Of a stretch of 64,000 nt of DNA, positions 1-64,000 are shown piece by piece. Origin of the DNA: Patescibacteria group bacterium (GTDB taxonomy: Bacteria > Patescibacteriota > Kazan-3B-28 > UBA10110); contig JAFGPN010000004.1 in assembly GCA_016936175.1 (NCBI GenBank), positions 5,726 through 69,725 on the forward strand, read 5' to 3'. The first letter of the stretch is position 1. Every line of letters starts with the position of its first letter. The position numbers and the translations under genes are program-made. Under the pieces are notes generated by a model that had not been told where the DNA came from, did not search any database, and saw only the letters and a list, made by a program, of their open reading frames with translations.

Positions 1-2515
1 TGCCGTTTTTGGTTGTCGGACGAGCAGTCTCAGGGGTCATCAAGTCGTCGTCCTCCTGGGCCATCACCGTAAACGAAACCACCTTATCGCCCCTATCAGA
101 CGATTTAAACCGCATCAGGGTAACTCCTTGTGTAATCCGGCCTAACATCGGGACACCTTTTAGTGGCATCCGAATTACCTGCCCGTTTTTGGAGGTGATA
201 ATCAAATCGGCATTTAACGTCCGTGCAACCAGTTGACCACCAATTACCTTGCCAGTTTTCTCGTTGACGTTAAAGGTCTTTACACCAATGCCACCGCGAT
301 GTTGCAAGGGGTACTGGGTTAAGCTGGTACGTTTGCCCAACCCTTTTTCCGAGATAGTCAACATGCCGTAATCACCACCGCTCATCGCCACATCGGCCGC
401 TACCACTTCGTCTTTGGGACGTAAGCGAACACCTCGCACGCCGCGCGTACTCCGACCTAACAATCTGGCGTCAACTTCTGCAAAGTGAATCGCTTGTCCT
501 TCGCGGGTTATTATCACCACCGAATCCCCTTTGCGAGATTTACTCACCCACTTTAATTCGTCGCCTTCGTCTAACTTAATTGCAATCAAACCATTGGCAC
601 GAATATTGGCGTATTTAACAGCCTCGGTTTTTTTGATTACACCACGCTTAGTAATCATCACAAAATTATCCGCGGGCTCGTATTTTTGCATCGTTAGGAT
701 GCCCGTAACAATCTCTTCGGGCCCTAACTGAATTACGTTTACCATCGCGCTACCTTTGGCAATCCGCGAAGCTTGCGGAATTTCGTAGACCCGTTGCCGA
801 AAAACTCGTCCACGATTAGTAAAGAACAGGATGTCATCATGATTTTTGGCGACCTGAATTCTATCAATCTGATCTTCGTCTTTGGTCGTCATCCCAATGA
901 TTCCTTTACCGCCTCGCTTTTGGGCCTTATAGGCAGTTACCGGCTGACGTTTGATATAACCACCCTTGGTAATGGTAATTACCACTTCTTCGTTTGGCAC
1001 TAAATCTTCTTCGCTAAACTGACCCAAAGTTTTTTGCATTACTTTAGTCCGTCTCTCGTCACCGTATTTATCCTTTAATTCAAGCGACTCCGTTTTAATA
1101 ATCCCCATAATCCGCGCGTCCGAAGCCAGGATATCTTTTAGCTCTTTGATTAGTGTTTTCTTTTCTTTATATTCGTCCTCGACTTTTTTCCGCTCCAAGC
1201 CAGCCAAAGCCTGCAGGCGCATCTCCAATATCGCTGTCGATTGAGCTTCCGACAGCTTAAACTTCTTCATCAAATTAGCGTGGGCCTCTTCTTTGGTCGC
1301 CGACTGTTTAATGGTCTTGATTACCGCATCCAGATTGTCGAGCGCAATCTTGAGCCCTTCTAAAATATGAGCGCGCTCCTGGGCCTTAGCTAGATCATAT
1401 TGGGTCCGTCGCGTTACTACCTGCCGACGATGATCGATAAAGTATTGCAGTGTAGATTTTAAATCCAGCACCTGCGGCTGGATGCCGTCCACTAATGCCA
1501 GGTTATTAACATGAAACGAAGACTGCATCGCCGTTTGCTTAAACAGCTGATTTAAAACTTTTTTGGGATAGGCATCCTTCTTCAGCTCGATTACTATCCG
1601 AATGCCGTCCCGGTCTGATTCATCTCTCAGGTCCGATACACCGATTAGCTTCTTGGTCTTAACTAAATCCGCAATCTTTTCGACCAAGGTAGATTTATTA
1701 ACCTGATACGGCAGTTCGGTAACCAAAATTCTAAAACCGCGATTGGTCTCTTCGATCTCCGCTACCGCGCGCATAACAATGCTGCCCTTGCCCGTTAGAT
1801 AGGCCTGCTTAATCTCGTTCGGATTATAGATAACTCCGCCAGTCGGAAAATCTGGCCCCTTAATATATTCCATTAGATCTTCCGATGAGCTACCAGGATC
1901 ATCCACCAAGTGCGCGATGGCATCCATTAGCTCACCTAAGTTATGAGGTGGCACGCTAGTCGCCATTCCCACGGCAATGCCCATCGTTCCGTTTAACAAT
2001 AGCTGAGGCACTTTGGCTGGCAAAACCTTGGGCTCTTTGCGCGTTCCATCATAGTTGTCCATAAAATCAACCGTATCGTGATCAATATCAGCTAACATCT
2101 CCTCGGCCATCTTAGTCATCTTGGCCTCGGTATAACGCATAGCCGCCGCGCCGTCACCATCCACCGAGCCAAAGTTTCCCTGACCATCTACTAATGGATA
2201 CCTCATCGAAAAATCTTGGGCTAACCGCACCAATGTATCGTAGGCCGCCAAATCGCCATGGGGATGATATTTACCCAATACTTCACCGACTACGGTGGCA
2301 GATTTTCTATACTTGGCAGTTGGGTGTAGCCCCATCTCGTTCATGGCATACAGCACCCGACGATGGACTGGCTTTAATCCATCTCTCACATCCGGTAAGG
2401 CGCGGGCCACGATTACGCTCATGGCGTAACTTAAATAGGATTGCCGAATCTCTTCTTCCAAGATCCGCGGCATCACTTTACCAATTAAATCTTTTTCTTC
2501 GTGGTCCTTCTTCAT
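1..2515 (-). CDS. gyrA: DNA gyrase subunit A (C-terminal end runs off the window start)
   Basis: Own reverse translation from ATG at 2515 gives [58 protein letters not shown]...KYHPHGD...AAMRYTE. The frame stays open to position 1. It is absent from the ORF track because no stop lies inside the window. Confidence 0.95.
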
Positions 2516-2585
2516 ACCAAGTAAGCACCTCTCCGTTAACGCTAACGGACTACTTTAGAAATCTAATTCTTAATTATATAGCTCG

Positions 2586-3593
2586 CTAAACTGACCTGTA
2601 AGAATCAATCAGCCATTTACCATCAGACTGCTTGAGCATAACAAATAATCGTTTGTCTGTAACGGTCACTCCGTCTGGGGTCTCCTTAGTCAGCGTGGCA
2701 TCTATCTCAATCTTGGTGTCGCTGAGTTTTCTGGTATCAGCAATCTTATAGCTTTTAATCTCCGAGGTTTCTTCTTGAACTGCCCCTGGCTGGAAATCGG
2801 CCTCGGCCGCCGGAGTTAGGTATAGCCGCATCGCCACCACATCTTTGCCCACGTAAGCCTGCATAAACTTGGTAGTAACGTCGTTGGCTGCTGTTTTCTC
2901 GGCATCATCCTCGTCGCTCTTAGTCTTTTGCTCATCAAGATAGGTCTGTACAAAATCCTCAACCTCAGAGGCGATAGCAAATAGCTCTCGCGATAATGTG
3001 GTGGTGATTACACTCCCCTTGTCTGCCACCAACAGATTATCGTAAGACTCATTCATCGCTTCGCTTAAGGTTTTAAGCGTATCGATATCTTTCATCTCTT
3101 TAATCAGAGAACTGCGACCTTTTTCGATAACTCGACCCATCTCTCTTAAATAAGCGATGTAATCATCCAAAAAGGTAGTTAACCGACTGTTAAACACATT
3201 GCCAGAAAGCGAATAGCCACCTGGGCTATCTAGCTTGTACAACACATCCCGAAGCTGACCATTGGTTTTATTTAAAGCAGTTTCGAAACTACTACTGCCC
3301 TCCAAGGCCATATCCTCAAACTTATTTAAATCGGCAAAACTATTGGTCAATTGATTAGTGGCTATTACCACCGTGTTCCACTGCTCGCTAATAGTTTTAG
3401 TCCCTGCCCCGGTTTGGCTTTGAACTGTGTAGTAATAATAAGAGGCCAACCCACCAATCATTACAATCAAGACCCCTGCAAAGATGGTGGCAAGAATAGT
3501 TAAAGCTGGCGGGCGAGTTGCCCGACGGATATTCTCCGCTTCCTCGTAGATAACCTCATCAGAGCCGCTATCGGCTGGGTCCTCAGAAACCAT
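2586..3593 (-). CDS. hypothetical membrane-anchored protein
   Basis: 335-aa ORF with one N-terminal hydrophobic anchor (ALTILATIFAGVLIVMIGGLASYYYY) followed by a soluble domain. No family recognised. Confidence 0.55.
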   Translation of the reverse strand: MVSEDPADSGSDEVIYEEAENIRRATRPPALTILATIFAGVLIVMIGGLASYYYYTVQSQTGAGTKTISEQWNTVVIATNQLTNSFADLNKFEDMALEGSSSFETALNKTNGQLRDVLYKLDSPGGYSLSGNVFNSRLTTFLDDYIAYLREMGRVIEKGRSSLIKEMKDIDTLKTLSEAMNESYDNLLVADKGSVITTTLSRELFAIASEVEDFVQTYLDEQKTKSDEDDAEKTAANDVTTKFMQAYVGKDVVAMRLYLTPAAEADFQPGAVQEETSEIKSYKIADTRKLSDTKIEIDATLTKETPDGVTVTDKRLFVMLKQSDGKWLIDSYRSV

Positions 3594-3713
3594 AAAATAT
3601 AGCCTCCTTTACTGCCCTTATTATACCTGAAAATTATCCCATAAAAAAGCTGGCTCGTAGTGGGGTAGAGCCAGCGCTGTCTCGGGTTGCGGTCGTGAGT
3701 GGATACATGAACT

Positions 3714-4268
3714 CTATGGATAGCTGTTTACAGCATTACTGAAATGGATCCAGCTGATTATGACGTAGGTGCCAAACACTACTAACGCGACAAAGATCCA
3801 GACTGCGATCTGCCAGCCTCGCTGGGATCGCCAGAACTCATTAATGCTCGTATATGGTTTGGCCTTCCAGGCATACTCGTTACCCTTTGCCCCCAACACG
3901 ATATCGATAATGAATCCGGCGAATCCCCAGGTCAGTAGCCAACCCAACAGGCTGGCTATGCCCCAGATGGGCAAATTGTTGAAAAAACACCAGAGCCAAC
4001 CAAAAATGAAAGCCGGCCAACTCCATCGCCTGATCTCCAGCGGAACCCCTCCGTTATCTGCTTGGTTGGACTGGACGGCTACCGTTTGCCTAACTCTTGG
4101 TTGTTGCCGGAGTTGTTGCTCTCGCTCCCTTTGTATCCGGTTAGCCTGAACTCGCCGATATTCGCTAACGTTAATCCCACAATCAACGCAGTAACGGACA
4201 CCCCACTCTGGATGAATCGAGATGTCCTTATGACACTGAGGACAAGATATATCTTCTCCTGCCGACAA
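3714..4268 (-). CDS. zinc-ribbon membrane protein, function unknown
   Basis: 184 aa. It has an N-terminal CPQC...CVDCG zinc ribbon, a Gln/Arg-rich linker and Trp-rich C-terminal TM segments. Confidence 0.55.
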   Translation of the reverse strand: MSAGEDISCPQCHKDISIHPEWGVRYCVDCGINVSEYRRVQANRIQREREQQLRQQPRVRQTVAVQSNQADNGGVPLEIRRWSWPAFIFGWLWCFFNNLPIWGIASLLGWLLTWGFAGFIIDIVLGAKGNEYAWKAKPYTSINEFWRSQRGWQIAVWIFVALVVFGTYVIISWIHFSNAVNSYP

Positions 4269-4346
4269 TTGCGGTCACCTCCTTATCTGTATCTGTAGTG
4301 CCTATATGTCAACCGTCTAATCTACCACAAATTACAACGGATTGGT

Positions 4347-5261
4347 CTACCCGGCGCTAATATAGCGAATCTCTGGCTCCAGGGTAGTTCCCATCCGTTT
4401 TTTGACCGCCTCAATCACCTTAGCCGCTAGCTTCTTTACATCTTTTGATTTTGCCCCACCGATATTTACCAAAAAATTAGGGTGTTTGGTAGAGATGCGC
4501 GCTCCACCCACCGTTACCCCGCGCATCCCAGCCGCATTAATCAGCTTCCAGGCCGCCTCACCAGGTGGATTTTTAAAAAAACTACCGGCACAAGCCGCAT
4601 GGGGATGTTTGCCCCACCGCAACTGTTTCTCTTCATCGATGGCTTTCAATATTCTATTTTTGTTATCTGGCAACAATTTAAATCGCGCGCTCAATACAAT
4701 CAGATGCGGCTTGGCTTTTAATTCCGAACTGCGATATGTAAAATCTAACTCCTTAGGGCTAACGGTGGCAACCTTCCCAGTTTTGGCGTTAAATAAATCA
4801 ACCTCGATCAAAGTTTCGGCAATCGCTTTGCCATAACAACCGGCATTGCCAACGATTGCGCCGCCCACACTGCCCGGGATATTGGCCAAAAAATCTAGGC
4901 CGCCCAAGTTATACATCGCCGCATGTTTAACTAATCGATTAAGCGAACAGCCCGCCCACGCCATGGCGGTGGTGGCGGTTTTATCTACTTCGATATTATT
5001 GGCCAAATAACGCACCACCAGCCCTCGGAATCCGGCATCATCAAACAATAAATTGCTGGCGGCGCCAATCACCAGATACCGCAGTTTTAACTGGTGTGCC
5101 AATTTAACTATCTCAACCAATTGGGTGGGATTTTTAGCTTCAATCAATAAATCAGCTGGCCCACCGATCTTAAACGTACAGTAACGCGAAAGTGGAACCC
5201 GACGTTTAATTACGCCAGGATATTTTTTTGCAAACTCGTTGTATTTTTTAGCATCAGTCAC
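4347..5261 (-). CDS. murB: UDP-N-acetylenolpyruvoylglucosamine reductase
   Basis: 304 aa with FKIGGPADLL, GSVGGAIVGNAGCYG and GSFFKNP motifs typical of MurB. Confidence 0.9.
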   Translation of the reverse strand: MTDAKKYNEFAKKYPGVIKRRVPLSRYCTFKIGGPADLLIEAKNPTQLVEIVKLAHQLKLRYLVIGAASNLLFDDAGFRGLVVRYLANNIEVDKTATTAMAWAGCSLNRLVKHAAMYNLGGLDFLANIPGSVGGAIVGNAGCYGKAIAETLIEVDLFNAKTGKVATVSPKELDFTYRSSELKAKPHLIVLSARFKLLPDNKNRILKAIDEEKQLRWGKHPHAACAGSFFKNPPGEAAWKLINAAGMRGVTVGGARISTKHPNFLVNIGGAKSKDVKKLAAKVIEAVKKRMGTTLEPEIRYISAG

Positions 5262-5263
5262 GT

Positions 5264-6001
5264 TTATGCCTTAACCAGTAGCATTGCGATAATTCCCAAG
5301 ATCAAAACTGCTACCTGTCCAAATCTTGCTAACAAATATTTTCCGGTTTTTAATTCGGCAAATAGATCAACCAACGCAATGTAAATAAATCCTCCAGCAC
5401 CAACTGCAATGATGTACGGCACTACCTGCTGAATAGACTGAAGAGCAAAATAGGCCACCAGACCGCCGATTACTGCTACCAGAGCGGATAATAAATTCCA
5501 CCACAGCGCTCGTGTTTTGGTAAATCCGCTATGAATCAACACCGCAAAATCGCCTAACTCCTGCGGAATTTCGTGCAAGAGCATGGCAAAAGTTGTGGCG
5601 ATACCCACCGGTATGCTCACCAAAAAAGCAGAGGCTACAATTACGCCGTCCAAAAAATTGTGAAACGCATCCCCCACTAACACCGAATAGCCAATTACTT
5701 TTTTATTCCCGCACTCGTCACAATTGTGATGATGCTCGTGATGCCAGTGTAGCACTTGCTCAAACAACAGGAACAAAATTATCCCCCCGGCAGTGTAGTA
5801 CAACGCAATATTCCCGATTGCGGTAATTCCTTCTGGAATTAAATCTAACAACCCGACCCCCAACAGGGCGCCCGCCGCAAACGCCACTAACCACGGCATT
5901 GATTTATTTAGGGCCTTCTCACTAAACGCAAAATACAACGCTCCAATCAACGAAACCGCGCTAATGATTAATAAACTAATTAAAATGTAAAGTAATGTCA
6001 T
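5264..6001 (-). CDS. ZIP family metal transporter (ZupT-like)
   Basis: 245 aa and multi-TM, with a His-rich loop (HWHHEHHHNCDEC) and HNFLDG and HEIPQELGDF motifs. Confidence 0.8.
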   Translation of the reverse strand: MTLLYILISLLIISAVSLIGALYFAFSEKALNKSMPWLVAFAAGALLGVGLLDLIPEGITAIGNIALYYTAGGIILFLLFEQVLHWHHEHHHNCDECGNKKVIGYSVLVGDAFHNFLDGVIVASAFLVSIPVGIATTFAMLLHEIPQELGDFAVLIHSGFTKTRALWWNLLSALVAVIGGLVAYFALQSIQQVVPYIIAVGAGGFIYIALVDLFAELKTGKYLLARFGQVAVLILGIIAMLLVKA

Positions 6002-6004
6002 TGG

Positions 6005-6430
6005 TTATTCGGTAGATACTGGGATGGTGCCACATTTTGTGGCGGCTTGGGCGGCTTTTACGGCATCATCCAAATTGGGCTCGACCGTCCAAACTTGGCG
6101 GCCGTCCTTAAGCCAGAGATCAACATTACGATCGTGCGTCTGCGAAATTCTTAAAACTTCGCAGTTTTTTATCATCGATAGCGCCTGATTCCATTCAATC
6201 ATTTCACTGCCAGTCGAATCACTCCCCTGCCCTGGCAGATTTTGATTATCCGAAGAAATGCAGGCCGTGGTCGGCATAGGTGCACTCGGGTTTCCGTGTT
6301 TTATCCACTGATTATTCTGACAGAGCCAGGTGTCTTCGTCACCGCTACCCAATCTCAGCCCCACCACCGTAGCGCCTGATATCGCCAAAATTAGCACCAA
6401 AACCCACAAGAATTTATCCAATCTGTCCAT
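6005..6430 (-). CDS. hypothetical exported/anchored protein
   Basis: 141 aa with an N-terminal signal-anchor helix. No family recognised. Confidence 0.5.
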   Translation of the reverse strand: MDRLDKFLWVLVLILAISGATVVGLRLGSGDEDTWLCQNNQWIKHGNPSAPMPTTACISSDNQNLPGQGSDSTGSEMIEWNQALSMIKNCEVLRISQTHDRNVDLWLKDGRQVWTVEPNLDDAVKAAQAATKCGTIPVSTE

Positions 6431-6540
6431 CTCCCATCATTTTACCATCACCACATTCAACGGCAGGGCACTTTTTATTTTGGACATGTCGTGTCGTAAG
6501 CCGTAAAATCAGATATCCGAACCACAGGTATTTTAATCTG

Positions 6541-6638
6541 GTCATTGCGAGGAGTTGTTAACAACGACTAAGCAATCTCGAGATTGCCACCTTCCGGGGC
6601 AGAGCCCTCCAGGGCGAAGCCGCTTCGCTCGCAATGAC
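6541..6638. repeat. long inverted repeat of the short-hairpin family (gtcattgcgag ... ctcgcaatgac)
   Basis: The 11-nt arms at 6541-6551 and 6628-6638 are exact reverse complements. The repeat sits in the gap downstream of rarA. Confidence 0.7.
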
Positions 6639-6651
6639 ATGAGCGGAAAAA

Positions 6652-7809
6652 TTATACTGATTTCTCATGTGACATTTTTTCAATTGGGGCAAAGTAATGT
6701 TTGCCTTTTAGCTGCTCGGGTAGATAACTTTCTTTGTCATATTTTTCGTAGCCAGCGCCATAACCCAAACTCTTCATTAATTTGGTTGGCGCGTTGCGCA
6801 CTTTAAGCGGAATCGGCAGATTACCGTGCTGTTTTACATCTTCAATCGCCGCAAAATAAGCATCGTACGAGCTTCTATCTTTGGGACACCGTGCCAAATA
6901 CACTACACCGTGCGCCAGATTAATGGCACACTCTGGGAGCCCTATAGTTTCGACCGACCGAAACACCTCGTTTGCTACCACCAGAGCCGTCGGCTGAGCC
7001 ATCCCGATATCTTCTGAGGCAAAAACTACCATCCTTCGGGCAATAAATTTAGGGTCTTCTCCCGCTTCCACCATTCGAGCCAAATAGTACAGGGCGGCAT
7101 CGGGTTGGCTAGCGCGCATGCTTTTTATAAACGCGCTAATGGTGTTAAAGTGCTCATCCCCTTGCTTATCAAATCGCAGAAATTTATTTTGCAGGGTGTT
7201 GGTTAAACTCTCAACCGTTACCTTGCCATAAAAGTTTCGCGTATTTTCTAACATCGTAATCGCTTGGCGAGCGTCTCCGTTCGCCATATTAATTAACCAG
7301 TCGCGCGCTTCTTCATCTAACTTTATTTCGGAACGAGCGATAATCTGCAACATTTCGTCATGCGATAGCTCGTTTAAAACAAAAACTCGACAGCGAGAAA
7401 GTAGCGCGGGAATTACCTCGAAGCTAGGATTCTCCGTGGTAGCACCGATTAAAGTTAGCTCTCCCCGCTCCACATACGGCAACAAAAAATCCTGCTGGGC
7501 CTTGTTAAACCGATGGATCTCATCCAAAAACAACACCCGCGGCTTGATAGTGGGCTGACCAACTAATTTACGAATATCGTCCTTGCCAGACGAAACGGCC
7601 GACAGCTCCGTCAGCTCGACATCTAAAGCTTTAGCATAGATCTTGGCCAATGTGGTTTTGCCCACCCCCGGCGGCCCCCACAAGATAAACGAAAACAAAT
7701 GCTTATTTTCTATGGCGATTCGGAGGGGTTTGCCCTCGCCTACCAGATGAGTCTGCCCAATAAACCCAGATAGATCTTGTGGCCTAATTTGAGATGCTAA
7801 TGGCTCCAT
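6652..7809 (-). CDS. rarA: replication-associated recombination protein A (AAA ATPase)
   Basis: 385 aa with Walker A GPPGVGKTTLA, LFLDEIHRFNK and a C-terminal MgsA-type helical domain (ALYYLARM). Confidence 0.9.
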   Translation of the reverse strand: MEPLASQIRPQDLSGFIGQTHLVGEGKPLRIAIENKHLFSFILWGPPGVGKTTLAKIYAKALDVELTELSAVSSGKDDIRKLVGQPTIKPRVLFLDEIHRFNKAQQDFLLPYVERGELTLIGATTENPSFEVIPALLSRCRVFVLNELSHDEMLQIIARSEIKLDEEARDWLINMANGDARQAITMLENTRNFYGKVTVESLTNTLQNKFLRFDKQGDEHFNTISAFIKSMRASQPDAALYYLARMVEAGEDPKFIARRMVVFASEDIGMAQPTALVVANEVFRSVETIGLPECAINLAHGVVYLARCPKDRSSYDAYFAAIEDVKQHGNLPIPLKVRNAPTKLMKSLGYGAGYEKYDKESYLPEQLKGKHYFAPIEKMSHEKSV

Positions 7810-7925
7810 ACAGCCTATTATCGCACAGCTACGAATCAGGTATAATCAGGTTATATTTGTCATTCCCGGGTCGTCCCTGGCCGCACCCGAGGCGTAGCCG
7901 CGGGCAGGCTAATGGCAGTACCATT

Positions 7926-8195
7926 ATGTACTTTGTGTATATCATACGGAGTGCGACAACGAGGCGGCACTATGTGGGGCTGACTGCTGATGTTTGCAAA
8001 AGATTGGCTGCTCACAATTCTGGAACCACCAGACCAACTATCAGCGGACGCCCATGGTCGCTAATACATCAGGAAGAATTCAATACTAGGACAGAAGCCC
8101 GAGAACGAGAAAAGTATCTAAAAAGTTATGGTGGCGCCGGTGAGAAACAGGCTATAATCAGGGCGTCCGCTGACAATTATTCCCGGGTCGTCTAA
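7926..8195 (+). CDS. GIY-YIG nuclease family protein (small, stand-alone)
   Basis: MYFVYIIRS...HYVGLT...RLAAHNSG...EAREREKYLK is a GIY-YIG-type fold pattern. I moved the start to ATG 7926, because the track start at 7794 overlaps rarA. The 3' end overlaps the first 15 nt of tRNA-Gln. Confidence 0.7.
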   Translation: MYFVYIIRSATTRRHYVGLTADVCKRLAAHNSGTTRPTISGRPWSLIHQEEFNTRTEAREREKYLKSYGGAGEKQAIIRASADNYSRVV

Positions 8196-8254
8196 GGGCA
8201 GGACACTTGGTTTTGGTCCAAGGAATCGGGGTTCAAATCCCTGCCCGGGAGCCA
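8181..8254 (+). tRNA. tRNA-Gln (anticodon UUG), CCA encoded
   Basis: Manual cloverleaf. The acceptor stem tcccggg/cccggga has 7 perfect bp. D arm is gtc-taagggcag-gac, the anticodon arm is cttgg-ttTTGgt-ccaag, and the T arm is cgggg-ttcaaat-ccctg. Discriminator g is followed by cca. Total length 74 nt. Confidence 0.9.
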
Positions 8255-8318
8255 TTCGACAAGCTCATGGCTTTGCGCCAAAATGCATGCGTGAGACGAT
8301 TTCCGATATAATAAATTT

Positions 8319-8612
8319 GTGAGTAGAGCAAATAAAATATTTCTCGGCGTATTTATAACCAGTTTGATATTAGCAGTAGCTACATATTGGTATATTCCCG
8401 CCAGCTGTCGGCCTTATTTTTCTCCGATAACCAAAATCTTACCCGGCACCAGTGACTCCGCGCCCATTGCTATGTATTCTTCGGTTATCTGTGGACAGCA
8501 ATATTGGGTGGCAGGGGTATTGTTTTGGACCTCCTTGGTTATAGCTGGAACGATGATCTTGACAGGGGGAGTTCGATATTTGGGAATTAAATTCAGGCGT
8601 TTAAAACGCTAA
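8319..8612 (+). CDS. small hypothetical membrane protein
   Basis: 97 aa with a GTG start and 2-3 hydrophobic helices. Confidence 0.45.
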   Translation: MSRANKIFLGVFITSLILAVATYWYIPASCRPYFSPITKILPGTSDSAPIAMYSSVICGQQYWVAGVLFWTSLVIAGTMILTGGVRYLGIKFRRLKR

Positions 8613-8813
8613 AATATCAGTAGCTTCAACTTAAGAGGATTAAATGCCCCACCCTGCAACCCATTGACCAGGGGCGAGTTCTCGGTGTATGCTAGCCCTC
8701 TTGATTACCGCACCTTGAATTTAGACTCTGGCGTAGAACTACGCAGGCACAAGAAGGACGGACACTTCTGCAAAGCACCGCAACTGCGGTGTTGGTAACA
8801 GGAGCAGATATAT

Positions 8814-9413
8814 ATGACGAAAAATGACAACGATCGTTCGCAACCTGTTGTTGTAACAGCAAGTGATTCCCTCCTCCATCCCCTTGATCACGTCTACTCG
8901 CTTACTCGGGGACTCAAATATGTGAGTCCCGTACTTTTTCCTATGGCGGGTGATGAATCTCTCGCACCTCTCTCTTCTCTAATTAAGTGCGGATTCGGTT
9001 TGGAGAAGCTACATCGGTATCGGTATCAGTATCGGTACCTTGAAGCAACGGTACATACCCCCGATTTGATTGTGCGTGGGTTCGAGCTACAGAGAAACGC
9101 TCGCAGTCTGGATGTATTCAGCGAGTTGCTGAACAGGGAGTGTCGCGGCTTTGAAGACATCAATATTTTACTCGCCTATATCATCCAACTGATTGAACAT
9201 CAGCTCAAATACAAAGAGACTGAACTGCCGGATCATGAACACTTCCATATTTTCTACCACAGTAAAGAAATTGTTTCTTACGTACACTGGCTGTCTGGTC
9301 AATGGAATATTGATATTGGTGAGTTCAGTGGTAGTGATTGGAGCGCAGACACCCGAGTCTTCGCCCCGATGGCGGAGTCTGGGCTAATCATGGAGTTACT
9401 TGGTGGCTCTTAA
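8814..9413 (+). CDS. hypothetical protein (ORFan)
   Basis: 199-aa ORF followed by a hairpin plus T-tract terminator. No motif recognised. Confidence 0.55.
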   Translation: MTKNDNDRSQPVVVTASDSLLHPLDHVYSLTRGLKYVSPVLFPMAGDESLAPLSSLIKCGFGLEKLHRYRYQYRYLEATVHTPDLIVRGFELQRNARSLDVFSELLNRECRGFEDINILLAYIIQLIEHQLKYKETELPDHEHFHIFYHSKEIVSYVHWLSGQWNIDIGEFSGSDWSADTRVFAPMAESGLIMELLGGS

Positions 9414-9435
9414 CCTTTTCGTCTCCCACCCCCTA

Positions 9436-9484
9436 CCTCTCAAGTCTTTGGATGGTAACATCTTTAGAACTTGGGAGGTTTTTT
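9436..9484 (+). terminator. intrinsic terminator
   Basis: A 10-bp stem (cctctcaagt / acttgggagg) is followed by tttttt. Confidence 0.6.
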
Positions 9485-9830
9485 AACGTTTCAACTTAAG
9501 CCGTATCCCCCCAGTCCAAAGTTCTAAACTTATCCATTAGGGGGAGCCAAGACCAAATTAGTCGCTTACAGAGCGAGTTTTTAGTTTGTGTAATAATGTA
9601 TTTATGGTTTTTGATATTGAACTTACTTTAAATAGATGGGGATTTGGCAAAATTGCTGAAAACAAGTTTCAGTTTCTTTGCTTTAGGTTTTCCAAATGGG
9701 ATATCCCTAACAAATACTCAATCTCTTTTGAGATAAATTGGCGGACTAAAGAAAAGGGCTAATTCCCCCAACTCTTTTCTCACCTTTACCCAATCAATAG
9801 TTCTAAGACGGTCCACCAGGGGGAGGCACT

Positions 9831-9867
9831 GAAAAATAAACCGCTCTGGGAGCGGTTTATTTATTTT
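9831..9867. terminator. bidirectional intrinsic terminator
   Basis: The hairpin aaaccgctc-tggg-agcggttt is flanked by an A-run on the left and a T-rich run on the right. It sits at the 3' end of the minus-strand gene 9881-10840. Confidence 0.65.
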
Positions 9868-9880
9868 GGTAAGTCAGCAA

Positions 9881-10840
9881 TTACGATTCTTGGGGCAGTT
9901 TCTGATAAATACTGGCGTAATGTTCTGTAGAGTAATAGCCTGTTGGTTTATCATATTTCACCGCTGCTAATTGTTGCGGATGCACATCGCTTTCGTATGA
10001 GATAAGTATTCCGTTATGTTTTAGCACTCTAGTGATCTCTTCGGCGAGGCGACTTGAGTATTCCCTTTTCTTATCACGGATGTAATCCGAATCGGTTGAA
10101 AAGGGCATGGTCTCTAATCCTGATGCAACGATTACCCCCACCGATCCATCTTCTAATCGACTGATACAATCTAACATGTCGCCCATTATATGGGTCTCGG
10201 TCTCGTCTGTAGAAATAATCCTTGATTCCTTATTGACGATGCTCTCAGCAGGCTCACTGGCCACGCGGTGTGGCTTTCTTTCGGCTTCCAACATAGCCGC
10301 TATCCGCTCTTTGCTCAAATCTTCTGTTGCGTAATCGCTTGTAGGTGCCATATATGCCCGTGATTTTGGGCCTGTGTTTTTTCCTGCCACCGGTACGTCG
10401 CCACTTGGATCAGACAGTATCGCGTCTATCTCTTCTGCAGTTAAATCGCCCACTGCCAGACTTGGGGTATTGGAGCGATGTAGGTCAACTCCAATGTAGT
10501 GTTTAGCACCCCACTCCACAGCGGCGACGTAAGGCACTTCTCTAGATGAGCCACAACCAAGATCGAGCACTGTTTGACCATCTGCTCGTTCCTTTACCAA
10601 TGACGTCAGGCCCTCTTTGTTCAACCAATGTGGGAGATGTTCTGAATACGGTTCACCCATTTCTACAAATTTGTCTGGCAAATCAATCGGCTCTTTGTCT
10701 TCAGGCCGGGGCGCTCTGACAAAAAGCTCTCTGGTAGCTTCGGCTATTTTTTGCTCTCGAGTCTTTTCATTAGAGCCCGCCCCTCCTGAATCGGGAGAGG
10801 GAACCTGACTGAACGAACTGTTATTTTCAGGACTTTTCAT
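9881..10840 (-). CDS. class I SAM-dependent methyltransferase-like protein
   Basis: 319 aa with glycine-rich motif I (VLDLGCGSS) and a downstream acidic loop (IGVDL). The rest is unrecognised. Confidence 0.5.
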   Translation of the reverse strand: MKSPENNSSFSQVPSPDSGGAGSNEKTREQKIAEATRELFVRAPRPEDKEPIDLPDKFVEMGEPYSEHLPHWLNKEGLTSLVKERADGQTVLDLGCGSSREVPYVAAVEWGAKHYIGVDLHRSNTPSLAVGDLTAEEIDAILSDPSGDVPVAGKNTGPKSRAYMAPTSDYATEDLSKERIAAMLEAERKPHRVASEPAESIVNKESRIISTDETETHIMGDMLDCISRLEDGSVGVIVASGLETMPFSTDSDYIRDKKREYSSRLAEEITRVLKHNGILISYESDVHPQQLAAVKYDKPTGYYSTEHYASIYQKLPQES

Positions 10841-10902
10841 TTCTTATCATTATATCATAAATAACGGTATTTATCAAGGGTACAAATACATTAGGTAGGT
10901 TC

Positions 10903-10934
10903 TAAAAACTCCGCGGCCCAAAGCCGCGGAGTTT
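10903..10934 (-). terminator. intrinsic terminator
   Basis: The stem aactccgcgg / ccgcggagtt is followed by a T5 run on the minus strand. It lies directly after the stop of 10957-11352. Confidence 0.65.
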
Positions 10935-10956
10935 TATAGTTCCAATCAGAACTCGC

Positions 10957-11352
10957 TTAATAGACGTTAAAAGCCAGCCATAAGAAGAATACACCAAGCA
11001 GTGAGGCGATCAGCCCAAAGAGCATTGAGGTTGTGCCTGGATTATAGACCTTGGTAACCATAAACCTCACACTATTTGGGAACAGGATGATAAAGGCTCC
11101 CTTAACCAAACCGATCCAGCCCAGCAGAGGCACCACCCACATCCAGTTATCCGCCATCAGCCGATGCTCCGTACCCAGAATTATCACCGAGACGGCTACA
11201 GTAACAAATGAGAGGCTAAGCAGAGCGCCAGACGGCTTCTTCCCCAAACTATCCAGCATAGCGTGGATGTCCTTGCTGTTGAGCAAAAGCGGTACACCTA
11301 TCAAGATCATCCAGGCGGCGAACACTAACGCGATAATTGCAAAAAAGCTCAT
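10957..11352 (-). CDS. small integral membrane protein
   Basis: 131 aa with four hydrophobic helices. Confidence 0.5.
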   Translation of the reverse strand: MSFFAIIALVFAAWMILIGVPLLLNSKDIHAMLDSLGKKPSGALLSLSFVTVAVSVIILGTEHRLMADNWMWVVPLLGWIGLVKGAFIILFPNSVRFMVTKVYNPGTTSMLFGLIASLLGVFFLWLAFNVY

Positions 11353-11494
11353 AATATCCCTCCTTCTTTATTTCTATCATTATAACATCCGAATCCCCCA
11401 CTAATAAACCACTCTCAGATTGATTTTTACTACACAAAGTGTAGGATAGGAGCGAGTTAGGTAAGGTCGAAATCTGGGGGCGACTAATGCCTCC

Positions 11495-12517
11495 TTGACA
11501 TCACAGTCAAGCCCATCTTCTAAGGAGGTGAGCAAGGTGCTTTTTCACATCAACTCAGACGAGGCAAAACAGGCAATCGACAGGCTGTTTGAGTATCTTA
11601 TTGCTCACCCCGAGATTGACCAAGAACAGTTGGCGAACGCTTTCCAGACGAATGGCGAGCTAAGTGATATCTGCCGTGCAGTTTTCTGCCTGGTAGTGAT
11701 CGGCGATCACGACGGTCTGTTCAAAAGGCGAATAACCGATTCAGCCAAAATACTGGGTACTGCCTTACTTCCTCTGCTTGAACTAGTTGAACCGGTTGGG
11801 CTTATCGAAATCGAAGGTCTAATCGCCGACGTAGCCGATCCCGACAACCCATCAGGGTTACCCCTGTTAATCGCCGCTGTTAATTCTCCCAATGACTGCA
11901 TTCGCATTCACGCAGCCACCTACATCGGCATCTTCGGCGAAGCCGTTCTCGAGTTGATCGAAAAACTGGCGGAAGACCCCGATCCTGAAATGCAGGAGGC
12001 TGTCATTAACTCAGCCCAAAGTATCGGGGTATCAGCATTACCCCTACTCGAGCGGCTGGCTAACAATCTCGAGCTTGACGAAACAGTCAGCGACTTGGCT
12101 CGTGAGGCAATCAGTCACATTAACTGCTTGACTGAACTACAAGCGCGTCGAGAAAATTATTATCGCTCAGCCCAGAAGGAGGTGACTATGAGCAATAAGT
12201 ATCGTCGAACGGAAGGCGAAGACCCTCATCTGCCCGGGGAGCGTGTCGGAATTCAGGCCGCCACCATCTTTGTGCTGGTAATATTCGGCGGAATCGCGGC
12301 GATAGCGCTGGGGGACACTGTTCGTGATCCCGTCCTGTTGCTGGCATTGATAATCAGTGGCTGGCTCACCTGGATCTGTAGCGATATGGCCTGGAATCGG
12401 GGCACTCAAGGTCTGCGCGATGTTTGGTGGAAGGTGCTCATCGCTGGTGCCACCATCGGCGGCATCGCCACCATTTGGAGTGGCATTCTGTGCTGGTTGC
12501 ACGCAACCAGCAGATAA
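11495..12517 (+). CDS. HEAT-repeat protein with C-terminal TM helices
   Basis: 340 aa. Repeats of the type IRIHAATYIGIFGEAVLELIEKLAEDPDPEMQEAVINSA resemble HEAT/PBS-lyase repeats. The C-terminus has 3 TM segments. Confidence 0.5.
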   Translation: MTSQSSPSSKEVSKVLFHINSDEAKQAIDRLFEYLIAHPEIDQEQLANAFQTNGELSDICRAVFCLVVIGDHDGLFKRRITDSAKILGTALLPLLELVEPVGLIEIEGLIADVADPDNPSGLPLLIAAVNSPNDCIRIHAATYIGIFGEAVLELIEKLAEDPDPEMQEAVINSAQSIGVSALPLLERLANNLELDETVSDLAREAISHINCLTELQARRENYYRSAQKEVTMSNKYRRTEGEDPHLPGERVGIQAATIFVLVIFGGIAAIALGDTVRDPVLLLALIISGWLTWICSDMAWNRGTQGLRDVWWKVLIAGATIGGIATIWSGILCWLHATSR

Positions 12518-12538
12518 GATGTCAACCAAACCGAAACC

Positions 12539-12566
12539 AAACCTGCGGGAAACCGTAGGTTTTTTA
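12539..12566 (+). terminator. intrinsic terminator
   Basis: The hairpin aaacctgcgg-gaaa-ccgtaggttt is followed by a T-run. Confidence 0.7.
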
Positions 12567-12601
12567 TTGGAGAAATAGCAAAATCGATTATAAATCGCCC
12601 A

Positions 12602-12650
12602 TTGACGAGCTTTTATTACTAGAGTAATATTTAGATAGTTGTCTAAATAT
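12602..12650 (+). promoter_or_regulatory. sigma-70-type promoter with overlapping palindromic operator
   Basis: TTGACG (12602-12607), a 17-nt spacer, then TAATAT (12625-12630). The inverted repeat atatttagata..tgtctaaatat (12627-12650) overlaps the -10 box and lies upstream of the ArsR-family gene. Confidence 0.5.
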
Positions 12651-12666
12651 CTAAATACCTGTTTAA

Positions 12667-12936
12667 ATGGCTATCAAGGATGTCTCAGTCGCCTTTAAGG
12701 CCTTGTCGGACCCCATTCGCCGAGAGATCTTAAAAAAACTTAAAAAACGAGACTTAACTCCTTCTGAGCTGGGTCTTTACTTCCCTATCTCCGGCCCCTC
12801 CCTTTCTCACCACTTAAATATTCTTAAACAGGCTAACCTCATCTCCGCAGACAAACAGGGCCAAAAGATAGTTTACTCGCTCAACACCACCGTCTTCTAC
12901 GATATTATTAACAATTTTTTAGAAGGATTTAAATAA
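12667..12936 (+). CDS. ArsR/SdpR-family winged-helix transcriptional repressor
   Basis: 89 aa. LSDPIRREILKKL...LTPSELGLYFPISGPSLSHHLNILKQANLI is the classic ArsR HTH. Confidence 0.8.
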   Translation: MAIKDVSVAFKALSDPIRREILKKLKKRDLTPSELGLYFPISGPSLSHHLNILKQANLISADKQGQKIVYSLNTTVFYDIINNFLEGFK

Positions 12937-13351
12937 CTTGTCCCCGGGTTTAACCCGGGGACCCAGCAAAAACAAGAAAATGGCTGGCTATCTCTACATC
13001 CTTTCCAATCAGAAGAATGGCACATTATACATTGGCGCCACCTCCGATCTTCAAAAAAGAATTTGGGAACACAAAAACAAATTTGTTCCAGGGTTCAGTA
13101 ACCAATATAAATTATTCAAACTGGTCTACTACGAACAATTCGAAGACGTGCTATCAGCCAGAGCTCGCGAACGAACACTAAAGAAATGGAATCGTGATTG
13201 GAAAATAAAACTTATAGAAACACAGAATCCAAACTGGAAAGATCTATATCAATCAATTATTTAATTCTTTCTCGCCTTCGGGCTAGACCCGGAGGCCCAG
13301 AAAAAATAATTTATTTGCTGTCTGGGTCCCCGGATTAAATCCGAGGACAAG
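12937..13351 (+). mobile_element. GIY-YIG gene cassette bracketed by 30-nt palindromic units in inverted orientation
   Basis: The left unit cttgtccccgggtttaacccggggacccag (12937-12966) matches the reverse complement of the right unit (13322-13351) at 27 of 30 nt. A third, related unit lies at 13271-13300. Confidence 0.45.
12980..13264 (+). CDS. GIY-YIG nuclease family protein (small, stand-alone)
   Basis: MAGYLYILSNQKNGTLYIGATSDLQKRIWEH...ARERTLKKW shows GIY...YIG plus a conserved R/E pattern. The start was moved to ATG 12980. Confidence 0.75.
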   Translation: MAGYLYILSNQKNGTLYIGATSDLQKRIWEHKNKFVPGFSNQYKLFKLVYYEQFEDVLSARARERTLKKWNRDWKIKLIETQNPNWKDLYQSII

Positions 13352-13373
13352 GCAAAAGAAGAAAGGAGATGCT

Positions 13374-14033
13374 ATGCGCAAAATTCAATTTACATTCAAA
13401 ACCGAATGGCTATCAGTCCTACTAATTATCGCAGTTATTATCGCCGCCATCTGGGTTTATCCCCTACTCCCCGCCAAGGTCCCCTCGCACTGGGGAATTA
13501 ATGGACAGGTTGACGGTTGGACATCGCCTGTGGGGCATGTATTGATGTTCCCTGGGATGATGGTAGGAATGTATCTGTTGTTTTTGGCCTTACCGCACAT
13601 AGAGCCACGGCGTCAGCATTTTATTGAATCGTGGGGGTTCTATCAGATGATTCGCAACTTTATGATGGTGTTTTTAGCGGCCATGTATGGCTTAACCAGC
13701 TACGCCGGTATCACCAATAATCCAATCGCTGTCGATAAAATTGTTCCAATCGCCGTTGGTGTTCTCTTCCTGTTCATCGGCAACTACCTCACCCAAGTAA
13801 AATCCAATTTTTTCATGGGCATCCGCACTCCTTGGGCACTCTCATCCGAAGAAAACTGGAAAAAGACACATCGCTTAGGTGCTTACACCTTTGCCCTGGG
13901 CGGGGTATTATTTCTGACTACCCCCTGGCTTCCCGTGCCCTTCAACTTTTATGTTCCAATGGTCGGTGTTTTTGGCGCCGCCTTTTTACCTATCCTGATG
14001 TCCTTTGTCTGGTTTAGGCAAGGCAACAAATAA
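13374..14033 (+). CDS. SdpI/YhfL-family membrane protein (DUF1648-type N-terminus)
   Basis: 219 aa. It has PSHWGINGQVDGW near the N-terminus, then multiple TM helices and GIRTPWAL. An RBS aaaggag precedes the ATG. Confidence 0.65.
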   Translation: MRKIQFTFKTEWLSVLLIIAVIIAAIWVYPLLPAKVPSHWGINGQVDGWTSPVGHVLMFPGMMVGMYLLFLALPHIEPRRQHFIESWGFYQMIRNFMMVFLAAMYGLTSYAGITNNPIAVDKIVPIAVGVLFLFIGNYLTQVKSNFFMGIRTPWALSSEENWKKTHRLGAYTFALGGVLFLTTPWLPVPFNFYVPMVGVFGAAFLPILMSFVWFRQGNK

Positions 14034-14034
14034 A

Positions 14035-14118
14035 ACTCCCCCGCCATCGGAGGAGGAACGTCCTCGACTGGCGGCCGGTTTGGGGCCACCCGTTTGCCGG
14101 GACAAATGGGTGGTGAAA
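14035..14118 (+). repeat. structured intergenic element, short variant (copy D)
   Basis: ccgcca...tggcgg helix followed by the family 3' hairpin gccacccgtttg-ccggga-caaatgggtgg, as in copies A, B, C and E. Confidence 0.7.
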
Positions 14119-14184
14119 AGAATAACAGATTAAAATCCTGAAACAAGTTCGGGATGACAACGGTGTTTTGTAGGGGAACTTCCA

Positions 14185-15132
14185 CTAAGTGACAGTCAGA
14201 GCAAAACACTCTCGCCCAACCCCGTGATAAAAGCGCTGAACGACACTGGACGGTTCGCTGATCTCCTCACGGTAGATCTTGCTTTCATCGCTATCTTTAG
14301 AGAGTACCGTATCAAAAGTAGCGCACAGCTCATATGTCTTGGCCCCTGTCACCTTATATTCGAACCTTTCTTTGGTTTCCGGATCGATCAGGCCATCGGG
14401 GGCAACAAAAATATTTACATCAGTGATTAGTTGATCCAGATTGACTGGTAGTTTTTGGTGGCCAACTTCACCTTTAAAGCCATAGTACTGTTGAATGGCT
14501 TCCTGGATACCGTTGAGCCTTTCCACCCGAGAAGCATCCAGATTCTCCGCCCGCCGCTCGGCTGGGCTACCGATGATAAAGAAGCTGCCAATTACTGCCC
14601 CAGCCGCCGCGATAAAAACAATCCACTCAAACAGCCGGAATCCCGCTCCGATCCTCGGTGACTCCTTACTAAAATGTCTTAGATGCCACCATTGATATCC
14701 CAGCACCGTCGCGGCGATGGCCAAAGTGATAAGCGTATGAATAATAAATCGCGCCACCAGTGTGCCATTCATCAAGCCCATAAATAGCTGGATGATCTGC
14801 CAGATAATAATCAATATCACGACCACCATCGTGATGTACAGCAGCCAGTTTCTGACCCCAGAATCGGGCTTCATCTTACCCACCTTTAATAACCGATTGG
14901 CCACCAAATTAAGATAGGCAAAGATCGGAAAGGCAATCAATACAGCGGCCATAAAACCGATGACCGCTTCGTCATTCAACATCATCCCTACATTCGGAAG
15001 CGCATCCGGCACAAACTTATTTACGATCGCCTTGAGCAAGAAGTTCAAACCCAAACTGCTGATCAGTAGCGTAGCGTAACTCAAAAGATACACGAACCCG
15101 TCCCGCGCGTAATTGTATTTGCCTTCGCTCAT
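14185..15132 (-). CDS. integral membrane protein with extracytoplasmic C-terminal domain
   Basis: 315 aa with about 6 TM helices followed by a soluble C-terminal domain. No firm family. Confidence 0.55.
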   Translation of the reverse strand: MSEGKYNYARDGFVYLLSYATLLISSLGLNFLLKAIVNKFVPDALPNVGMMLNDEAVIGFMAAVLIAFPIFAYLNLVANRLLKVGKMKPDSGVRNWLLYITMVVVILIIIWQIIQLFMGLMNGTLVARFIIHTLITLAIAATVLGYQWWHLRHFSKESPRIGAGFRLFEWIVFIAAAGAVIGSFFIIGSPAERRAENLDASRVERLNGIQEAIQQYYGFKGEVGHQKLPVNLDQLITDVNIFVAPDGLIDPETKERFEYKVTGAKTYELCATFDTVLSKDSDESKIYREEISEPSSVVQRFYHGVGRECFALTVT

Positions 15133-15155
15133 GTCTTAATTATACACTGAGATAC

Positions 15156-15572
15156 CTACCACTCAGAAGCCAAGGAAAGTAGCTCGTTTTGAATACTACG
15201 GAAAAAATCCTGGTCTTCTTTATATGTCAGCTTCTCTGCCACCTGAGCAATCGGTACCCATCTGCACTTCAGTATCTCCATGCTCGGTGTTAAGGGCTGA
15301 TTGGCGGCCCGAAACAAAAAATAGTAGATGGTCATAAATTTGTTCTTATCCCCAGACATTCGGGAATAAGATGGATAAGATTTAACATAGTTCAGATTAT
15401 CTGGCTCTATCCCCGCCTCCTCGCCGATTTCTCTAAGGGCGGCCTCGAGATACTCTTCTCCCGGTTCTACCGTGCCTTTGGGCAGTTGCCAACTGTGGGT
15501 ATGAGTAAAAACGAGGACGACCTCGCCCACCTCGTTAACGATTACCCCACCGGCTGATTCTTTTTTAGTCAT
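15156..15572 (-). CDS. NUDIX hydrolase
   Basis: Nudix box GTVEPGEEYLEAALREIGEEAGI. The start was moved to ATG 15572, giving an 8-nt overlap with the cysS stop. Confidence 0.8.
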   Translation of the reverse strand: MTKKESAGGVIVNEVGEVVLVFTHTHSWQLPKGTVEPGEEYLEAALREIGEEAGIEPDNLNYVKSYPSYSRMSGDKNKFMTIYYFLFRAANQPLTPSMEILKCRWVPIAQVAEKLTYKEDQDFFRSIQNELLSLASEW

Positions 15573-17022
15573 TGGTCGATATCCTTGGCCCCCGATTGGT
15601 ATCCTCCACCACAAAACCCAGCTTAGCTATTCTATCGCGCAGTTTATCTGATCTTTGCCAATCTTTGGCCTTCCGAGCCTTTTCTCGCTCTGATACCAGC
15701 TTTTTTACTTCCGCCGGAATCGCTGACGGCTTGTGGTCTTTTAACCCCAATCCTAAAACTTTATCAAAATCCAGCAAAGTTGCCTGTTTGTCCGACAACG
15801 ATTTTTTCGATTTTAACAGTTCCCAAACTACCGTCATTGCCTTTGGCATATTCAAATCATCATTTATCGCCGCCAAAAATCTTTTCTTATATGTCGTGTC
15901 CACTTTCCCTTTGTCATTCCCGCGCCATTCGGCCTCGAGCTCATGGCCGAGAGGAAGGCGGGAATCCATTTTTGTTTTCTGGCTGGATCTCCGGGTCAAG
16001 CCCGAGGATGATGGGAGGGACACAGCAAATACTGCTCGTAATTTATTCAATGAATTCTGTGCGCCTACCAGCGCTGACTTAGAAAAACCTAACTTTTGTC
16101 GATAGTGACCAGAAATCGCCAAATACCGGAATACCATTGGTTCGATTCCCTGCCCCGCTAAATCAGTTAGGGTGTAGAAATTGCCGGCACTCTTGGCCAT
16201 CTTGGCACCATTCACTACCATAAACGCATTGTGGAACCAATAATGCGCTAACGGCTTACCGTACGCCGCCTCGCTTTGAGCAATCTCATTGTTGTGATGA
16301 GTGGCGATGTGATCTTCACCACCCGTATGAATATCAAACGGCTGGCCCAGCTCTTTGGTAGAAATTGCCGAACACTCAATGTGCCAACCCGGATATCCCA
16401 CTCCCCAAGGAGATTTCCACTCCTGTTGCCGTTTTTGCATCCCGGAGAACTTCCATAAAGCAAAGTCGGTTTCTCGTTTCTTATATGGACTGTGCCATAC
16501 TCGCGCCTTACCGGCACCCACTCCACCTAGTCTGCCATAGTTTTTAAATTTGGCCGTATCAAAATAGATTCCATCGGAAGTTTTGTAGGTATAGCCTCTT
16601 TTTTCCAGCTGCTTAATTAATTCGATCTGTTCTTTAATATATTTGCTGGCCCACGCAAATTTATTTGGTAACTCAATGTTTAAAGCTTTTAAATCTCTAA
16701 TGAATTGTTCAGTATAAAATTTGGTAATCTCTTTCGCAGTTTTGCCAGTTTTCTTCGCTTCGCGCTCAATCTTGTCTTCGCCAGTATCGGCATCCGAGGT
16801 TAAATGGCCAACATCGGTGATATTCATCACCTGACGAACTTTGTATCCGTTGTATCCCAACACTCGCCGCAAGATGTCTTCCGCTAAATATGCCCGCAGA
16901 TTGCCGATATGCGCATACTGATAAACAGTTGGTCCGCAGGTATATACAGAAACCTGACCGCGTTTTATCGGTTTAAACTCCTGTTTCTTCCGCCCCAATG
17001 TGTTGAAAAGTTTTAATCCCAT
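15565..17022 (-). CDS. cysS: cysteine--tRNA ligase, carrying an in-frame repeat insertion
   Basis: 485 aa with HIGN, a KMAKS loop and a DALR-like C-terminus. See the repeat at 15913-16013. Confidence 0.92.
   Translation of the reverse strand: MGLKLFNTLGRKKQEFKPIKRGQVSVYTCGPTVYQYAHIGNLRAYLAEDILRRVLGYNGYKVRQVMNITDVGHLTSDADTGEDKIEREAKKTGKTAKEITKFYTEQFIRDLKALNIELPNKFAWASKYIKEQIELIKQLEKRGYTYKTSDGIYFDTAKFKNYGRLGGVGAGKARVWHSPYKKRETDFALWKFSGMQKRQQEWKSPWGVGYPGWHIECSAISTKELGQPFDIHTGGEDHIATHHNNEIAQSEAAYGKPLAHYWFHNAFMVVNGAKMAKSAGNFYTLTDLAGQGIEPMVFRYLAISGHYRQKLGFSKSALVGAQNSLNKLRAVFAVSLPSSSGLTRRSSQKTKMDSRLPLGHELEAEWRGNDKGKVDTTYKKRFLAAINDDLNMPKAMTVVWELLKSKKSLSDKQATLLDFDKVLGLGLKDHKPSAIPAEVKKLVSEREKARKAKDWQRSDKLRDRIAKLGFVVEDTNRGPRISTND
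15913..16013 (+). repeat. two-unit palindromic element inserted in-frame in cysS
   Basis: Positions 15913-15966 are identical over 54 nt to the intergenic copy at 17034-17087. They are followed by a second hairpin unit (ggatctccgggtcaagcccgaggat). The element encodes ...SSGLTRRSSQKTKMDSRLPLGHELEAEWRGND... Confidence 0.85.
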
Positions 17023-17033
17023 ATTTTTCTCTC

Positions 17034-17160
17034 GTCATTCCCGCGCCATTCGGCCTCGAGCTCATGGCCGAGAGGAAGGCGGGAATCTAGAAAACAAAAT
17101 GATTTTTATTTTTTTATCTGGATCCCCGATGTCGAGTCGCTCTGCGCTCGGCTCGAGGAC
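17034..17160 (+). repeat. two-unit palindromic element, intergenic copy upstream of cysS
   Basis: The 54-nt unit gtcattcccgcgccattcggcctcgagctcatggccgagaggaaggcgggaatc is followed by an AT-rich spacer and then a ctggatcccc... hairpin unit. Confidence 0.85.
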
Positions 17161-17194
17161 AACTATTGCATCACTGGATACAATAGTTGGCTTA

Positions 17195-18100
17195 TTAAGT
17201 GGCACTTAAGTGAGGTTTAAATGATTTAACCTGATAATCAACCAAGTAGGCGCCAATCAACACTCCAAACCCACCTAATATATTATGCAGGGTTAACTGC
17301 TCGCCCAAAAACACAACGGCCAAGATAGCGATCTGAAACAGCATCGTATTTTGGAATATAGCGGCCTCCAGCGCCTGTAATTTGTCTAAGCAAGAGCTCC
17401 ACATCATCCCGGCAAAACCAAAGATAATACCAGTTACTAACACCGAAAGTCCAATCTGCCACTGACCTAAAACTGCAATATCCCCACCGCTCAAAAGCCC
17501 GATTGGCAGTAACACAGCCAGACCGATCCCGTTAGTAATCAGAGAGGTGGAGATGGTCTCGTCACCCGGCCTCCGCATAACAAACCTGGTCATTACCGTA
17601 TTAAGAGCGTAACTGGCCTCGGACGCCAATAACATTAACATGCCAAACATGGAACCACCAGTTACTTCGCCACCCAAAAATATATAAACGCTTATGCCAG
17701 CTACCAATACTCCAAACAACTGTTGAACCCTGGGACGTTCTTTTAAAATAATTGCCCCCAACACCATTACTAGCACCGAGCTCATCCCGGCAAACAAACC
17801 AGCCGTAGCACCGGTAACATATTTTAGCCCCATCACCGCAAACAGTGGCGCCGCTACATACCCCATCAATCCAACCAATACTAACGCTCGAATCTCGTAA
17901 GTTTTAAAGTTCCACTTTACCTTCTGACGATGGATAAGATAGTAGGTTAGAACGGACAAAAACGAGACAACCTGAATACTTGCGATTAGCACCATCGGCG
18001 AAACCAGCCCCAATCCCAATTTGATAATGATTTTAGAAGCCGACCACAAAAAAGTAACAAACAAAGCCTGGACTAACCAAATGGATCGCGTAGACTTCAT
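17195..18100 (-). CDS. EamA/DMT-family transporter
   Basis: 301 aa with 10 predicted TM helices in two EamA-like halves. Confidence 0.7.
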   Translation of the reverse strand: MKSTRSIWLVQALFVTFLWSASKIIIKLGLGLVSPMVLIASIQVVSFLSVLTYYLIHRQKVKWNFKTYEIRALVLVGLMGYVAAPLFAVMGLKYVTGATAGLFAGMSSVLVMVLGAIILKERPRVQQLFGVLVAGISVYIFLGGEVTGGSMFGMLMLLASEASYALNTVMTRFVMRRPGDETISTSLITNGIGLAVLLPIGLLSGGDIAVLGQWQIGLSVLVTGIIFGFAGMMWSSCLDKLQALEAAIFQNTMLFQIAILAVVFLGEQLTLHNILGGFGVLIGAYLVDYQVKSFKPHLSAT

Positions 18101-18699
18101 GTCGATCTCCTCCCCTCTAAGGCGCGAGCTAAGGTTACTTCATCAGCATATTCTAAATCACCACCCTGCGGCAAACCCGAAGCGATGCGAGTGACCTTAA
18201 CTTTGGTAGATGCAATAATTTTTTGCACGTACATCGCCGTGGCCTCGCCTTCGACATTGTGATTAGTGGCGATAATCACCTCTGTAAAACCGTCGGCTTG
18301 GATTCGCTGGGGCAGATCGGCCAACTGTAAACTATCGGCGCTAATTCCATCCAGTGGAGATAATCTTCCGCCCAACACATGATATTTACCGTTAAAACTA
18401 CGTGACCTCTCGATCGCCAATACATCTAACGGCTCTTCTACTACGCAGAGAGTCGTGCTATCGCGCTGTGGGTCAGCACAGATACTACATGGATTGCTAT
18501 CGGACACATTGTGGCAAGCATCGCAATAAACCAGGCTGGATTTTAACTCTAATAACGCTTCCCCTAACGCCGTGACATCGTTCCCGGGGTTACGAATCAA
18601 ATAAAAAGCTAGCCGGGAGGCCGTTTTGGGCCCAATCCCCGGCAACCGACTAAGTTCTGTAATCAGGCGTGATACCGATTTTGGTAGTGTGTACATCAA
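18097..18699 (-). CDS. recR: recombination protein RecR
   Basis: 200 aa with the HhH motif LPGIGPKTASRLAF, a C4 zinc finger (CDACHNV...CSIC) and a Toprim domain. Confidence 0.92.
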   Translation of the reverse strand: MMYTLPKSVSRLITELSRLPGIGPKTASRLAFYLIRNPGNDVTALGEALLELKSSLVYCDACHNVSDSNPCSICADPQRDSTTLCVVEEPLDVLAIERSRSFNGKYHVLGGRLSPLDGISADSLQLADLPQRIQADGFTEVIIATNHNVEGEATAMYVQKIIASTKVKVTRIASGLPQGGDLEYADEVTLARALEGRRST

Positions 18700-18827
18700 A
18701 TAAAAATGTCTAACGACAAATTTCTAATGCTTAAATGAATCCCAATACCCAAATCCTGATAGCCTTAGACATTGGAGTTTGGTCATTATTTAGAAATTAG
18801 ATATTGGGAATTAGAAATTGAGTTAAG

Positions 18828-19127
18828 TTACAGTCCCGGGATGCCTAAGCCCCCCATTACTTCTTTGGTCTTTTGGGCCGCCGATTGCTGGGCTCTTTTA
18901 CTAGCCGCCGCAAAAGCTTGGGTTAAAAATTTAATTAAACTATCTTTTTCGGCTGGATCAAGCAAACTATCATCGATATCAATCGAAACAATTTTTTGTT
19001 CACCATCTACCACTACTTTTACCTTGCCACCTAGCTCAACCCCTTCAAACTGCAGTCCACGCAACTCTTGTTGCAACTTTTTAGCTTTGCCTTGCAACTC
19101 CCACATTTTTTTAGCTTTGTCGAACAT
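18828..19127 (-). CDS. ybaB: YbaB/EbfC nucleoid-associated protein
   Basis: 99 aa beginning MFDKAKKMWELQGKAKKLQQEL. It is adjacent to recR, which is the conserved gene pair. Confidence 0.85.
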   Translation of the reverse strand: MFDKAKKMWELQGKAKKLQQELRGLQFEGVELGGKVKVVVDGEQKIVSIDIDDSLLDPAEKDSLIKFLTQAFAAASKRAQQSAAQKTKEVMGGLGIPGL

Positions 19128-19129
19128 GA

Positions 19130-19876
19130 TTAATCCTCGCTTAAGATTACCTCTTTAACTATAATCGGTTTGGTTGGCTTGTCTTCTCTGGTCTTAACAT
19201 TACCGATCTTATCGACGATGTCCATCCCTTCGACCACTCGACCAAACGGGGTATGTAGGCCGTCCAACCAATCGGTCGCCTCTTTGGTAATGATAAAGAA
19301 CTGGCTTCCATTAGTGCCCTGGCCCTCTTGTTGACCAGCGTTAGCCATCGCCACAATCCCCCGTACCAGTTTAGGAGTATTTTTATTTATTTCATCATTA
19401 AAAGTGTAGCCCGGGCCACCAGAACCATCGTCAGCCGGATCATCGTTACGCGAGAGCGGATCGCCTGTTTGAATCATAAAATCTTTGATTACCCGATGAA
19501 ATGTCACGTCGTTGTAAAATTGATTTTTTACCAACAACACAAAGTTCGCCACGGTTTTGGGAGCGGTATCGGTTAGCAGTTCAAATTTAATATCACCCTC
19601 ACTGGTAACCAAGGTGGCAAATTTGGATTGAGCTAAGTCCTTTTTACTAATTTGGCCAAACGGTCCGCTGACATTGCGAATCGAAGCGCTCAAAACAATT
19701 GCCTTAGGAACCGCCACCACCAATATAAACACCAAAGCCACGGTTATCACTGGCCAGAGCAACTTTTTCCAAGGGAAAGCTACCGCGTACAACCGCCGCC
19801 GTTCCCGCCATTCCTTAAGGGCGGCCTTTTTCGCGGCTATTTTTTGTTCCTTGCGTAATCGTTGTCGCTTTGACAT
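19130..19876 (-). CDS. cyclophilin-type peptidyl-prolyl isomerase with N-terminal membrane anchor
   Basis: 248 aa with FHRVIKDFMIQTGDP and GSQFFIT motifs. Confidence 0.88.
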   Translation of the reverse strand: MSKRQRLRKEQKIAAKKAALKEWRERRRLYAVAFPWKKLLWPVITVALVFILVVAVPKAIVLSASIRNVSGPFGQISKKDLAQSKFATLVTSEGDIKFELLTDTAPKTVANFVLLVKNQFYNDVTFHRVIKDFMIQTGDPLSRNDDPADDGSGGPGYTFNDEINKNTPKLVRGIVAMANAGQQEGQGTNGSQFFIITKEATDWLDGLHTPFGRVVEGMDIVDKIGNVKTREDKPTKPIIVKEVILSED

Positions 19877-19971
19877 ATGCTCTCCTATGCAGTCATTTTA
19901 TCACGTTGACAGACGCCAAATTAGACCAACCAAAGAAAGGCCTCCCTCCTTAAAATTGGCCTCGACCTTAT

Positions 19972-20193
19972 CTAAAAACCAGGCAACAAGGGCCGCGCCA
20001 CTAAGTTAGTGCCCCACAGCACCACATACGGTCCAATCCACTGGATTATCATAATCGAAATTAGGATTACCGCCAGCTGGCGCCAAAAAGAATTAGTAAA
20101 ATCACGCTGACGTACCGCTTCATCCCTAAAACTGTCGACAAATTTATCGCCGAATACCGTTTTAGCAAACTGTTCTGTTGCAGAAATCTTCAT
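19972..20193 (-). CDS. small hypothetical membrane protein
   Basis: 73 aa with one TM helix. It lies immediately downstream of 20197-21501. Confidence 0.4.
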   Translation of the reverse strand: MKISATEQFAKTVFGDKFVDSFRDEAVRQRDFTNSFWRQLAVILISIMIIQWIGPYVVLWGTNLVARPLLPGF

Positions 20194-20196
20194 AGT

Positions 20197-21501
20197 TTAG
20201 AGCGTAGGATTAACCATGGTTTTAAACAATCTCTCCCAGAACCCAATCGGTTTAGGATCCGAGACCGGCGCCGGGGGTGCACTATCAACCGTCGTCCCAA
20301 TTATACCCGCCGCAGTCATATACTGCAAAGTTGATTCAAAGGGGGTTCTGGCCGCTATATCGGGTAACGGCTCAAAGCCATTAATCGTCGAGATATCCTT
20401 AATCTCCAAGATCTCTCGGGTGCTAGCTAACCGCTTAGCCTCTACGGCTGCATACTCGTCTATTAGGTTCTGCTCGTTCCTGGCTTCAGCTGAAGTTCTG
20501 GGGGCAAGATAGATATTATCCAATGAGCCACTCCCCGAACCAGTCTGCCCATTGCCATCAATCTTAGTGGAATCAGTCGATGCGGAGGTATCGGGATTGA
20601 CTACGGTCGGCACAGCTGTACTGCCAGTAACTACTAAGCTAATACTCTTGTTAACGGTGTAAACACTGGCATCTCGACCTTTGGCCGTTACCACAAAATC
20701 ATATTGAGTAAGTGGAGTAGTAGCAGATGTGGTTAAAATTAAATCTGCCACCAGTGGCGGGATAGCCGAAGCCGGCGCAAACTTGGCCGTTACATTGCCC
20801 ACCAACCCAGAGAGCGATAGGTCGACCTCGCTGGCATAACCGTTTAAAGGATTCACCGACACCCGATAGATCGCCGTGCCTCCCACCCGCACCGTGTGTA
20901 AAATCGGCTGAACCGTTACATCAAAGGTGGGGCTAACCACTGGGGTTGGGCTTGGTGCAACTACTAATGAGTTTACCCCCCAAGGGTTAGTGCCAGCCCT
21001 CTGAAATAATAAGTCTAACTGGCCGGCATTAACCACAACATCAAAGGTTAAGGTGTTCCATTGATTAACCTGAGTAATGGTGCTAAAACTCTTGGCATTA
21101 ACCGTCACCTTAGTAGAAAAAGCGCTGTTTAAACTCCCACTGACCAAGCTTAAGCGATAGTTACCGTTATCTAAACCAGTGATACGGAAGCTGGCCGGAT
21201 CCACCCCATTGTTTCCATCGCGATTTAATTTGTTACTAACCGCGGCACCACTACTAAATACCATCGCTTCATCTACCCACCCGTACTCTAAGCCGGAAGC
21301 AGATATCGGATACATCGAAGCTCCGCCATCTACCGCCAAATAATTGGATTCTAACGCCGAGCCGTCACCAAAATCAAATTGACAGGAATTACCTCCCGCC
21401 AAACTTAAACCCACTAAGATCAATAACAAGATGCCCAGCGACACGGCTAAGCGCAGCTCGCTTTTAATAAAACTAACAAATGAGTGAAAGAGGTTTGGCA
21501 T
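20197..21501 (-). CDS. secreted/anchored hypothetical protein with beta-sandwich-like repeats
   Basis: 434 aa with an N-terminal anchor. The composition is Thr/Val/Ser-rich and beta-strand-like. No firm family. Confidence 0.55.
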   Translation of the reverse strand: MPNLFHSFVSFIKSELRLAVSLGILLLILVGLSLAGGNSCQFDFGDGSALESNYLAVDGGASMYPISASGLEYGWVDEAMVFSSGAAVSNKLNRDGNNGVDPASFRITGLDNGNYRLSLVSGSLNSAFSTKVTVNAKSFSTITQVNQWNTLTFDVVVNAGQLDLLFQRAGTNPWGVNSLVVAPSPTPVVSPTFDVTVQPILHTVRVGGTAIYRVSVNPLNGYASEVDLSLSGLVGNVTAKFAPASAIPPLVADLILTTSATTPLTQYDFVVTAKGRDASVYTVNKSISLVVTGSTAVPTVVNPDTSASTDSTKIDGNGQTGSGSGSLDNIYLAPRTSAEARNEQNLIDEYAAVEAKRLASTREILEIKDISTINGFEPLPDIAARTPFESTLQYMTAAGIIGTTVDSAPPAPVSDPKPIGFWERLFKTMVNPTL

Positions 21502-21522
21502 AGATAGGGGCTTACCTCTTAA

Positions 21523-22926
21523 TTATACCGTCTGTGCCTCTTCTGGGGTAAGTTCGGCTGTCGCCTCGATCGTTCGTGCGGTTTCCAACGATCTAAACAC
21601 CATCGTTTCGGGCTGGAAGTAGAGCTCTGTTTGCCCCACCGGACCATTACGATGTTTGGCAATCATTACATCGGCGATGTTGGCTCTATCAGAATCCTTT
21701 TCGTAGTAATCCTCTCGATAGATAAACATCACCACATCCGCATCCTGCTCAATCGACCCAGACTCTCTTAAATCCGAAAGCTGCGGAACTTTTTTGGGCC
21801 GTTGCTCTACCGCCCGTGAGAGTTGGGATACAGCTATCACTGGCACATCCAATTCACGGGCAAGCCCCTTAAGACTTCTGGAAATCTCGGAAATCTCTTG
21901 CACTCGATTATCGGAGTGACTTCGACCCTCCATCAACTGCAGATAATCTATAATAAGCAAATCTAAACCTTTTTCCATCTGTAGTCGACGAGCCTTTGTC
22001 CGCATCTCCATTACATTCATACCCGGAGAATCATCAATGTAAATCGATAGTTCTGATAGCACGCTCATCGCATCATTAATCCGAGAAAAATCTTCTTCTC
22101 GTAGATTACCAGTTCTAAGCCGCCACGAATCGATGCCGGATTGCGCGCTAATCAATCGCTCAGTTACTTGCTGGGCTGACATCTCTAAATGGAACATCCC
22201 CACCGAGAAGCCGGCTAAAGCCGCATTTAGCGCAAAGTTTAACACCAAACTAGTTTTACCGATACTGGGCCGAGCCGCCACCACTACCAAATCCGATTTC
22301 TGAAAACCGGCCAAGAGATTATCTAGCGCCCGATACCCAGTAGGAATACCCCTCAACTCCCCTCGGTGCTCGTGTAGCTTATCAATCCGCTCAAAAGCCG
22401 AGCTTAAAGTGTCCTTAACCGATACAAACCCGCTTTTAAGATACCGTTGTGAAACTGCGAATAAAGTCTGTTCGGCTTTATCTAACACATCGTCCACTTC
22501 GCTACCCTGGTCTCGACTTAATACCGAGATACTGTTAGCGGCGGCGATTAGTCTTCTGAGGGTGGCCTTGCTGGAAATAATTTCGGCATAACGCGTTACA
22601 TTGGCGCTACTAGGCAAACTACTAGCCAGTTCAGCCAGATAGCTGGCGCCCCCAATCCCTTCTAGCTGTTGTCGATCTTTCAAAACGTCCGTTAAAGTAA
22701 CCACATCAATCGGCCGCCTTTTCTCGTAAAGCGCCAACATCGCTTCGAAAATCAGCCGGTGTCGGTCCTCATAAAAATCATCGGGACGCAAAATATCCGC
22801 CACTTTAATCATGGCATCCTTATCCAACAACAACGATCCTAACAACGATTTCTCCGCCTCTAAGTTCTGAGGCGGGATAATTGTGCTGGTCGCGCTAACT
22901 GATTGAGTTCTAGTAGCCATAATCAA
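21523..22926 (-). CDS. dnaB: replicative DNA helicase
   Basis: 467 aa with PPQNLEAEKSLLGSLL at the N-terminus and Walker A ARPSIGKTS in a RecA-like C-terminal domain. Confidence 0.93.
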   Translation of the reverse strand: MIMATRTQSVSATSTIIPPQNLEAEKSLLGSLLLDKDAMIKVADILRPDDFYEDRHRLIFEAMLALYEKRRPIDVVTLTDVLKDRQQLEGIGGASYLAELASSLPSSANVTRYAEIISSKATLRRLIAAANSISVLSRDQGSEVDDVLDKAEQTLFAVSQRYLKSGFVSVKDTLSSAFERIDKLHEHRGELRGIPTGYRALDNLLAGFQKSDLVVVAARPSIGKTSLVLNFALNAALAGFSVGMFHLEMSAQQVTERLISAQSGIDSWRLRTGNLREEDFSRINDAMSVLSELSIYIDDSPGMNVMEMRTKARRLQMEKGLDLLIIDYLQLMEGRSHSDNRVQEISEISRSLKGLARELDVPVIAVSQLSRAVEQRPKKVPQLSDLRESGSIEQDADVVMFIYREDYYEKDSDRANIADVMIAKHRNGPVGQTELYFQPETMVFRSLETARTIEATAELTPEEAQTV

Positions 22927-22934
22927 AAAGGGCC

Positions 22935-24458
22935 TTACATTATATCAAACACGTTCCCGACTGCGGCTACCGCTCCCGATTCTCGGACTACTCGATACTC
23001 TACCGCCATATCGGACACACCCAGTTCAGCCAAACCAGCCAAGACCACCTGATGGTTAGTGGATTTGCTCATCACTTGCTTAAGAAAATCACTGGGTAGT
23101 TCAACCACTAATTTTCCGTTGTCAATTACTGCGGAACTACTTTTTAGTAGCGCGCCGGTAGCCGGATTAGTTACCTCTAGTCGGTCACACAACTGTGGCC
23201 AGAATTCGGCAATGTTTTTTGTGCTTGATTTTGGCGGATTGGCCGTTACAATAGTTGACTTAGCGGTAATCGAAGCCGGACGAGACGGTGCTGACTTAGC
23301 GGTTACTTCAGCCGGGGTCGTTGCACATTTAAGTACTGCCATCTCCAAAGCCAGCTGTGGCAAGTGTGATAGTTTGTAGGTGTTGACCGACTCCACCAAT
23401 CGCTGTAGCCAATTAACCAGCTGGTTAACACTTACTGTGCTAACCTGTTCTGTCATAACCTTTTTATCGTCGGCCGAGCGATCGATTAAACTAATGTTTC
23501 CCAATTTAACCATCAGTAGCTCCCTTAGATGATTCATCCATTGTTTGGCTAATTGATTTAAATCGTAGCCCTTAAAATAGACATCACTAATTAAATCGAT
23601 ACCAACAACTACTTGCCCGTCAATCACTGCCTGAGTTAGGTGCTGAATCACACTGCTATCTACTACACCTAACAGTTTAGCCAACTCGCCCCGATCAATC
23701 TTGCTTTCACCAAAACCTGCCGCCTGGTCCAGCATACTAAGAGCATCCCGCAAGCTTCCTTCCGCATTTTCGGTAATCAGTTCGATCCCCGCCTGGGTAA
23801 TCTCAATCCCCTCCTGTTGGGTCACTTTTTTTAACTGCTCGGTTACTTCGACCCGAGACAGATAGTGAAAATCAAAATACTGGCACCGAGAGATTACCGT
23901 CGGCAACAGTTTGTGTACTTCAGTGGTAGCCAACACAAAGATTACATGAGCCGGTGGTTCTTCTAAGGTTTTGAGCAGGGCGTTAAATGCGTTTTTAGAG
24001 AGCATGTGGACCTCGTCGATGATATATACCTTGTATCTGCCCAGCGAAGGCACCAGGTTAACCTTTTCGATTAGATCGCGAACATCATCAACCGATGTAT
24101 GTGAAGCGGCATCAATCTCAATTAGATCGACAAAATTGCCTCGGTCAAATGCGATACAGTTAGCGCATTTACCACATGGTTCACCCGGCACACTCTTTTT
24201 AATATTATCGCCGCCCTCCGTAGCTCCACTATGCAGTGGAGCGAAGGATGGGTTGTTTGCTTCGCAGTTAACAGCTTTGGCCAACAATCGGGCCAACGAT
24301 GTCTTGCCGGTGCCACGAGGACCTGCAAATAAATAAGCGTGAGCAATCCGATCGTTAACTACCGCGTTAATCACTGTCTGCTTAATGTGCAGTTGACCGA
24401 CAAAATCCGCAAATTTTTGCGGACGCCACTTTCTATATAAAGCCCCACCCTTTGGCAT
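22935..24458 (-). CDS. dnaX: DNA polymerase III subunit gamma/tau
   Basis: 507 aa with GPRGTGKTSLARLLAK, a zinc module (CGKCANC) and IIDEVHMLS. Confidence 0.92.
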   Translation of the reverse strand: MPKGGALYRKWRPQKFADFVGQLHIKQTVINAVVNDRIAHAYLFAGPRGTGKTSLARLLAKAVNCEANNPSFAPLHSGATEGGDNIKKSVPGEPCGKCANCIAFDRGNFVDLIEIDAASHTSVDDVRDLIEKVNLVPSLGRYKVYIIDEVHMLSKNAFNALLKTLEEPPAHVIFVLATTEVHKLLPTVISRCQYFDFHYLSRVEVTEQLKKVTQQEGIEITQAGIELITENAEGSLRDALSMLDQAAGFGESKIDRGELAKLLGVVDSSVIQHLTQAVIDGQVVVGIDLISDVYFKGYDLNQLAKQWMNHLRELLMVKLGNISLIDRSADDKKVMTEQVSTVSVNQLVNWLQRLVESVNTYKLSHLPQLALEMAVLKCATTPAEVTAKSAPSRPASITAKSTIVTANPPKSSTKNIAEFWPQLCDRLEVTNPATGALLKSSSAVIDNGKLVVELPSDFLKQVMSKSTNHQVVLAGLAELGVSDMAVEYRVVRESGAVAAVGNVFDIM

Positions 24459-24480
24459 AATTTCTCCTAAGTCGCACCTA

Positions 24481-25482
24481 TCATAATACCACAGACTCCC
24501 CGGCCAACCACCTCAACCGTTGAGTAATTTTTCGCCCGCTCACATGTGCCAGATACCCCAAATATGATGGCATCGCTTTGACTACAGTGCCCAAATTGCC
24601 CACCGTCATCTCCCGCGAAATCCTCCCACATATTCGTTTGACTGTTTTCCTCCTCGGCAGGTTGTAGTGGGGCAGAGCGTTGTATCCTATAAAATCTATA
24701 CCCCAAGAGAGTTTGCGTAAGATGAGCTTGTCGGGGTGGAGCTGCAACTTCAGCTCGGATTTCAGAAAATGAGCTATCTCCACAAAATATCCCATCAACT
24801 CACCGGGACCGTCTGCTAACAATGTAAAATCATCGGCATAACGGAGATAGCGCTTAGCTCGAAGCCGATGCTTAGCAAACTTGTCCAACGGATCGAGATA
24901 AACATTGGCGAATAACTGGGATGTCAGATTCCCCAACGGCATCCCTGTGCCACCCGTCTTGTCATTCCCGCTTAGGCGGGAATCCAGGCAACCGAAGCTA
25001 CCAATGATATTTTCCAATAGCCCCAATAATCGCTCATCAGCAATACGGGTTTGCAACAATTCCATCAGCACCTTGTGGTCTACACTATCGAAAAACTTAC
25101 GAATGTCTAACTCCAACGCCCAACAGGGGCTGGTATAGTTTTTACTCACCTTCCGAGCCATCTCTGCCAGTCGGAAAAATCCTTTGTGCGTTCCCTTGTT
25201 CTTCCGGCAAGAATAGCTGTCAAATATAAAGGTTTTATCAAAAGCCGAATGCAGGATACGATAGATGGCATGGTGAAGCAGTCGGTCATGGACAGACGCC
25301 TTACTGATCAGTCGGGGCTTGGGGTCGGAGATGCGGAACTGTTGGTAACCACCATGGCGATACGTACCATCTACCAGCTCTTCGTGCAGGGCAAATATGT
25401 TATCTTCAAGATGGAGTTCAAACGCTTGGACATCCGACTTACTCCGTTTCCCTTTCAGAAACTCCGTCCAGGCTAAGAACAA
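24481..25482 (-). CDS. DGR-type reverse transcriptase
   Basis: 333 aa with YADDF (motif 5) and LGNLTSQ, which fits the [ILV]GxxxSQ signature that separates DGR RTs from group II intron and retron RTs. It uses a TTG start. The RT-like sequence EIISLENL continues in frame upstream to a stop at about 25541, with no canonical start in between. Confidence 0.85.
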   Translation of the reverse strand: MFLAWTEFLKGKRSKSDVQAFELHLEDNIFALHEELVDGTYRHGGYQQFRISDPKPRLISKASVHDRLLHHAIYRILHSAFDKTFIFDSYSCRKNKGTHKGFFRLAEMARKVSKNYTSPCWALELDIRKFFDSVDHKVLMELLQTRIADERLLGLLENIIGSFGCLDSRLSGNDKTGGTGMPLGNLTSQLFANVYLDPLDKFAKHRLRAKRYLRYADDFTLLADGPGELMGYFVEIAHFLKSELKLQLHPDKLILRKLSWGIDFIGYNALPHYNLPRRKTVKRICGRISREMTVGNLGTVVKAMPSYLGYLAHVSGRKITQRLRWLAGESVVL

Positions 25483-25518
25483 ATTCTCTAACGAAATAAT
25501 CTCTGCAAAGACACCATC

Positions 25519-25897
25519 ATGGAAAATAACTTTCCCATTAAGCCCCCCCTACGGATTTGGAGAAATCCCGATTGTATTGAGATTGTATGAGTTCTACCGG
25601 CTTTTGCATGATGCCATTCAAAAATTTCCCAAGTCAGAGAAATATTCTCTCGGTCAGACGCTTCAGAATACGACTCTCGCCCTGCTACGATCGATTATAA
25701 TTGCTACCCGATCAGACAAAATGACTCGAAGAGATTATTTGGTTGCCGGTAATGCCGACCTAGATGTTTTAAAACTGCTTATCCGCCTAGCGGTCAACAC
25801 TCAATCGCTGGATCAGAAAAAATATCTTCTACTGGAAACCCAGCTCCAAGAAATTGGTCGGATGCTAGGCGGATGGCTCCGCAGTTTAGAAAATTAG
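25519..25897 (+). CDS. Avd-like four-helix-bundle accessory protein, frame interrupted at a C7 tract
   Basis: ...EIPIVLRLYEFYRLLHDAIQKFPKSEKYSLGQTLQNTTLALLRSI...LETQLQEIGRMLGGWLRSLEN matches the 23S-IVS/Avd family pattern. ATG 25519 is one frame off, and loss of one C in 25543-25549 would fuse the two frames. The alternative in-frame TTG at 25577 would clip helix 1. Confidence 0.6.
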
Positions 25898-25899
25898 CT

Positions 25900-26029
25900 A
25901 CTCCGAGGAAGGCCACCACCGTACCATAGTTGTCGTTCGGATTGTCAGCATTCCTGTTGTCGAACTTCAGCTGATCGTCGTTGAAATAGAAGTACACAGA
26001 GTTCGTCCAGTTGCCATCGGCGTTCCAGT
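25900..26029 (-). repeat. DGR template repeat (TR)
   Basis: 130 nt, collinear with the VR at a constant +448 offset. Read on the minus strand it encodes the Asn-rich WNADGNWTNSVYFYFNDDQLKFDNRNADNPNDNYGTVVAFLGV. Confidence 0.85.
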
Positions 26030-26260
26030 GTTGCCTCTTCACTATCCAGGTCACTGCGAGCTAAAGGTGATAGCTTCGCTGTATTTTATGTGGGGAGTTA
26101 CCCTCAATCTTATGAGAGGCAAGGAGTGTCTAATTCTCAAGTCGGCCCTCTCGGGTGGAATAAATTCTACCAGACTCCGGCCGGGTGCTTGTGACACAAT
26201 TTCGGCGGACTAAATCCGTAAACTTAGCCACACTGCCTACTTTCACATCTATTTTACAAT

Positions 26261-26291
26261 AAAAAATGCGGCGGGTAGAAACACCCGCCGC
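26261..26291 (-). terminator. intrinsic terminator after the DGR target gene
   Basis: The hairpin gcggcgggt-agaaac-acccgccgc is followed by a U6 run on the minus strand. Confidence 0.75.
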
Positions 26292-26343
26292 CTTGAAAGC
26301 GAACGCAAAGTTCGAAAATTGCAAAGGACCAATCCCCAAGTTG

Positions 26344-27246
26344 CTACACTCCGAGGAAGGCCACCACCGTACCACAGTCGTCGTCCGGATAGCCAGCACG
26401 CCTGTCGTCGAACACCAGCTGACCGTCGTCGAAAGCGAAGTACACAGAGTCCGTCCAGTCGCCATCGGCGCTCCAGTCCCACTCATCTCCCGAGCAATCA
26501 ACGAAGAGTTGCCCATAAGCGGTAAGCCGGTCCGGCATGGTCAGTAGCAGGCAAGCCACTTGAGCGGTGATCAGCGGAAGCTGATTATTGTTCAGCGCTT
26601 CGAAGCGAGCATTGCGGGGACTGAAGCCAGCGTAGAGATCGCCGAAATTGAAGGACAGCACTAGCACATCACCGGGGGTCTCGGCCTCCAGCTTCTTTAG
26701 CTGCTCCCGGACATCTTCCATAATGCGGATGTGCTGCTCGTCCATCTGACCCGCTCGGTAGTTATAGAAAGAGCGGCTCGCGGCAATCAGTTCGAACAGT
26801 TTCTCACACATCGCGCCATAGCCCTTGCCATAAGGATCAGTGATATTCCAGAGCTCAGCCAAATAGGCAAGCTTAGGAATTACCGCCAATCCGTCAGCCA
26901 ACTTCTGTGCCTTGACCTTGGCTACTAACGCATCAACCTGCGACAGATCGATCCGCTTAAATAGCTTGATCAAGCGAGCCTTTTGCTCCTCGATAGTGGC
27001 CGATTTCCACCCCTTAGGGTAGAACCAGGCCCGCTTGACCCGTTCATCAATGTACGGGTTGGTCGGAATCAGTGCCTCGAACAGGGCGACGAACTTCTGC
27101 TTGAAGTCACTTACCCAGTTCGTGTCACTGATCATCCTCTGGACCATAGCAAAACCAAATCGGTTCAGTACGGTCTTCAAGGCATCAATTACAAACGAGC
27201 CGATCTGCCGGGCTTGCCCAACAGTCATCAAAGTTGACCTCGACAT
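26344..27246 (-). CDS. DGR target (variable) protein
   Basis: 300 aa from ATG 27246, with RBS aaggag 7 nt upstream. The C-terminal 43 aa are VR-encoded. I see no signal peptide or TM helix, and the N-terminal ~250 aa are unrecognised. Confidence 0.8.
   Translation of the reverse strand: MSRSTLMTVGQARQIGSFVIDALKTVLNRFGFAMVQRMISDTNWVSDFKQKFVALFEALIPTNPYIDERVKRAWFYPKGWKSATIEEQKARLIKLFKRIDLSQVDALVAKVKAQKLADGLAVIPKLAYLAELWNITDPYGKGYGAMCEKLFELIAASRSFYNYRAGQMDEQHIRIMEDVREQLKKLEAETPGDVLVLSFNFGDLYAGFSPRNARFEALNNNQLPLITAQVACLLLTMPDRLTAYGQLFVDCSGDEWDWSADGDWTDSVYFAFDDGQLVFDDRRAGYPDDDCGTVVAFLGV
26348..26477 (-). repeat. DGR variable repeat (VR), 3' end of the target gene
   Basis: 17 mismatches to the TR. 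16 of them fall where the TR has A on the coding strand. The 3'-most 27 nt are identical and GC-rich. Confidence 0.85.
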
Positions 27247-27488
27247 CTGAAGTCTCCTTTTTAACCAACCTCTGCGAGGCATTCCGGTTTACCGGAACTT
27301 ACGGGTTAGACCGCCTCCTCAGCGTTGGGTTAGCACAGCCGCTAACGCTACCAATGTAGCACAAAACTCGCTCCCAGCCAAGATTTTCCCGCTCCCAAAC
27401 CTGATTTTATTCTACCCTCTTCTCTATCCCGCCCTCCAGATTAGAGCGCTTTTACGCCATTGGAGCCCGAGTGTCCCTGTCTTTCTTA

Positions 27489-27684
27489 CCCCATTGAGCA
27501 AATTGCGTTATCCGGCAGTAAAACTGCCGTTTGGCGCGATCGTTGTCTGAGGCCAGCTACATGGGTAGATGGCCGAGTTCGATCGATATAAGCCAAGTAA
27601 GGCAGTTTTGGTAGCCGGATAGCAATTTGTGATTGGGTCCGCCTTTGGGCGCCACCCGTTTGGCGGGGCAAATGGGTGGCAAAA
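27489..27684 (+). repeat. structured intergenic element, full copy A
   Basis: The 5' arm ccccattgagcaaattgcgttatccggc pairs with the 3' arm gccggatagcaatttgtgattgggt. The conserved core is gagttcga..aagccaagtaaggca. The 3' hairpin is gccacccgtttg-gcgggg-caaatgggtggc, followed by aaaa. Confidence 0.8.
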
Positions 27685-27714
27685 GTAAATTAAGAAAAAA
27701 TTTTATGTTTCTTT

Positions 27715-27840
27715 CTGGGTCCCCGTCTTCACGGGGATGACAGAAAAAATGGATTCCTGCCTTCGCAGGAATGACAAGTTGGGGTTCTAGGTCCCCGGGT
27801 CAAGCCCAAGGACAAGGGAGCAAGGTCCGCCAGCTGGCGG
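27715..27840. repeat. cluster of short palindromic hairpin units
   Basis: The units are ctgggtccccgtcttcacggggatgacag, ggattcctgccttcgcaggaatgacaag, ctaggtccccgggtcaagcccaaggacaaggg and ccgccagctggcgg. Confidence 0.8.
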
Positions 27841-27848
27841 AGGCGCAA

Positions 27849-28724
27849 TTACTTGTAGTAAACCCGATCGTCTATCCTCAAATCCACATATTCTCGGGGA
27901 GGGGTTTTGGTGGTTCTTAAGACCTTTACCAGATTATTTAGCTGGGTTTCGACACTCCTGGTGGTATCGAGAATAATCTTCCAGCCATCCGAGGTAACCA
28001 CCTCTATTTCGTAAGTAGTTTCTGGAATCAGCACTCTCCGCGCAGCTAAGTTGGTTTTGCGAGGAAGATTGGCAGAGACAGCAGTTACAAACTCGATGAA
28101 TCCAGTAGCCACAATCTTCTGATTTAAATTGACCGGCACATTTTTTAGGTCCTCCACCACAATCAGTGGGCTATCAGCCTTGGCGATGTCGTAAACCACT
28201 CCCAGACGATTAACCATAAACCGCTCATTGTTTGATTGCCAGATAATGGTGGTCTCGTGTTCATCAATTACCACTGATAACGTTCGGTTAATCAGATTTT
28301 TTCGAAAATGCGCTTCCCTAATCTGCGGTATGGCCAAAATCTGATGCCTAGCCCTACCATCCATGAACAGCAATGCGTTCACCGGCTTAAACCCATCCTT
28401 AAATACAGCTTTTTGGATCTCCTCATCTTCCACTAAGTGGTTGCCCTGAATATCAAACTTGGTCAAAACCAACAGCGATGTACCAAACAATACATAGATT
28501 AGCATCGCCAAAACCACCCCTATCCCCACCTTGGTTAACGGCGTAGCTACTACTCGTAACGACCTAGGTTTAAATTTGGGCTGCCAGACTAATCTTTTAA
28601 GCCGTTTTTGGCTAGGACGCATAACCTGTGGTCGGGTAGTATAAAAAACCACCTTGCTTCGATTATTAACCGAAGTTGGTTTTTTTCTCTTCGAGATAAA
28701 ATCAAATGCAAACCCCCGTTTCAT
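27849..28724 (-). CDS. ftsQ: cell division protein FtsQ-like (POTRA domain)
   Basis: 291 aa with a basic N-terminus, one TM helix and a POTRA-like segment FDIQGNHLVEDEEIQKAV. It lies downstream of murC. Confidence 0.7.
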   Translation of the reverse strand: MKRGFAFDFISKRKKPTSVNNRSKVVFYTTRPQVMRPSQKRLKRLVWQPKFKPRSLRVVATPLTKVGIGVVLAMLIYVLFGTSLLVLTKFDIQGNHLVEDEEIQKAVFKDGFKPVNALLFMDGRARHQILAIPQIREAHFRKNLINRTLSVVIDEHETTIIWQSNNERFMVNRLGVVYDIAKADSPLIVVEDLKNVPVNLNQKIVATGFIEFVTAVSANLPRKTNLAARRVLIPETTYEIEVVTSDGWKIILDTTRSVETQLNNLVKVLRTTKTPPREYVDLRIDDRVYYK

Positions 28725-28843
28725 CCCGTTAGAGATAGGTAACCTAGCGCTACCTTTAGACCATTAGTGATATAGACATCAATCATCATTAATTTAAGTT
28801 TACCCCGCTTATTGGGTTACCGTTAGGTAATCTCTAACGGGAT
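28723..28843. repeat. long inverted repeat filling the murC-ftsQ gap
   Basis: atcccgttagaga (28723-28735) is the exact complement of tctctaacgggat (28831-28843). A second 7-bp segment, ggtaacc/ggttacc, also pairs. Confidence 0.65.
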
Positions 28844-28850
28844 TCATTTT

Positions 28851-30242
28851 TTATTTAGCTAATTCATTTTTAAACTGATGAATCCAATCGCTGTTTTTGC
28901 CAGCTCCCAACGAAATCACTACATCACCACTTTGTAATTTGTCTTTAATATATGTGCTAATGGCTACAAAGTCCGGCAAGACCACTGCCTTGTTGGGAAT
29001 TGATGTATTAATCGCATCGGCTAATTTTTCGGAACTGACCGCTCGCTTGTCGGCATCGCTATCACCCACCGCATAGATGGGAGCTAACATCACCACGTCA
29101 GCCGTTTTTAAGCTGTCGACAAAATCGTCGAACAGCAATCGAGTCCGACTGTGTTGGTGTGGCTGAAACACCACCCAAAGTCGTCGTTCTGGAAAATAAG
29201 ACCGAGCCGCAGATAGTAATGCTCTGATTTCAGTCGGGTGATGAGCATAATCATCCACCAGGGTAATACCTTTAATCGTCCCCAAAATCTCAAATCTTCG
29301 AGCGGCACCGTTAAAATCTGCTAACACCTCACGGATTACTTGATCGGCTACCCCCAAATGGCGCGCCACCGCCGTAGCCGCCAATGCATTAAGCACCAGG
29401 TGGTTACCTGGCAGTGGCAGTTTAAAGCTTTGTTTATCTACTTTAAACTCGGAGCGTCCATCAACGACCTTAACGTCAGTGGCTATTAAATCATTACTAT
29501 CATTAAATCCGTAAGTAACTACTTTGGCCTTAGCCAACGACAATATCTCCTTTAAATTTTTATCGTCGCCGCAAGCCACCACTAAACCGTCTGTCGGAAC
29601 TAACCCAATAAACTGGCCAAAGGCTTGTTTTAGATCAGACAAGTCTCGATAGTAATCCAGATGATCAGAATCAATATTAGTTACAATGGCTATTTTTGGC
29701 GGCATGTCTAAAAACGAGCGGTCATATTCGCATGCTTCTACTATCATATAGGGACCTGCGCCAAAGACGCCGCAGCCACCGATCGACTTGACCTCTGCTC
29801 CAATCAACGCCGATGGATTTAATTGGCCAGCCCGCAACATGGCAGTAAGCAGAGCAGTGGTGGTGGTTTTACCATGAGTGCCTGCAACGGTGATGCCAAT
29901 TTTATCTGCCATCAACTTTCCCACAAATACAGATCGTTTAGTAACCGGGATACCTAATTCTATGGCCTTGGCCACTTCTGGATTGGCGATTTTTGGGGCT
30001 CCCCCACGAGTGATGGCTGAAGTGTAGATTAGTTCGTTAATATTACCCGGCAGATTGTCCGCCGAATGTGGTCCCACAAATACTTTAGCGCCTTTTCCCT
30101 CTAATCTATTCCGGCCACTAAAATCTATATTATTGGAACCGGTCACCGTGTGACCCATACCCAATAACACATCGGCGATAGCTTGCATGCCAATACCACC
30201 GATACCTACCAAAAAAAAGTGTCTGACGGCTAACTTTTCCAC
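28851..30242 (-). CDS. murC: UDP-N-acetylmuramate--L-alanine ligase
   Basis: 463 aa with GIGGIGMQAIADVL at the N-terminus and GTHGKTTTTALL as the Mur ligase P-loop. Confidence 0.92.
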   Translation of the reverse strand: MEKLAVRHFFLVGIGGIGMQAIADVLLGMGHTVTGSNNIDFSGRNRLEGKGAKVFVGPHSADNLPGNINELIYTSAITRGGAPKIANPEVAKAIELGIPVTKRSVFVGKLMADKIGITVAGTHGKTTTTALLTAMLRAGQLNPSALIGAEVKSIGGCGVFGAGPYMIVEACEYDRSFLDMPPKIAIVTNIDSDHLDYYRDLSDLKQAFGQFIGLVPTDGLVVACGDDKNLKEILSLAKAKVVTYGFNDSNDLIATDVKVVDGRSEFKVDKQSFKLPLPGNHLVLNALAATAVARHLGVADQVIREVLADFNGAARRFEILGTIKGITLVDDYAHHPTEIRALLSAARSYFPERRLWVVFQPHQHSRTRLLFDDFVDSLKTADVVMLAPIYAVGDSDADKRAVSSEKLADAINTSIPNKAVVLPDFVAISTYIKDKLQSGDVVISLGAGKNSDWIHQFKNELAK

Positions 30243-30350
30243 TCCTACAGTATACCCCGTTAGAAATTGCCCGAAAAGTTTACCAAATTCAACAAAACCA
30301 AGCGGAGCATCGTTCGCTTATCTGAACCCAAAGAGAAGCCACCCCCTTTG

Positions 30351-31040
30351 TCAGATTTTTAAGAGGGTACGGCCAACTCTACTACTTAGCTCTCTCTCTC
30401 TGATTTCGTGGATAATCAGCTTCTTACCCTGATGCTCGGCCTTGTCCTCCACCAACTCCCCCCGGACTTCCAGCCGGGTATCTTTGTCGGTAAATTCGGC
30501 GATGCGTGATTTTATTCCAGGGTCGGCGATATAGTCTATCTTGTACGGCATCAAGCCAAACTCCGTGCCATCTTCGCTCACAAAATAATCATCGTAGGCA
30601 CTGTCATCGGGTGCGGATTTTATCGCACCGAAATAAGTTAAAAAGCCATCGTCGCCGGGATTACCGTTGATTGTGACCATAAAGTTATTAGCCACCTCCG
30701 ATTTATCCCACGGTCTGCGATACTCCATCACAATATGCGAGCGCTCATCTTTTAGCACTTTAAACGTCCAGATCTCCTCGCCACCGGCGCCCACCACTCC
30801 CTCGGAATATTTGGTAGAAACTTTATAATCCTCTTTAACCTTTTCTAATACTCCCGAAGTTAGATCGACTAACTCCCATTTATAACCGGTGGTCTGATTA
30901 GAAGGCAACACTATCTGAAAACTATTTCCTTCGGTGATGTTGTGGTTTTGTTTATTGTCAACCATAGTTATCTGCTGTAGCTTGGGGCCACCGCAACCAG
31001 CCAATATTAATATTGGTAACAACCAAATAAATTTTTTCAT
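30351..31040 (-). CDS. lipoprotein with chagasin-like (I42) peptidase-inhibitor domain
   Basis: 229 aa with lipobox LILAGCGG. NSFQIVLPSNQTTGYKWEL resembles the chagasin family core. Confidence 0.6.
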   Translation of the reverse strand: MKKFIWLLPILILAGCGGPKLQQITMVDNKQNHNITEGNSFQIVLPSNQTTGYKWELVDLTSGVLEKVKEDYKVSTKYSEGVVGAGGEEIWTFKVLKDERSHIVMEYRRPWDKSEVANNFMVTINGNPGDDGFLTYFGAIKSAPDDSAYDDYFVSEDGTEFGLMPYKIDYIADPGIKSRIAEFTDKDTRLEVRGELVEDKAEHQGKKLIIHEIRERELSSRVGRTLLKI

Positions 31041-31242
31041 AGCACGTCTCCTTTGTTTATGTTCAGCTTTAATTATAGACTAAATCGACAAAAAACTGCC
31101 CCCACCCTACCAGAAATCCCCTCCCGATTAATTCGTTTGCCCCTCGTCTCTCGAGGTGTTAGGATAGGGCGTCATGAGGTCTGGATGTCTCGAGCGAAGT
31201 CGAGAGGCAAAATCAAACCGACCTTGAAAAGGAGTACAACCC

Positions 31243-32733
31243 ATGTCCGCACGAAACTTGATGATGCCGGGACACCCCCGGTATCAGCCCAAGACGCTTA
31301 TCCCCTACTTTGGTTACGATAACTACGCTCACTGGCTACTGGTGATCGAGATCGCGATCTTCCGAATCGCCTGCCGAATGGGGCTATTCACCGCCCAACA
31401 GGGTCAACTACAACTACTAAGCAGTAAGGTCGAACAACAGCTACTCAACAACGTCACCACCACCGAGATGGATCGGCTGGAGTTCGGTGATGAAGACGCC
31501 GGCATCAAGGGAACCCATCACGACATCGAAGCCCTAAAGCGCGCCAGCGAGCGATATCTGCCCAGGGCACTTTGGTCCCTCTTCCACTTCGGCGCAACCA
31601 GCTGGGACATCGTGGCAACCGCCATTTCTCTTATGCTGTTGCTATCGTATCGCGCAGTGATTAGGCCGCTGATTATTAAGTGGGGTAACTCACTAGCCGA
31701 TCGTACCGAACACTACGCCGAAACAGTAATGCTCGGCCGAACGCATGGGCAACCGGCCAATCCCATCACCGTAGGGCACTGGCTGGCCTACCCACTCGGG
31801 CGACTGATTGATATCCTAGCGCACCTAGATCAGTTTGCCTCCGAGCTAACCGGCAAATACTCCGGCCCGGTCGGCGCTAGCAATGCGCTGGTGGCCTTCG
31901 GCCGGGGAGATGCCCGCGCTATCGAAGAAGAGCTACTCAGGGAATTGGGTCTGGCTCAACCGCTAGTCTCCACCCAGATTACCCCACCCGAGTCTTGGTC
32001 ACGGTATCTACATGAGCTGGTACAGCTAACCGGCGTGATGGCGCAACTAGCTATCGATGTCCGCCTGCTCTACATTCCAGAGATTGGCGAAGTGGGGGTA
32101 GCAACTCTCGGCTTCGATCCGGCGACGACTACCGGCTCTTCGACTATGAGCCACAAGCGTAACCCGATCGACCCGGAGAACGTCTGCGGCATGCACATCA
32201 TCGCCAACTCTCAGCTAAATCTAGTTGGCTCACTCGCTACCAGCTGGCTACAACGAGACCTGGTTGGCAGTAGCGTCTCCCGTTACCTGCCAATCATCCC
32301 AATCTGCGCTACGTACGCGCTGCAGAAGATCCTCAAGGTTACCGGGGCGTTGGACATCAACGCTCAGAGAGCACGACAAAACCTAACCGATCAGGGCGAC
32401 TTAATTCTATCCGAACTGCTACAGCTAGCGCTGAAGCATTATGGCTATAGTGGCAATGCTCATCAGCTGGTCAATAAGCTGGTCAGTGAAGCTCAGAAGA
32501 CCGGCGTCAGTTTGATGGAAACAACCGAGCGCATCCTGCGCGAGAACAAGGCTGACCTGCTTGGCCCTAACCTCGAACTGAGCGATTTGGAGATCCCGTG
32601 GCTTCGCCTCATCAGCGACGAAGATGGCCTCGGCCTTAACTCACTTATGAGAGAGCCGCGCCGTTACATCGGCCTATCTGCCCAAAATGCTCATCGAGTT
32701 GCGCAACTGTGGAGAGAGCAGACAGCCGTCTAG
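31243..32733 (+). CDS. class II fumarate-lyase superfamily protein (adenylosuccinate lyase-like)
   Basis: 496 aa with the signature GSSTMSHKRNP (SSxMPxKxN loop). An RBS aaaggag precedes the ATG. Confidence 0.7.
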   Translation: MSARNLMMPGHPRYQPKTLIPYFGYDNYAHWLLVIEIAIFRIACRMGLFTAQQGQLQLLSSKVEQQLLNNVTTTEMDRLEFGDEDAGIKGTHHDIEALKRASERYLPRALWSLFHFGATSWDIVATAISLMLLLSYRAVIRPLIIKWGNSLADRTEHYAETVMLGRTHGQPANPITVGHWLAYPLGRLIDILAHLDQFASELTGKYSGPVGASNALVAFGRGDARAIEEELLRELGLAQPLVSTQITPPESWSRYLHELVQLTGVMAQLAIDVRLLYIPEIGEVGVATLGFDPATTTGSSTMSHKRNPIDPENVCGMHIIANSQLNLVGSLATSWLQRDLVGSSVSRYLPIIPICATYALQKILKVTGALDINAQRARQNLTDQGDLILSELLQLALKHYGYSGNAHQLVNKLVSEAQKTGVSLMETTERILRENKADLLGPNLELSDLEIPWLRLISDEDGLGLNSLMREPRRYIGLSAQNAHRVAQLWREQTAV

Positions 32734-32758
32734 GCTCCTCCCGCATCTCAGACAACAA

Positions 32759-32787
32759 CGGCACCGCTATGCGGTGCCGATTTTTTA
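32759..32787 (+). terminator. intrinsic terminator
   Basis: The hairpin cggcaccgc-tat-gcggtgccg is followed by a T6 run. Confidence 0.8.
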
Positions 32788-32804
32788 TATCTTTTTGAAA
32801 ATAA

Positions 32805-33329
32805 CTAACCAGCTATCATTTCGCGTAACTGCTTAATTACTTCAACATTCTCTTCGTTCTGTTCCGGCCCAAATATCTCTTCTCGTAAATCTAGATACAG
32901 CCCTGCCCAAAGTTTGAACGAAGGCGATTGTTCCAAATCATCTTGTTTGTCGGACAAACTTTTTAGCCCTATCTGCAAATCTTCTCCTTCCGCCACCAAA
33001 TGATTCAAGCCCCCCTCATCCAGCTGACTTCCTAACAAAATGGCATAAACAAAATTATTCCCATTGTTGTGCTTTCGCGCATTCTCTCTCGCCAACCTCT
33101 TCTGCTCATCAGGATCATCAATGGTTTGCCCTATCAGCCTCTTCCCTGTACCGTATACTCGACTCTCGATCGATTGGCAGTAATTTTTTATTACATCATA
33201 TGATGAACCGTTGTTCCTTAAATTATCCTGTACCTCTCGTAAAAGATCTCGATCTAGCTCAAATAAGCTACGGATCTCCGCCGGCGGCTGATACGACTCT
33301 GACATGGCATGTGGCTCCATTCGTTCCAT
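32805..33329 (-). CDS. hypothetical protein
   Basis: 174-aa acidic, helical ORF. No family recognised. Confidence 0.5.
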   Translation of the reverse strand: MERMEPHAMSESYQPPAEIRSLFELDRDLLREVQDNLRNNGSSYDVIKNYCQSIESRVYGTGKRLIGQTIDDPDEQKRLARENARKHNNGNNFVYAILLGSQLDEGGLNHLVAEGEDLQIGLKSLSDKQDDLEQSPSFKLWAGLYLDLREEIFGPEQNEENVEVIKQLREMIAG

Positions 33330-33415
33330 CTCTCATTATACCACAAAAATATATTTTCGTCAATTAAAAAACAGGCAACCAGCAGATAAAACCTGGCTCC
33401 CCTACTATATAATAC

Positions 33416-34195
33416 CTACTTCTTGCCCGTCGGATACTCGTGGGCTTCGACCACCTGTTCAACCGAGTAGCGATATTTGCAAAAATCACAGTCCGGATCG
33501 GGGTCTGGGATATCATCTCCCACCAGACACTCCTTCATTCCCAGAATGGTTGCATCTATCCAATCTGTCTTGCCGACATAGGGAATTAATTTAATATCAA
33601 ACTCTAACTTGGCATCAAAAGCTTCTGCGTCGCGTTTACCATTGCAGTAAACAAAGTAAGCGGTATCAGAAACTTTAAATCCGTTCTGACGAAACAGCCA
33701 TTGATAGATCTCTACTTGCCTTTTATAGCCATCCTGCCAAGCGGCATCCAAGCTTACCTCGGCATCTTTGCTGGTGGCTTTGTAATCTACAATTATCAAT
33801 TCTCCCGCTGGGTTAACCCAAACATCGTCGATTCCGCCATAGATTAACAGATTGGTTGCCGGATGCAAATACCGAACTCCTACATAAGCATTGCGCCAAG
33901 TCTCCAAATCTTCGTGTTGGTACGGCACTGCATCCAAACCGTAAGCCTTCATTAAAGGGTGAGAAGTGCCATCTGCCCGATGTACATCGAATTCTTTTTT
34001 TAACAACAAGTCCACCGCCGAGTTGAGACTAAACGGATAACCCGGTGGCTGACCCACGCCCAGACGCCGATCAATATAAAAACACCGAGGACATTTAATA
34101 AAGTTATCGATCTTGCTCCGGCTTAATTTGTAGGGTTCGGAAGAAGTAGGATCAAACAGATCGCGTCCCCGCTTCCCTCGATAATATTCAGACAT
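33416..34195 (-). CDS. PD-(D/E)XK nuclease family protein (Cas4/RecB-like, Cys-rich)
   Basis: 259 aa. It has IVDYKATSK (the D..E/DxK core), an N-terminal CPRC and a C-terminal CDFC pair suggesting an Fe-S or Zn site. Confidence 0.6.
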   Translation of the reverse strand: MSEYYRGKRGRDLFDPTSSEPYKLSRSKIDNFIKCPRCFYIDRRLGVGQPPGYPFSLNSAVDLLLKKEFDVHRADGTSHPLMKAYGLDAVPYQHEDLETWRNAYVGVRYLHPATNLLIYGGIDDVWVNPAGELIIVDYKATSKDAEVSLDAAWQDGYKRQVEIYQWLFRQNGFKVSDTAYFVYCNGKRDAEAFDAKLEFDIKLIPYVGKTDWIDATILGMKECLVGDDIPDPDPDCDFCKYRYSVEQVVEAHEYPTGKK

Positions 34196-34218
34196 AACAA
34201 CAATTTAATGCTTATCAA

Positions 34219-34902
34219 TCATACCATATCAGATACCCGAGCTTTTTCCAGATCGGTTATCGACTTAATCTCATCTAATTTAATTGCCTGGATAACCGAA
34301 AATTCTCCAATCCGAACTCGGCACAAGTTAGATAAGTAAGCCCCGACACCCAGCTCTTTCCCAATATCATGGGCTAGCGATCTAATATATGTCCCGGGCG
34401 AAACCCTGGTCGTAAACTCAACCCGGGGATACCGATAATCGATTAGCTCAATGTCATAAACTTCAACCGGGCTGGGCTTTAGCTCCACCGCTTCGCCCTG
34501 CCGCGCTAATTTGTGAGCGCTTTGCCCACCGATTTTTTTAGCCGAAAAAATCGGCGGCAACTGCTCGGTTTGACCGATAAATGTTTTTAAAACATTTTTT
34601 ATCTCGCTATCGCTCGGTTCTCGATCGGAGACAGCTGTTAGTTCTCCCTCACTATCATAGGTACTGCTATCCTTGCCTAAGGTAATTTCGGCCCGATAAA
34701 CTTTATCTAAGCTCTTAAATTTATCAACCTGTTTAGTAAACTCCCTGGTTACAGCCAAAACCAACAAGCCCGAAGCCAGGGGATCTAATGTGCCAGCATG
34801 ACCAATCGTTCGTTCACCAGTTACTCGACGCAAAACATCTACCACATCATGCGAGGTGGGTCCGACCGGCTTATCAATCAGAAAGAAACCGCTTATAGAC
34901 AC
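34219..34902 (-). CDS. truB: tRNA pseudouridine(55) synthase
   Basis: 227 aa with GHAGTLDPLASGLL, the catalytic Asp motif. Confidence 0.9.
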   Translation of the reverse strand: MSISGFFLIDKPVGPTSHDVVDVLRRVTGERTIGHAGTLDPLASGLLVLAVTREFTKQVDKFKSLDKVYRAEITLGKDSSTYDSEGELTAVSDREPSDSEIKNVLKTFIGQTEQLPPIFSAKKIGGQSAHKLARQGEAVELKPSPVEVYDIELIDYRYPRVEFTTRVSPGTYIRSLAHDIGKELGVGAYLSNLCRVRIGEFSVIQAIKLDEIKSITDLEKARVSDMV

Positions 34903-35378
34903 TTGGTTTGCGTATCTGTAGCTTCGGTTAATTCTCCAAACTGTCCGCTCATCTCGTTGTAGCGATTATCGGTTACTGCCGCGGCAACCGTATCGGTCTG
35001 CACCGTTATCTGAATAGTGTGAGCAGTTTTTACCCCGTCTAGAGCCTCATTAACCCGATTACCATAGCCGCCATTGCGAGAATCGAAAGTAAACTCGTAC
35101 AGCATCGCACCCACACACTTGTTAGCGCTGACCGACTGCATAAACTGAAGATTTTCGCCGTCAAATTTATAGGTCGGCGCGTTATCGGTTATCCATCTCT
35201 CCGCTATCCCCCGTCCGCCGATCTGCTGGTTTACCGTATCACTCGAGTCAGTTGAGGTGGCATCGGGCACTACCGAACCATCGCCCGGCTGAGTAACTAG
35301 CCTCAGGCCACAACCACCAGCTCCAACCAATAAGATTAGCGAAGCGATAATAATAATTGATTGACTAGCTTTGCTCAT
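34893..35378 (-). CDS. hypothetical lipoprotein
   Basis: 161 aa with a signal peptide and a lipobox-like GAGGCG. Confidence 0.5.
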   Translation of the reverse strand: MSKASQSIIIIASLILLVGAGGCGLRLVTQPGDGSVVPDATSTDSSDTVNQQIGGRGIAERWITDNAPTYKFDGENLQFMQSVSANKCVGAMLYEFTFDSRNGGYGNRVNEALDGVKTAHTIQITVQTDTVAAAVTDNRYNEMSGQFGELTEATDTQTKCL

Positions 35379-35412
35379 TTCTCAATTTAGTATTTAATTA
35401 CTAAAAATTGAT

Positions 35413-36576
35413 TTAATATTTCCCCGTTTTAATTATTTTGTAACGATCTTGCCAGAAACCACCAATGCCAATCATCATCAATATGAGACAGACCAGCCAG
35501 CCAATAAGCGGAACTATCCCTACCAGCCCAAACAAGATTGCGCCGACTATTAATGCGCCCAACTGTCTGCCGATAGTTTTATCGAACTTTCTAACTAGCC
35601 AACTCCCAATTAATATGGCGGCCGCAAAATAACCAAACATCAGCAATAAGCCATAAACCAGGCCGACGGCAATAGTCAGATGAATTCCGATCAGTGTTAT
35701 GGTTAATACCAACATTAGTACCGGTATGCCCAGAGCTACTACTAACCCTTGCCAGAAAGCCTTCCAATAATCTTTTTTAATTGCCACGGTAATCCGCGGC
35801 AATAGTTTGGGCATCAACCAAATGATTACCGCTCCCATCAGCAAAATCGAGACCAACTTCCACAGCAAAAACCCAGCACCAAGGGCTGGTATCATCCATA
35901 ACATCACTCCCAACATCGGCGGCAACGGAGTGTGTGTAGTTTTTTGGGGATGATAAGTAACCGTCTTAGCATATTTGGCAAACTCCGGATTTTCTTTAGG
36001 CGCCCAATAACTTAGCTCGCCGCCAATCTTGGTCCCGGGCAGGATAGAGATATAGTTGTCGGTTTTTATCTCAACGTCGCCATCGATACTAGCGTTAAGG
36101 GTTACCGCTCCTCCAGCTATCCGGGCATTACCATAAATCTTGCCGCCGACCATTGCCGTAGCGGCGCCAATAATTAAATCACCCCTAATCACCGCTTTTT
36201 CACTGGTCGTTAAGGTGCGGGCCCCAACTATTACATCATCATCTACTGTGGTATTAATAACTACCTCACCAGCTCCGATTCGAACGTCACCAGCTACCCG
36301 ATTGTTAACCCATACCGTGTTGGCTCCCACCCACAGATCACCCTCCACTTGGCCATTTATCTGAGCAGTGTTGGCCCCGATTAACAAATCACCATCGATA
36401 GCGGCATCAACCATGGCCGTATTGGCGCCAATATAGGTATCATCAGTCAGCGCCGCCCTAATCGTAATCGGTTGACCCGTATCACTAGCCATAAAATTGG
36501 GCGCCGCCCAGGCTGGGTTCGCCAAACCCACGGTAGTAAGCGCCACGAACATCAATATAAAAATTTTCTTTATCAT
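35413..36576 (-). CDS. bactofilin-like beta-helix repeat protein with C-terminal TM domain
   Basis: It carries repeats of the type DGDLLIGANTAQINGQVEGDLWVGANTVWV and about 5 C-terminal TM helices. The start was moved to ATG 36576 (signal peptide MIKKIFILMFVALTTVGLANPAWA). Confidence 0.55.
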   Translation of the reverse strand: MIKKIFILMFVALTTVGLANPAWAAPNFMASDTGQPITIRAALTDDTYIGANTAMVDAAIDGDLLIGANTAQINGQVEGDLWVGANTVWVNNRVAGDVRIGAGEVVINTTVDDDVIVGARTLTTSEKAVIRGDLIIGAATAMVGGKIYGNARIAGGAVTLNASIDGDVEIKTDNYISILPGTKIGGELSYWAPKENPEFAKYAKTVTYHPQKTTHTPLPPMLGVMLWMIPALGAGFLLWKLVSILLMGAVIIWLMPKLLPRITVAIKKDYWKAFWQGLVVALGIPVLMLVLTITLIGIHLTIAVGLVYGLLLMFGYFAAAILIGSWLVRKFDKTIGRQLGALIVGAILFGLVGIVPLIGWLVCLILMMIGIGGFWQDRYKIIKTGKY

Positions 36577-36651
36577 CACCCTAAATTTATTTTTTATATC
36601 TTTAACTATTATACGCCCCTGGCCGCGTCCGCGGTAGCGGGCAGGCAAAAT

Positions 36652-36695
36652 AAAAAAACCCGCCGATGAGGGCTATGACCTCAGAGGTCGGCGGG
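36652..36695 (-). terminator. strong intrinsic terminator
   Basis: The stem cccgccga / tcggcggg has a structured loop and is followed by a U7 run on the minus strand. Confidence 0.8.
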
Positions 36696-37273
36696 CAGGG
36701 GGGAGAAAGGCATCAACAAGAAGTAACGCGGCCGGGGTGTTGTGAGGGCCCCGGCCTTGGGAGGAACTGTCGTGAAGAAGGTTTGGGTGGGCGCTAACTC
36801 CAGCACACGTTGGCGACACATCTCAAAAACCCTCTTACACGTCGGGTAAGCAAATGGGTAGATGGGAACCAGCTAACTTGTCCCGTTTAACAGGGAGGCA
36901 CGCGCTGTGGCTCAGCTGGTTCCCATCCGGGGCGGAAAATAATCTGGAGTGTTCTGATGTGGTAAGTGGAAACCAACCGGCTAAGAGCACAACAAAGGGT
37001 GGGGTGGAGATGACCAGTTGTAGACTGCCCAAACAGATTAACCGTTCTTAATCGGCACCTGGTGGCCAATGGCGGCTGGCAGTAAGCCACCAAGGAATGG
37101 ACCGCTACACCAACACGCTCGGAGTCACCTGCAACAGGAAACTCCTCGATTCATCGCGGCCTCACATCGAAATCGCATGCTCTCAACTAAATCTTCACCC
37201 TCAGAGAGCCGGATGCAAAAGGGTTAAGCTGGTTTTGGGGTTGTCAATGTGCGCACAACCCGTAACGATCTTA
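36696..37273. ncRNA. ORF-free, hairpin-dense region: candidate large structured RNA (identity and strand unresolved)
   Basis: No ORF longer than 76 aa occurs in any frame over about 580 nt. Many perfect local helices are present, including a 14-bp stem gatgggaaccagct/agctggttcccatc at 36861-36926. The region is bounded by a minus-strand terminator. Confidence 0.4.
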
Positions 37274-38128
37274 TTATACCCTAGCCAAAGCGGGTTCTTC
37301 TGGCTTGATAACCTCCTCGTATTTTAAGGCTCTGATCAGCCGAGTAACTCCGATTCCTGTCCCAAATCGCGGCCTCATCGCCAGAGATAGATAGTTTTCT
37401 AATTCTCGCTCAACCCTCTCCCGACCAAATAACCCAAACAGCTTACCAGCATATTCGCCATCGCTAATGTGATAAAAGTTATACCGCATCTCATTAGCGT
37501 TACAACTGCGCTCTGCCCCACCGAAAGTTTCCATCCCATGAAGAATAACATCCACCTTGGAAAACAGGTCATTCCCTTGATGTTTCATGTTCCAAAACGG
37601 ATGAGTAGAAAAGGGGAAATTTTTTAAAAATACTACCGGCGCAAAATCTTTTGACATCAGCAATTCCTGCTCTGCCTCTATCTCTTCTACCCCATAGTGA
37701 TCAGCTATATCAGAATAGTTCATCTCCAGCATCGGGCTTTTAAAGCCCAGATAAGCCAAAAGTTCTCGCTCTAATCGCATTAGATCTTGCATATCGCCAA
37801 AGCTCTCAAATTCGAACATCGGAAAAATCTTATCGTGCCGACCTTCGATTGGATGCTGTTCGTCTCGATAGCTAGTAGAGATACAAAAAACGCCCGGAAC
37901 TTCCGGGTGTTTCAACAACTCATATTCTAGCCACATCTGACCAGTTTGTGGCAACGGCCAACGTGTGCCTCCAAACTCAAATTGAGAAATAGTGGTAGGG
38001 TCCTCACAGGCGGCCAAAATAGATAATCGCGCTTGAACTGGCACCTCCACAAATCCTCGACCGACAAAAAATTCTCTTAACTTATTTACTGTCCAATTGT
38101 ACTCATAAATATCAATTAGCTTAATCAT
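37274..38128 (-). CDS. class II aminoacyl-tRNA-synthetase-like catalytic core (AsnA/AsnRS-paralog type), no anticodon-binding domain
   Basis: Motif 2-like YRDEQHPIEGRHDKIFPMFEFE and motif 3-like RFGTGIGVTRLIRAL. The start was moved to ATG 38128, which is preceded by RBS aaaggag. Confidence 0.6.
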   Translation of the reverse strand: MIKLIDIYEYNWTVNKLREFFVGRGFVEVPVQARLSILAACEDPTTISQFEFGGTRWPLPQTGQMWLEYELLKHPEVPGVFCISTSYRDEQHPIEGRHDKIFPMFEFESFGDMQDLMRLERELLAYLGFKSPMLEMNYSDIADHYGVEEIEAEQELLMSKDFAPVVFLKNFPFSTHPFWNMKHQGNDLFSKVDVILHGMETFGGAERSCNANEMRYNFYHISDGEYAGKLFGLFGRERVERELENYLSLAMRPRFGTGIGVTRLIRALKYEEVIKPEEPALARV

Positions 38129-38338
38129 AGAATCTCCTTTCCCATAATTATTCTGGGTGAGTAAAACTTTTATTTGATTGTCCGCATTGATACTGTTTAT
38201 CAATGGGCAAAAAAATAGACTCTTGCGAGTCCATTGGGGCTACTTATCAAAGAGCAGCCAGTTAGCTAATAAATTCTTAGCTAATTTTACCAGTTGATGA
38301 TTTTACGTCAACATACAAACTATACACTCTGGGAGCTT

Positions 38339-38803
38339 CTATTTATTTAGTAACCAAAAAATATAGGCCAAATAAGTAGCAAATGCTACCCAGGCCGCAT
38401 ACAGCCACAATAAGATCGACGACCAGCGCGCTTTTCGCCACATCATTACGATTAGCCAAATCACCGTCGCCTCTAAAAACAACATCTCAATAATTGCGCT
38501 ACCCGTCCACTGCTTAAAGAAAAATAGATAACTCCAACCAACGTTTAATAATCCGTTGATAATAAACAGCCAGTTCACCATCCAGAAATTTTTGGGACGC
38601 TGTTTTTGGTTAAACCACAGCAAGAACGAAATAGTGGCAAACAGATAAATAATCGTCCACATCAGCCCGATAAAGGCACCGGTTGGAGCTATGCCTGGTA
38701 GGTTTGAACTAAAATACCACGGCAGACCAATGTTGGTTAAGTAACTACCAGCCCAAGCCACCCCAATCGCCCCTAGCGGAATCAAAATATAGTTTATTCT
38801 CAT
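38339..38803 (-). CDS. tspO: TspO/MBR family tryptophan-rich membrane protein
   Basis: 154 aa with 5 TM helices and a Trp-rich pattern (NVGWSYLFF, WVAFATYL). Confidence 0.7.
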   Translation of the reverse strand: MRINYILIPLGAIGVAWAGSYLTNIGLPWYFSSNLPGIAPTGAFIGLMWTIIYLFATISFLLWFNQKQRPKNFWMVNWLFIINGLLNVGWSYLFFFKQWTGSAIIEMLFLEATVIWLIVMMWRKARWSSILLWLYAAWVAFATYLAYIFWLLNK

Positions 38804-38812
38804 ATATTTATT

Positions 38813-39280
38813 CTACCCTAACCAATTCGATAGTTGGTATATAGCCACTCCAAACGCCACCGAAACATTTAGCGATTTACGTTGGCCTCTCATCGGAATC
38901 TCGATTATCACATCAGAAATAATTCGGAGTGGCTGGCTCACTCCCCTGACTTCGTTGCCAATAATCAACGCGATTTTAGATTTAGTTGGCTTAAACTTGC
39001 GATAATCCACCGCTCGCCCATCCTGCTCTAACGCTACAATCAAATACCCGCTCTTCTTCAAATCGCGAATTAAATCACCCACTCGCTTAATTTTTACCCA
39101 CTGCAACCTTTTTTCTGAGCCTAACGCCACCTTGGCGATCTCTGGGCGAGGCGGAAACGGTGTATATCCGGTCAGATATAGTTTAGCTACCCCAGCTCCC
39201 TCGGCCGTCCGAAAGATCGAGCCGACATTATGCATACTCCGAATATTGTGCGCAATCACCACCAGTTCTTTTATCTTCAT
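38813..39280 (-). CDS. SpoU/TrmH-family RNA 2'-O-methyltransferase
   Basis: 155 aa with NVGSIFRTAEGAGV, LIIGNEVRGVS and SLNVSVAFGVAIY motifs. Confidence 0.85.
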   Translation of the reverse strand: MKIKELVVIAHNIRSMHNVGSIFRTAEGAGVAKLYLTGYTPFPPRPEIAKVALGSEKRLQWVKIKRVGDLIRDLKKSGYLIVALEQDGRAVDYRKFKPTKSKIALIIGNEVRGVSQPLRIISDVIIEIPMRGQRKSLNVSVAFGVAIYQLSNWLG

Positions 39281-39292
39281 ATTCGTATATTA

Positions 39293-39485
39293 CCCCATTG
39301 AACAAATTGCGTAAGCCAATAGCAAAACTGCCGCTACGGCGCGGCTGCTATTTGAGTCCCGGTATACCGGGACGAGTTCAACTAATAGAAGCCAAGTAAG
39401 GCACCGTTTTGCCTTTTGGGTAGTAATTTGTGATTGGGGCCGCCTTTAGACGCCACCCGTTTGGCGGAGCAAATGGGTGGCAAAA
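39293..39485 (+). repeat. structured intergenic element, full copy B
   Basis: Same architecture as copy A. The internal hairpin is gtcccgg-tata-ccgggac and the 3' hairpin is gccacccgtttg-gcggag-caaatgggtggc. Confidence 0.8.
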
Positions 39486-39531
39486 CAAATTTTAGTAACT
39501 TTGGTAAAAGTAAACAAGATATAATGGGTGC

Positions 39532-40884
39532 ATGGCTAATACAATTCAATTTTTGGGCGCCGCGGGAGTCGTTACCGGCTCTAGTTATTTAGTATCAACC
39601 GATTCGGCTAAGTTCTTGATCGATTGCGGATTGTTTCAAGGCGCGGCGGCGGCGGACAGAAAGAATTATCAATCGTTCCCTTATAATCCAACCAAGATTA
39701 ATTTTCTTATTTTAACTCACGCTCACTTAGATCACTGTGGCTTAATCCCTAAACTGTATCGGGATGGATTTCGGGGACGTATCTACACTACCCCGGCAAC
39801 CTTCGATCTAGCTCAAGCCATTTTAACCAACGCCGCCCAAATCCAAGAACACGGCGTCACCGACAAACAACTGGAAGCTTTGTTTATAAAACGCGACGCC
39901 ACTAATTCGTTTAAGCTTTTCGAAACTCACGAATATGGTAAAACCTTCTCCCCGATGCCGGGCATTAAAGTGCGACTTAATGATGCCGGGCATATCTTGG
40001 GAGCCGCCATCGTCGAGGTATGGATCCAAGGTCAAAAACTGGTCTTCTCCGGAGATCTGGGCAACAGCCCGGTACCCATCATGAAAGACCCCACCATTAT
40101 TCGAGACGCTAACTATGTTATCTGTGAATCGACCTACGGCGATAGGTTGCACGAGCCACCTTCTGCTCGCGAAAAGAATCTATTGGCGACAATCAAGCAA
40201 GCCGCCAGAGATGGCGCCAAACTGATCATCCCCTCTTTTGCTTTAGAGCGCAGCCAAGATCTGCTCTACACTTTAAATAATTTTCGTAACAGCGGGGTAC
40301 TTCCCAATATCCCCGTGATATTAGACAGCCCCTTGGCCTCTCAAATCACCGATATCTTTAAGCGATACACCAAATTATTTGATGCGGATTTTCAAAGATA
40401 CTTAAAGACCGATAAAGATCTGTTCGATTTCCCCGGCTTTCGCCAGACCAGAACTAAATTTCAATCCAAGGCCCTAAACCAGTTATCGGGCGCCGCTGTG
40501 ATCATCGCTGGTTCTGGCATGGCCGATGCGGGCCGAGTTCAACACCATCTGCTTCACCATTTGGACGAACCCAGAACCCAAGTGCTATTCGTTGGCTTCC
40601 AAACTCCCAACACTTTAGGTCGCCGATTAATTAACGGGGCACGTCAGGTTAGAATAATGCGCCATCGGATTACGGTAAAAGCTCAGATCAAAGAGTTGGG
40701 CGCCTTCTCGGCTCATGCCGATCAGGCCGGACTACTGCGTTGGTTATCGGGCTTTACCTCTAAGCCCACTGTATTTTTGACTCACGGCGAAAATATCTCT
40801 CGCGAAGCGTTAGCTAAAAAAGTTTTGAGCAAACTTAAACTTAAGGCAGTTATCCCAGCTATGGGAGAGATAAAAACAATATAA
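39532..40884 (+). CDS. MBL-fold beta-CASP ribonuclease (RNase J/CPSF-like)
   Basis: 450 aa with the HAHLDHCG motif and beta-CASP and C-terminal motifs (SAHAD). TATAAT lies 7 nt upstream of the ATG. Confidence 0.8.
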   Translation: MANTIQFLGAAGVVTGSSYLVSTDSAKFLIDCGLFQGAAAADRKNYQSFPYNPTKINFLILTHAHLDHCGLIPKLYRDGFRGRIYTTPATFDLAQAILTNAAQIQEHGVTDKQLEALFIKRDATNSFKLFETHEYGKTFSPMPGIKVRLNDAGHILGAAIVEVWIQGQKLVFSGDLGNSPVPIMKDPTIIRDANYVICESTYGDRLHEPPSAREKNLLATIKQAARDGAKLIIPSFALERSQDLLYTLNNFRNSGVLPNIPVILDSPLASQITDIFKRYTKLFDADFQRYLKTDKDLFDFPGFRQTRTKFQSKALNQLSGAAVIIAGSGMADAGRVQHHLLHHLDEPRTQVLFVGFQTPNTLGRRLINGARQVRIMRHRITVKAQIKELGAFSAHADQAGLLRWLSGFTSKPTVFLTHGENISREALAKKVLSKLKLKAVIPAMGEIKTI

Positions 40885-40942
40885 AGAGCCCCTCTTGGTA
40901 AAGCTTACAAGTTAGCTCGCGGCTTTATACCCAATCACCCTA

Positions 40943-43384
40943 CTATTGCGGCAATTCTGGCGACAACGACTCAAGCAAATCCGCCAAACCAACCAACCGT
41001 TTTTTCTGTTTAAGGCATCGTTTTAATTTTCTGAGAGCCCGCAGTTCTATCTGCCTAATCCGCTCACGGGTCAGCTTAAATTCCCGACCGATTTCTTCGA
41101 GAGTCCTAACATCCCCATCATACAGACCAAAGCGTAGCCGTAAGATCCGTTGTTCTCGCCAATCCAGTGTCGCCACAACTTTCATCACCTCCTCACGAAC
41201 CAACCTCTGCATCGCATCCTGTTCTGGCGTCGCCGTGACCCAATCCTCCTGAAAATCCCGAAATAGGCTGTCTTTATTGTCACCGATTGTTTTTTCAAGG
41301 CTAATCGGTTTTTGGGCAAATTTGAGAAGCTCCCTTACCCTATCTTCTGTCACATCCATTTTGTCAGCAATCTCTATATTGGTTGCCGGTCGACCCTCCT
41401 CGGCCTGAATATCTTTGCTGGCTCGACCTAGTTTAGTAATGGTTTCTACCATATGCACTGGTTTGCGAATTAATTCAGCCTGATCTGCTAATGCCCGAGA
41501 AATTGCTTGGCGAATCCACCAAGTAGCATAAGTGCTAAGTTTAAATCCCCTATCTAAATCAAACTTTTCTACCGCCCGAATCAAACCAATATTCCCCTCT
41601 TGAATCAAATCCAAAAAACTCATACCTCGATTGAGATATTTTTTGGCGATAGACACCACCAATCGAAGGTTCGCTTCTATCATCTTCGTTTTAGCTGCTT
41701 CTGCTTTTCTCCATAGCGATGTATCAATTCGTTCTTTTTTACCCGCACGGTAAACTTTTGCATAATAAATTTCTTCTTCCGGGGTAAACAATGGAATCTG
41801 TCCCATCATCTTTAAATAGTGCTTTACTGAATCGTCCAGTCTAAGATTGTCACCAGCGGCAATTTCTTCTAGCTCCTTTTCTGTCAAAAACACATCTTCT
41901 CCCCGCGAGCTGATTCCCTGTAGTTCACGGTCTTCGGCCAACTTGCTCCGTTTTTCCTCCGCCATTGTGCTTGCCTGTCGCGCTCTCCGTCGAGATGTCG
42001 ATTTAGTCTCCATTCCAGAACTGCCTCTTCCTTTCGGAAGTTTTCCCAACTCGTCCAAAACCCAAGCCACCGCCTCGGGACTATAGTAATCATGCGGCTG
42101 GCCATTATACGGATTAATTAATCGACGACAATGTAAAGTCGGATTATGTTCGAGAAATTCTGCCAACTTATTTCGGACGGTTTCAGCGCGACGAGTGCTC
42201 TGACTTAATAACTGAGTGATAGTGCTCCATCCCTCTTCCCAGCCCTCCGGCTTGAGACCTTTCTCGCGGGTAGGTCTTTTTGCTCTGACTTTCTCGGCTG
42301 GAGGCTTTGGACCTGTAGATTCAAAAACCAGTTCCTGCCGTTTGGATTTTGTGCGCTCTGCTTGCTTCCTCTCCCGCTGTTTTTGTTTCTCTTCCCTGTC
42401 CAATAACCTATCTCGTTTTTTTTCCTCGCGTTTTTGTTGCTGTTCTGCCTTGGTACGTTTATCCCGGTGATGCTGAGTAAGGTTAAGCCCAGAATATCCG
42501 CGAGATCCCCGTCTCCCCAAACAAGAAGACGAATCGCCGCCTAATCCTGCCACCACATACTCCACTCCGGGTTGCATCTCGACAGCTCCAATGGCGGAGG
42601 CATCTACCTCAACCTTTGATGCCCGCTCGTACCGCGGCGAATCTTTAATTACTAATCGGCCGCTATGAACCTTTTTTAAGCCAGGAATCACCGGCTCAAG
42701 CATCCCCCTAATCAGAGCGGTTTCGTGAACAGCAAGACACTGCTCCTCAAAAGGAAAAACAATCGTCTCAATGTCTCGGCGATTACTATCCATTAAATCA
42801 TCGAGCACAACGTTGCCCAAATCTTCGCTGTACCGCAGTTGCTTTCGCTCCCCCGAGTAATCACCCACAATAAACCACTCTGGATGTTGAGCACGGTATC
42901 GTTCTGCATACTTTTTTACAGTCTCTTCCCCTAAACTAGGAAAGGCTGAATGCATCACCTGCGTCAGCCCCCACGGCGTCATCGGCCGATCGGGCGCAGT
43001 CCGCACACTCTCCTTAAATCGAGCTTCGTCTGGTGACCTATGTAGGGGCAGTTGCTTAACCAACTTCAGGCCGGGCAAGGCGGCCTCATCATTATCAAAA
43101 GCCATCAACACTTCTTGGCGAGCCTTTGCTACCCCCGATGACTTGTTCCGCTCCGCCGACAGAATTTGGTAAACTGCTTGACGACTGGGAATATCGAGTT
43201 GCTCGGAGCTATCTTTCAGAGTGCGTGTCCATAACTCTAAAATCTCCGCCCTCGGCACCCCCAGTTCCTCGGCCCATTGATCAGCCAGGTCAGAACTGCC
43301 ATCTCCGCCCCGACTAAAATCGGGCGAGGTTTCTACAAGCCCGTCAGCAGGAACGCTAGCGTAATCCCCTTTTTCTTCCTCCAC
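40943..43384 (-). CDS. rpoD: RNA polymerase sigma-70 (RpoD-like) with ~500-aa N-terminal extension
   Basis: The C-terminal ~300 aa carry regions 1.2 to 4.2 ([61 protein letters not shown]). The N-terminus includes a Lys/Arg/Glu-rich tract. Confidence 0.88.
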
Positions 43385-43415
43385 TTATTTAGGTATTGCC
43401 CCCGATTATACGCTA

Positions 43416-44432
43416 TCAGGCAGTCTTTTCCCAGGGGGGTCCCACTCTCCCAAAATGGCCTAATCGAGCAGTGGCCAGATAGATCGGTTGTCTTAAATCC
43501 AAGAAGTCAATCATCCCCTTGGGGGTCAGATTAAACTGATTTTTCAGTTCATCCGCCCAAGTCGCTTCGGGCTCGGTTTTAACCATCAATGGCTCCGCCA
43601 CCCCAATCGAATAAGCCAGCGTCACTTTGGCCCACGACACTTGTTTTTCTTTAATCAATTTCTTGGCCAGATAACGCGCCATGTAGGCGGCCGAGCGATC
43701 AACTTTGGTGGCATCTTTGCCAGAGAAGGCTCCCCCACCCACATTTATCTCCGGCCCATAAGCATCAACTACTAATTTGCGCCCGGTAACCCCAGCATCG
43801 CCGTCAAATCCACCAACTACAAATCGGCCGGTGGCGTTAATAAACAGTTCGATATTGGCTAGATTCCCAAATAGTGGTTCGAGTATTTTATTTTTAATCA
43901 GCGCGCGCGCAGTTTCTATCGTCATGGTTTCTGGATGCTGAACCGATACCACTATCTTTGTTGGCCGCCCCGAATCGTCAACCGTTACCTGGGCCTTGCC
44001 ATCGGGCCCCAAATGCAGCTCCGGCCCCAATTCAAATAATTTATGAGTGATTCGACGGGCAAGCGCAAACGGCAGGGGCAACATTTCGGGAGTTTCGGAG
44101 GTGGCGTAACCCACCATAACCCCCTGGTCCCCTGCTCCGCCGCTATCGACGCCCTGCGCAATATCCGGGCTCTGTTTAACCACATTAATCGCGAATTGGT
44201 AGTCGCCCCTAACACCCAACTCACTTAGAACCTGTCGAGCGATAACTTCATAGTTTACCGTTCCCGCACTGGTAACTTCACCAATAATAAATATCTGGCC
44301 GTGACCGCCTAACACCTCGATCGCCACCCGCGAATTCGGATCTTGTTTTAAAAATTCGTCTAGAATCGCATCGGCAATCTGATCGCAGATCTTGTCAGGA
44401 TGACCAGGCATTACACATTCAGCTGTTCGCAT
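43416..44432 (-). CDS. metK: S-adenosylmethionine synthetase
   Basis: 338 aa with GHPDKICDQIAD, GAGDQG, GGGAFSGKD and DRSAAY motifs. Confidence 0.92.
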   Translation of the reverse strand: MRTAECVMPGHPDKICDQIADAILDEFLKQDPNSRVAIEVLGGHGQIFIIGEVTSAGTVNYEVIARQVLSELGVRGDYQFAINVVKQSPDIAQGVDSGGAGDQGVMVGYATSETPEMLPLPFALARRITHKLFELGPELHLGPDGKAQVTVDDSGRPTKIVVSVQHPETMTIETARALIKNKILEPLFGNLANIELFINATGRFVVGGFDGDAGVTGRKLVVDAYGPEINVGGGAFSGKDATKVDRSAAYMARYLAKKLIKEKQVSWAKVTLAYSIGVAEPLMVKTEPEATWADELKNQFNLTPKGMIDFLDLRQPIYLATARLGHFGRVGPPWEKTA

Positions 44433-44452
44433 TCTTTTCTCCCTTCTTTTTT

Positions 44453-44634
44453 AAAAACCTCTTTCCCGAACAGGAAAGAGATAACTTGTATATATTATCG
44501 TTCCCGCTAAGGGACGGCTGGGGCACCTTCTCCTTGATGTCCGCTGGGTAGGCCTGCCCGCCCGTAGCGAAGCGAAGGAGGGTTGTCGGTGGGCATCGGG
44601 CCGTTTCCCTTGGCATCCCACACTCTTGATAGTT
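44453..44634 (-). promoter_or_regulatory. SAM-I-like riboswitch with terminator expression platform
   Basis: The minus strand reads CUAUCAAGAG...AAGGGAAACGGCCCGAUG...CGACAACC...GGUGCC...GAUAAU. This is followed by the terminator ctctttcc-tgttcg-ggaaagag plus U5, then RBS gaagggag and the metK ATG. Confidence 0.65.
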
Positions 44635-44659
44635 CTGATTGTAGTTTAATTATACCGAA

Positions 44660-45199
44660 CTACGGCTCTAACACTGCATCCCGTTCGCCATTATTAATGG
44701 TCAACGCAATATTGGCCATCCCGTCTACTTCAAACTGCTTCATCAGCCTCTCAATCGAGCCGGAGATTGCTACTACTCGGGCTGAACCACCCATCGGTGT
44801 ATCAAAGTTATTATTAAAATCGATGATTGCCTGACCATTATCGATGTTAACCGAATTGACTACTACCCCATCATTGAGAGGGCTACTCATCCCTTGCGAT
44901 CGTTGGCCCTCGGTCGGACCTTTTATCCATTCTTGGATAGTCGCCAAGGCCAATTCATTTATTGCGTTAGTTTTAGGCACAATACGTTCAACCGCCACAA
45001 AATCAAAATCCGTTTCGGTTGGCACAACATAGTAAACCAACACCGACTGAGTGTTAGATTGGATAACACTCGGTTTTTTTAGTTGCGAGGTAGTGGTATA
45101 GACCCAAATGCCCAACAACACCAGCGGGATAATTGCCAGCGTCCACCACAACGAAAGATTATTTTCTTTCTTTTTCGCCATACGCTTATTATAAACCAT
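44660..45199 (-). CDS. GerMN-domain protein with N-terminal anchor
   Basis: 179 aa with one TM helix. The GerM-like pattern is VYYV...EWIKGPT...VNSVNIDNGQAIIDFN. Confidence 0.65.
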   Translation of the reverse strand: MVYNKRMAKKKENNLSLWWTLAIIPLVLLGIWVYTTTSQLKKPSVIQSNTQSVLVYYVVPTETDFDFVAVERIVPKTNAINELALATIQEWIKGPTEGQRSQGMSSPLNDGVVVNSVNIDNGQAIIDFNNNFDTPMGGSARVVAISGSIERLMKQFEVDGMANIALTINNGERDAVLEP

Positions 45200-45229
45200 C
45201 CCACCATCAGAGGCGCTGGTTTTCCTAGA

Positions 45230-45472
45230 CCCATTGAGGCGATTGCGTCAGCCAATAGCAAAACTGTTGCTACGGCGCGGCTGCTATTTGAGCCCCGGTA
45301 TACCGGGGCGAGTTCAGCTAATCTAAGCCAAGTAAGGCAGTTTTGGTATTTGGGTAGCAATTGGTGATTGGGAGGTCTTTTGGGGCGCCACCCCGTTTGG
45401 ATGCCCAGACTAAGACCATGGGTCTTTAGTTCGGAAATACTCTAGGGGGTACAAGCAAATAGGGTGGCAAAA
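45230..45472 (+). repeat. structured intergenic element, full copy C (with ~56-nt insertion in the 3' hairpin loop)
   Basis: The internal hairpin gccccgg-tata-ccggggc shows a compensatory change relative to copy B. The 3' stem is gccaccccgtttg ... caaatagggtggc. Confidence 0.8.
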
Positions 45473-45514
45473 CTGATTCTAAAAAAAGTCCTTATAGAAG
45501 CTATAATTAGACTG

Positions 45515-46297
45515 ATGGAACTAACCGTTCTAAAACTCGGGGGGAGTATTCTCACTCACAAATACCAGAGTGGAGAGTTTGACCCCGTTACGGCCGATCG
45601 GCTAGCCCAAGAAATCAGACAAGCACTGACCAGCTCCCCCCAGCAACTAATCTTAATCCATGGGGCAGGCGGTAAAGTTCATCGCTTGGCCAACGAGTCT
45701 AATCTAAAAACCGGAGCCATAACCCCAGCTCAGATTGATGGCTCGCTCAAAACTCATTTTGCGGTATGTGAGCTAACTCAGCAATTATTGCCCATTTTAT
45801 CCAACCACAATCTACCCGTAACGCCTCTCCCCGCCAACTCGATGTTCCTAATAAAAAATGGCCAGTTAGAAATCGTGGGGGCAGAGTTGGTTGAACGGGC
45901 TTTAAAACTCGGCCTGATTCCCCTACTCTCCGGTGATATGGTGTTTGACGATCAAACTAACTTTTCTATTTTATCTGGCGATCGAGTGGCCACAGTTTTA
46001 GCCCAAATATTTAAGGCTAAAAAAATTATCTTTGCCAGTGATGTTGATGGGCTATACGATAGTGACCCCAAAACTAATCCGCAGGCTAAGCTTATTAAAC
46101 AAGCCAAACTAAACAACATCGATACTACTGCTGATACCACTTCGTCGATTGACACCACCAACCAAATGCTGGGTAAGATCGCCGCGTTGATGAGAGATGC
46201 TAAAAATATTTCAGTTCAAATCGTTAACGGTTTAGTAGCTGGTCGATTAGAACAGGCTCTGACCAATCAATCGGTTATCGGAAGTTTGATTGAATAA
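45515..46297 (+). CDS. isopentenyl phosphate kinase-like (amino acid kinase family)
   Basis: VLKLGGSILT, LIHGAGGKVH and FASDVDGLYDSDPKTNP motifs. I moved the start to ATG 45515, because the track start at 45464 lies inside the repeat hairpin. Confidence 0.65.
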   Translation: MELTVLKLGGSILTHKYQSGEFDPVTADRLAQEIRQALTSSPQQLILIHGAGGKVHRLANESNLKTGAITPAQIDGSLKTHFAVCELTQQLLPILSNHNLPVTPLPANSMFLIKNGQLEIVGAELVERALKLGLIPLLSGDMVFDDQTNFSILSGDRVATVLAQIFKAKKIIFASDVDGLYDSDPKTNPQAKLIKQAKLNNIDTTADTTSSIDTTNQMLGKIAALMRDAKNISVQIVNGLVAGRLEQALTNQSVIGSLIE

Positions 46298-46320
46298 AAA
46301 AAACAGGGAGCAAAATCTCC

Positions 46321-46353
46321 AACTATGTCTGTTCACAACAGACATAGTTTTTG
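46321..46353. terminator. bidirectional intrinsic terminator
   Basis: A 12-bp stem, actatgtctgtt / aacagacatagt, is flanked by A-runs and T-runs between convergent genes. Confidence 0.75.
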
Positions 46354-46356
46354 ACC

Positions 46357-46896
46357 TTACTCCCTTGAGAGCCACTGGCGCACCTTGGCCGGAGCGTGGC
46401 TTTTAACCATATCCCTTACCCAACCCAATGGCTTACCGACGTCGAGTGCTAACTTCAACCACTTCCACGCAGTATAAATCTCACGATTGAGCGGTCTGAT
46501 ATGGAAGGTGTCGACCCCTAAGAAGTCCCGCTCGGACAGGGTGAACATCTTCGTCCGCTCGGTCTCGCCTTTGTAGGGATGACCGGTCAGCCTCCCAAAA
46601 AATGCCCAGACCCCGCATCGACGACGATCTGGTTCAACGATCTCGAAGAAGCCGATGGGATAAAGTAGCCCTATCCCAAGCCCGGTTTCTTCACCGAATT
46701 CGCGAATAGCGGCTGTTTCGGCAGACTCGCCTTCTTTAATGGCTCCCATTGGAATGGAGGCCATCCCGGCGAACTTCCCCACATCTGGTCGATCTTTGCC
46801 ATATGGTTCGATAACCATAATGATCTCACCTTGGGGGTCAAAACAGAGTACTGCGACCCCTTTCAGGTCGTAGTCGTTGGGAATTGGAACCGTCAC
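46357..46896 (-). CDS. NUDIX hydrolase
   Basis: 179 aa with Nudix box GAIKEGESAETAAIREFGEETGL. Confidence 0.75.
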   Translation of the reverse strand: MTVPIPNDYDLKGVAVLCFDPQGEIIMVIEPYGKDRPDVGKFAGMASIPMGAIKEGESAETAAIREFGEETGLGIGLLYPIGFFEIVEPDRRRCGVWAFFGRLTGHPYKGETERTKMFTLSERDFLGVDTFHIRPLNREIYTAWKWLKLALDVGKPLGWVRDMVKSHAPAKVRQWLSRE

Positions 46897-47166
46897 CTAT
46901 GCCCACCTCCTTCTGGGTTTTTTCGGTTCTGACGGAACAAACAAGGTAGTCACAAACACAATTGCGGCTACAACACTAAAGATGGCTGGCAGGTCCAGGC
47001 AGAACACCACCAGCGTACCGACCAGGACAACTGCTCGCAACAGACCGACCCTCGTTCTTCCACTGCCAAATGTGGAATAGTGAAATACGCCCCAGGCCGC
47101 TACGAGAAAGACAAAGGCTCTAAAAAGCCAGACAACCACCCATAATAGCTGATACTCTACTCCCAT
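46897..47166 (-). CDS. small hypothetical membrane protein
   Basis: 89 aa with 3 hydrophobic helices. Its stop abuts the start of the NUDIX gene. Confidence 0.45.
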   Translation of the reverse strand: MGVEYQLLWVVVWLFRAFVFLVAAWGVFHYSTFGSGRTRVGLLRAVVLVGTLVVFCLDLPAIFSVVAAIVFVTTLFVPSEPKKPRRRWA

Positions 47167-47265
47167 AGAGCAACACCTCCCGTAATCTTATCTAATGATG
47201 TCAAGGCTGGCTAACAGCACCGCCAGATAGCCCAAGATACCCCTAAAATCTGCCTCGGTCAACCC

Positions 47266-49053
47266 CTATAACAAGGCCTGGCCCTGCATGGTAAACAACC
47301 GGCGGTAGTAACCGCTCTTCTTCATTAATTCTTCGTGAGTTCCCTGCTCTAATATCTTTCCTTTGTCGAACACCACTATGCGATCAGCCCTTTTAACGGT
47401 GGAAAGCCGGTGAGCCACAATAATGGTGGTCCGGCCTTCGATTAGTTTCCACATCGCGTCCTGGATCTTTTTTTCGTTCTCGCTATCCAGCGCCGAGGTT
47501 GCCTCGTCCATTACAATGATCTTAGCATCTTTTAATATAGCCCGAGCGATGGCTAACCGCTGACGCTCACCCCCAGACAAACGGACACCCTTCTCCCCGA
47601 CCATAGTTTTAAATCGCTTCCGCAAAGAAACAATAAAATCAAACAGATTAGCGATCTTGGCCACTTCTGTCACCTGCTGATCAGTTGCGGCCGGTTTGCC
47701 GTATTTAATGTTATATCCGATCGTATTATTAAACACCGCCACATCCTGCATCACTGCCGAGATATGTTTGCGTAGGGAGCGCTGAGTTACATGTTTAATA
47801 TCTTGTCCATCAATCAACACTTGTCCCTTAACTGGATCGTAGAACCGCATTAACAACTTAACAAAAGTAGATTTGCCCACGCCAGAAGGCCCGACCAAGG
47901 CCACCACCTCGCGCGGCTCGATTCGCAGATTTAGATTTTTAAACACCACTTTCTCGCCCTTAAATTTTTTAGTGTTTTTGTAGCTAAAACCTACCTGCTT
48001 AAATTCTATGCCCCCCTCGCTAACCTTAATCGGCTCAGCCCCGAGTACATCTGTCACTTCGTCTTTGTAATCCCAAATTTTAAACAATCGCTGAATCGAC
48101 ACCATTCCTACCTGAATGCTGTCGTAGATCTGCATCACACTACCCAGCGGCCCTAACACTCTTCCTAAATAGGCAACAAACAAGATAAGATCGCCGATCA
48201 TTAACTTTCCCGTTAAAACTAAATAGCCACCGTAACCGTAAACCCACATATAACCTAAAACATAAACAAATTCGCGCAAAAAACCCGTTAATCGTAGCAG
48301 CCTTTCTTGGGTTTTACGCATGGATAATATTTTGGCTTGAGTAGCCTCTAAACGACTCAGTTCATAATCCTCACGAGAAAACTCTTTGATTAGCTGTTGA
48401 TGATAAAAGTTATCAATAATTAATCGGTGTTGTCTCTCCCACTGAGTTCTAAGCTTTTTCTGCCAAAAACGCATAATCCTGGCTCGCCAAATTGATATAA
48501 CCACATAGATCGGAGCCACAATCGCAAATACCAAAGACAGTGGTTTGCTAAACATAAACATCACCACCACCGCTATGGTAAAGTTAATAACCAAAGGGGT
48601 AATGCTGACCACCAAAGAGCGAACAATCCCAAATATCTCGCTAATACCCGAATTCATTCGCGCACTTAACATTCCTGGAGCTTTTTTCTCAAAAAATCCA
48701 ACCGACATCGACAGAATCCGCCCCAGACTTTTTTTAGTTAGCAAGAGATTAGAGCGCACTCCGGTGATGGCGTCCAGGTAAAACCGAACTTGTCCGATCA
48801 ATCCGCTATTAATAAGATCGATGGCAAAATAAATACCAATCAGCCAAAATAAAATCTCTGTCTTCGACTTATCGCCCAAATAACGGGCAAACAGCTCACT
48901 AAGATTTTGGCTGGTTAAAAAGTTAACTATCTCGCGATACAACCACGGCGTCGCCATCTCCAATAACGACCCAATGATGGCCAACAACAAAATCACCAGC
49001 AAAACGGGATGTAGCGGCTTAGTCTCTACAAAAAGTCGTTTAAAATCTTTCAC
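47266..49053 (-). CDS. ABC transporter, fused permease/ATPase (MsbA-like exporter)
   Basis: 595 aa with a 6-TM N-terminal domain, Walker A GPSGVGKST, signature LSGGERQR and Walker B IIVMDEATS. Confidence 0.88.
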   Translation of the reverse strand: MKDFKRLFVETKPLHPVLLVILLLAIIGSLLEMATPWLYREIVNFLTSQNLSELFARYLGDKSKTEILFWLIGIYFAIDLINSGLIGQVRFYLDAITGVRSNLLLTKKSLGRILSMSVGFFEKKAPGMLSARMNSGISEIFGIVRSLVVSITPLVINFTIAVVVMFMFSKPLSLVFAIVAPIYVVISIWRARIMRFWQKKLRTQWERQHRLIIDNFYHQQLIKEFSREDYELSRLEATQAKILSMRKTQERLLRLTGFLREFVYVLGYMWVYGYGGYLVLTGKLMIGDLILFVAYLGRVLGPLGSVMQIYDSIQVGMVSIQRLFKIWDYKDEVTDVLGAEPIKVSEGGIEFKQVGFSYKNTKKFKGEKVVFKNLNLRIEPREVVALVGPSGVGKSTFVKLLMRFYDPVKGQVLIDGQDIKHVTQRSLRKHISAVMQDVAVFNNTIGYNIKYGKPAATDQQVTEVAKIANLFDFIVSLRKRFKTMVGEKGVRLSGGERQRLAIARAILKDAKIIVMDEATSALDSENEKKIQDAMWKLIEGRTTIIVAHRLSTVKRADRIVVFDKGKILEQGTHEELMKKSGYYRRLFTMQGQALL

Positions 49054-49297
49054 CCCGTTTGAAAACTATTAATATAGCTAATAACATTTTTACTATTTAA
49101 TTTTGGTCTATCCCGTTATTAGATAATCAATTCGGAAAAATAATTACTAAGTAATTATTTTTGCCACAGGCCTCTAACGGGGTTCATAGTGGTACAACAC
49201 CATTCTAAACTCGCCACGATTTTTGACAATCGCGACAACAGCGCACCGATGTGCTATAATATTTATGTAAGCGGCTGACTGGCCGCTATTCTTGTGC

Positions 49298-49972
49298 TCA
49301 AAACAAACTCGGCAATTGCTTCGATAACTCCCTAATCGTTGCGAAGTGGTAGTCGGCGCCGGTTCGCATTGGACCATTTACAAGTGCTGTAGTTGCTCCG
49401 GCCGCCTTACCTGATGCAATACCCTGCAGGGTATCTTCCACCACCAATAACTCGCCCGGGGCCACCCCCAACAGCTCCGCTGCTTTTAGGTACACATCCG
49501 GCGCCGGCTTAGGTTCTCCCACATCCGAATAAGAGACAAAGTTGTCCGCCCGAGCGATTAGCTCGTCCCACCGATACCAGTCCCGATTCGTTTCTACTGC
49601 CCGTCGGCTAGCGTTAGTCACTACCGCGGTCGGCACTTGATGTGACCGACACCAATCCAGCAACTCCACCGCACCGGGAAAGATCGAAGCGCTAACAGAT
49701 TGACGCAACTTGCTCGCCTGCTCAATTACTTTTATTACGATCGCTTCTACCTCGGCGGTGGTGGGTGGATGTCCCCAAATTACATTCATTACATCGGACA
49801 CCCCTTGCCGAGTAGTTTTGCCGAAGTAGTGTTGATCGTACTCCTCTTTGGTTAGATCGTAATCAAACTCTTGTTTAACCACCAACGCCATCACCCGACG
49901 ATAAAACGGCTCCGTATTAATTAACGTGCCGTCCAAATCAAAAGCGATAGCCTTAAACACCTTACCCACCAC
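49298..49972 (-). CDS. HAD-superfamily hydrolase (beta-phosphoglucomutase-like)
   Basis: 224 aa with motif I FDLDGTLINTE. Confidence 0.8.
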   Translation of the reverse strand: MVGKVFKAIAFDLDGTLINTEPFYRRVMALVVKQEFDYDLTKEEYDQHYFGKTTRQGVSDVMNVIWGHPPTTAEVEAIVIKVIEQASKLRQSVSASIFPGAVELLDWCRSHQVPTAVVTNASRRAVETNRDWYRWDELIARADNFVSYSDVGEPKPAPDVYLKAAELLGVAPGELLVVEDTLQGIASGKAAGATTALVNGPMRTGADYHFATIRELSKQLPSLF

Positions 49973-49973
49973 C

Positions 49974-51059
49974 CTATTGTAACAGCTCGTCGGCTATCCG
50001 CTCGGCGGCTAGAGGATAAGCTAATTCACGAATATTAAAAGCCAGCCGTTTGCCCATATCCGAGTGGACTACCCGAGCTATTCTCTCTACTAAAACGGTC
50101 GGCGTAGCTTCCGATTGTAACAATAGCGCGGCCGCCCCCTTATCGGACAGGTATTTGGCGTTAGCGTACTGATGATCGTTGGCAGAATTGGGTAGTGGAA
50201 TAAGAATTGCTGGCCGACCGGTAGCCGCAATTTCAAAAGCCGCCGTGGCGCCAGCCCGCGAGATAATCACCGCCGCTCGCTTCATCAACGAAGCCATCTG
50301 AACGTTAGGAATAGAATCAATCGGATGATAGTCTTGGCCAAAATCACTGCTGGCCTTCCAGCTCTGCAGGCCAGCATAATCAGCCGACCCCGTTTGATGA
50401 ACCACCTGATAATTAGACAATAACTGTGGCAAGCTATTCTGAATCAGCTGATTTATCGCATGCGCTCCCTGCGACCCGCCGGTAACAAAAACCATCGGTT
50501 TTTTATCGTTAATCGGCAGGGGAATCTCTCCTATAGCTCGATTGTAAAACACTTCATTAATCGGTACCCCAGTAAATATCAATTTGGACAATATTTTTCT
50601 ATTATTCTCGTAGGCTTCGAGCGGAAACGATACGCAGATCTTACTAGCCAAGGGGGCTAGAATTCGATTTGCCACCCCCATTACTGTGTCCGATTCGTGC
50701 AAGATTAACCTCCGACCTAACACCAACGCCGCCAATCCTACCGGAACCCCCACATAACCGCCCTTAATTAACACCCGCTCTGGCCAGAAAAATATCACTA
50801 CAAACAAGGCGGTAATAAACCCCCCTATGGTTACAAAGATATCCACTAAATTTCTTAAATCAAAATATCGGCGCCACTTTCCGGCTGGCACACCTATAAA
50901 CTTAATCCCGGCCTCGGTTACCAACTGACGGTCACTACCCTTGAGTGAGCCGACATAAAGCAACTGAGCTTTAGGCTCTTTTTTTAGGATTTCCTGCGCG
51001 ATCGATAGCGCCGGTAAAACGTGCCCAGATGTTCCACCACCAACTAAAAGGATCTTCAT
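49974..51059 (-). CDS. murG: undecaprenyldiphospho-muramoylpentapeptide beta-N-acetylglucosaminyltransferase
   Basis: MKILLVGGGTSGHVLPALSIA at the N-terminus and the GGSQGA motif. The start was moved to ATG 51059. Confidence 0.9.
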   Translation of the reverse strand: MKILLVGGGTSGHVLPALSIAQEILKKEPKAQLLYVGSLKGSDRQLVTEAGIKFIGVPAGKWRRYFDLRNLVDIFVTIGGFITALFVVIFFWPERVLIKGGYVGVPVGLAALVLGRRLILHESDTVMGVANRILAPLASKICVSFPLEAYENNRKILSKLIFTGVPINEVFYNRAIGEIPLPINDKKPMVFVTGGSQGAHAINQLIQNSLPQLLSNYQVVHQTGSADYAGLQSWKASSDFGQDYHPIDSIPNVQMASLMKRAAVIISRAGATAAFEIAATGRPAILIPLPNSANDHQYANAKYLSDKGAAALLLQSEATPTVLVERIARVVHSDMGKRLAFNIRELAYPLAAERIADELLQ

Positions 51060-52167
51060 CGCTTTTATCTTGAGTCGTTTGTCTCGAAACATTCAATAAT
51101 ACACCAGAAGCTATCATAACAAACATTAGCGAGGTTCCTCCCTGGCTAACAAACGGCAGGGGTACCCCTGTCAACGGCAGTAACCCCGAGATAGCACCAA
51201 TATTGATTACCGCCTGAAGACCTATCCATACCGTGATGCCAAGGGCAATTAATCGCCCAAACACATCAGGAGCGGTTTTGGCCACCTTAAGTCCCCTCCA
51301 AACCACGATTGACAGGGGTAGAATAACCAACAACAACACTCCGATTAACCCTAACTCCTCACCAATTACCGCAAAGATCGAATCCGATGAGGCCTCGGGT
51401 AAGAAATCAAACTTCTGCCGACTGTGACCAAACCCTAAGCCCAGTATCCCCCCCGAACCCAGCGCAATTAAAGCCTGAGTGATATGGTACCCGGCCCCTA
51501 ACGGGTCCCGTTCGGGATTAAGAAAGGTGAGTAAACGAGCTAATCGGTACGGCGCCGCTTTGATTAGGGCCCAGACCAAGGCCACACCCCCAACGATAAT
51601 AGTAAGAACATGGCTTAGGTTAGCTCCAGCCGCAAAATAAAGCGCCAGAGCAATACCAGATACCACTATCGCCGTACCCATATCCGGCTCGGCCATAACT
51701 AAGGCACCAATTGCACCCATCAGTATCACAAACGGAATAAAGGTAGAATACAAACCTCGCATTCTCGAACCTTTCCGCTCAAACCAATAGGCCAGATAGA
51801 TGATTAGGGCAATCTTTAGAGGCTCGGTTACCTGCAGGGTAAGATCCCCCGCCCCAATCCATCGACGCGATCCACCAGCCGAAAAACCGAGACCCGGGAT
51901 AAACACCAATAACAGCAGAGCTATCGATAGCCCTAGGCCGATAGTAGCAACTGGTCGAAACCGATGATAATCAAATCTTTGAATAAAAAACCAAATCACT
52001 AATCCGATTAGCGCAAAAACTAACTGACGGAAAAAGTAGTAAGTATTACTGCCAGTTGCTTGATACGACTCTACTACCGAGGCAGATGAAACCATCAGCA
52101 AGCCAAACCCCACCAAAAACAAGGTGGCAAGAATCAACCATGGATCAGGCGCGTGATAGCGTCGCAT
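50971..52167 (-). CDS. ftsW: SEDS-family peptidoglycan polymerase FtsW/RodA
   Basis: 398 aa with 10 TM helices and PEASSDSIFAVIGEELG and PFVSQGGTS motifs. The 3' tail overlaps murG by 89 nt in another frame. Confidence 0.88.
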   Translation of the reverse strand: MRRYHAPDPWLILATLFLVGFGLLMVSSASVVESYQATGSNTYYFFRQLVFALIGLVIWFFIQRFDYHRFRPVATIGLGLSIALLLLVFIPGLGFSAGGSRRWIGAGDLTLQVTEPLKIALIIYLAYWFERKGSRMRGLYSTFIPFVILMGAIGALVMAEPDMGTAIVVSGIALALYFAAGANLSHVLTIIVGGVALVWALIKAAPYRLARLLTFLNPERDPLGAGYHITQALIALGSGGILGLGFGHSRQKFDFLPEASSDSIFAVIGEELGLIGVLLLVILPLSIVVWRGLKVAKTAPDVFGRLIALGITVWIGLQAVINIGAISGLLPLTGVPLPFVSQGGTSLMFVMIASGVLLNVSRQTTQDKSDEDPFSWWWNIWARFTGAIDRAGNPKKRA

Positions 52168-52208
52168 AAATTAATTGAGATTAATTTACCTCGAGCGAAG
52201 TCGAGGGG

Positions 52209-53639
52209 TCACTCCATCTTATTATATTTTTTTATCAGCTCTTTAACTACTTGTTTAAATTGATCTCCGCGATCGTAGGCATCCTTGAACATATCAAAAC
52301 TAGCAAACGCCGGGGCTAACAACACTGTGCCTTCGCTTTTAACATAGCGATAGGCTAGCTCAACCGCCGATGCCAAACTTTTGGCTGCCTTATACGGAGT
52401 ACGCACCTTAGCCGTCTTCAATTCTTTTGCTAACCTTTGGGTGCTTTTGCCAATCAACACAATCCCTCGGATTCGGCTATCATCTAAAGTCCGGGATAAC
52501 TCGCGCAGGTGTTCTCGTTTACTTGCTCCACCGATTATTATCGCTAACTGTCCCGGAATAGTGGCAATCGCCGCTAGAGCTGCCACTGGGGTGGTAGCCG
52601 CCGAATCATCTATAAACCGAGTCTTTCCTAAGACCCCGGCTAACTCTAAGCGATGAGGCAGACCTTTAAATTTACTTAGCCGCCTAACAATGACAGTCGG
52701 TTTTAACCCCACTATCAACACAGCACTCAAGGCGGCCAAGGTGTTCTCTAAATTATGTCGGCCAGGTAATGGAATCTGTTGTCGGTGGCACAAAACCACT
52801 CGCCGGCGAGTTTTGGGGTTTCGATAGATTACCTCATCACCAGCTAAGTAAAGACCTTTGGGCAAGATTTTACGGATGGAGTAAGAAAACTTTTTCCCAG
52901 CCGCTCGATGCAACGCTTCTCGAGTTATCGGGTAATCCGAGCTGGCAATCAGCCAATCTTGTTTACTCTGGCGAGTAAATAGATTGCTTTTGGCTTCCCA
53001 ATATCGCTTAAACTGCTTGTGGCGATCAAGATGCTCCGGCGATACATCCAGCATCACCGCCACATCCGGGCTAATAATTATGTCTTCCAGTTGAAAGCTA
53101 GAGAGCTCTAATATCACCCAGTCTTTTTTGGTCAACTTGGGCAATAACTTAAGTGGTGGCGAACCAATGTTGCCACCTAAATAAACTCGGCCCGGTAACT
53201 GCCCCGTCAATAGATGATGGATCAATTTGACTGTGGTGCTTTTGCCCTTAGTGCCAGTAACACCAATTATCTTGGCTGGGCACAGCTCAAAAAATATCTG
53301 CGTTAGAGAGCTCATTACCACCCCTCGTCGTCGGGCCTTTTTCAGCTGGGGCAGATCTAAAGGCACGCCTGGACTACGAAACAAAATATCTAATTCCCCC
53401 ACTTGATCGAGATAGGTTTTGCCCAAAAACAGCTCGGAGGTTAACCTTTTAAACCGACGGAGTAACTTTGGTTCTATATCCGATATCGGCTTACTGTCTA
53501 ACCCGATCGGTCTTAATCCAGCCGCATTCAAAAACTCGAGAACATCTAATCCCTCTCGCCCTAACCCCAACACCCCCACGCGATATGCCGGCTTAGTCGC
53601 TATTGTCATACCTGAATTATACCAAGTTAATCCAATCAC
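52209..53639 (-). CDS. murD: UDP-N-acetylmuramoylalanine--D-glutamate ligase
   Basis: 476 aa with a Rossmann-type N-terminus (VGVLGLGREG) and P-loop GVTGTKGKSTT. The true start may be ATG 53609. Confidence 0.9.
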   Translation of the reverse strand: MIGLTWYNSGMTIATKPAYRVGVLGLGREGLDVLEFLNAAGLRPIGLDSKPISDIEPKLLRRFKRLTSELFLGKTYLDQVGELDILFRSPGVPLDLPQLKKARRRGVVMSSLTQIFFELCPAKIIGVTGTKGKSTTVKLIHHLLTGQLPGRVYLGGNIGSPPLKLLPKLTKKDWVILELSSFQLEDIIISPDVAVMLDVSPEHLDRHKQFKRYWEAKSNLFTRQSKQDWLIASSDYPITREALHRAAGKKFSYSIRKILPKGLYLAGDEVIYRNPKTRRRVVLCHRQQIPLPGRHNLENTLAALSAVLIVGLKPTVIVRRLSKFKGLPHRLELAGVLGKTRFIDDSAATTPVAALAAIATIPGQLAIIIGGASKREHLRELSRTLDDSRIRGIVLIGKSTQRLAKELKTAKVRTPYKAAKSLASAVELAYRYVKSEGTVLLAPAFASFDMFKDAYDRGDQFKQVVKELIKKYNKME

Positions 53640-53640
53640 T

Positions 53641-53857
53641 CCCCCGCCATCGGATGATTTGTGCCCTATCCCATGTAGCCAATTGCGCTGTTTCCCCCGC
53701 CATTGGAGCTTGAGTGTTCTGAGCCCAACAAATCACTGTCGCGAAGCCCGTTGTCTGTTAGGGCGAGAGCGGTAAGGTGATTTGTTGAGGCGAATAGCGA
53801 GAGCGACTGGCGGCCGGTTTGGCGCCACCGTTTGCCGGGACAAATGGTGGCAAAAAA
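53641..53857 (+). repeat. structured intergenic element, mosaic copy E
   Basis: It shares cccccgccatcgg and gactggcggccggtttgg with copy D, and gccattggagc.gagtgt.c with the region upstream of copy A. Its 3' hairpin, gccaccgtttg-ccggga-caaatggtggc, is 1 bp shorter on both arms. Confidence 0.7.
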
Positions 53858-53879
53858 GATAATAAGCTAAAATTTCCGC

Positions 53880-53976
53880 CGGAGTTTATACTCGCTTGCG
53901 GGTGCAGGAATGACAAATCAATTTTTATGTCTGGATCCCCGTCTCCACGGGGATGACGACGCAGGGTAAACGTCGT
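53880..53976. repeat. cluster of short palindromic hairpin units
   Basis: The units are gcaggaatgacaa, tctggatccccgtctccacggggatgacg and acgacg-cagggtaaa-cgtcgt. Confidence 0.75.
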
Positions 53977-55025
53977 TAATTGGGGCCAGCGCCAATAATC
54001 CCGATAATCACACCCATAACGGCGGCTAACGCGCCAATAATCCAAAACCTCATCGTTACCTTGGTCTCTGGCCATCCCAGCGCCTCAAAATGATGATGCA
54101 GAGGGGCAATCAAAAATAATTTTCGTTTTAAAACCTTGCGATAGAACATCTGCAGTAGCACCGATATGGTCTCCACCATCGGCACAAACGCTATTAACGG
54201 CAATATAGCAACCCCCACATTATTTTTTAGTAGCATCGCCACTACCCCCAAAGTCGCCCCCATTGAGAGAGCATAGGTGTCCCCACCAAAAAACCTGGCC
54301 GGATAGACATTAAACCAGAGGTAAGCGATTAGCGCCCCCACTATCGAAACGCAGAAGATGGCCAAGCTAACCTGATCGTTCATAAACGCTAGCGCGCCGT
54401 AAGCGCTAAAAGCGATTGCCAACAACCCGCCCGATAGACCATCCAGACCATCCGTAATGTTAACTGCATTGGTAACCGCTAAAATTACAAAGATAAACAA
54501 GGGGATATACCACCAACCAATCAGAATGTCACCATAAGCCGGGATATGGACACTGTTCATCCCTAATTTAGAAAAAAACCACCACGCTCCTAGCGCCGCA
54601 ATCAAAAACAACCAGACCATTTTGTGGCGCGCTCGCACACCTTTAATGCCTCCAACTCCCCGGATGTTAAACCAATCATCAACTGCCCCTAAAATTCCCA
54701 CCGCCACCATCGCGAACAACGGCAAGTAAGTCTGCGAGCGAGTAAAGTTAAACACCAGCGTAATCAGCGCCACCACTCCCCAAACTAACGGACCAGCTAA
54801 TGTGGGAATATGGCGTTGATGTTTCTCCCCATGTAATTTCTGAAACACAGTGGCATAACTACCATATAAAGTCTCCTCTTTGGCTTGTTTCCAAAACTTA
54901 AACCGATACAGCACCGTTGTCCACAAGGGGGTTAAAAACATCGCCAATAAAAACGATATCGTTCCCACGATCATTACTCTCAGCAGATCCCCTTGTTCGG
55001 TAACTATCTTGGTAATATCATCCAT
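53976..55025 (-). CDS. mraY: phospho-N-acetylmuramoyl-pentapeptide transferase
   Basis: 349 aa, multi-TM, with NAVNITDGLDGL and APLHHHFE motifs. Confidence 0.92.
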   Translation of the reverse strand: MDDITKIVTEQGDLLRVMIVGTISFLLAMFLTPLWTTVLYRFKFWKQAKEETLYGSYATVFQKLHGEKHQRHIPTLAGPLVWGVVALITLVFNFTRSQTYLPLFAMVAVGILGAVDDWFNIRGVGGIKGVRARHKMVWLFLIAALGAWWFFSKLGMNSVHIPAYGDILIGWWYIPLFIFVILAVTNAVNITDGLDGLSGGLLAIAFSAYGALAFMNDQVSLAIFCVSIVGALIAYLWFNVYPARFFGGDTYALSMGATLGVVAMLLKNNVGVAILPLIAFVPMVETISVLLQMFYRKVLKRKLFLIAPLHHHFEALGWPETKVTMRFWIIGALAAVMGVIIGIIGAGPN

Positions 55026-55030
55026 ACTGT

Positions 55031-55260
55031 TTTGAAAATTATTTATGGTGTCATGCTGAATTTATTTCAGCATCTGGATCCTGAATGAGTTATTTTATAT
55101 GGCCTACGGCAGTAAAGTGTCTCCAGGATGACAAGTGGTAAGTGTGGGGTGTCATCCTGAACGTAGTGAAGGATCTAGTTCCGGCTCACCGGAACGCTAC
55201 GCTAGATTCTTCGGCTAATTGCCTCAGAATGACATGCTTTTATCCGATAAATGCTAACCG
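55031..55260. repeat. cluster of short palindromic hairpin units filling the murF-mraY gap
   Basis: The units are gtcatgctgaa-tttat-ttcagcatc, ggatcctgaa...ccaggatgac, gtcatcctgaacgtagtgaaggatc and gattcttcgg...ctcagaatgac. Confidence 0.8.
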
Positions 55261-56529
55261 CTATTCTCTCGCCAGCTCCGCCGGCGTGTATTTTTCCTTT
55301 ATCAGATTGGCTATTTTATCCAAATGCACCGCGCGGGATCCTTTGACCAGAATAATATCATTATCCTGCAAATAGGCAAAAACTGCATCCGGCTCGGTGA
55401 TGGTAATCACTTGGTTTAAACCAGAGGAGCTAGCCGCCGCGCCGATTAGCTGACCGCCCTCTCCTACTACCATTAACAGATCGACGGTTTTGGCGGCCGT
55501 TGCCCCCACTTCGCGGTGGCCTTTCTCACAAGCGGTGCCCAACTCTCGCATATCGCCCAGAATCGCCACTCGCCTTCTCCCACCAGACAATCGACTTAGG
55601 CTCCTAAGCGCCGCCAGCATTGAAGTAGGGTTGGCGTTATAGGTATCATCGATTAACGTCAGCCCACTCAACTCTATCCGCTCAAACCGACCAGTGGCCG
55701 AGCGGTAACTAGCCAGCGACTTGGCACTATCATTTATATCTACACCAAAATAATCTGCCACCACTACAGCCACCAAAGCACTGTAAACAAACTGCTCGCC
55801 ATAGACAGGCATATTAACTTGGATGGTTTTGCCTCGATAGTTAATATCAAAATGCAGACCACTGCTACTCAAGGCAATATTAGAAGCCGTCGCATCGGCG
55901 TCACCGTTTAAACCAACCAGCACCTTTTTGGCGGCAGTCTTTTTGGCAATCAGATTGGTCAGTTCATCATCCCGATTTAAAATGGCCAAACCATTTGACC
56001 TGACCCCAGCAATTAACTTACCCTTCTCATCGGCTAACTCGGATTTACTGCCAAAGAACTCTAGATGGACATCACCAATATTAGTCAGCACCCCAATCTC
56101 TGGATATAACCACTGCATAAAATAAGCTATGTCACCTGGTCTATCCGCCGCCAGTTCTAACACCAAGATCTGTGGATAATCAGCCCGCTTAATTAATTTA
56201 CCGAGTGCCACCCCAGTTAATCGACCAACATCCCTTATAGTTAATTTAGTTTTATCATCCACCACCGTTCCAACAAAAGCCGGGTCAATAATTGTCGCCG
56301 CCACACCAAATTCGGTGTTAAGGTTGCCCGAGGTATAAGCTACCACCACATTGCGTTCCTTAAGGTTGCTATTTAGCACTAACGCAACAGCATCTTTGGC
56401 GCTGGTTTTACCAGTACTACCAGTAATGGCTACAATTCTTGGGTTGTATTTATTAAGTATCCGAGCCGCCCACCACCATAACCAAGTTTTTAGAAATCGC
56501 TTTAGCATATTATTGTTATGTTCATACAT
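55261..56529 (-). CDS. murF: UDP-N-acetylmuramoyl-tripeptide--D-alanyl-D-alanine ligase
   Basis: 422 aa with P-loop ITGSTGKTSAKD and a Mur ligase C-terminal domain. Confidence 0.9.
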   Translation of the reverse strand: MYEHNNNMLKRFLKTWLWWWAARILNKYNPRIVAITGSTGKTSAKDAVALVLNSNLKERNVVVAYTSGNLNTEFGVAATIIDPAFVGTVVDDKTKLTIRDVGRLTGVALGKLIKRADYPQILVLELAADRPGDIAYFMQWLYPEIGVLTNIGDVHLEFFGSKSELADEKGKLIAGVRSNGLAILNRDDELTNLIAKKTAAKKVLVGLNGDADATASNIALSSSGLHFDINYRGKTIQVNMPVYGEQFVYSALVAVVVADYFGVDINDSAKSLASYRSATGRFERIELSGLTLIDDTYNANPTSMLAALRSLSRLSGGRRRVAILGDMRELGTACEKGHREVGATAAKTVDLLMVVGEGGQLIGAAASSSGLNQVITITEPDAVFAYLQDNDIILVKGSRAVHLDKIANLIKEKYTPAELARE

Positions 56530-56634
56530 GTCATCCTGAACGTTTTTATGTCATGCTCGAATCTGCTGGACAGCAAACGAAGCATCTATGGATTATTCTC
56601 CTGCTATTCAGCAGAATCAGAATGACCAAGGGGG
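56530..56634. repeat. cluster of short palindromic hairpin units filling the ftsI-murF gap
   Basis: The units are gtcatcctgaacg..., gtcatgctcgaatctgctgg... and attctcctgctattcagcagaatcagaatgac. Confidence 0.75.
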
Positions 56635-58353
56635 TTATTTCTCCGGTGGAATCTGCCAATAATTGAGTAAGAAGTTGGCAATATCTCCAAATAACGGCGC
56701 TGCCGAACTTTCGGCGAACTGAACATCTTTGGGTCGATCAATCCTGGTTAACATTACGAATTTGGGGTCCTCTACCGGGCCGAATCCAATAAAGGTACCA
56801 ATGGTGGGACCTTCCTCGTAGCCGCCCCCCTTCGGAATCTGAGCAGTCCCCGTTTTGCCTGCGATGGTATAGCCCGGCACACCGGCTCGCTGGCCGTGTC
56901 CCCGCTGGACCACGCTCACCATCATCGCTGATACCAACTGAGCGGTCTGCGGCTTCATCGCCTGGCGCACCATCTGAGCGTCGATGGATACCGCACCCGA
57001 GGGATAGATAATCTTATCAACGATATGGGGTTTCATCAATTTGCCCTGATTGGCAATCGCCCCAACCGCCGCCACCAACTGGATCGGAGTAACCGCAATA
57101 CCCTGGCCAAACGACATGGTAGCCAAATCTACCTCTCCCCACTGGCGATAAGGTCGGATATGAGCCGGGGATTCGCCATCTAACTCCACCCCAGTAGCGG
57201 CGTCAAAACCTAATGCATTAAGATATTTATAAAACAAGAAACGGCCCAGCTTTTGTGCTACATATATAGCACCGGTGTTAAGCGAAGCTTCTAATACTTG
57301 GGTCATCGTCTGATTGCCATGGGCCTTTAGATCAGAATTCTTAATTGTTCTATCCTCGATCTGCACCTCACCGGTATCGTTATAGACCGTGCTGGGGCTA
57401 ACCAACCCTGCATCAATCCCAGCCGCCATCGTAATTACCTTAAACACCGAGCCCGGTTCATAAACCGCACCGATATTAGGATTGCTAAAGTTCTCCAACG
57501 CATATTCGTTGTAGTAGTTAGGATTAAAAGTCGGATAGCTAGCCATAGCAATAATCCGGCCCGTCGATGGCTCCATCACTATTACCTCTCCGCCAGTAGA
57601 GCCGTGTTTAATAACTGCCTCTTTTAATTTTTTTTCGATGTAGTACTGCGCCGCCCGATCGATAGTCAATACGATGCTAGCGCCATCCTGAGGGTCAACT
57701 ATCTTCCTACCACCTACTGCAATCTGGGCACCCAAAGAACTCTTCTCTACCTGCGCAACACCTTGCTTGCCAGAGAGCTCGCCATTAAAATACCCTTCCA
57801 CACCATACTGTCCGGCCATATCCCGATTAACAAATCCCAGCACCTGGGCCGCCAAGCTATCCTCGGGGTAATAGCGATACTCTTCGGTGCGCAGATACAC
57901 CCCTTCTAAATCGAGCGATTTAATCTCATCCGCTTCTTTTTTTTCTATCCGCCGCTTTAATGGCGCCACATAAACCTTGTTGGATTTCATCGTCTCGATT
58001 AGCTGGCCCTCTTCGATGCCAGTTCCAGCCAAATAGGGCATCAGTTTGGCCGCCACCAGTTCGGGCCGTTGAATTTGGGTCGGTACAATGTTTAGATTAT
58101 ACAGCGATACATTAGTGGCCATTGGATAGTAAGCTTTTAGCTGGTCATCGTAGACCAGTATCTTTCCTCGGTCAGCCGGCAACTGCTCATTAACGTTACG
58201 TTGGTCCTTGGCCATTGCGGTAAAGGTGGCATGCTCAAACACCTGTCGTTGGACTATTCGGCCAACAACCAGGAGCAGCATCAGCACAAAACAGATGCCG
58301 ATGACACCTAAACGGTTTCGCTGCAAAGCTTCCGCCGTAGCGCTGTAAGCCAT
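56635..58353 (-). CDS. ftsI: penicillin-binding protein 2/FtsI-type transpeptidase
   Basis: One N-terminal TM helix, a dimerisation domain and the transpeptidase motifs SVFK, SLN and KTGT. The start was moved to ATG 58353. Confidence 0.88.
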   Translation of the reverse strand: MAYSATAEALQRNRLGVIGICFVLMLLLVVGRIVQRQVFEHATFTAMAKDQRNVNEQLPADRGKILVYDDQLKAYYPMATNVSLYNLNIVPTQIQRPELVAAKLMPYLAGTGIEEGQLIETMKSNKVYVAPLKRRIEKKEADEIKSLDLEGVYLRTEEYRYYPEDSLAAQVLGFVNRDMAGQYGVEGYFNGELSGKQGVAQVEKSSLGAQIAVGGRKIVDPQDGASIVLTIDRAAQYYIEKKLKEAVIKHGSTGGEVIVMEPSTGRIIAMASYPTFNPNYYNEYALENFSNPNIGAVYEPGSVFKVITMAAGIDAGLVSPSTVYNDTGEVQIEDRTIKNSDLKAHGNQTMTQVLEASLNTGAIYVAQKLGRFLFYKYLNALGFDAATGVELDGESPAHIRPYRQWGEVDLATMSFGQGIAVTPIQLVAAVGAIANQGKLMKPHIVDKIIYPSGAVSIDAQMVRQAMKPQTAQLVSAMMVSVVQRGHGQRAGVPGYTIAGKTGTAQIPKGGGYEEGPTIGTFIGFGPVEDPKFVMLTRIDRPKDVQFAESSAAPLFGDIANFLLNYWQIPPEK

Positions 58354-58405
58354 AGGCCTATTATACCCCGAGCCAGTTAACAACGATCTGCGACACCATT
58401 TGCGG

Positions 58406-60547
58406 TTACTCGATCTCCAAATACTGTCCAATAGCCTTACCGAGATAGGCTGCGGCTCGCCGATTTAATGGCCACTGTCTATAATCGCCGCTATCCGAGT
58501 TGATCTTTTGCTGGTCAAACCCGATAAAGCCCTGGATCGAAAAGTAGCCCTCAGAAGTCTCGTAGGATTCTACTCCCGATTGCTGCAACCCCCCCCTGAT
58601 CTTTCTGACCCGTTCTGCACAGATCGAACAGTGGTCACTCCCGCAATGGCGGGCCGAAAATTTGATAGAGCCCAGATCAGTCAGTTCAAACGATCGTCGG
58701 TTGGTCCAATCGGCAATCTTTACTCCTTGCGAAAGCAGAGTAGATTCTTTGGCTACCAATTGATTTGGCTTGAGCGCATTCTTGTAGCCAGATTCCGGCA
58801 GATCATAAAGCGCTGCCAATCGATTAAGCTCAGAGTTAATCTTCTTAACCTCAATCCGCTCTGTATCGCTCAATCTGTCCTCCGGATACCCCATCAGATC
58901 GACTCGAACGTCATTAGGGATTATAACGTCTCCCTCTTTCCATTTAGCTTCCAGAAATTCTCCCAGTTCTTTTTGGGCAAACTTTGATAGATCACTCAAT
59001 GTGGAACAAAACCGACGCATGTCCGTCCCGGGGTAAACATCCCCCCAGCGATAACTATTCTCGTTCGGCGGGCTAGAAGCCTCAGAGTCAACTTGATGAA
59101 CTTTTAACGATCTGCAATCGGGAGATACCGCCACCCGCCACTCTACTCTACCCACCTCGGAATCGAGGGTAAGCTGGGCCACCTCTATATCACAATCATC
59201 TTTCCACATCCCGTCTTCTCGCCAACTTAGGCTGTATTCATCAGGATTTACTGGCACAGGTTCTAACCGCAGATCAACTGGCACCCCCAACTCTTCCTGC
59301 GCTCTTAGCAGTAACCGCGCTTCTGCCAGATCGATATCCGCCTGAAACGCTTTGGTGGAGGCCTCCAACCACCCCCTCCGACTTTGACGGATCTGCCGGC
59401 GCTGACTAAGCAGATTTTCACCTTCATCCCAAGACCTCGGCGATTGAATCCTCTCTTTGGCAGCATCATGCAGTAGTCGACCCATCTTTTTTTGGACGAT
59501 CGGGCTCTCCCAATCCAAACCCTGGCCTGTCAATCTAATTAATAATCGATTAAGGCTACGAATTCCATCAAAGCTACCGACTGCCGGAGTAGCGACCAAA
59601 GCAACCACTACTTCTGGCCCGATTTGATGGGATTTTACAAAATTACAAAACAGCTCATTGCTACATCCCCAAGATTTCTGGTTAAGTAGCTTTGATAGGT
59701 CGCGATGTTCTTTGGCCAGACCTTTAGCATCAGCAATAGCCGACTCCAATTCTGGCGATGATTGCTCGATGATCTTTTTGCTATCGGCTATCTCTCGCTG
59801 TTCTACCAGCTCCCTGGCGGCCCGCAATCTTCCGTTTAACTCAACCGAGTTAGTATTTAGCTCCACTCGACGCAGAGGTTCTTCTGGCAATCTAACTGCT
59901 TGGTAGCTCTCTCGACAAGCTGTTTCCATCTCCGTTTGAGGCCGGTAAACTCGATCTTCAATCAAAAAATCGGTCAGCCACTTAAGGTGGCGATCATTAT
60001 TCAGCCGAATCTTATTGGCTCGCACCTCCTCCCAGCCAGTATCGACTCGTTGCCCGCCCATCGCCACTTTGCCTGGAGCAACGGAAAAGCTACCGTCGCC
60101 CCCCTTCACGGCAGTGACAGAGTGGTAAATAGCCGCGGTGTTGGCCCCGTAGAACGACTTGGCGGCCCGGGTGGCCATTTTAACATCATCGCACACTGCC
60201 ACTAACTGTTCCGTCTGTTCGCTTTCGCTGCAATCACCCCAATCGTCATAGTCTTTTTCGGTCTGCCGACTAGTTACTACCCAGATCTCTCCATCGGCCC
60301 CGAAATGTTCCCTAAACTGACGAGTAAGTTGATCGCGCGCAGCTTGAACATTTTCTTCACGAGTATCACTGGCTGCCCTATTTGCCTCGTTGAATTGAGA
60401 TTTAGCAGCCTCAATCCTGGATGAATACTCTGCATTGATACTAGCGACCCCCCGGTTGGCATCACTCGCAAAAACTTGTTTCAATCGCAGTCGAGGCGAT
60501 GCGCCGTCCACTCTTAATGAATCGATTTTCTCTGAAGATCTCTTCAT
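58406..60547 (-). CDS. large hypothetical protein (ORFan, 713 aa)
   Basis: A long uninterrupted ORF with RBS aaggga upstream. No TM helix or signal peptide, a coiled-coil-like N-terminal part and an HCGSDHCSIC cluster near the C-terminus. No family recognised. Confidence 0.6.
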   Translation of the reverse strand: MKRSSEKIDSLRVDGASPRLRLKQVFASDANRGVASINAEYSSRIEAAKSQFNEANRAASDTREENVQAARDQLTRQFREHFGADGEIWVVTSRQTEKDYDDWGDCSESEQTEQLVAVCDDVKMATRAAKSFYGANTAAIYHSVTAVKGGDGSFSVAPGKVAMGGQRVDTGWEEVRANKIRLNNDRHLKWLTDFLIEDRVYRPQTEMETACRESYQAVRLPEEPLRRVELNTNSVELNGRLRAARELVEQREIADSKKIIEQSSPELESAIADAKGLAKEHRDLSKLLNQKSWGCSNELFCNFVKSHQIGPEVVVALVATPAVGSFDGIRSLNRLLIRLTGQGLDWESPIVQKKMGRLLHDAAKERIQSPRSWDEGENLLSQRRQIRQSRRGWLEASTKAFQADIDLAEARLLLRAQEELGVPVDLRLEPVPVNPDEYSLSWREDGMWKDDCDIEVAQLTLDSEVGRVEWRVAVSPDCRSLKVHQVDSEASSPPNENSYRWGDVYPGTDMRRFCSTLSDLSKFAQKELGEFLEAKWKEGDVIIPNDVRVDLMGYPEDRLSDTERIEVKKINSELNRLAALYDLPESGYKNALKPNQLVAKESTLLSQGVKIADWTNRRSFELTDLGSIKFSARHCGSDHCSICAERVRKIRGGLQQSGVESYETSEGYFSIQGFIGFDQQKINSDSGDYRQWPLNRRAAAYLGKAIGQYLEIE

Positions 60548-60563
60548 AACAATTTTCCCTTAA

Positions 60564-61787
60564 TTAAGCCGATAAAATCATGTTTACTGATATCTTATTT
60601 TTTCTTATGTAATTGCGAATTTTCCTAATAGCGTCCATTTCGATCTGGCGCACGCATTCGCGCGAGACATTGTGGTCTCGGGAGATAGCCTCGAGTGACA
60701 AATCGTAATCACCGCGGTCTGGCCGATCTAGCCCGTTACGGCGCAACAGTACATATTTTTCGGTTGGGGTAAGCGCTTCTGCCAGCATCTTTTCCAAACC
60801 CCTCCGGGCTATCTCTCGACTCACTAGCTCTTCCGGCGATAATTCCCTACCAAGTAGTTCTTGGTCGTTATTGCCCAAAAGACTCACCTCTGCTCTACCT
60901 GCTAAGTCTAATAACTCTGGAACTCCGCATAAGCTGGTAGCGGCACCGGCGCCCAGCTGATCGTTTTTTTGATGATTATTCATAGTCTCATCCTCCATAA
61001 TGGAGCGCGCCCTTCTGGCCGAATCCTGTACATTGTCAGGTATATGTACCAGGCTCCTGGATTTAGTAAATCTAAGCATCGTTCCATAGATACATTTCCA
61101 GGCATAAGAACTAAAACGATATTTACTATTTGGATCAAAATTCTCAACAGCGACCAGCAACCCAATGCCCGCCTCTTGGATCATGTCCTTACGATCACTG
61201 CCAAAGATGTAACTAAAACGCTCATTGGCAATCTCAAACACCAACCCCACATGTTGCATGGCAATCAAGTTTCTCATCTCGTCTCTGGCCAATTCGTTAG
61301 CCGATACTTCTTGCGGACGTCTCCAGGTAGAACCAGTAATACGAGAACTCATCGGTTTATACGGAGCCGCCTGCTTCAGTTGGTCAAATTTAAGCCATTG
61401 TTTTCTGCTAACATCCTCGCTGACCCGCTCGATAATTGGATAGTGTGGATTACGAGTAGGGTCGTAGTCCAACCGCTTGGCTATATCAAGTGGTTGGCCA
61501 AGTTCATCCTTAAAATCCTGATAAATCTCCTCGAGCTCAAGATACGCGCTGATCAGGTCGCCCACCTGACTAGGCAATTTACACCTATCCGACTTTTTGT
61601 ACTTAATTACCTCCAGCGGCCGTAATGTTTGGGAATTTGATTTAGCCTCGATCTGTTCAACCTCCCCCGCTCGATCAACCTGATTATCGGGCATGGCAAT
61701 GCTGGCATGAGCGACGCCTTTTTCGTCGAACACAATACCAAAATCTTGGGTGGTTTCGCCAAAAGTTGTTGAATATCTTATTTCCAT
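60564..61787 (-). CDS. sigma-70 family RNA polymerase sigma factor with ~170-aa unique N-terminal domain
   Basis: Region 2 reads DMIQEAGIGLLVAVENFDPNSKYRFSSYAWKCIYGTM. Region 4.2 reads LSLEAISRDHNVSRECVRQIEMDAIRKIRN. Confidence 0.7.
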   Translation of the reverse strand: MEIRYSTTFGETTQDFGIVFDEKGVAHASIAMPDNQVDRAGEVEQIEAKSNSQTLRPLEVIKYKKSDRCKLPSQVGDLISAYLELEEIYQDFKDELGQPLDIAKRLDYDPTRNPHYPIIERVSEDVSRKQWLKFDQLKQAAPYKPMSSRITGSTWRRPQEVSANELARDEMRNLIAMQHVGLVFEIANERFSYIFGSDRKDMIQEAGIGLLVAVENFDPNSKYRFSSYAWKCIYGTMLRFTKSRSLVHIPDNVQDSARRARSIMEDETMNNHQKNDQLGAGAATSLCGVPELLDLAGRAEVSLLGNNDQELLGRELSPEELVSREIARRGLEKMLAEALTPTEKYVLLRRNGLDRPDRGDYDLSLEAISRDHNVSRECVRQIEMDAIRKIRNYIRKNKISVNMILSA

Positions 61788-61904
61788 AACTTAAATCGTT
61801 ATAAATAGGCTCCCAGTGCGGATTTATCCTTCGCCAATAACCGAGCCTACTACATGCATAAAAATCTGTCAATACTTTCTTCAAATTATGTCATTGTATC
61901 AATA

Positions 61905-61933
61905 TTGCCAGATTTAATCAACTATGATATAAT
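61905..61933 (+). promoter_or_regulatory. consensus-like sigma-70 promoter
   Basis: TTGCCA (61905-61910), a 17-nt spacer, then TATAAT (61928-61933). Confidence 0.55.
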
Positions 61934-61955
61934 GTTAAAAGAGTTAACATTTAAT

Positions 61956-62714
61956 ATGAATAAACTAGATAAAACCCTCCAAGAATACGGCCTAAATGTC
62001 AAAGAGGCCAAAATCTACCTGGCGCTTTTAGAGCTCGGTCGGGCCCCGATTTTGGCTATAGCCAAACAAACAAAAATCAAACGGGCCGGTCTTTACTACA
62101 CAATTCAGGGTCTGGTCAAAAAAGGCCTAGCCACCGAAGTTAAAATCGGCAAAAAGCGCTTATGGGAGCCGCTGGAACCAGAACAGTTACTGGCCCGCGA
62201 GGACGAGCGCCATCGGCTAATCACTCACGCCATGCCCGAGTTAAAGGCACTACATAATCTCACTAGCGGTGAAGCGCGCATCACCTACTACCGGGGGTTT
62301 ACTGGTATTAACCGGCTAGATCGAGAGTTGGTCGAATACGCCGCTACCCTACCCAAAGAGCAACGCGAGTTTTTAGAATACGGCAATATTGACGACATTT
62401 TATCTGGAAAGTTCAGCGATCTGGATAAAACCACTAATCGTCGGATAGGAGCCAATACACCGATTAGAATGATCGCCCCCGCTACCCCAACAGCTAAGAA
62501 AAAAGCCCATGACCCGAAGGGGCTACGGCAAGTTATCCTAGTCCCCAACTCTAAACAAGCCGATAATGTTATCTATTTGATAGTTGGCGATAAGATCGCC
62601 CTGTATTCACTGGATGAGAACGACGACCCAGCCGCCGTCTTAATTACCCATCCCGGACAGGCCCGCCTCCAGCGTGATCTATTTAACCTCGCCTGGCGTT
62701 CGCTGGCATCTTAA
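61956..62714 (+). CDS. TrmB-family HTH transcriptional regulator
   Basis: LQEYGLNVKEAKIYLALLELGRAPILAIAKQTKIKRAGLYYTIQGLVKKGL. The start was moved to ATG 61956, downstream of the promoter. Confidence 0.65.
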   Translation: MNKLDKTLQEYGLNVKEAKIYLALLELGRAPILAIAKQTKIKRAGLYYTIQGLVKKGLATEVKIGKKRLWEPLEPEQLLAREDERHRLITHAMPELKALHNLTSGEARITYYRGFTGINRLDRELVEYAATLPKEQREFLEYGNIDDILSGKFSDLDKTTNRRIGANTPIRMIAPATPTAKKKAHDPKGLRQVILVPNSKQADNVIYLIVGDKIALYSLDENDDPAAVLITHPGQARLQRDLFNLAWRSLAS

Positions 62715-62720
62715 ATTACA

Positions 62721-62749
62721 TTGACCCAGAGCTGATTTTCTGGTATAAT
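62721..62749 (+). promoter_or_regulatory. consensus-like sigma-70 promoter placed for a leaderless transcript
   Basis: TTGACC (62721-62726), a 17-nt spacer, then TATAAT (62744-62749). The ATG follows 6 nt later. Confidence 0.55.
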
Positions 62750-62754
62750 AAAAA

Positions 62755-64000
62755 ATGGAACCTAAATCCCCCAACCCATCGTCGGGCTCTGAGCAAGAGC
62801 GACTAATTGGCCAAACCTACGACGAGTTGGCCCCGACTTATGAATCAAAACTTCGGGAGATTGGCTATCGAAATCTCCACGCGATCAAAGAGATAATGAC
62901 TAGCGAACATGCTACGCATGGAGCCGTATTGGATTTGGGTTGCGGCCCAGGAAATTTGGCTAGGGTCTTAGGGCCAAACTTTACTTACTTTGGGGCAGAG
63001 GTCTCTCCTCGGATGGCTGAACGAGCCCGGGCCATGGGTTATGCCGATGTTTACGAACGCAGCATCGAAGATGTCTTGCAGGCGATCCCCTATGAGGATG
63101 CGTTTGACTACGTGATCGCCAGCAGCTCTCTGCAGTTCATTGCACCAGAAAAACTGGGCGATGTGTTGCTCAAAATGCGACAGTTGGCCCGCAAGGGAGT
63201 TATTTTTACTATTGATGGCGTTCCCCAACAACTACGCGACAAAATGGAAGAGGCCACCAAGATTAAAACTTATAGCCATCTTAGTGCCCCGGCTGAAGAT
63301 ATTTATAGCATTAGGCCGGGGGCCTGGGCAACTCGAAAGCACCCCCCAACATTAGTCGAACGCCACTACAATGTGGGCTGGAAGTCTCCCCATACGGGAA
63401 TCGAAGTGCCAGTACAGGTATTGGCTGAATTTTATCCTCAGCAAACTGGCACCTCTGTTCTTCATGAGAGAAAAAATCCTTGGGAGCCCACAAAAAGCCT
63501 CCCCGAAAGCGAGCTAGCAAAATGGCGTGAAATTTTGATCGGTCAAGATGAGAATTGGCCCAAACACCTCAAAAGAGACAAGTGGGGATTATCGCCCGAC
63601 AGCTCTGTGGATCTTAAGGCATTCGGCTTTGATCCTGATTGGACTCCCATTGATACTCGTATTCATCCGGAAATAATCGATACTGAAATGCAATGGATAT
63701 TGGACCCGATAAATCGCCTGCCATATATAAAGGTTTTAAATGGTAACGTTGGTTTCCCATCAGAAAAAATTGAACATACTATTAATTATATTAAGTCGCT
63801 TGGAGCAACGGAGGAGCAGATTTCTGTTGCCGAGGCTATGCCCCCCTATCCCGGTGGGTACTTGCAGTTTGCTCTCGACTTTGCCAATCCGGCAACCAGG
63901 CGCTTTTTGGCCTTACTCAAAACCAAAACACAAGATTGGGCCAAGCTTAATCCAGAAATAAAAATGCAGATCACCGGAGCCGTTTCGCCTGCGCTCCACT
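62755..64000 (+). CDS. SAM-dependent methyltransferase domain fused to an unknown C-terminal domain (3' end beyond window)
   Basis: Own translation gives MEPKSPNPSSGSEQERLIGQTYDELAPTYE...AVLDLGCGPGNLARVL...FDYVIASSSLQFI. The frame stays open to position 64000. It is absent from the ORF track because it has no stop. Confidence 0.75.
   Translation, partial: MEPKSPNPSSGSEQERLIGQTYDELAPTYESKLREIGYRNLHAIKEIMTSEHATHGAVLDLGCGPGNLARVLGPNFTYFGAEVSPRMAERARAMGYADVYERSIEDVLQAIPYEDAFDYVIASSSLQFIAPEKLGDVLLKMRQLARKGVIFTIDGVPQQLRDKMEEATKIKTYSHLSAPAEDIYSIRPGAWATRKHPPTLVERHYNVGWKSPHTGIEVPVQVLAEFYPQQTGTSVLHERKNPWEPTKSLPESELAKWREILIGQDENWPKHLKRDKWGLSPDSSVDLKAFGFDPDWTPIDTRIHPEIIDTEMQWILDPINRLPYIKVLNGNVGFPSEKIEHTINYIKSLGATEEQISVAEAMPPYPGGYLQFALDFANPATRRFLALLKTKTQDWAKLNPEIKMQITGAVSPALH

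What the first reader, a model, noticed from the sequence alone, without database searches (positions are those of the whole stretch)
53641..53857. Short and mosaic variants share the 3' hairpin and show a covarying loop-to-flank (pseudoknot-like) pairing
Seen: copies D (14035-14118) and E (53641-53857) lack the ccccattga module but keep the terminal hairpin. In A and B, ccgcc lies 5' of the hairpin (27639-27643 in A) and complements the loop ggcgg (27662-27666). In D and E the same positions read ccggt and gccgg (14074-14078 and 14095-14099), a compensatory swap that keeps the pairing. In E both hairpin arms are shortened by one base (gccacc / ggtggc). E also shares a module, gccattggagc.gagtgt.c, with the region just upstream of copy A (about 27455-27478). 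The family is therefore modular. Inference: this is an H-type pseudoknot module reused in mosaic elements.
Basis: partly seen in the sequence, partly recalled or inferred. Interest (0 to 1): 0.6.

Follow-up and report, generated by a model that had tools for sequence, protein, structure and literature searches.

The report
Rod-plus-pseudoknot RNA repeat of CPR bacteria
The flagged stretch is one copy of a previously uncatalogued repeat found only in tiny candidate-phyla-radiation bacteria; one strand of it folds into a long hairpin followed by a covarying pseudoknot that probably contains a triple helix, and copies appear to overwrite one another between housekeeping genes.

Summary
Copies D and E keep the 3' hairpin, and the hairpin loop pairs with the 5' flank. 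The D coordinates are off by one base.

About 120 family hits (about 80 distinct 3' modules) came from Patescibacteria genomes and metagenomes (Kazan, Saccharibacteria and others). Across them:
- The loop-flank pairing exists in at least 9 complementary versions.
- The hairpin itself covaries.
- The U-run in the linker tracks the number of U-A pairs at the hairpin top (3/3, 4/4, 5/5). One lineage shows a U.A-U to C.G-C three-way change, which points to a major-groove triple helix.

E and D are not module mosaics. E (53697-53857) is a full member that lacks only the apical hairpin. It is preceded by two 5' stubs of other subtypes (53641-53696). D is an internally deleted mini form. Rods and 3' modules do reassort between copies, so "modular" is partly right.

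Rfam 15 has no match. The structured strand is G-rich and antisense to neighbouring housekeeping genes. Orthologous intergenic sites carry different subtypes or none.

My best reading is a non-autonomous, self-replacing structured-RNA element whose 3' pseudoknot is its conserved core. Transcription, the copying enzyme and any cellular function are not shown.

The parts
53697..53857 (+). Copy E proper: a full-length family member without the apical hairpin (rod plus 3' pseudoknot plus A-rich tail)
   Evidence: nhmmer family profile positions 2-186, E=1.7e-27. Folds as rod plus hairpin at -75.2 kcal/mol, z=-5.2.
53698..53812 (+). E rod. P1a is CGCCA (53698-53702) paired with UGGCG (53808-53812). 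An internal loop UUGGAG/GAC with tandem G.A follows, then further helices.
   Evidence: MFE structure. Family covariation of the rod helices.
53814..53818 (+). E pseudoknot stem S1, 5' strand: CCGG(U)
   Evidence: Pairs with 53834-53838. Covaries across the family.
53818..53823 (+). E linker UUUGGC. Its U-run is the proposed third strand of the triple helix.
   Evidence: U-run length tracks A-run length in 59 real family 3' modules (a 60th listed row is a reverse-strand artefact).
53824..53851 (+). E terminal hairpin S2: GCCACCGUUUG, loop CCGGGA, CAAAUGGUGGC. S1b is (G)CCGG at 53834-53838.
   Evidence: Hairpin covariation in variant copies.
53641..53667 (+). 5' stub 1: the first ~25 nt of an E-like subtype (CCCCCGCCAUCGGAUGAUUUGUGCCC), 3'-truncated
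   Evidence: Sequence. Matches the 5' module pattern with 3 mismatches. No partner strand downstream.
53668..53692 (+). 5' stub 2: the first ~22 nt of an A-like subtype (CCCAUGUAGCCAAUUGCG)
   Evidence: 53670-53687, 3 mismatches to the 5' end of A.
14041..14120 (+). Copy D, a mini form. P1a is CCGCCA (14041-14046) paired with UGGCGG (14069-14074). It has the UCGGAG/GAC loop and a short cap. S1a is 14075-14079, the hairpin is 14085-14114, and S1b is 14096-14100.
   Evidence: profile positions 130-186, E=3.8e-14. The orthologous site in L031 carries a full copy.
27488..27690 (+). Copy A, full length. Rod 27490-27637, S1a 27639-27643, hairpin 27651-27680, S1b 27662-27666.
27428..27478 (+). Two 5' stubs upstream of A: CCCGCCCUCCAGAUUAGAGCG (L035/L068 subtype) and CGCCAUUGGAGCCCGAGUGUCC (E subtype)
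   Evidence: L035 carries the first subtype as a full copy at the orthologous ftsQ site.
39292..39488 (+). Copy B, full length
   Evidence: E=3.7e-38.
45228..45470 (+). Copy C, full length, with a ~55-nt insert (itself a hairpin) in the pseudoknot loop

Best explanation
E is one member of a family of 160-230-nt dispersed elements. So far the family has been seen only in Patescibacteria/CPR genomes.

Anatomy (shown). The G-rich strand, + in this window, folds in two parts.
(i) A long irregular hairpin, the rod. Helix P1 closes it, and it carries two conserved tandem-G.A internal loops.
(ii) Directly 3' of P1, an H-type pseudoknot. Four to seven nucleotides next to P1 (S1a) pair with the loop of an 11-12-bp terminal hairpin (S2).

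Triple helix (inferred from covariation). The U-run linker between S1a and S2 lies in the major groove of the U-A-rich top of S2 and forms U.A-U triples. This would make P1, S1 and S2 one continuous stack, followed by an A-rich tail.

Mini forms such as D and L065 keep only P1, the basal G.A loop and the pseudoknot. That set is therefore the conserved core.

Behaviour (inferred from comparative data). The elements act as non-autonomous selfish repeats.
- They sit in the short spacers between housekeeping genes, antisense to them.
- They come and go between related genomes.
- They exchange rods and 3' modules.
- They are replaced one-sidedly by other family members. Replacement starts from the conserved 3' module and stops short of the old 5' end, leaving stacked 5' stubs. 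E carries two and A carries two.

Proposed mechanism (not shown). The element works as a transcript. Its triple-helix pseudoknot both caps the 3' end and is the cis signal from which copying into a resident copy begins. Copying would run through an RNA-templated or strand-invasion route.
For: Structure:
- Rod helices: 74% of cells paired versus 63% in shuffles (0/500) and 35-44% when slid. 38 of 60 pairs show double changes.
- Hairpin S2: 98% paired, 5 of 12 pairs with compensatory changes, slid controls 35-51%.
- S1: the permutation test. At least 9 complementary versions exist: CCGCC/GGCGG, CCGGU/GCCGG, CGUCU/GGACG, UGUCU/GGACA, UCGCU/GGCGA, UCGGC/GCCGA, CCAGU/GCUGG, GUCGGC/GCCGAC and UGCCGGU/GCCGGCA.

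Triple helix:
- A-run versus linker U-run is 3/3 in 44 copies.
- It is 3/4 in 8 copies, where the extra U makes a U.G pair in S1.
- It is 4/4 in 5 copies and 5/6 in 1 copy.
- L086-2 compared with L036-2 and L048-2 changes the linker UUUU to UUUC together with a hairpin pair U-A to C-G. The register is parallel, as expected for a C+.G-C triple. The mirror order excludes a simple alternative Watson-Crick helix.

Strand: the + strand is more stable than its complement in 51/51 copies. For the rod alone it is 50/51, with 3.2 versus 1.45 G.U pairs per rod.

Distribution: all true hits are CPR; there are 0 in viral contigs. There is no Rfam match.

Mobility and turnover:
- The Germane/AA-kinase spacer holds an A-type copy in the window and a different subtype in L106. 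L107, L109 and L110, which are 79-85% relatives, hold no family copy there.
- The mraY-murD spacer is occupied in 9 relatives, by different subtypes.
- A near-identical E-type rod (L100) lies in another gene context.
- Stub subtypes match the full copies found at orthologous sites.
- Rods and 3' modules show discordant identity.
- Other small hairpin repeats have inserted into loops of family copies.
Against: - No expression data exist, and no sigma70-like promoter was found upstream of A or B. Transcription of the structured strand is therefore not shown.
- No transposase, reverse transcriptase or other protein is consistently adjacent. Neighbours are housekeeping genes. A DGR reverse transcriptase lies 2 kb from A, and another about 1 kb from one copy in L046, but not near the rest.
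- No target-site duplication could be defined, because the 5' boundaries are blurred by stubs.
- Strong, deep structural conservation and persistent occupancy of the mraY site would equally suit a host-beneficial RNA.
- The triple-helix C.G-C covariation rests on two copies that share one 3' module.
- Fixed-column counts of S1 on the MAFFT alignment are muddied by register shifts. The S1 statistics rest on my own register-free test.
Confidence: 0.5

Rival explanations
1. A host-beneficial family of trans-acting small RNAs, such as a protein-binding scaffold or sponge. It would be kept as multiple paralogues at fixed genomic sites. The stubs and chimeras would be by-products of gene conversion among paralogues rather than of selfish spread.
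For: - Covariation and conserved unpaired nucleotides persist across Kazan, Saccharibacteria and other CPR lineages.
- The mraY-murD site is occupied in every relative examined.
- The A and L038 copies at the orthologous ftsQ site are closely similar over their length apart from a 34-nt insert in L038 (my reading of the sequences; identity not computed), where FtsQ is 88% identical. That is vertical inheritance over that distance.
- These genomes are tiny and would be expected to purge junk.
Against: - Three of five close relatives have no family copy at the C site, and the two filled sites hold different subtypes.
- Mini and insert-bearing copies are tolerated.
- No promoter was found.
- Orthologous sites carry quite different subtypes at only ~12% protein divergence: winE versus L068, with mraY 88% identical.
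Confidence: 0.22
2. The folded species is single-stranded DNA, not RNA. The element would then be an attC-like, IS200/IS605-like or REPIN-like substrate of a strand-specific recombinase or HUH enzyme, and the triple helix would be an H-DNA-type T.A-T / C+.G-C triplex.
For: - Strand asymmetry also holds with DNA energy parameters (+ more stable in 51/51).
- Pyrimidine-motif triplexes and G.T pairs form in DNA.
- There is a strong orientation bias relative to genes and replication: 43 of 52 downstream neighbours are convergent, and the window's + strand has GC skew -0.07 to -0.16.
- No promoter was found.
- A second, REP-like hairpin family shares the same orientation.
Against: - The structured strand is the leading-strand template here. 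That is the opposite of the lagging-template preference established for IS200/IS605 (my knowledge).
- An invariant G.U in the hairpin, frequent U.G in S1 and tandem G.A loops are more typical of RNA.
- The 5' end has no hairpin of its own, unlike IS200/IS605 left ends.
- No Y1/HUH gene recurs next to copies.
Confidence: 0.15
3. A cis-acting feature of the flanking genes' sense transcripts, such as a 3' stabiliser, terminator or insulator between cistrons. The reverse complement would be the functional RNA.
For: - The elements lie 8-200 nt past stop codons of co-oriented upstream genes and just upstream of the next gene's promoter.
- The complement still folds strongly (mean -68 kcal/mol).
- The minus strand is unusually free of stop codons: 27 of 48 copies are open end to end.
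Against: - The complement is less stable in 51/51 copies.
- G.U pairs in S1 and S2 become A.C mismatches on the complement.
- On the complement, the hairpin is preceded by its U-tract rather than followed by it, so it is not an intrinsic terminator.
- The linker/hairpin mirror covariation fits a pyrimidine third strand only on the + strand.
- Indels are not multiples of three, so the element is not coding.
Confidence: 0.08
4. A metabolite-sensing riboswitch of the triple-helix pseudoknot type, as in SAM-II or preQ1-II.
For: The mini forms are aptamer-sized (75-85 nt). The 3' domain has the same topology as SAM-II/preQ1-II class pseudoknots (comparison from my knowledge).
Against: - Only 9 of 52 downstream genes are co-oriented, and they belong to unrelated families.
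- No Rfam riboswitch model matches, even at E<=10.
- S1 varies freely in sequence.
Confidence: 0.02

Closest known systems
Triple-helix H-type pseudoknots (telomerase RNA pseudoknot; SAM-II and preQ1-II riboswitches)
   Same: The order is S1a, U-rich loop 1, S2a, S1b, S2b. A U-run runs parallel to the purine strand of an A-U-rich S2. Length and U-to-C / A-U-to-G-C covariation fit U.A-U / C+.G-C triples.
   Different: There is no Rfam match. The domain is not upstream of regulated genes. No template region was identified. Here the pseudoknot caps a ~150-nt rod, and the whole unit is a multicopy dispersed repeat.
Bacterial small dispersed repeats that fold as RNA or ssDNA (MITEs such as Correia/ERIC/RUP, REPINs, Rickettsia palindromic elements)
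   Same: Multicopy, intergenic, no ORF, largely palindromic, variable occupancy between relatives, nested insertions, truncated copies.
   Different: - Structure is conserved by compensatory change across phylum-level CPR lineages.
- There is an asymmetric 3' pseudoknot with a triple-helix signature.
- The strand and orientation bias is strong.
- Replacement is one-sided and leaves 5' stubs.
- No clear terminal inverted repeats or target duplications were found, and no cognate transposase was identified.
Guide-RNA scaffolds of TnpB/Cas12-type nucleases (omega RNA; the CasX sgRNA has a triplex and pseudoknot next to a 3' guide) and HEARO/IscB RNAs
   Same: A structured scaffold of 100-200 nt whose pseudoknot or triplex sits at the 3' end, next to variable flanking sequence. 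These RNAs are multicopy in some genomes and are linked to mobile DNA (my knowledge).
   Different: - No TnpB, IscB or Cas gene lies next to any of ~75 copies.
- The Rfam HEARO and IS605-orfB models do not match.
- The 5' end lacks an IS200/IS605-type hairpin.
- Sequence downstream is the neighbour gene's terminator region, not an evident guide.
Integron attC sites
   Same: Rod-like folded single strand, structure conserved rather than sequence, variable apical part, strand-specific.
   Different: The copies are not in cassette arrays. No integrase is present. There are no R''/R' core sites. The additional pseudoknot has no counterpart in attC.

Membership tests
H-type pseudoknot | The loop of a hairpin pairs with a single-stranded segment outside it (ABA'B' order), and both stems are supported by covariation | tested here: met
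   S1: (5.09 versus 3.87 +/- 0.13; at least 9 complementary versions). S2: (98% paired, 5 of 12 pairs with double changes).
Triple-helix pseudoknot (telomerase / SAM-II type) | Loop-1 pyrimidines form major-groove triples with S2, seen as correlated length and as U.A-U to C+.G-C changes | tested here: inconclusive
   Run lengths correlate in 58 of the 59 real family rows (L090 is the exception). One three-way covariation is seen in L036-2 and L048-2. No structural or probing data exist.
Any Rfam 15 family (including SAM-II, preQ1-II, HEARO, IS605-orfB, T-box, tRNA, 6S, SRP) | A covariance-model match at or near the gathering score | tested here: not met
   Whole window at gathering score: only a tRNA at 8181-8251. 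Regions A and E at E<=10: only noise far below threshold.
MITE (DNA-transposon derivative) | Terminal inverted repeats, target-site duplication and a related autonomous IS | tested here: inconclusive
   The 5' module GCCAUUGG and the reverse complement of the 3' arm (GCCACCAUUUG) resemble each other only loosely (read by eye). Duplications could not be assessed because stubs blur the 5' ends. No transposase appears among neighbours.
IS200/IS605-type PATE / TnpB omega RNA | Sub-terminal hairpins at both ends, a conserved target motif 5' of the left end, and TnpA/TnpB in cis or in the genome | tested here: not met
   - The 5' end has no local hairpin; it pairs with a strand ~140 nt away.
- Bases upstream of the 5' end vary (TTA, TAA, ATA, TCT).
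- No TnpB-like neighbour was found.
- Genome-wide absence could not be tested.
Riboswitch / cis-regulatory leader | Lies upstream of, and co-oriented with, a recurrent functionally related gene set | tested here: not met
   The downstream gene is co-oriented in 9 cases and convergent in 43. Neighbours are unrelated housekeeping genes.
Intrinsic terminator | A GC-rich hairpin followed directly by a U-tract on the transcribed strand | tested here: not met
   The hairpin is followed by an A-tract on the + strand and preceded by a U-tract on the - strand. The scanner does not call it.
REP/REPIN with RAYT | 20-40-nt palindromes with a conserved head, in inverted pairs, plus a RAYT gene | not tested
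   A separate REP-like family, (C)UGGRUYCCCG..CGGGRAUGAC, is present. No search for a RAYT gene was possible genome-wide.
Kink-turn | A three-nucleotide bulge directly followed by tandem sheared G.A pairs | tested here: not met
   The basal loop AUYGAR/UGAKU has tandem G.A but only a one- or two-nucleotide bulge, separated from the G.A pairs by a covarying Y-K pair (read from alignments).

The most novel reading that the evidence does not exclude
A new class of ORF-less, RNA-based homing element confined to CPR bacteria. Its transcript, capped by a triple-helix pseudoknot, would be copied back into resident copies from the 3' end. Copying could use, for example, a host or DGR-type reverse transcriptase, or strand invasion. 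Earlier occupants would be overwritten, leaving a layered record of 5' stubs. Alternatively, the RNA moiety could belong to a still unknown CPR ribonucleoprotein.
Probability: 0.15. Interest if true: 0.9.

Novelty: new variant of a known kind. Interest (0 to 1): 0.7.

Why it matters
CPR/Patescibacteria have genomes under 1 Mb and almost no described non-coding RNAs. A 160-230-nt family with this much covariation would be one of the most structured RNAs known from these organisms. It has a rod, two tandem G.A loops and a pseudoknot with a triple-helix signature, and it reaches five copies in 64 kb. It is absent from Rfam 15 and from the papers I could search.

Its behaviour points to a copying mechanism that is not one of the textbook transposition routes. 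The relevant features are antisense placement between essential genes, reassorting modules, and serial one-sided replacement.

If the elements are transcribed, they give a tractable natural triple-helix pseudoknot with built-in mutational series. They may also serve as a marker of genome dynamics in uncultivated symbionts.

Tried and rejected
- Cyanobacterial MITE. This was my first guess from GATCGC-like words. The hits are all CPR, and flanking proteins are 79-89% identical to candidate division Kazan.
- T-box leader, suggested by GGGUGG. There is no aaRS association and the orientation is wrong.
- tRNA-like minihelix (12-bp stem). The loop varies, there is no CCA, and there is no Rfam tRNA hit.
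- TnpB/IscB guide RNA. No nuclease gene lies nearby.
- Kink-turn at the G.A loops. The bulge geometry is wrong.
- The stub as a promoter (TTGGAG...TCTAAC). A start site there would exclude P1a, which covaries (A-U to G-C in L012 and L095).
- The stub or U-rich leader pairing with the A-rich tail. Only composition-driven matches appeared.
- Copy C supplying the start codon of the AA-kinase gene. This is wrong: the real start is the ATG at 45515, behind its own TATAAT box.
- Coding potential on the minus strand. It is often open, but indels of 1-2 nt between subtypes rule out a conserved frame.
- Link to the neighbouring DGR. Only two copies lie near a reverse transcriptase.
- Fixed-column counting of S1 on MAFFT alignments. 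It is confounded by two pairing registers and the palindromic CCGG, so I used a register-free permutation test instead.
- Literature searches found no description of the family.

Full report
**1. What is at the coordinates**

The region 53641-53857 ends in the hairpin GCCACC GUUUG CCGGGA CAAAU GGUGGC (53824-53851). It is preceded by CCGG(U) at 53814-53818, which is complementary to (G)CCGG in the loop.

Copies A, B and D carry the same hairpin with 7-nt lower arms. A fifth copy, C, has a ~55-nt insert in the loop.

Those about D are shifted by one base: CCGGT is 14075-14079 and GCCGG is 14096-14100.

The shared word GCCATTGGAGC..GAGTGT is present in E (53699-) and upstream of A (27456-). The hairpin pattern is not expected by chance (0 in 100 shuffles).

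**2. Where the family lives**

- One scan of representative genomes returned 38 loci. Thirty-three are true family members, all from Patescibacteria/CPR: candidate division Kazan, Saccharibacteria, and unclassified Patescibacteria. The five others are chance matches in coding DNA.
- A metagenome scan added 67 loci. The viral collection gave none.
- Proteins flanking the window copies are 79-89% identical to Kazan MAGs. The window is therefore a Kazan-type CPR genome.
- Rfam 15 has no match at gathering score, nor at E<=10.
- Four literature searches found no description.

**3. One homologous, highly structured family**

Alignment of 36 and then 48 copies shows homology along the whole length.

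The + strand of A folds at -102 kcal/mol into a rod closed by P1, followed by the hairpin. E does the same without the apical hairpin.

RNAalifold and explicit pair counting support the rod:
- 74.4% of cells are paired, against 63.2% in shuffles (0/500) and 35-44% in slid controls.
- 38 of 60 pairs show changes on both sides.
- Helix P1d is 90% paired, with columns such as UA:23 / CG:19 and GC:18 / AU:15 / UA:5 / CG:3.

Conserved unpaired elements are:
- a basal loop, AUYGAR/UGAKU (UYGGAG/GAC in E-like copies);
- an apical loop, UGUYUGAG...CGAGUU.

Each has tandem G.A pairs. They do not meet kink-turn geometry.

**4. The 3' module**

*S1 (flank-loop pairing).* There are 43 distinct flank/loop combinations.
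- The longest complementary run averages 5.09 nt. When loops are paired with flanks of other types it averages 3.87 +/- 0.13 (maximum 4.30 in 2000 permutations).
- At least nine complementary versions occur.
- A few copies have one mismatch (L067, L099/L101, L090).
- Saccharibacteria-type copies have only 2-3 Watson-Crick pairs.

*S2 (hairpin).* A profile search of the fetched loci found second copies whose hairpins differ:
- GCUACCGUUUUG/CAAAAUGGUAGC
- GCUACCACUUUG/CAAAGUGGUAGC
- CCGACUUUUUG/CAAAAAGUCGG
- GUUACUUUUC/GAAAAGUAAC, and others

All still have a loop complementary to their own flank. On nine gap-free variants, 98% of cells pair and 5 of 12 pairs show double changes.

*Triple helix.*
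- The linker U-run equals the number of A-U pairs at the top of S2. It is 3/3 in 44 copies, and 3/4 in 8 copies where the first U makes a U.G pair in S1. It is 4/4 in 5 copies and 5/6 in 1 copy.
- Within the GCUACC lineage, a change from UUUU to UUUC in the linker accompanies a U-A to C-G change at the fourth pair from the top. The register is parallel.
- This is the signature of U.A-U / C+.G-C major-groove triples. It argues against a mere alternative Watson-Crick helix.
- This evidence is suggestive rather than conclusive, because the C.G-C case rests on two copies that share one module.

S1a follows the 3' strand of P1 with at most one spacer nucleotide. P1, S1 and S2 can therefore stack into one continuous helix.

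**5. Which strand folds**

- The family strand is G-rich (31% G, 21% C). It is more stable than its complement in 51/51 copies, by 15 kcal/mol on average.
- For the rod alone the figure is 50/51, with 3.2 versus 1.45 G.U pairs per rod.
- The hairpin G.U is invariant among the copies retrieved with the search pattern (which itself specifies that pair), and one copy recovered on the opposite strand (L077) has A.C at that position.
- The same asymmetry holds with DNA energy parameters. RNA is preferred on the kinds of non-canonical pairs seen, but it is not proven.

**6. Genomic setting**

- In the family's orientation, the downstream neighbour is convergent in 43 cases and co-oriented in 9.
- The element's 3' end lies 8-200 nt past the stop codon of housekeeping genes: mraY (7 loci), ftsQ, rplL, tig, secF, folD, rpsF/ssb and an aaRS.
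- It is often separated from the stop codon by gene-specific or REP-like hairpins.
- The 5' end abuts the promoter of the next gene. These genomes have TATAAT boxes 6-7 nt before start codons.
- The window's + strand has GC skew -0.07 to -0.16. The elements therefore run against both the gene and the replication polarity.
- No sigma70-like promoter was found upstream of A or B.

**7. Turnover, stubs and chimeras**

*Germane/AA-kinase spacer.* It holds an A-type copy in the window. In L106 (83% relative) it holds a different subtype with a GUUAC hairpin. L107, L109 and L110 (79-85% relatives) have no family copy there.

*mraY-murD spacer.* It is occupied in all nine relatives seen, but by different subtypes.

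*Stubs.* Upstream of many full copies lie 20-50-nt pieces. Each is the first part of another subtype: P1a, the G.A loop and the 5' strand of P1b.
- E has two stubs (53641-53667 and 53668-53692).
- A has two stubs (27428-27450 and 27455-27478).
- L068, at the same site as E, carries an E-type stub in front of a different full copy.
- A's outermost stub is of the subtype that L035 carries intact at the orthologous ftsQ site.

This looks like serial replacement that starts at the conserved 3' module and stops before the old 5' end.

*Chimeras.* Rods and 3' modules have discordant identities:

| Pair | Rod identity | 3' module identity |
|---|---|---|
| L036-2 / L053 | 88% | 67% |
| L036-2 / L048-2 | 63% | 98% |
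| L068-2 / L067 | 89% | 49% |

*Mini forms.* D, L007, L004 and L065 retain P1, the basal loop and the pseudoknot. The site orthologous to D holds a full copy in L031.

**8. Interpretation**

- *Shown:* a real, covarying H-type pseudoknot at the end of a covarying rod; a CPR-restricted multicopy family absent from Rfam; strand asymmetry; antisense placement; site polymorphism; stubs; chimeras.
- *Inferred:* a triple helix; an RNA rather than a DNA fold; selfish one-sided replacement.
- *Proposed, untested:* the pseudoknot is both a 3' cap and the signal from which copying starts.

Rivals are a host-beneficial sRNA paralogue family, an ssDNA recombination substrate, a sense-strand mRNA element, and a riboswitch. 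They are scored in the rival-explanations section of this report.

**9.

The pseudoknot inference is right and can be extended. The "mosaic of modules" reading is only partly right. E is a complete member plus two stubs. D is a deletion derivative. Genuine modularity exists at the rod/3'-module boundary.

Noticed in passing
window 24481-27282: A diversity-generating retroelement lies on the minus strand.
- Reverse transcriptase: 24481-25482 (RVT_1, 1.8e-22).
- bAvd-like ORF: 25397-25897.
- Template repeat: 25900-26029.
- Variable repeat: 26348-26477, at the 3' end of target gene 26344-27282.

Within the repeat, the differences fall at T on the + strand of the template copy, which is A on the gene strand. 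Copy A sits just upstream of the target gene.
   Followed up: partly
window 27717-27741, 53875-53915, 53934-53958, 14143-14166, 13322-13347; reverse-strand copies at 15904-15966 and 17025-17087: A second, REP-like hairpin family, (C)UGGRUYCCCG-loop-CGGGRAUGAC, is mostly in the same orientation as the big family. Copies nest inside each other (L005). One lies in the apical loop of a family copy (L028). They stack between the big element and the mraY stop codon in relatives (L001, L053, L042).
   Followed up: partly
window 15904-15966 (inside ORF 15565-17022, cysteinyl-tRNA synthetase): One 63-nt copy of that small repeat lies inside the cysS reading frame. Its length is a multiple of three. A 94% identical copy lies just upstream of the start codon. 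This recalls Rickettsia palindromic elements inserted in frame.
   Followed up: no
window 12938-13264 and 7794-8195; L033, L057, L060, L085, L086, L091, L103: Small stand-alone GIY-YIG nuclease ORFs (85-133 aa) recur within a few kb of family copies. Whether this exceeds their genomic background is unknown.
   Followed up: partly
L022:3232-3417, L097, L098, L102 (Saccharibacteria-type copies): In place of a Watson-Crick S1, these copies have flank UAUGG and loop CCUAAA. This resembles the 11-nt GAAA tetraloop receptor (UAUGG/CCUAAG).
   Followed up: no
window 39500-39534, 45500-45517, 53608-53620; L109:5150-5164: Genes here have a TATAAT box 6-7 nt upstream of the start codon, which suggests leaderless mRNAs. 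The longest-ORF starts for murD (53639) and the AA-kinase gene (45464) are probably too far upstream; the likelier starts are 53608 and 45515.
   Followed up: partly
L038:~1000-1040 and L008:~5650-5700: An extra GC-rich hairpin (for example CCCGCCCGUACCGAAACGGUACGUACGGGCGGG) is inserted at the same position of the rod in two distant copies. It lies between the 3' strands of the two innermost rod helices.
   Followed up: no
L077 (copy found on the opposite strand by the pattern): The otherwise invariant G.U pair of the hairpin is A.C in this copy. If protonated, A.C is isosteric with G.U. This hints that wobble geometry at that position matters.
   Followed up: no
family alignment A2, minus strand: 27 of 48 copies have no stop codon in at least one minus-strand frame across the whole element. 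About a quarter would be expected from base composition. Indel patterns argue against a conserved ORF, but the depletion is unexplained.
   Followed up: partly
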